A stretch of DNA of 61,817 bases, filler included, from Collodictyon triciliatum (Eukaryota): NCBI GenBank assembly GCA_043381765.1. It is 6 parts of 6 records of this genome, joined end to end, with 100 filler letters (N's around TTAATTAATTAA, not from the genome) between each part and the next. Parts side by side here need not be neighbours in the genome. Positions count along the whole stretch, not along the records: positions 1 to 14,042 come from JBHJMP010000487.1; 5 more parts are not named here. One strand, given 5' to 3'. Below are positions 1 to 61,817 of the stretch, piece by piece. Position numbers and translations under genes: made by a program. How positions within the stretch are numbered: the stretch's first letter is position 1; each line of letters opens with the position of its first letter. Under the pieces are notes generated by a model, which searched no databases, was not told where the DNA came from, and saw only the letters and a program-made list of their open reading frames with translations.

Positions 1-112
1 AGAAAGAAAAGAGAAAGAAAAGAGAAAGAAAAGAGAAAGAAAAGAGAAAGAAAAGAGAAAGAAAAGAGAAAGAAAAGAGAAAGAAAAGAGAAAGAAAAAA
101 AGAAGCTCGCAC

Positions 113-2162
113 AGTTAATAAGACGAGACTGTAGCTGAACGAGTATCGGGCGTAGCGCTTGGTGACATTGTCAAATTTCTTATACTCTCCTGTAATGGGG
201 TCAATCTTCCTCTCACCCTTAAATTCAGCCCTTTGCGGTTCCTATTGACAGTCATGCATAGAGATACTCGTATGAAACCATGGCACAGGAAGAAAATATA
301 AAACAACGTCGCGTTCATCATAATTAAAAGCAAGAAAAGAGCAGCGAGCCACTTCTTCCTGATACTCCATGACATCCCATTTGAAGGCATATTCAGAGGA
401 AGACCGTTTCCAGAACTCGATGAAAAGAGTGGCTAGCAAGGTGCAGACGAGCTTATTAGTTTGATGAAATCTCTACATTTAAAACCTCAAATCGAACATT
501 TCGACGCCAAAAATTGGAGATTATAGAATAATTCTCAGTACCCCAGAGACTCAAAAATAAGGCGAATAAGATAACGATGGGCATTGTTGTGCTGGATGAG
601 AAGGACCTACAAACAAGAAACAAGAAGAAAAAAGAGAAAAGGTTCATGGTGGATTGGCAGGCCAGGATATGTTACTGCGATAAAATATTACTGATAGACC
701 CAAGTCAGCACGGCAAGAAGAGCAGGCAGGAGAATCATTTTATTGTAGAAGGCTTTTTGCGAGAAAAAATTAAAATGCTGATTGTTTTGTAAATTGTTGC
801 TTTTTTTCCGTCAAAAAGATCGCTGATAAAAAGAAAGAATACCAAGCCAGGCGAAGTAGAAAGCAATCTCTTCTCCATAATAGTTTCTCATTCTTGCGAT
901 GATTTTCTCGTAGCTATCATTCATCCAAGAAACACGCAGATTTTGCAGAAGGTCATCGTCATGGAGGGCAAATACTTGTTCCACAAAGCCCTCTTCCATC
1001 ATCGTTCGAACTATCAATTGTAGAATATGAGCGTTCATCGACCATAATTATTTGTTACGATTGCATCGAAACATCAAAAAGCTAATAGCCATATACACTA
1101 TTTCTTTCGTATGAGCTTTTTTTTCCTTCATAAAAAAAGCGTGCACAGAAAATGGGTGACGCATAGAGTTCGCCGACGTATTAATGGGCTATTTGCTAGA
1201 AAAGAAAAATCTCAAAAAGTGCAACTTGTGCTCACCAACACCCTCGCCCTGATGGATCTTGAGGGTGCTCAGAGTGTTGATATCGTCTCCTTTGGCAACA
1301 ACACTAAAGTAGCCGATAAGGACGTAGTGATGAGATAGTGAAAAGTCAGATATTCATAAGAAAAATGATATTAAATTAGGAGCCTAAATCGAATAGACAT
1401 TGAGGAATACTGCTTCGAAAATAACAATTACCCGAATATGCGATTACGGATCATTTGTTGGCGTTCAGAGGAGCTGAAAAATGTATGGACATTTTCATAT
1501 CCATCAAATAGCTCTTTTTTGTCACTGCGAAAGTCCACCAGTTCCCCGTCCTTTGGTTGATTCCCGGAATGAGAAAATACAGTGTTCAGGATAATTGTAT
1601 CGATATAAGATTATCTTGAGTGGGTCAGCAATTAAAACATAAAACATAAAACATAAAGCACAAAGCACAAAGCACAAAGCACAAAGCACAAAGCACAAAG
1701 CACAAAGCACAAAGCACAAAGCACAAAGCACAAAGCACAAAGCACAAAACACAAAACACAGAGATAATCATACGAGTAGCTTTTTCAGAAGTCCCATTTT
1801 TTCGGCGTCCTGATAGAACATGTCGGCCACACCAGATACAAGCATGAGAGTCTAATTGGAGCCGTGAAAAGTATGAGTAAATGGCCAATATGATGTAATG
1901 ATAAATAACAGTATCAACCAAATAATAAGTGACAAAGGTGTGTTTGACTGTGGCTTACTTTTCCCGTAGCCTTCGAGGTCTTAACAAGCGTGACCAATTG
2001 GGCCTTGGAAAACCTTTGGGTCAAAAAGTCAATCATGGACCGAAGAGCTTCACCTTTTTTCTGCAAAGGAGACAAAATCGATCATAAATAATGGAATTAA
2101 ATGGCAAGACATATTTTTAAGGAAAATTAAAAACGAAAATGAGAACGACTATAAGTGTGAAT

Positions 2163-2240
<78 letters not shown>

Positions 2241-2267
2241 GTAATAGTAATAATAATAATATTAATA

Positions 2268-2314
<47 letters not shown>

Positions 2315-2687
2315 GTTGGTAATAATCAGTCCAACCTTATCGTCGGTAAAGGCAATCACGTACTCGCAACAAGCAACAGCCGGTTTTTCAACCTTCACTT
2401 TAAGCGACAAACTGTGCACAAGCCATCTCACGGCAACAGCGTATGGCCTGAAAATTGCAACAGGATAAAATAGCTAGTAGGCACAAAAAAGAAATAAAGA
2501 GAAAAAGAGAAAAAGAGAAAAAGAGAAAAAGAGAAAAAGAGAAAAAGAGAAAAAGAGAAAAAGAGAAAAAGAACAAAAGAGAGAACAAAAGAGAGAACAA
2601 AAGAATTGCACAGGCCGAATATCAGACACACTTGAACTCAGCAGGAGCAGCCTTCTCCGCGGCATTTGTAGCTCCAACCTCGGCCAT
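113..2687 (-). CDS. Anoctamin/TMEM16 family protein, paralog A (multi-exon, 3' end runs off the window start)
   Basis: GT-AG exons join from ATG 2687 (MAEVGATNAAEK...) through FFSSSERQQMI, FVEQVFALHD...RMRNYYGEEIAFYFAWL, ATLFIEFWKRSSSEYAFKWD and EPQRAEFKGERKIDPITG, all typical anoctamin motifs. Last visible exon ends at 113. Confidence 0.9.
2165..2313. repeat. (AAT)n microsatellite, intronic
   Basis: Direct reading; lies in an intron of anoctamin A. Confidence 0.9.
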
Positions 2688-3346
2688 ATGGAAAGCAGTG
2701 ATCCGATCAGACGACCACAACGCTGCATTCAAAAAAAAAAAAAAAAACAGATCACGCCAGGAAGACAGACGGCCACAGGAATCTCCAACCACCCGCACGA
2801 GTGAGACAACGACCACGAAACGCCCCACCCAAGGAAGCAACCAGTCTGCGGGGACTCTGGGCAGCCCAACCACGACTCCGTTTTACACACGCAGCTGGCC
2901 GACCGCCTCTCCTGATTCTTCACGCACCCAAACACTAGCCTCAGCGGCCGCCTGCTTCTGATTACACGCCCATTCCTTTGAAGCCCCTATTGTGGATTTT
3001 ATAAGTTGCCTTTTGCCCAACAAACACAGGCGAGGTGGAAGATTCAGTTCATATGTCTATCTCTGGAAATTTCTTGAAAAAATGGGGTACTCTAATGTGG
3101 GTTGTGATGTCTACTCTGCAGAGAAGGAAATGGGCCGTCATTTTTGGTATGAATTCATGTATCCATTTGTGGAAAGCTTCGTTTCTGTGTGCTCGACTTG
3201 TCAGAACGGGCGCAAAGCACATCTCTTATTTGCTTACATAGTCTTCTGCTCCAGTCAACTCCTTTTTCTTTTCTTTTCTTTTCTTCTTTTTCATGTTGCC
3301 ATGTCTGCTATATCAGAGCCAGTTTTATCCATGGGCACGTTCATCA

Positions 3347-6089
3347 TTACTGAAGTGTGGATGGGTCGTAGACCTGCACAGTGAACAGAACGATGCCGCT
3401 GTTTCTGTCGCGAATGCAGAACAAGAAAGGGCGGTCGAACGTCAATGGAATCACGACGGGTCGGACAAAAGAGCGCGACATCATCACTGCAGTGGCAGCA
3501 GCGGCTTCGGTGCCCTCCTCATTGATCTCAACCACCGCCTGCAGAATTTCCGGGATAAAAAGGTAAGTTTTTTCTTATTAAAAAAATAAAATAGAAGCAC
3601 AAGATACTTTCTCAAAAGAACGAGGGTCTTATTTTGGTTGTTGGGAACAGACAGTACGATGAAAATAGCTCGTATGTTCTTAGTTGTGTGCATCAAAATG
3701 TTTGTCTACTTTTATATCCAAAAAGATAGTTCGCAAATGAAAAAGAAATAAAACCATTCACGTTACGATATAAGGGACAGAGTGTCGAATAAGGAAAACA
3801 AACAACCAATCAGGTAGATTTAGGAATGAATGCGAGCATAGGAGTACCTTGTGGATCACTTCGCTGATGAAAAGGCCTTTGGAGTTCTCTGACATGGCGG
3901 AGAAATCAGCCTCATGAGTGAATGCGTCGTTGATACCGGCTTTCTGGAGGCTCTTGACCAGTTGCGAGCTTCCTTCAATCTATATTAAGATGATTTCAGA
4001 TCAGATTGCTGAACAAAGCCCGACAAAGGCCGAACAATTTTATTTTATTATCATTTCTTTTTATATGTAAAAATGGAATAGAGAAGTATAATTCAGCAAT
4101 GGAGTAAAAAAAAAAAAAAACCTTGAACTTTGGCACAGTGAGTCGAATCGTTGTTGTAGAGTTTCCAGTTTTTGTCCAAGAATCCCATTCTCCAAATGCA
4201 ACAGGCAGAGTATCTGCGAGAAGGTTTCCGGGTTTTGGAAGCAAAAAGGTGGCTACAAGTCCATGCTCACTCCCGCTTGTTTGATACGGAAGATCGATAG
4301 CCTGGCGATGAGCACAATTTTAAGAGGCGATGAAGAATTAGCTGAATGTTGCTGACTTGGGACTCATCTTCATAAATAGACTTGAAAGCTAAATCAAACT
4401 CATACTTATTTTGTGAAGCATGAATCTCATGCAGTTAATATACTTTCATTATTATTTTGCAAGAAAATTATTTCATTAAATTGATTGGATGATGAATTAC
4501 ATCAAACAAAGTGTGTTCATAGTGCGCAATTTTTCGTTGCATATTCATCATCGGCACTTGAATATATTCTCGGTCGCTGGTGGGAGAAAAGTAACCCAGC
4601 TCAGTATCGGTCGGATCGAATTTGTTTGCCCAGGAACCCTATGCATGATATGGTTAAAAAAAATAAATCAAGAGGGATGCACCTCATGCGAAGTTATGAT
4701 ACGAAATTATGTGGATTACAAGTGGATCTCGCAGATGACTCGTCCGAAGGAAATATTGCAGGTAGATGGCTTTCTTTTATCATGTTCAAACCTTAAAGTA
4801 AATTCCATTCAATATCACTGCCTCGACATTTGCCGGAGTCTGTGAAAGCAGTTTTTGGATTTTCTGCTCGGTTGCATCAGAAACCCAGCTATTAACCTTT
4901 GGCACGATTATACGCAACGTTAGTACGATCAAAATAGAATCGAACGGTAATAAGAGCCTCGGTTGCGATGAGCAAGATATGAATCTATTCACTTGCTCTA
5001 CGACGTCTCCTGCCAATGGGAAAACTGTCCCGTGGTATTGAGTCTTCAGAACGTCCAGAAATCCTCGCTTTGGTTCGCCACACGATGCCTTCAGCAAAAC
5101 CTGGTGTTCAAGAGATTCGGGAAAGAGTTTGTCTGATTTGGTCCATTTTTACTGCTATGTGACGATTGGATAGCTTCAGAAAGCCATACATCATGGATGT
5201 GGTCTTTTGTTAAATGCGTTCGCAACGCCCAGACAGAAAACATGGCAGAATCTGTTGAGGCAACCACATACACCCACACACAATTCCACTTTACAAAAAA
5301 TACCTACTGTAAAATCATTAATCGAAAGAGTTGTGAACATATTTTACCGCATTGGCAATCTTGAGCCTGTTGCCCCCGCTGAGTGCCGCAGTGAGCTTCT
5401 GTTGAAGAGCCTCGTTCCCTTGATTAAGCTGTAATATTGGTTGGGATTTTTTTTGCTTATTTACTCGCATGTTACATTGTTTGTTTTCCTTTTTTTTTTA
5501 AAAAAAAAACTACAGATAATTCATGGGGAATATCACAAAATGGCAAAAACGAAAAAACAGGCAAATATTAAGATGTTTAAATATGATACAGAAATAATGT
5601 AAAAATCATAAATAAATAAATAGTTTTCTATATACTGCGTTGACGTCAGAGGAAAAGCCAAGTGCAGAGACGATTTCCTGCTGTGTTTTCCCAACTCCGC
5701 CGTTTGCAGCGACGCTGGAGACGAAGGAATGCATAGTTTCAATAATCACGAGCCAGTTGTTGATAAGTCAAGCAAATTCTAAAAACACAATGAGAGCAGC
5801 AAAAAAAAAAAAAAAGAACGCTGCAGTCATTGCATCCAATAAGCCCAGCTCCCTATATAAATCTAGAAACAGCCACGCCGCACACAAACCATTACTTCGC
5901 CTCTTTCTGAATCTTGAGATGAAAGGAAAAAAAAAACTGAAAACTTGGATGATAAAAATTGAGTGTATCGTAAGGTGCGGCACACAACCTGAGTGCAAAG
6001 TAGATGGAAATCGGCCCCATCGCATAGTTTTCCGCGCCGACTTTCGCAGTGGCCAGAAACAGTTGGAAACCCAGTCTGTTCATTTCCAT
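3347..6089 (-). CDS. Serpin (serine protease inhibitor), multi-exon
   Basis: N-terminal MEMNRLGFQLF...NYAMGPISIYFAL; VNSWVSDATEQKIQKLL...AVILNGIYFK; LTVPKFK; C-terminal VEINEEGTEAAAATAVMMSRSF...FDRPFLFCIRDRNSGIVLF, stop at 3347. Start may be the upstream ATG at 6134. Confidence 0.93.
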
Positions 6090-6617
6090 GGCTGCTACAA
6101 AGAAACATGTGTTAGCCTCTGCCTCCAAGTCCATCTCTACTCCTCTTCTCTTCTCTACTCCTCACACGGCTGTGATTTCCGTCGTGCTGCTCCGCTTTGG
6201 CCTGCTTCGTCTGATTTGTCTCTGCATTGCTGTCAAAACGAAGAAAAAAAACTAGTAAAAATATGAAAAAAAAAACGAAATGCTAAATATTCCAAATATA
6301 GATACTAAGCGAATAAATTCCATCAGAGACTTATATAGAAAATATACGAATAATTTTGTTTATTTTTACTAATTCTGGATAAGCTCATTGACCCGTTTTC
6401 GGTGCTTTTGTTTGTTTTTGGCGCATATCATTGGTCGACATCCTTTGCTGAACGAGGCTGTGTCATTCGCAATCAGAACGTGTTTTGCTTGCGTGCTTCG
6501 AAGCAGCCCATTTTCCAGACTGACCCATGTTTATGCCGTCCCTCATTTTCTTATGCGGAGGCCTGGCTCTCGTGAATGTGTCGGCAATATTACAGCGATG
6601 CACCCTCGTTCTCGTTC

Positions 6618-6712
<95 letters not shown>
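6618..6712. repeat. (GTT)n microsatellite between the divergent serpin and anoctamin-SMP starts
   Basis: Direct reading. Confidence 0.9.
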
Positions 6713-6713
<1 letters not shown>

Positions 6714-6817
6714 TATTTTTACTTTCTTCTTTTTTTCACCAGTTTTAATTTTATTCTGGTTGATTTCTGGACATGAATAACGATTACACTTTCTTTGTCG
6801 TTTAATCGAAAGGAAGT

Positions 6818-7286
6818 ATGGATGCAGAGTTTGAAGAGCCTCCAAAAAAGTCTGGTTCTCGCCTTCTGAGGAAAGTCCTGTGGTAAGCCTTTCCGTCTTC
6901 TTTGACGTTTTCCTTCTCATTGTGACATAGTTTAGGCCAATTGGCTCTCTTTGTTGCTCAGAAACAGCGCTTCGGTTGTTTACAGCATTTTTCGATTCCA
7001 ACCTGCTTTTTTAGCTTCTCTTTTTAAAAGAAATTGAGAATTATGTTAACCTGCAAGATATTTTGCAAGATAGATTTATTGAATTATTTCAAAATCTTTA
7101 TTATCAACACACACTCTCTCTCTTTATTCTCAGGCTGTCTTCTCTGAAAGCTCGTCTGAGTCGCTTGCTTTTGGAAAATCGACAGAAGGCTTCGTCTGAG
7201 GGAAATCTACCGGAGTGGGTCATTGTTGTCAAGAGTGCGAATGTAAGTAAACAAGCATCAAAAGTTTTACAATTACTATTATTACT

Positions 7287-7358
<72 letters not shown>

Positions 7359-10300
7359 GAATGTTCAATAGCCCATATCATTCATAATTATATTTTTACA
7401 TGTGCTTATCTACTTGATTGAAGGTTGTCCACACACCAGACTTGGTGGCATTCCAAAACACTGTCCGAAAACACCGACTACACATCGAACCACTGGAAAA
7501 CCTTGAAGCAGGAACAGTGTGTTTCTATTCCCCTTAGTTATTGTTTTGTTGTATTTATGAAAGAAATATTTGGTGCTCTAATTAGCAGTCGTATATCGGA
7601 TGCTTTGGACGAAGGGGAAAATAATGTTCGACTGTCATACTCACACAGGTTACTTTCTTCGTCTACGCTGAAAAGGACTTCCTCTATGAACAGGCAGAAA
7701 AAAAGAGAATGATAAAGCCACTCAAAGTATATCTACGAAGCATATTTGGATATTTAAGATGTTGCTCCTTTGTTTTCTCATATTGGAGATGCATTTCGAT
7801 GCAATCTATTTATTATAACAAGTAGCTCATTTTATTTTTGTTATATATCAGTGACCATAACAATTTTCAAATGACAGCTTTGTCTGATTAGTATAATTAT
7901 GTCAAAGCAACCAAAAGGAACCTCGTATGTTCCTATCAACACAATAGCAACTGCAACAGCTTTCTAATTGGTTTTTTAAACATATATTAGAGTGGAGGTG
8001 TTGCTTTCTTCCGCTTGAAACAGAAAGATCGATTCTCGGATTATGATAAACCAGACATTTTCTTCACCAGCCACGAGCGCCAAAAGATTTGCTATGATAT
8101 TCTTTCGAAGTCAGCCTATCAATAATATACAGATTATGATTTCTTCATGTGATACTGAAAGAAATCCGATTTTCATCAATAAACTGCATCTATAGCATCA
8201 AGGTCGAAGCGACCGATGTACAAGCCATTAAGTCCGTTAAATTGGAATCTGGTCAATATATGCGTAAGACGAATTATTTCACAATGGTTGTCTTTCTTTT
8301 CTTTTCTTTTCTTTTCTTTTCTTTTCTTTTCTTTCTTTTCTTTCTATTCTTTCTTTTCTTTCTTTTCTTTCTTTTCTTTCTCTTTTTTCTCTTTTTCTCT
8401 TTTTTCTTTCTTTTTCTCTTTTTTCTCTTTTTTCTCTTTTTTTCTCTTTTTTCTCTTTTTTCTCTTTTTTCTCTTTTTTCTCTTTTTTCTCTTTTTTCTC
8501 TTTTTTTCTCTTTTTTCTTTTTTTTTTNNNNNNNNNNNNNNNNNNNNNNNNNNNNNNNNNNNNNNNNNNNNNNNNNNNNNNNNNNNNNNNNNNNNNNNNN
8601 NNNNNNNNNNNNNNNNNNNNNNNNNNNCTTTTCTTTCTTTTCTTTCTTTTCTTTCTTTTCTTTCTTTTCTTTCTTTTCTTTCTTTTCTTTCTTTTCTTTC
8701 TTTTCTTTCTCTTCTTTCTCTTTTTTCTCTTTTTTCTCTTTTTTCTCTTCTTTCTCTTCTTTCTCTTCTTTCTCTTCTTTCTCTTCTTTCTCTTCTTTTT
8801 TCTTGTTCTTTTTTCTTTTTTCTTTTTTCTTTTTTCTTTTTTCTTTTTTCTTTTTCTTTCTTTTCTTTTTCTTTCTTTTCTTTTTCTTTCTTTTCTTTTT
8901 CTTTTTCATTCCTTTCTTGAAAAAAAAAAATTACACAAAATCGAATGTTCGATTGAAACATATTCAATCAAAATTTTACCCGATGTAAGGCTGAGTTATC
9001 ACACCAGCTCAAAATGGTACTATTCTCATGACACAGTTCAAAGACTACTGGAGACGAATTTCATCAGCGACATCTTCTGCATGCATGAAGAAGGTGCTTT
9101 GGATAAACTACGGTTCAAGATGTTGAATGATGGACCGCGCGAGCTCCTCAACCATATCCATGAGTACTTCGGGGATGAAATTGCCTTTTACTTCGGGTGG
9201 CTTGGTACATCCCTTTCCTGAGAGACATATTCTACCAGACAGTCTCTGTAATAACCAATGTGGCCTATTCAATGATTAAAAAAAAAAATCCTTATTTTAA
9301 GATTTTATGAATGTTCTGCTGGTTATTCCTGCGTTGATCGGAGCAATCACCTACTTCCAAACGTAAATAAAACATAGTAATTCGCAGTCGAAATTTTTTT
9401 AATTCTTTTCATTTACGAAAATCCTGGTATTGTTAAACTACATCTTGGTGCTGATTGTCCATGTAAATTATTCTTAACGTCTTTTGTTGTTAATTTTATT
9501 CATGGGTTCAAGGTGGAACAAACTGGATTCACGCTTACTGCTCTACTACCCACTCCTTACTTCTTTATGGGGTGACTTTTCTACCTCATTTTGCCCTATT
9601 GTTCATCATCACAATTATAAGTTTTTGCACAAGTGTCTATTTCCACGGCATTATTGAACTTATTAAGCGTTATGTATATTATCAAGGGACTGTTGCCATC
9701 GAACTCTGGAAGCGTAAGAGTGCAGTCTTATCTTACCGATGGGGAATCCTATCAGGGAATTCCAGAAAGGTGCCTTTCAAATCGTTTTTTTTTTTTTAGA
9801 GTTCGATTCGAAAATAAATCGGGCAGACTTCATCTGTTTTGCAACCACATCATAATTATGGCTAAAGTGAACAAGATTTTGATGCATATTCATGCTTTTG
9901 CCCAGGATGAGTCAGAAGAAGGCAAGAGATCTCAAGAAGAGGATGCCAGCCAAATAAGAGCGAGGATATGGATTTACTTTGTGAACTATATCGTAGTTAT
10001 TTGCGCTGTAAGGATTTTTACGTCTACTGAAACAAATTTTGGATAACTTTTCATTGTGCAATTGATTGGGGGTTTACCTTTCACCTTTTTTTAAAAAGTT
10101 TTTCATGTACAAAATTGTTTGTCCTAATAGACAAGCATTCCCATTGTTACGACGGCCGTAAAAATACACATTACCCATCTGTACTCCTCGGATACCGTCG
10201 TCAGCATTATTATTTCGATCTTTCATACATTGTTGATGAGAGCACAGTCAACAGTAATTTTTATTTTAATCTATTAATTTTTATTGTTTTCTGTTATAGC

Positions 10301-13300
10301 TAGAATTTTATTCCGAAAAAATAGTGGATTTTGGTATTAGAATAGGATAGTTACGCAGTATATACATATTAGGCTTACCAGCAATTAAGCGTTAAGCTGA
10401 GTCAATATGGTTTGTAAGCACCGACCTATGTCTTTTCGAATCGATGGTCAATCCTTATGGAAAAAAAATATAACCTTCTGAAGAAATCCTATTATGTAAT
10501 GAATTCGTTGGCTTCATTAGAAAATCACACAAACGACGCCACGTATCGCAAACATATGACAATTAGGCTGTTTATTTTTGAAATTCCAAACAGGTATGCT
10601 TCTTGTTTAATTATTTCTCACTTCAAGGTTTGAGTTTGTAGATAATTCATGTTGTTTTGGAGAAAATAGGTTTCTTGGCTTCCTATACACAGGATTTTAC
10701 TTGCAGGATCTTTTCCTTCTCCGACGTCAGCTAAGTGCGTACCGCTCATTTTTGAAATGTTATGCACGCATCTCGTACAAATTTAACGGAAAAATGTTTT
10801 TATGCTGGTTTTTTGCTCTTCATTTCTCATATACATACTTGCGCAGTTGTATTCTTCTTTGTCGATCAAATCCAAGGCACATTGACCGAATATGTCATAC
10901 CGTAACGCTTGCGTCTCATATTGCTTACTTATCCTGAACACTTAGAGTTTAAGTATTCTTTAAAACATAATAACTGTATTTTGATTATGTAGATATCTGT
11001 CCGTTAAATATAAATGGAAGAATGTTTTGGAAATGGAAACGGAGGATGATCAAGATGCAAAAGCACCAGCACAGACATCGGCACCAGGAGGGTCTCACGT
11101 TCCGGCATCAAAGGCATTAGAGTCGCCCAATATGTCAAATATCTCATCAAAACCTGCAATATTCCTGATGTCTTTTTAATGTAGATCCAAGCGAACTCTA
11201 AGCTTATTCCTTACGACAGCACCTACATGGACTATTTTGAGATAGGTTGGAAAAGAAAAATAACCAGATGATATGTTTATTTGCACTTTTTTTTTTTTTG
11301 TGGATATCATAAAGCTGTTTTGGTCATTTGGTCATTTTTTCATGCACTTTGATTTTTAACAAAAGAATAATTTTGATCACTCTCAAATAGTTCTACAGTT
11401 TGCCTTGGTCTCTTCTTTTGCCACGGCTGCGCCGATAGCGCCCCTTCTAGCATATTTTAACAACATCATCGAATGGAACGGAGATTTATACAAACTCGTA
11501 AACATCCATCGTGTGAGTAATTGTGGTACATTTCTCTTTAAAACACTTTTGCATTTACTTGAAATATTAAATGGTGATGTATACAGAGGCCTGTGCCCTA
11601 TTCTGCGGATGGGATAGGTATTTTTTCTCAGTTTCATTTTTCCTACTTTTGCTTCTTTTTTTTCCTACATATATTTAGGAATGATATTGTTCACTTTTCA
11701 TTCAATAATATCTATTATCAATATTTCTGAAAAATGTATTTTCTATCTTAATTTTATTTATGATTTCAACATATACTTAATATTAAGTATATGTTGATAT
11801 CAATTTATGAATTTATTTATTTATTTGATCCTTCGCTTCATCTCAAGTATGATTTGCTTACTTACTCATCCTTCTTAAGGAGTATGGGTCCAAGTCCTGG
11901 AAATCACATCTTTGGTCTCTGTCATTATCAATGCAGGCCTCTCTTATGTTTACCTCGTGAATGTTATTAAACCCAACGATGAATGGTCGCACGCGTCATA
12001 CCTGGTGGCAATCGTCTTATTTGAGGTAAATCATAAAGGAAAATAATTCTAATAATTATAGATTGTATAAATATCAATTAAAATGAAGCAGATAGCCACA
12101 CTATTTAATTTTATTTCAAAAGAGAAGATCCAAAAATCATCAGAAACGAATCATTATAGTGTTCCTAATTTTGAAACTGGCTCCGAATTTTTGTAGCATG
12201 TCATATATGGGTTGAAGTCATGGGCTGCTTATGCTATTCCAGATATTCCAGAGTGGGTTAACAAAGAGTTGAATTTACAAAAGGCTCGATTTAAGTCTGG
12301 AGAAAAGGTGCATTTCGTCTAATTGATTAGAATATAACATTATGAACCAGATGCAAAGGCAAAAACATTCGGCTAATAAAATCTGTATTTGAATAATTTT
12401 TCCTATAAAATGCCCACTAGATCTTTTCCAAGAGAAACAATCAAATTTTCAACTCATTTGAGGATGACCTCATGCGTGTCCTATCCAATATTCACACTCT
12501 GGGTTTGTCCACGACACCTCGCTTGCATGTTCTCATAAGTATGGCTTTCTGCTACTTAGCAGGATACTATGGCTTTGGAATTGTCATTTCTGGTTTGATA
12601 TACACCATCTACAAAAGAAGACAATTGAGATGTAGGGAAAAGCTCAGCCGTGAGTTGGTCGCCGAGCAGCAAGGGAAATTGTATTTGAACGCAAAGGTTT
12701 TGCAATTTGCTCGATTGTGACGAATGAAATATTATATTGGTAGTACTGTAGCGTTGTTGTATTTTTTTTAAGGGATTATCTTCTAATTTGTATCTACAGA
12801 TGTTCCAAGACCCTGAAGGGGTTGAATGGCTCAATTACGTGATGGATTCCATATGGAAAAATTACAGCGGAAATTTTGAGTTGATGATAAAAAACCTCGT
12901 GAACTACTATCTCAACAGCTATCGACCGGCAATTATGGTATTCACTGCATTTTGACGCAAGAACTTTATGATTCTGAGTTCATTTCCGCTGATGTTTCAC
13001 AATGATTGATCATTTCTACAGAGAAGCCTTGAGCTTGGCACGTGCGACTTGGGAACACGCGCCCCAGTCTTTTCAAACATGAAAGTGGCCGAGCCAGCGA
13101 AAGATCGCTCTGTTGTAATTTTTTATAAAAACTATGCTTTTATTCGTTCATATTTTTTTCAATTATCTATTGGATTAGTTTCATAAAGAAAGGAGGAGGT
13201 TATGTCGCATTCATACACCACTCAATCTTCTCTGAATATATGAGCAGTCGAATTCTTTGATTTATTTAATTTATTGTTTTTTTCTCAGTAATAAGAATAA

Positions 13301-13909
13301 AAAAAAACTCACAAAATATCGCAGTGCTTGACAGTGGATGTCGAGACCAACAGTAAGGCTAAGCTCATCATAGTCGCAGGCATGGGTGTCAACGTCAATC
13401 TGAGTATTGATGAAATCATGTTGAAAGGAAAGGTAATTCGATAAAGCAAATTTTGCAGAATACTGGATTTGTTTACCGACTACCAACAAGAATTTTGCAA
13501 GATAAATATTTTCATCGATTGTATTTGCAGCTTCGTCTTGAGCTTAAGCTTGTGGACGAATCTCCATATCTCGGGCTCATCAGTTTCCAATTCGTGGGTG
13601 AGCCGGAACTCAACTACAGCATAACCCCCCTCGGAACAACAGACATTATGGATATTGAATTCATAGCTGAGTCGATTCGGAGTATGATTCGTGTAAGGCT
13701 ATAGTGGCATGATATTCACAGCTACATGCGTATAAGATTACTTTAAATTACCATATTTACTTCTGCTCTTTTGCAGGACCTGATTCGCTTCTATTTAGTG
13801 GAGCATTCAATAAAAATTCCACTTGCTAGTTCGGAGGTCCAAGAGTCAGGTTACCAGTTGGTCTTCAGTATAATTGGTGCTAGCAACCTACCAGAACCCG
13901 AAATGACTA
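6818..13909 (+). CDS. Anoctamin/TMEM16 fused to membrane hairpin + SMP domain + partial C2 domain (3' end lost at contig end)
   Basis: ATG 6818 (MDAEFEEPPKK). Anoctamin motifs IHEYFGDEIAFYFGWL, IELWKRK, DYFEI-VLQFALVSSFATAAPIAPLLAYFNNIIEWNGD, FEHVIYGLKSWAAYAIPDIPEWV. Phase-0 GT-AG introns then lead in frame to exons 12421-12696, 12800-12937 (DPEGVEWLNYVMDSIW), 13022-13114 (CDLGTRAPVF), 13325-13432, 13531-13692 and 13777-13909 (LVFSIIGASNLP). Confidence 0.85.
11766..11797. repeat. Perfect 32-bp palindrome in an intron
   Basis: TCAACATATACTTAAT followed directly by its reverse complement ATTAAGTATATGTTGA. Confidence 0.9.
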
Positions 13910-14042
13910 GTAAGCGATTGCCTAATAATAATTCTTTTGTTTTCTTCTTTTTCTTCTTTTTCTTCTTTTTCTTCTTTTTCTTCTTTTTCTTCTTTTTCTT
14001 CTTTTTCTTCTTTTTCTTCTTTTTCTTCTTTTTCTTCTTTTT

Positions 14043-14142
14043 NNNNNNNNNNNNNNNNNNNNNNNNNNNNNNNNNNNNNNNNNNNNTTAATTAATTAANN
14101 NNNNNNNNNNNNNNNNNNNNNNNNNNNNNNNNNNNNNNNNNN
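14043..14142. other. Artificial contig linker (N44-TTAATTAATTAA-N44)
   Basis: 12-mer with stops in all six frames embedded in Ns. Confidence 0.95.
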
Positions 14143-14249
14143 TTTTTTGTCTTTTTTTTGTCTTTTTTTTGTCTTTTTTTGTCTTTTTTTTTGTGTGTCT
14201 TCTTTTCTAATTTTTTTGACCGTACAATATATTGTTCATGTTTCTTTAG

Positions 14250-17200
14250 ATGGTCACTAAAATTCCGTGACGAGCCGATGGAAAAACTGTTCAGAGAGCA
14301 GTACATTCGCCACTCGCTGCTGCGTCTTCAAATTGTTGGCATTATCGGAACTTTGTGCGCGTTATACTTTACAATCGATCAGGCTCATTACTCTACTGAT
14401 TTTCTAATCGTCCGGGCAATACTTACTTCTCTATTGGGGTTGATATCGATTATGATGAACAAATATGCCATGAAGAACATGAATCTGGTTCTTTATCTCT
14501 CGGACTTTCAAATAATAATCGGGTTTCTAATTTTGGTTTTTGGTCGAGTTGTTGAGGATACTAATGGGGCATCAGGATTGGGTATTCTGATTATCGGATG
14601 TATCTATGGATGCGTGAGACTAGACTTCCGCCACTCTTTGTTTTGTGCAGTATCTTGTTTCCTCATATTCACCATTTCAACAGCTTCTTATTCCAGTTCA
14701 AAGACAACCGTCATGTCAATGATTTGTATCATGGCTGGTCTCTTTTCCCTTACATCAACGGGTTACTACCTAATGCTATACATAAAAAACACATTTTACC
14801 GACAGCTCTGGCTAAATAGAGAGAAATTTTCCATTCAAAAGGAGAAATTAAAAGTGACAAGATTAGCAGGGTTAGATGAATTCATTTATATTGCTATTTC
14901 CTTCAGTATTATTCTATAAGTGATTCAAAATATTCTCAACTCCTTCACTGTAATAATCGTGAATTAGTTGTATCGTACCCATACCAGTGGTTGAGAAGTT
15001 ACAGAACGAGCTTAATCGCCTTAACGTAAAAAAAAAAAAAACAACTTAAATTATGAATGAACAGGCTGATTTGATTTCTGGCTCTGTTCTCTATTCATTT
15101 ATGCTTTAGGCCATTTCCATGATGAGAAAACGCAATCTTATCATTTTTTCATTATCAATATTACCAGGCCGGATTGTGTGAAAGTGTTCTGATAGCAGAA
15201 AGTTTTCAGGATTCAAGTTTCATGTTTCTCTCTATTGGAAGGTATGATTATCAATAAATCGTGACATTTACGTAGACTTGCGGTATATTATGTAATCATG
15301 AAAACCAAAGGCCTTGAATCTCCCTCAAATTAATTTTCTTTCAGTAATAAGTCACCATATTTTCTATAGCCAACTAATTAGTGAAAAAGACTATTCTGCG
15401 GTCGAGCTCGTAAGTGATTGAGGCTCATAATTTCTTCTACTTTTACTTTTACTTTTACTTTTACTTTTACTTTTACTTTTACTTTTACTTTTACTTTTAC
15501 TTTTACTTTTACTTTTACTTTTACTTTTACTTTTACTTCTACTTCTACTTCTACTTCTACTTCTACTTCTACTTCTACTTCTACTTCTACTTCTACTTCT
15601 ACTTCTACTTCTACTTCTACTTCTACTTCTTCTATACTATACTATACTATACTATACTATACTATACTATACTATACTATACTATACTATATGATTATTA
15701 TTTCATGATTAGTTAGGAATGCTGTGTGGTATTATAATATTGATAAATGTCGAGTAGATGCCTAAACACATCGGTACACATCTAGGTAGATGCCATCAAT
15801 AGATTTGTGTCCCTAATTGACCACTTGTGCAACGAATACGGTGTCGAGCGAATTAAGTCCATTGGAAACTATGTGTTGGTAATCATTCTTTGATGAATTT
15901 TACTTTTCATTTAAATAGTGCATCTATAACTACTATATCCATCCAATCAAGTATTAAAAAAAAAACCTAAACATTCACGTTTAGATCGCTAGTGGTGTTC
16001 CTGTACCTTGTAGAAACCATGCCCAGCGATTACTTCTCCTTGCCATTAACATTATGAAAAGGCTACCAGAACTCCGCTCCCAGCACCGGTTGCTGAAGGA
16101 TGCATATATCCGCATTGGAATTAACTCTGGTCCCTGTATTGCTGGTGCCATCGGTATCACACGCCTAGCGTATGATGTCTGGTGTGTAAGAAGCGTCATA
16201 TACACTTATTTCAAGTTATTCGTGTCACTACATTATATAAGTTCATTCAGCTGACATCATCTTAATTGTGCAAGCATAATGCTTTATTTTTTCCTCTCTA
16301 TTCTTCATTTTCTGGTTGTTTTTGAAAGATGCAATTTTTCCTTTTCAAATGAGTCAATGGACATCATAATTGATTTATTATCTTATGAACCTCCCTCTTA
16401 GTATTATCTAATTTAATACATATGATGAAAACATCAGGGGAGATAGTGTTAACGTATCAAGTAGAATGGAACTTCATGGAGAAGATAATCATATACATGT
16501 AACTAACGTTGTTTTTCAACATTGTAATGGAGAATTCAAGTTTATCTCTCGCGGAATTATAAATGTTAAAGGAAAGGTATTAAACATGTCGAATCCGTCA
16601 ACGCCATGATTATTTTGAGTTATCATGTTTAAGTCGTGACGTACACTCAGAATGGCATCAATCTTTGCTTATTTATTTACTTGTATTAAGGGTCCTATGG
16701 AAACATACTTTCTGGATTTAAATACTCATCTGCATCTAGCCCTATCCTCTCACATTAAGGAAGATATTGCAATAAATCGTAACCATTCATATTGCCGGGT
16801 TTCATAGATACATGTGTACTAATTTATCTGTGCATATTTTTTCCGTTTTAGCCGTTTATATGAACAGACTTAAGTAAGAGTATAAATGGGAATGTCATAT
16901 AGGCGTCCCAAGGCTTGCTTCACATGAGTCTTTATCAGAAGAGGATGTCATTTTTATGAAGCCGAAGCTGTAATAACTTATTCCTAAAAGAAAAAAATAT
17001 ATAGAAATGAAGTTAGCCAAGCATGTAATGCACCGTTGTAAAATAATTGGGGATTTCTATTATAATAGCAAAATGAACCCGTTCACTTTTGAGTTTGAAG
17101 ATATCAATACTGAGGAGGAATATATTTCAAGGTACATATCTAATTTCATTATATGGCGTCTTTCCTCATTGTCCCAAACGTACAATCTAAAGTAACTAAG

Positions 17201-20200
17201 AATGGAATATTATAATCCAGATTATACTCATCGATGAAGGATTTCAGATGGCCTCTGTTTATATTTGCATTTATGGGAACTTTTTGGTTAATATTCGATT
17301 TGGAAAAGGCAACTTCCCATAAAGATATATTAATTGGAACGAGGCTGTGCATCGATTTCCTTCTAATAATTACATTGGTCGCATTGAGTTACTCTTCTAT
17401 ATTCAGAGGAAAGTAAGATAATAACAACCACACACTTTTATTTTATTTTTTTTATCGAAAGTCTAAAAATTATGTATCCATTATTTACGTAAACAAGCAA
17501 ACTAAATTTTACTTGAAATTGCGTATATATTTTTATATTGGGGCATTTTTTTTTGTCGCTTTTAAAGACTCATCCTCCTGGACATATCCAAATCACATAT
17601 AATGCAATACATTACAGAATCGCTCGTGCTTCAATATGCTCAGTGTTTGTAGTGATCGGGTTTATGATTCTATTTCGTTTATACATTATCGCCGCGGAGT
17701 TACCCGATGATAATAAAGGTATTTACTCCATCTGTTATGTGCAGATTTCTTGAGACGAGAAAATTTGGTCATGGATTTCCTCCATAATTCTCAATAAATC
17801 TGCATTATGTTAATAGCTCTAAATTAATTCCTCTAATAACCATGACATTAGAATGTTGATAAAAATATATATTTTTTTAGCAATAACAGATATCACTTGG
17901 TTCGATTCCAACTTTTATTACTTTATGGTCTTTGTTTCATACTTTCCAAAAATGAGATTTATCGATTCTCTCTGTATCAGCTGTATTTTTTACGGATTAA
18001 TATTGGTAAGCTCAAAGAATTTTTCCTGATAAATAAGCCGATGATCAATCGAGATTTTTGTCACTACTTTTTAAGATTGTGTCTGGTTTCACCATGCATC
18101 TTTAGATGGGTCTATAAGTTGACAAAAATTTATTTCATTCATAATGCACCTCTACTTACTTTTGTTTAGCTTATCTACGCGTCTGCCAGTCTTGATGCTC
18201 TGCTATTGAATTTTATCTCTGTCATTTTCTTGTTTATTATTTCTGTCTTTTCGGCATACCATGTTGAGCATTATCTTCGAACTTCATTTGCGCTTGCTCT
18301 GGAGATTCAGGTCGTCTGAAAACATATCAGAAAGAAATAGTTCAGTCTCTATGAAATTATAAGTCACTTACACTAAAAAAAAAAAATTTTAAAAAATGAA
18401 GGAAGAGTCTAAGTACATGGTCAAAGAGCAAACAAAGGCGAAGCAGCTTATTTTATCCATTCTCCCAAAGGTACTACTTAATTAATACATTATAGTAATG
18501 TGTATTTAGTTGAATAGAACAAAGAAGGGTTAAGGCGAATCATATGTTGGCTAATTTCATGTTGTATATATCACATGCTATGTAATTTTAACACGGGTTT
18601 CGTGGGAACACGATAGCAAATATTTGAACAACTTCGAGAGTACGATTCTGTCATAGCAGAACAGCATGATGGAGCGTGTGTCATGTACGCTGATGTTGTT
18701 GGGTGAGAAAGATAAAGAAACAAGTCCAAGATGCCCATTCTCTTTCATCGCTCACTTATGAAATTATCCATGCAATATTTTCAAAAAAATTGCTATTATT
18801 TTATTTCAAAGATTTACGGTCATGAGTGGTGAGATGAGCCTTGCAGCCTTGTTGACCATGCTTAATTCGATATTCCTAATATTTGATCAACTTTGTCGTA
18901 AATATGGCTTGCAGAAACTGAAGACTCTTGGAGATTGTGTTGTGGTACGCCAAATGTGTACATCCCTTTTTCCTTTAGCATCTTAAATGTGTTGTAATAC
19001 TATGTTGATGCTATTCATTATAAATATTCGATAAAATAATATTTTGCGTGTATGGTACTGGTAATTGATATGAATCAAAGTCATTACCATAATAACAATA
19101 ACACATAGATTAACAAATGAACATTAATAAAAAAATAAAGTAGAATATAATAATATAAGGAATTATCATAAAGGAAAAAATATAAGGAATTATCATGGAT
19201 TAAGAGCCATATAACAGGTGGCTGGTGGTGTATCGCACGAACCTGGCAGAAAGGAGACTCGAGAAGACAAGTTGAAACACATCGAAAACTTATTGCACCT
19301 ATCGTTAGAGATACATGAGGCAGCAAAGCAAATTTCTGAGAAAATGAAACGCCCCATCCAGTTTCGTGCTGGAGTAGCCGCCGGATATGTTGTCGCTGGT
19401 GTTATTGGGAAGACGAAATTTGCATATGACATGGTAATGGACGTGTACATATCTAACAATTTGTGTAATATTGAGATTTTTTTTTATTCTTCCTTTCAAT
19501 TTTGTGCAGTATTGTGTAATATTGAGATTTTTTAGTAAAAAATTAACCAAAGAAACAAAATCAAGAAAGGAAAAGAAGCTTTTTTTGTGATGCGTTTAAA
19601 TGGATATCAGTCTTTTTCTTTTCTATTTCCACTTTTCTTTTTCTTTTCTTTTTCTTTTTCTTTTTCTTTTTCTTTTTCTTTTTCTTTTTCTTTTTCTTTT
19701 TCTTTTTCTTTTTCTTTTTCTTTTTCTTTTCTTTTTCTTTTCTTTTTCTTTTCTTTTTCTTTTCTTTTTCTTTTCTTTTTCTTTTCTTTTTCTTTTCTTT
19801 TTCTTTTCTTTTTCTTTTCTTTTTCTTTTNNNNNNNNNNNNNNNNNNNNNNNNNNNNNNNNNNNNNNNNNNNNNNNNNNNNNNNNNNNNNNNNNNNNNNN
19901 NNNNNNNNNNNNNNNNNNNNNNNNNNNNNTCTTTTCTCTCTTTTCTCTCTTTTCTCTCTTTTCTCTCTTTTCTCTCTTTTCTCTCTTTTCTCTCTTTTCT
20001 CTCTTTTCTCTCTTTTCTCTCTTTTTGCTCTTTTTGCTCTTTTTGCTCTTTTTGCTCTTATTCTAACCCCTAAGAATGAAATTGAATTAGTATCAGCTTG
20101 TGAGGCTGATATTTTTTTTTAAAAAAAAAAATAATAATTCGGTTTCCCTACTTAATGTCACATCGCAGTGGGGAGATGCTGTCAAGGAAGCCAATCTGAT

Positions 20201-20357
20201 GGAGTCTACTGGAATCCCTGGACGCACGCAAGTGACGCGCCAAATACGGAAAAGGATGGACAAAAAATTCGATTTCGAACGAAACCCTCGAGAGGAGGAT
20301 TTATTTGGCTTCCTGGTTGTCTCTGCCAAAGATAACACCGCAGAAGTTACTCCATGA
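14250..20357 (+). CDS. Membrane class III nucleotidyl cyclase with two TM bundles and two catalytic domains, probably adenylyl cyclase; 5' end missing
   Basis: WSLKFRDEPMEKLF + TM bundle; domain 1 [65 protein letters not shown] + second TM bundle; domain 2 [46 protein letters not shown]; TGA at 20355-20357. Confidence 0.92.
15436..15692. repeat. Compound microsatellite (TTTTAC)n-(TTCTAC)n-(TATAC)n, intronic
   Basis: Direct reading; inside a cyclase intron. Confidence 0.9.
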
Positions 20358-21260
20358 ATATGATAGCATTGCCACAAATAAATTCTTTTCGTTGCTAGTG
20401 TGATTTGAAATGGTTATTTAACTACGAATATATACGCATTTACCATTGTTATGGTTTCTATCTGATTGTTTTTCATGTTACACCTTCTATCTTTCGTGTT
20501 GAGCACGCTGCCGCCCCGAAACCCCTCCCTGCTGGGCGTCTAATTCAATTTGGTTGTAATATCCAGATGTGGATAACGTTTGAGTAAGCTTAGTTTAAAC
20601 AAAAGATACAGAGAAAATCATTTTTTTTGGAATAATCCTGCCGTTACGAATCTCTTTTCTCTCCCTCTTCCTAATGTGCGCAACGCTGGCGACTTTGCCA
20701 CAATCATAGGAAAGCAGGCCGAACCCGCGAAGTCGTCGAGAGGAGAGCAGCCAAGCAGCCAAGCAGGCGCATGTGAGAATCAAAGAAGCGTCTGAGTGAG
20801 TTTGTGTGTATGTGTGAAGAGAATGCCTTGTGAGTCGCTACCGTGTCCTTGAGACACTGGTCGATTGATTTACTTGGCTTTTGGTGGGCGACAAAGCGAC
20901 AAAGCGGCCCGGTCTGATCGGCTCGTTCTTAAAATAAAATAAATAAATAAATAAATAAATAGGAAGCCTTGAATACAACAACAGCAGCGCTTCGTTCCTG
21001 ACATCCTTTGACGAATAGAAACTTGAGCAAAGCGCAGCAGGAGCCTTTGGATCAGGCATACGTTTTGAAGAGACAACTGAGGCTATTGACGCGCCAATCT
21101 GTCCACGAGCATTCTTGAATGGGGGTATGAGCACTGAACTTAAAATCGATGCCTCTTTCTCCAACACAAATAGTGATGGAAGGCAAGCACCTTTTTCTTC
21201 CCTATTTTACCCCTGGTTTCCTCTATGATTTCCTGCGCTGACGCTGTATTGTTTCTGTAG

Positions 21261-24200
21261 GACGCAGCCATATTTGAGGACCCTGGAAAAGCCAAAGACA
21301 AAAAAGATGGCTTTGAAGAACTTGGGTTTGATTCAAATGCGTTCGAGGCCCTGGAACGTGACTTCCAAGAGGTGAATAAACTTCCCGAATGAATTCTTTC
21401 ATTTGGATTGTATGTTTGTATTCTTCATTTTGTATTGCTGCAACGTACCATCCGTGAGTTGATAATCATTTTCTGTATATTTTTTCATGGCCCCATACAT
21501 TTCTGACACTTTTTTTCTTCGCTAAGGTGCTGACTGAGCTTGTTGGAGACAAGAGTCTCGAGCGTTTTCGGATTGAATACGAGAAACTTCACCGAGCACT
21601 AAAGAAATCGCACGAAAGCGAGAAGCGACTCATAAAGAAATGCCGCGAACTAAACGCAGAGATTGTAGCCAATGCAGCTAAAGTACAGACTGCATTGAAG
21701 CTATCTCAAGAAGACCAAAACACGATAGCATCGCTCAAGAAAGTATGTCTCGGTATAATAACTGTGGTGATAACCCATATAGAAAAGTCGAAATATAATA
21801 TTGTTTTATCTTCTTTATTTAAACTTCCAAAACAAATAGGAAATTGAGAAAGCATGGAAAATGGTCGATGCATCTCATGAAAAGGAAGCTCGTGCTAAAG
21901 AAACGATTCAGCAGCTGAAACTCGAAATCAGCAATCTAAGTAAGCTAGTTGAACAGGGAGCAGGTTTGACCATAGGCCAAGAACACAGCGTTAATGAGCT
22001 TCTGAAAATAAAGGATGACCTAACCAAAGGTAGCCTTTTTATTTCTTAATTAATTATATCTAATTGATTACCAAGACTTCGATATACCAGTGCAGATAGA
22101 CAAGTTGTTCTAATTCGCACAAAATCTAGAGCGTGACGGACATCTCAGCCAAATAGTAGCTCTTCGAAATGAAATATCCGATTTGTTAGAGAAAGTTCGC
22201 GGTTTGGAAGACAGCAAATTATCTGGAGACCATGAGATTCAGAGTCTGAAAGATCAACTAACTTCAAAGAAGGCTGATGCAGACCGTGAACAGAGAAGAA
22301 AGGAGAGGTTAGAAAAAGAAGTCAAGGTATGTTTTCTTCTGGTTTCAACCTCGATCAAATGAAACTCATACTTTCATATAGATAATTAAATATTTGAATC
22401 TGAATCAGATATATATTTAACAAAAAAAAAATTAAATAAAAAGGAGTTGAAGCTTATTTTGGAGACTCGTGCTGGTGAGTTAAAGATGAAACAATCACAA
22501 ATTGCCACAACTACAGAACAAGTTACCAAACTGGAGCACCAAATCCGAGAGCAGAAATCACTAACAGATAAAGCATTGAAAGACTACGATAATTTGAACC
22601 AGAAAACCCTCAAGCTCCAGCAGGATCTCGAGGAAAGATTCCACTCCAACGAGCAACTGGCTGCAGAGAACTCTCAGAAAGTCACAGAACTGAAGGTCAA
22701 AGACGAGGAAATTCAGAGGTTAAAGCAGGAGACTCTTAAAGTGAATAGAATCCGCGAGAGTTTAATGAAAAAGATTAAGCAACTGGAAGACCAGAAAGTA
22801 GAATTAGACCAGTCGAAAGATCAATTACGCCAAGAGATTGTTGCGCTAGAGCATGAAATTGAAGCACAGAGAAAGCAAATTGAGTCTGACAAGGATGACA
22901 GAGACGACCTCATTCGCGAGCGAGACATTTTAAATAAAAATCTTTTGAAAGCAGCTGGAGCTACTCAGAAGCAGATGGACATGGTCAAGGTTACAGAGAA
23001 TACGAAGAAAAATCTTGAACAGGAAATTGGAGGATATAAGACTGAGGCACAAAAACAAAGAAAGGTCTGTATGTCCACTATTTATGAACTGTAAATTAAA
23101 TTAAAAATTTCCTTTACAAAAAATAATTATAATCTGGGCCATATACAATGGAAATGAATATAAAAAAATAACGAATGAATGTTTTCTGACTGTGATGTTC
23201 CATTTAGATGATTTATCAACTTGAGAAGGAAAGAGAAAAGTATGGACAAGAAGCTGCCGAGGCTACAGCAAAGCATCTTCAGGCTCTTGAAGAGGTTAAA
23301 ATACGAGATATGACAATCATGGATTTACAAAAGAAAATTGCCGAAGGAGAGACCAAGCTGAAACAGCAACAGGTAAAACAAAAAAAAATAAAAGAACAAA
23401 GATTATAAAAATTACGCCATTCTATTCCCTATTTGATATATTTAAGTTTCTGTTTCATATGAAAATCATAAACGAATACTCTGTTCACTTTGTTTTGTGC
23501 CCTTTTTTTAAAATGTATTTATTTATATTTATTCATTTTTAGAATTTATATGAAGCTGTCCGTTCCGACAGAAATCTCTATAGCAAGAATTTAATTGAAG
23601 CTCAAGACGAGATTGCAGAGATGAAGAGAAAGTTCAAGATTATGAACCACNNNNNNNNNNNNNNNNNNNNNNNNNNNNNNNNNNNNNNNNNNNNNNNNNN
23701 NNNNNNNNNNNNNNNNNNNNNNNNNNNNNNNNNNNNNNNNNNNNNNNNNNNNNNNNNNNNNNNNNNNNNNNNNNNNNNNNNNNNNNNNNNNNNNNNNNNN
23801 NNNNNNNNNNNNNNNNNNNNNNNNNNNNNNNNNNNNNNNNNNNNNNNNNNNNNNNNNNNNNNNNNNNNNNNNNNNNNNNNNNNNNNNNNNNNNNNNNNNN
23901 NNNNNNNNNNNNNNNNNNNNNNNNNNNNNNNNNNNNNNNNNNNNNNNNNNNNNNNNNNNNNNNNNNNNNNNNNNNNNNNNNNNNNNNNNNNNNNNNNNNN
24001 NNNNNNNNNNNNNNNNNNNNNNNNNNNNNNNNNNNNNNNNNNNNNNNNNNNNNNNNNNNNNNNNNNNNNNNNNNNNNNNNNNNNNNNNNNNNNNNNNNNN
24101 NNNNNNTTCGCCAGAAGAAGGAGTACGAAATGGTCATCAACGAACGAGTAACTTATTAGTATTTATTTTTGGAAGAGATATTGAGGAAAGGCATAGAAGT

Positions 24201-25435
24201 ATTGTATTGTTAACTAGATTTTCTTCTTCTTTTTCTTATATGTCTAATATTGGTCCTGAAAGGATATTCTCGGGACACAACTTATTCGACGTAATGACGA
24301 GCTGGCACTTCTCTATGAGAAGATTAAAATACAGCAGAGCACCCTCAGCAAAGGAGAGATTCAATACAGACAACGAATCGAAGATATTCGTATTCTAAAA
24401 CTCAAAGTCAACGATATGAAGAGAGAGCTTCATATTCTAAAATCCCAGGTGAAAAATGTGGATGTGCTTCGCAACGAGGTCTATCATCTCCAACGCGAAC
24501 TTCTGCAAGAACGGACCAAAGTCAAAGCTCTCAGTGAAGAACTGGAAAATCCTATGAACGTACACCGCTGGAGAAAGCTGGAGGGCTCAGACCCCAGCAC
24601 GTACGAGATGATTCAAAAGATTCAGACTTTGCAAAAAAGACTGATTGGAAAGACAGAGGAGGTCTTGCTGATACACTACCCTATGTTTAGTTTTATGATA
24701 TTAACTTTTGCATTATTATAATTCTTATCAGTGAAAGATATTCATGTCGATGTTTGTCTTTTTTTTTAAAAAAAAATAATTATCGCCACTGGATTTCTCT
24801 ACAGGTTGTGGAAAAAGACTTGCTCATTCAAGAAAAAGAAAAACTTTATGTTGAGTTGAAAAACATCCTTGCTCGCCAACCAGGACCCGAGGTTGCCGAA
24901 CAGCTCAATGTCTACCAGCAAGGTCTCAAAGACAAGACGCGACAAATGAAGGTATTTCATCTTTGTTTTCATTTCTATCCTCATCCGATTACCCCTAAAT
25001 GCCTTATTTATTTATATCGGAATGAACCATTTTAGTAATTCCTTTTCTCATTTTTTTTCCACCCTAATCACTCGTCTCACCATATAAAAGGCGATGGCGT
25101 CCGAGTTGAATATGTATCAAGCACGTGTGAATGAATATAAGTACGAAATCGAACGCTTGGCACGAGAGCTTCAAGATATTAAAAAGAAGTATTACGAGCA
25201 AAAGAAGCGAGAACAAGTCAGAAGGTATTGAATATACTTCAAATCTGATTTATATTGTTCTTGGTATCGAGGAAAATGAATTCGACTGTCTCCAATACCG
25301 TCTGAACAGTGTGTGATTTTTCACAGGGACAAGGACCCGTCCACTGAGTCAGCTCCGGCAAAGATGTCGATGAGCCTGTCAAGTGGGGACCAGCCGCGGT
25401 TCACGGGCGGTGGATTCAACTTGTCTGTGGTATAG
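21261..25435 (+). CDS. CFAP58: Cilia- and flagella-associated protein 58 (CCDC147), multi-exon; first exon unresolved, 456-N gap inside
   Basis: AFEALERDFQEVLTELVGDKSLERFRIEYEKLHRALKKSHESEKRL, LSEELENPMNVHRWRKLEGSDP, LKNILARQPGPEVAEQL, C-terminal PRFTGGGFNL and TAG at 25433-25435; long coiled coil. Confidence 0.92.
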
Positions 25436-25976
25436 CATTACCTGACAGGGCGTTTTACTGTCAGCCTGCAGATGTGCCCATGATGGCCAAACGCTTGACT
25501 CTCAAGACTCATATTCTCTTCCTTTTCTTCCTATCTTTTTTTCCCTTCTATTCTCTTTTTGGTTCTACCGATAACTTTGTTTGACAGTTCCTAAAACCTG
25601 ACATTTTCTACAACTATAAAACCTGCCAACCCTCAAAGAATGGGTCTTGAAGAGTGTCACGCGCATTGCCTATCTCGCGGCATGAGAATCATCTGTAAAG
25701 AGAAAGTATGGAAGACATGGAAGATGTCTGACGCGAAAAAGCTATTGAAATGTTTGCTGAAACAATTCTTTCGATAGATCCAATTGCCATTAAATACTTT
25801 TAGCTCTAGCAACTTATTTAGGCAACAATTATATTTTCTGCCCGGTGCATTAAATATATGTCAATTTGTCCTCCTGAGGTATAAAATATTGTAATATGTA
25901 CTAATAAAGTAGATTTTTATATCTACCGACAGAATATGTATTTATATATTTATTATTTACTTAACTCTGCAAGAAA

Positions 25977-26058
25977 GACACTTTGGCCGAGTGGTTAAGG
26001 CGGCAGCCTGCTAAGCTGTTTCCTTCTGGGAGCGAGAGTTCGAATCTCTCAGGTGTCG
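25977..26058 (+). tRNA. tRNA-Ser (anticodon GCT)
   Basis: Acceptor stem GACACTT/AGGTGTC, D-arm TGGCCGAGTGGTTAAGGC, anticodon arm GCAGC-CTGCTAA-GCTGT, long variable arm, T-loop GTTCGAATC, downstream oligo-T Pol III terminator. Confidence 0.95.
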
Positions 26059-26200
26059 AATATTTTTTTCTATGGGCTCACAGCTCTTTTTTCTCACTTT
26101 GCTTTCCAGCCAGCGGGTTGGGTGATGGAGATAGAAGCTGCTGCTTCGTTGTGTAAGCCAGCACACGCGGACGATTTTTAACAAAGGCCTTAGCACAATC

Positions 26201-61817: not shown

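Follow-up and report, generated by a model that had tools for sequence, protein, structure and literature searches.

Known systems and comparison with the locus

The described proteins closest to the product of the locus analysed here are TMEM16K (anoctamin-10), a human ER lipid scramblase of solved structure (5oc9), and the extended synaptotagmins (E-Syts) and tricalbins, represented by E-Syt2 (SMP-C2A-C2B, 4p42). VPS13A with XK is a carrier-scramblase pair of the same logic as the ATG2 pairs mentioned below, and to our knowledge the known scramblase-carrier pairs are all separate polypeptides. The contact-site question on which the locus bears is whether the scrambling of lipids in one membrane and their transfer to another are mechanistically coupled. 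In the cited part of a 2026 review, ATG2 with ATG9, TMEM41B and VMP1 is described as an inter-membrane lipid mover beside a leaflet re-equilibrator (PMC13286939). The same part describes yeast Ist2 as an ER TMEM16 homologue with a C-terminal extension that spans to the other membrane and recruits a lipid-transfer protein to the contact site; Ist2 has scramblase activity and, in proteoliposomes, is able to keep up the transfer of PS by Osh6. According to the review, a coupling of Ist2 with Osh6/7 has been demonstrated in proteoliposomes only, and evidence from cells has not yet been reported (PMC13286939). According to PMC8093936, known E-Syts comprise three or five C2 domains, and a form with two is also reported there. 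Mutations of TMEM16K are linked to ataxia, as stated in the cited part of PMC6718402.

The predicted product of the locus resembles TMEM16K in its N-terminal cytosolic and transmembrane domains, in the acidic ligands at E448, D497, E500, E529 and D533, and in the TM2/TM10 site E259/K262/D615. In contrast, the position of N444 is occupied by Gly, and while TMEM16K stops shortly past alpha10, the fusion continues into a hairpin, an SMP domain and a C2 domain. With the E-Syts and tricalbins it shares the order of hairpin, linker of about 35 residues, SMP and C2, but its hairpin follows a complete protein of ten predicted helices instead of being N-terminal. Compared with the several C2 domains of E-Syts, a single C2 was recognised in the ortholog, and in the window the gene breaks off behind the first C2 strand. 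As far as Ist2 with Osh6/Osh7 is described in the cited part of the review, a TMEM16 C-terminal extension is likewise tied to lipid transfer at a second membrane; there, however, the carrier is a separate ORP-type polypeptide on a long disordered tail, whereas here the SMP domain lies in the same chain, and hairpin and C2 take the place of the disordered tail and polybasic end. The ATG2 and VPS13A pairs differ in being separate polypeptides with bridge-type instead of shuttle-type carriers and with unrelated scramblase folds. The locus is highly likely, judged from its sequence, to encode a fused product of an anoctamin and an extended-synaptotagmin-like module, and it seems to unite in one chain two activities that are otherwise known from separate proteins only. 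A full-text literature search found no printed description of such a TMEM16-SMP-C2 fusion.

Gene model and scaffold context

The window, i.e. the whole analysed stretch of 61,817 nucleotides from Collodictyon triciliatum, consists of six scaffolds connected by five N44-TTAATTAATTAA-N44 joints. The assembly is very fragmented and microsatellite-rich. The gene (Table 1) is truncated where scaffold 1 ends at position 14042, and its spliced model, built exon by exon by hand, gives a protein of 948 residues, the lost 3' end excluded. All strings and coordinates quoted in the preliminary description were present in the sequence.

Table 1. Features of the gene model and its 3' boundary in the window (P0001, Diphylleia rotans ortholog)
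Feature	Position	Strand	Remarks
Whole gene	6818..13909	+	27 exons, 26 GT-AG introns of 74-773 nt; 3' end lost
Exons 1-6, N-terminal cytosolic domain	6818-6882, 7134-7242, 7424-7516, 7649-7726, 7991-8109, 8196-8263	+	6818..8263; aligns to P0001 residues 1-187
Exons 7-11, anoctamin transmembrane domain	9037-9204, 9302-9362, 9513-9571, 9687-9769, 9906-10007	+	
Exons 12-16, anoctamin transmembrane domain	10131-10253, 10484-10593, 10670-10734, 10847-10901, 10993-11098	+	
Exons 17-21, anoctamin transmembrane domain	11185-11245, 11391-11512, 11587-11617, 11880-12025, 12197-12307	+	Exons 7-21 = 9037..12307
Junction intron	12308..12420	+	113 nt, GT-AG, phase 0, GC 0.30
Exon 22, linker, alternative Met 12472, hairpin, basic/coiled linker	12421-12696	+	
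Hydrophobic hairpin	12523..12612	+	30 residues, central Gly/Tyr-rich turn AGYYGFG; KRR after it
Exons 23-26, SMP domain	12800-12937, 13022-13114, 13325-13432, 13531-13692	+	12800..13692; each flanked by phase-0 introns
Exon 27, SMP end (HSIKIPLA) and first C2 strand (YQLVFSIIGASNLP)	13777-13909	+	Aligns to P0001 931-975
Artificial scaffold joint, N44-TTAATTAATTAA-N44	14043..14142	.	Remainder of gene missing

For exon 16, either 11099 or 11024 may be the donor; the version with the longer loop agrees better with the ortholog and with TMEM16K. The intron at 12697-12799 is a GT-AG intron of phase 0. The last exon is preceded by ...ttttgcag, contains LVFSIIGASNLP, and is followed by a GT donor and then by (TTCTT)n up to the scaffold end. 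The sequence from 14143 on belongs to a different, unrelated scaffold, and a tblastn search with residues 976-1263 of the ortholog against the rest of the window gave nothing significant. Since not a single N occurs between 8628 and 14042, the anoctamin and SMP halves are not separated by an assembly gap.

An ortholog in Diphylleia rotans

A HMMER search with exon 12421-12696 against 1,835,955,588 representative proteins resulted in a single match (E 6.1e-13, query 8-90 on residues 675-757), the protein P0001 of the related protist Diphylleia rotans from EukProt, a Trinity/TransDecoder ORF of 1263 aa on a single assembled transcript. The junction exon thereby matches in the middle of the protein. 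A second isoform differs in 6 N-terminal residues, and both of the listed Diphylleia isoforms are full-length fusions, while database searches for further fused relatives beyond Diphylleia rotans found none.

Pfam assigned Anoctamin to residues 230-653 of P0001 (311 bits, 1.4e-92, profile 1-457 of 460), SMP to residues 765-942, with SMP_MUG190-like (PF25669) at 6.8e-10 and 39.3 bits above the cut-off and SMP_LBD (PF17047) at 5.4e-5 and 23.2 bits below its 27-bit cut-off, and C2 to residues 953-1052 (58.5 bits, 8.8e-16). This is the sole recognised C2, followed by 211 unassigned C-terminal residues, and in the last 201 residues no C2 was matched with the E threshold raised to 10. Compared with the PDB, TMEM16K (5oc9) was the best solved match, at 3.3e-55 over residues 117-654, and E-Syt2 (4p42) matched residues 764-1071 at 6.2e-16. 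For residues 560-1060, the neighbours in the Atlas were E-Syt/tricalbin clusters with scores of about 0.8, to be taken as leads only.

The window model and P0001 were identical in 414 of 945 alignment columns (44%), collinear and unbroken across the junction, and tblastn of P0001 on the window recovered the exons of the model in unchanged order. By blastp, the anoctamin half showed 42% identity (1.1e-170), and the half comprising tail, hairpin and SMP showed 48% (1.5e-106). As both halves match one transcript-derived protein and the per-exon Pfam matches are collinear, the agreement is beyond chance. The single polypeptide of anoctamin, hairpin, SMP and C2 put forward in the preliminary description therefore gains support, because an independent ortholog carries both halves in one transcript ORF with an unbroken alignment.

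It could be argued that the scaffold in the window is mis-assembled and that the Diphylleia contig made by Trinity is a chimera as well, given the state of the assembly described above and the fact that Trinity can merge neighbouring or overlapping transcripts. This combination is extremely improbable, since genomic DNA here and RNA there agree in order, frame and linker length, the stretch from 8628 to 14042 is free of N, and a read-through chimera would not preserve an open homologous frame over the spacer.

The anoctamin half and its calcium sites

The predicted product of exons 1-21 is a TMEM16K-like anoctamin. In a per-exon Pfam search, Anoctamin (PF04547) matched five of ten exons at collinear profile positions (1-16, 183-212, 334-373, 385-432 and 433-457 of 460), the match to 334-373 (1e-9, 38.3 bits) lying above the 28-bit cut-off with exon 11393-11512 queried alone. 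The five further anoctamin exons, each searched alone against Pfam, gave no match, and with exon 5, Anoct_dimer (PF16178) matched weakly and below the cut-off (E 0.005). Exon 21, which accounts for the profile positions 433-457, completes TM10 and runs via the IPDIPEW motif into the cytosolic tail, and the anoctamin end is divided by the exon boundary (...LFE / HVIYGLKSWAAYAIPDIPEWV...).

For TMEM16A, the cited part of PMC8640346 names the Ca2+ ligands N650/E654 in TM6, E702/E705 in TM7 and E734/D738 in TM8. Based on the alignments to P0001 and to TMEM16K (5oc9), five of these six canonical TM6-8 ligands are kept in the window. In exon 15, the TM6 motif QGTLTEY retains the Glu ligand, while the position of the Asn ligand is Gly; P0001 aligns to TMEM16K with Gly at N444 and Glu at E448, and the window is identical to P0001 there. 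Exons 17-18 (11185..11512) contribute four acidic ligands with DYFE in TM7 and NNIIEWNGD in TM8, which align to D497, E500, E529 and D533 of TMEM16K, and YDSTYMDYFEI and NNIIEWNGDLYKL are identical between the window and P0001. The Asp of IPD in exon 21 aligns to D615, which the cited part of PMC6718402 names as a ligand of the TM10/alpha10 Ca2+ site, and the residues aligning to the TM2/TM10 site E259/K262/D615 are kept as well. The numbering was obtained from the P0001-TMEM16K alignment and checked against the residues named in that part of PMC6718402. The acidic residues of the Ca2+ site had been described as apparently intact, which holds for Glu in TM6, Asp/Glu in TM7 and Glu/Asp in TM8; the TM6 Asn is not kept. 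As this Asn is replaced by Gly in both species, the Ca2+ affinity may differ. The conservation of five acidic ligands and of the TM10 site at just 44% identity argues for a working site.

The same exchange, together with the existence of channels among the TMEM16 members, could point to a fused chain in which the TMEM16 part is no Ca2+-gated scramblase coupled to transfer but acts as an ion channel, or mainly gives an E-Syt-type tether a large ER anchor and a platform for dimerisation, with no mechanistic coupling. We consider this rather unlikely: the closest solved relative is an ER scramblase, the Ca2+ ligands are conserved as described, and a domain of ten helices would be a costly anchor given the retained hairpin.

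The junction between the two halves

In the preliminary description, an anoctamin exon free of stop codons (exon 21) led through a phase-0 GT-AG intron into an in-frame hairpin, and exactly this is read from the sequence. The spliced frame across the intron contains no stop. Read unspliced, the frame continues as GEK-VHFV and meets TAA at 12320-12322, five codons on, and an AATAAA follows at 12375, 55 nt downstream of the TAA. Splice sites were scored with leave-one-out matrices from the 26 introns of the gene itself; the junction donor reached 5.7 bits (rank 7 of 26), and the acceptor was weak with -2.2 bits (rank 25 of 26).

The early stop, the AATAAA and the weak acceptor would also fit two adjacent genes, an anoctamin ending in ...GEKVHFV at the TAA and an E-Syt-like gene starting from Met 12472, with a coincidental in-frame GT-AG. 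The hairpin would then begin 17 residues after the Met, like in the N-terminus of a stand-alone E-Syt, and the open frame of 17 codons before the Met would, taken alone, be unremarkable in AT-rich DNA. Nevertheless, this explanation is very unlikely. AATAAA is present in 5 of the 26 introns, so that its occurrence here is not special, and 3' UTR, promoter and 5' UTR would all have to fit into about 150 nt, whereas the other two intergenic spacers on the scaffold measure about 700 and 1200 nt. P0001 contains both halves in one transcript ORF, with Ile at the position of Met 12472, and the linker from PEWV to the hairpin is conserved in length with about 52 residues compared to 54 in P0001. Furthermore, the similarity to P0001 extends upstream of the Met: in fixed register the 17 codons score 11, a value reached by 6 of 1246 17-mers of P0001 (p about 0.005; shuffle p 0.0057). 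Since these codons contain no ATG and start directly after TAG, they would be translatable solely via splicing from an upstream exon. The preliminary description had spoken of "no gap or linker"; an assembly gap is indeed absent, while a linker of the length given above is present.

The weak acceptor, the stop and AATAAA within the intron and the retained Met could equally reflect a locus from which both forms are made, i.e. the fused mRNA alongside an anoctamin on its own (through a retained intron or early polyadenylation), an E-Syt-like protein on its own (through an internal promoter and Met 12472), or both, where the separate forms may even predominate. Such a layout would be expected soon after a read-through fusion. 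As both listed Diphylleia isoforms are full-length fusions and the Met is not conserved, this appears unlikely, less so than two separate genes. We infer a splice joint at 12307/12421. Taken as a whole, the sequence data are best explained by one gene with one mRNA, very probably encoding an anoctamin that continues through the linker of about 52 residues into a hairpin, an SMP domain and one or more C2 domains.

Hairpin, SMP and C2 domains

With 30 residues the hydrophobic stretch exceeds the length of a single membrane span but falls short of two, and it has its counterpart in residues 702-732 of P0001. It would correspond to the hairpin of E-Syts and tricalbins. It is internal, about 680 residues from the N-terminus and behind a full anoctamin, and thus not the sole, N-terminal anchor of an E-Syt or tricalbin. 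A linker of about 35 residues connects it to the SMP domain.

An SMP domain, a lipid-binding domain of the TULIP fold, as in E-Syts and tricalbins, was found in the window exons and, by profile and 4p42 matches, in P0001. SMP_MUG190-like (PF25669) matched exon 26 with an E of 3.5e-6 and 27.1 bits (profile 154-207 of 232), below the 35-bit cut-off, and exon 23 with an E of 0.082 (profile 1-39), collinear with the former, while exons 24 and 25 queried singly against Pfam showed no match. Exon 27 alone gave no Pfam match, carrying only the first C2 strand before the scaffold end; its alignment to P0001 overlaps the start of the Pfam C2 there. These per-exon matches and the alignment bear out the previously described succession of SMP domain and first C2 strand. 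The lack of an SMP profile, named beforehand as an outcome that would speak against the fusion, did not occur, with PF25669 on two exons and 4p42 on P0001.

Proposed mechanism and origin

The TMEM16 C-terminus and both ends of the E-Syt hairpin are cytosolic, as is general for the two families and described in the cited parts of PMC6718402 and PMC13286939, and for this reason the topology of the fused chain would be consistent. The TMEM16 domain is predicted to have ten helices and to be dimeric in the ER membrane like TMEM16K, and binding of Ca2+ at the TM6-8 site would cause scrambling of phospholipids between the leaflets. The hairpin would re-anchor the chain in the cytosolic leaflet next to the TMEM16 domain; from this leaflet the SMP domain would load glycerolipids and carry them over to another membrane, which the C2 domain(s) would hold. 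The leaflet drained or loaded by the SMP domain would be refilled or relieved by scrambling. For such a coupled function of scrambling and transfer at membrane contacts, derived from the two protein families, we see about an even chance.

A covalent fusion of a TMEM16K-like protein with SMP-C2 in two organisms at 44% identity would be comparative evidence that these activities belong together, and the scramblase-carrier idea, which covers bridge-type carriers (ATG2, VPS13) and ORPs, would come to include SMP shuttles. As a single chain of fixed stoichiometry, the protein lends itself to reconstitution, to structural studies and to mutations that uncouple the two activities. It is a more doubtful assumption that TMEM16K-type ER scramblases and E-Syt-type SMP shuttles are a conserved functional pair across eukaryotes. 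In the fused chain, lipids would then enter the SMP domain right at the cytosolic opening of the scramblase groove, and scrambling (TM6-8) and bridging (C2) would both be triggered by the same Ca2+ signal. If true, a dedicated scramblase would be required by shuttle-type carriers no less than by bridge-type ones, and human TMEM16K would be expected to interact physically or genetically with the E-Syts, which is a concrete prediction.

Concerning its origin, the fusion probably arose by read-through of an anoctamin gene into an adjacent E-Syt-like gene of full length, with a newly formed phase-0 intron joining the two. This would have left the hairpin and the former start-like Met in place.

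Gene model and family assignment of the exons

Reading of the three forward frames, followed by the choice of frame-keeping GT-AG pairs, resulted in a gene model of 27 exons extending from the ATG at 6818 to 13909, in which by construction all 26 introns are of the GT-AG type. Two choices are less certain, namely the start of exon 13 at 10484 (the sole frame-keeping acceptor) and the donor of exon 16, for which 11099 and 11024 come into question; both choices are supported by the nearly gap-free alignment to P0001, an ORF of 1263 residues from Diphylleia rotans. Since this alignment is also continuous at the 100-N gap inside intron 6 (8528-8627), the gap hides no exon. From intron 20 onwards (12026-13776), all seven introns are in phase 0, while the preceding 19 show mixed phases, and the length of each of the exons 21-26 is a multiple of three.

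The sequence strings quoted in the preliminary description were all found at their positions. Exon 21 (12197-12307), reported there to lack a stop codon, ends ...IPDIPEWVNKELNLQKARFKSGEK without one, and the following intron (12308-12420) is GT-AG and in phase 0, as had been claimed. Exon 22 (12421-12696) encodes the proposed hydrophobic region, a stretch of 30 residues followed by KRR, and the SMP strings together with the first C2-like strand are carried by five more exons. The claim that neither a gap nor a linker separates the two parts was correct with regard to the gap: since 8628-14042 contains no N, there is no assembly joint between the anoctamin and SMP halves. A linker is present, however, as the end of the anoctamin and the hairpin are about 52 residues apart.

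Pfam scans were run exon by exon. In the first scan, five of ten exons matched Anoctamin (PF04547) with E-values from 1e-9 to 0.017, one of them exceeding the Pfam cut-off alone, and their profile positions were strictly collinear (1-16, 183-212, 334-373, 385-432 and 433-457 of 460). Two other exons matched SMP_MUG190-like (PF25669, 232 positions), again collinearly: one covers profile positions 1-39 with an E-value of 0.082, the other, with a match below cut-off, positions 154-207 with an E-value of 3.5e-6. This agrees with the SMP-like domain described before. The remaining three comprised one chance-level DUF match and two exons without any match. A second exon scan gave a weak Anoct_dimer match for exon 5; another five anoctamin exons, as well as the last exon (13777-13909), had no Pfam match when taken alone. 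The collinear PF04547 and PF25669 matches therefore indicate both families, exon-wise rather than for one chain. Taken separately, each part is an unremarkable member of a known family.

A single-chain ortholog in Diphylleia rotans

A HMMER search with exon 22 (92 residues) against 1,835,955,588 representative proteins returned exactly one protein, P0001, which is matched mid-chain at residues 675-757 of 1263 (E 6.1e-13, 41% identity). P0001 is encoded on a Trinity transcript in EukProt, and a second isoform differs in six N-terminal residues. As a single chain, it showed Pfam matches to Anoctamin (230-653, 1.4e-92), SMP_LBD (765-942, 5.4e-5, below cut-off), SMP_MUG190-like (855-942, 6.8e-10, above cut-off) and C2 (953-1052, 8.8e-16); the last 201 residues gave a chance-level Pfam match only, and no second C2 was found there. 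The best matches among solved structures were the human ER scramblase TMEM16K (5oc9, 3.3e-55, residues 117-654) and SMP-C2A-C2B of E-Syt2 (4p42, 6.2e-16, residues 764-1071).

The spliced window model aligned to P0001 from the first residues through the last exon, with 414 of 945 columns identical (44%). The anoctamin half showed 42% identity (1.1e-170) and the half comprising tail, hairpin and SMP 48% (1.5e-106), and tblastn of P0001 on the window returned the same exons in the same order. A complex prediction for two copies of the P0001 SMP region scored 0.35, close to the 0.33 of the control, and so bears on dimerisation in neither direction. The arrangement of anoctamin, hairpin, SMP and C2 in one chain, as put forward in the preliminary description, is supported by this independent transcript-derived ortholog and by the conservation across the joint.

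One gene or two at the joint

The joint could also be read as two adjacent genes instead of one fused gene, since the unspliced frame ends five codons on (TAA 12320-12322) and an ATG at 12472 is positioned 17 codons ahead of the hairpin. In leave-one-out scoring, moreover, the junction acceptor ranks 25th of 26 with a weak -2.2 bits, and the junction intron contains an AATAAA at 12375. The donor of this intron, however, is good (5.7 bits, 7th of 26 in the same scoring), and the AATAAA was rejected as a telling poly(A) signal because 5 of the 26 introns of the gene have one.

Compared to P0001, the linker from PEWV/PKWI to the hairpin is of similar length (52 residues in the window, 54 in P0001), the alignment of exon 22 is ungapped, and Met 12472 is paired with an Ile. 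The 17 residues before this Met reach a BLOSUM62 score of 11 in fixed register, while P0001 17-mers show a mean of -15.6 (SD 9.4), with 6 of 1246 reaching 11; the same holds for 0.57% of 100,000 shuffles. Since the corresponding 17 codons contain no ATG and start directly after a TAG, they are translatable only via splicing from an upstream exon, and exon 21 provides the correct phase. Two separate genes would leave about 150 nt between them, compared to about 700 and 1200 nt for the other intergenic spacers on scaffold 1. Judged from these sequence comparisons, the reading as one fused gene is very probably correct, and extra stand-alone isoforms are possible alongside the fused product.

Residues of the calcium sites

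In the alignment with TMEM16K, P0001 carries Gly at N444 and Glu at E448, Asp/Glu at D497/E500 and Glu/Asp at E529/D533, and all these ligand positions are identical between the window protein and P0001 (QGTLTEY, DYFE, NNIIEWNGD). They presumably correspond to N650/E654, E702/E705 and E734/D738 of TMEM16A. These TMEM16A residues are given as Ca2+ ligands (PMC8640346). The TMEM16K numbering was checked against residues named in the TMEM16K paper, i.e. C412, S415, I419, L428, Q431, S432, L436, S440, N444, L503 and Y507 (PMC6718402). The earlier statement that the acidic Ca2+-site residues look intact is thus borne out for the five acidic ligands, while one of the six canonical ligands is changed, the Asn of TM6 being replaced by Gly in both species. 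Also conserved, in the motifs ELWK and IPD, are the counterparts of E259, K262 and D615 from the extra TM2/TM10 site of TMEM16K.

Proposed function and origin

The dimer interface of the ER scramblase TMEM16K lies on the cytosolic side and is built from TM10 and alpha10 at the C-terminus (PMC6718402). In tricalbins and E-Syts, a hydrophobic hairpin serves as the ER anchor and the SMP domain mediates dimerisation; these proteins transfer glycerolipids with little selectivity, and their C2 domains keep hold of the plasma membrane (PMC13286939). A fusion of both would have a coherent topology, leading from the cytosolic anoctamin tail via the hairpin to a cytosolic SMP and C2. The hairpin would dip into the same cytosolic leaflet and return, and SMP and C2 would stay in the cytosol. 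As a working model, the protein would most likely act as an ER-resident scramblase dimer, with one SMP shuttle and one C2 bridge per subunit beside the groove. Lipid taken from or brought to the cytosolic leaflet could then be balanced immediately by scrambling.

The gene could have originated from an anoctamin gene that was read through into an adjoining, complete E-Syt-like gene. Such an origin would be in keeping with a hairpin and a start-like Met that are still present, with a joint in phase 0 and with the distal phase-0 introns. The run of distal phase-0 introns would likewise fit a module added by intron-mediated fusion.

Known systems and distribution

In its logic, the fused protein comes closest to yeast Ist2 and Osh6/7. 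Ist2, a homologue of TMEM16, has scramblase activity and recruits a separate carrier of the ORP type through its tail; the coupling of Ist2 and Osh6/7 activities in cells is called an open question in a review (PMC13286939). No printed TMEM16-SMP fusion was found in the accessible parts of reviews and of the full-text literature, the coverage of which leaves out supplements and most subscription journals. Since the fused protein is already public in EukProt without a functional name, its sequence is not new, while its recognition is. The fused architecture is of real interest for the field of membrane contacts and lipid transport.

Word-index protein searches for longer proteins yielded 136 candidates for the SMP exon 13531-13692 and 70 for the junction exon, none of which scored, and a search with P0001 residues 640-960 found P0001 alone among 1343 candidates. 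In the ESM Atlas, the whole P0001 led to one anoctamin-only cluster at 0.84 and residues 560-1060 to E-Syt/tricalbin clusters at about 0.8, all of these being leads only; Anoctamin occurred in none of the ten clusters listed for the latter, and no large cluster combining both families was found. A metagenome scan with P0001 as query gave 29 pattern matches, none of them confirmed. With a degenerate pattern of the shared TM8 motif, three contigs were obtained (Table), with tblastn alignments of 13-33 residues and no SMP part; a distant anoctamin exon may be present in one of them, L001 (GC 0.32).

Scaffold setting and neighbouring features

The window is composed of six separate scaffolds with artificial linkers between them, and adjacency across the linker points therefore carries no meaning. 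The DNA is eukaryotic, with a G+C of about 30-45% over most of the window; exons are short and numerous, introns range from 74 to 773 nt, and microsatellites are plentiful. The fused gene is located on scaffold 1 (1-14042), whose 3' end cuts it off. Continuity beyond 14043 does not hold, as the following sequence is another scaffold with another gene, a class III cyclase, whose exons (14250 onwards) were rejected as a continuation of the fused gene since they are also out of frame. The catalytic exon of the cyclase matches Guanylate_cyc (PF00211, 1.1e-11) and its multi-span exon matches AC_N very weakly.

Features in the window and metagenome contigs with the TM8 motif (L001 to L003)
Feature	Sequence	Position	Strand	Remark
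Second anoctamin gene, paralog	window	1-2081	minus	runs off window start
Serpin gene	window	about 3350-6100	minus	between both anoctamin genes
(GTT)n microsatellite	window	6617-6711		long; just upstream of fused gene, before start codon
(ATTT)n microsatellite	window	7283-7358		long; inside fused gene, intron 2
(CTTTT)n-like microsatellite	window	8290-8910		long; inside fused gene, around intron 6 gap
Membrane-bound class III nucleotidyl cyclase	window	14250-16251	plus	scaffold 2; first exon(s) missing at scaffold start
tRNA-Ser (anticodon GCT)	window	25977-26058	plus	sole Rfam match at gathering score in window
Artificial linkers	window	14043-14142, 29996-30095, 41439-41538, 47923-48022, 52829-52928		N44-TTAATTAATTAA-N44
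TM8 motif IEWNGDLYK	L001	874-972	minus	metagenome contig
TM8 motif IEWNGDLYK	L002	4027-4074		metagenome contig
TM8 motif IEWNGDLYK	L003	69-107		metagenome contig

The exons of the second anoctamin gene showed matches to Anoctamin (2e-7 and 5.1e-5) and Anoct_dimer (0.0016) and align to P0001 residues 127-311. The last exon of the serpin gene (3350-3574) matches Serpin (PF00079, 3e-15) and contains a typical reactive-centre hinge, EEGTEAAAATA. Microsatellites also surround the majority of the scaffold ends and of the internal gaps of 100 N.
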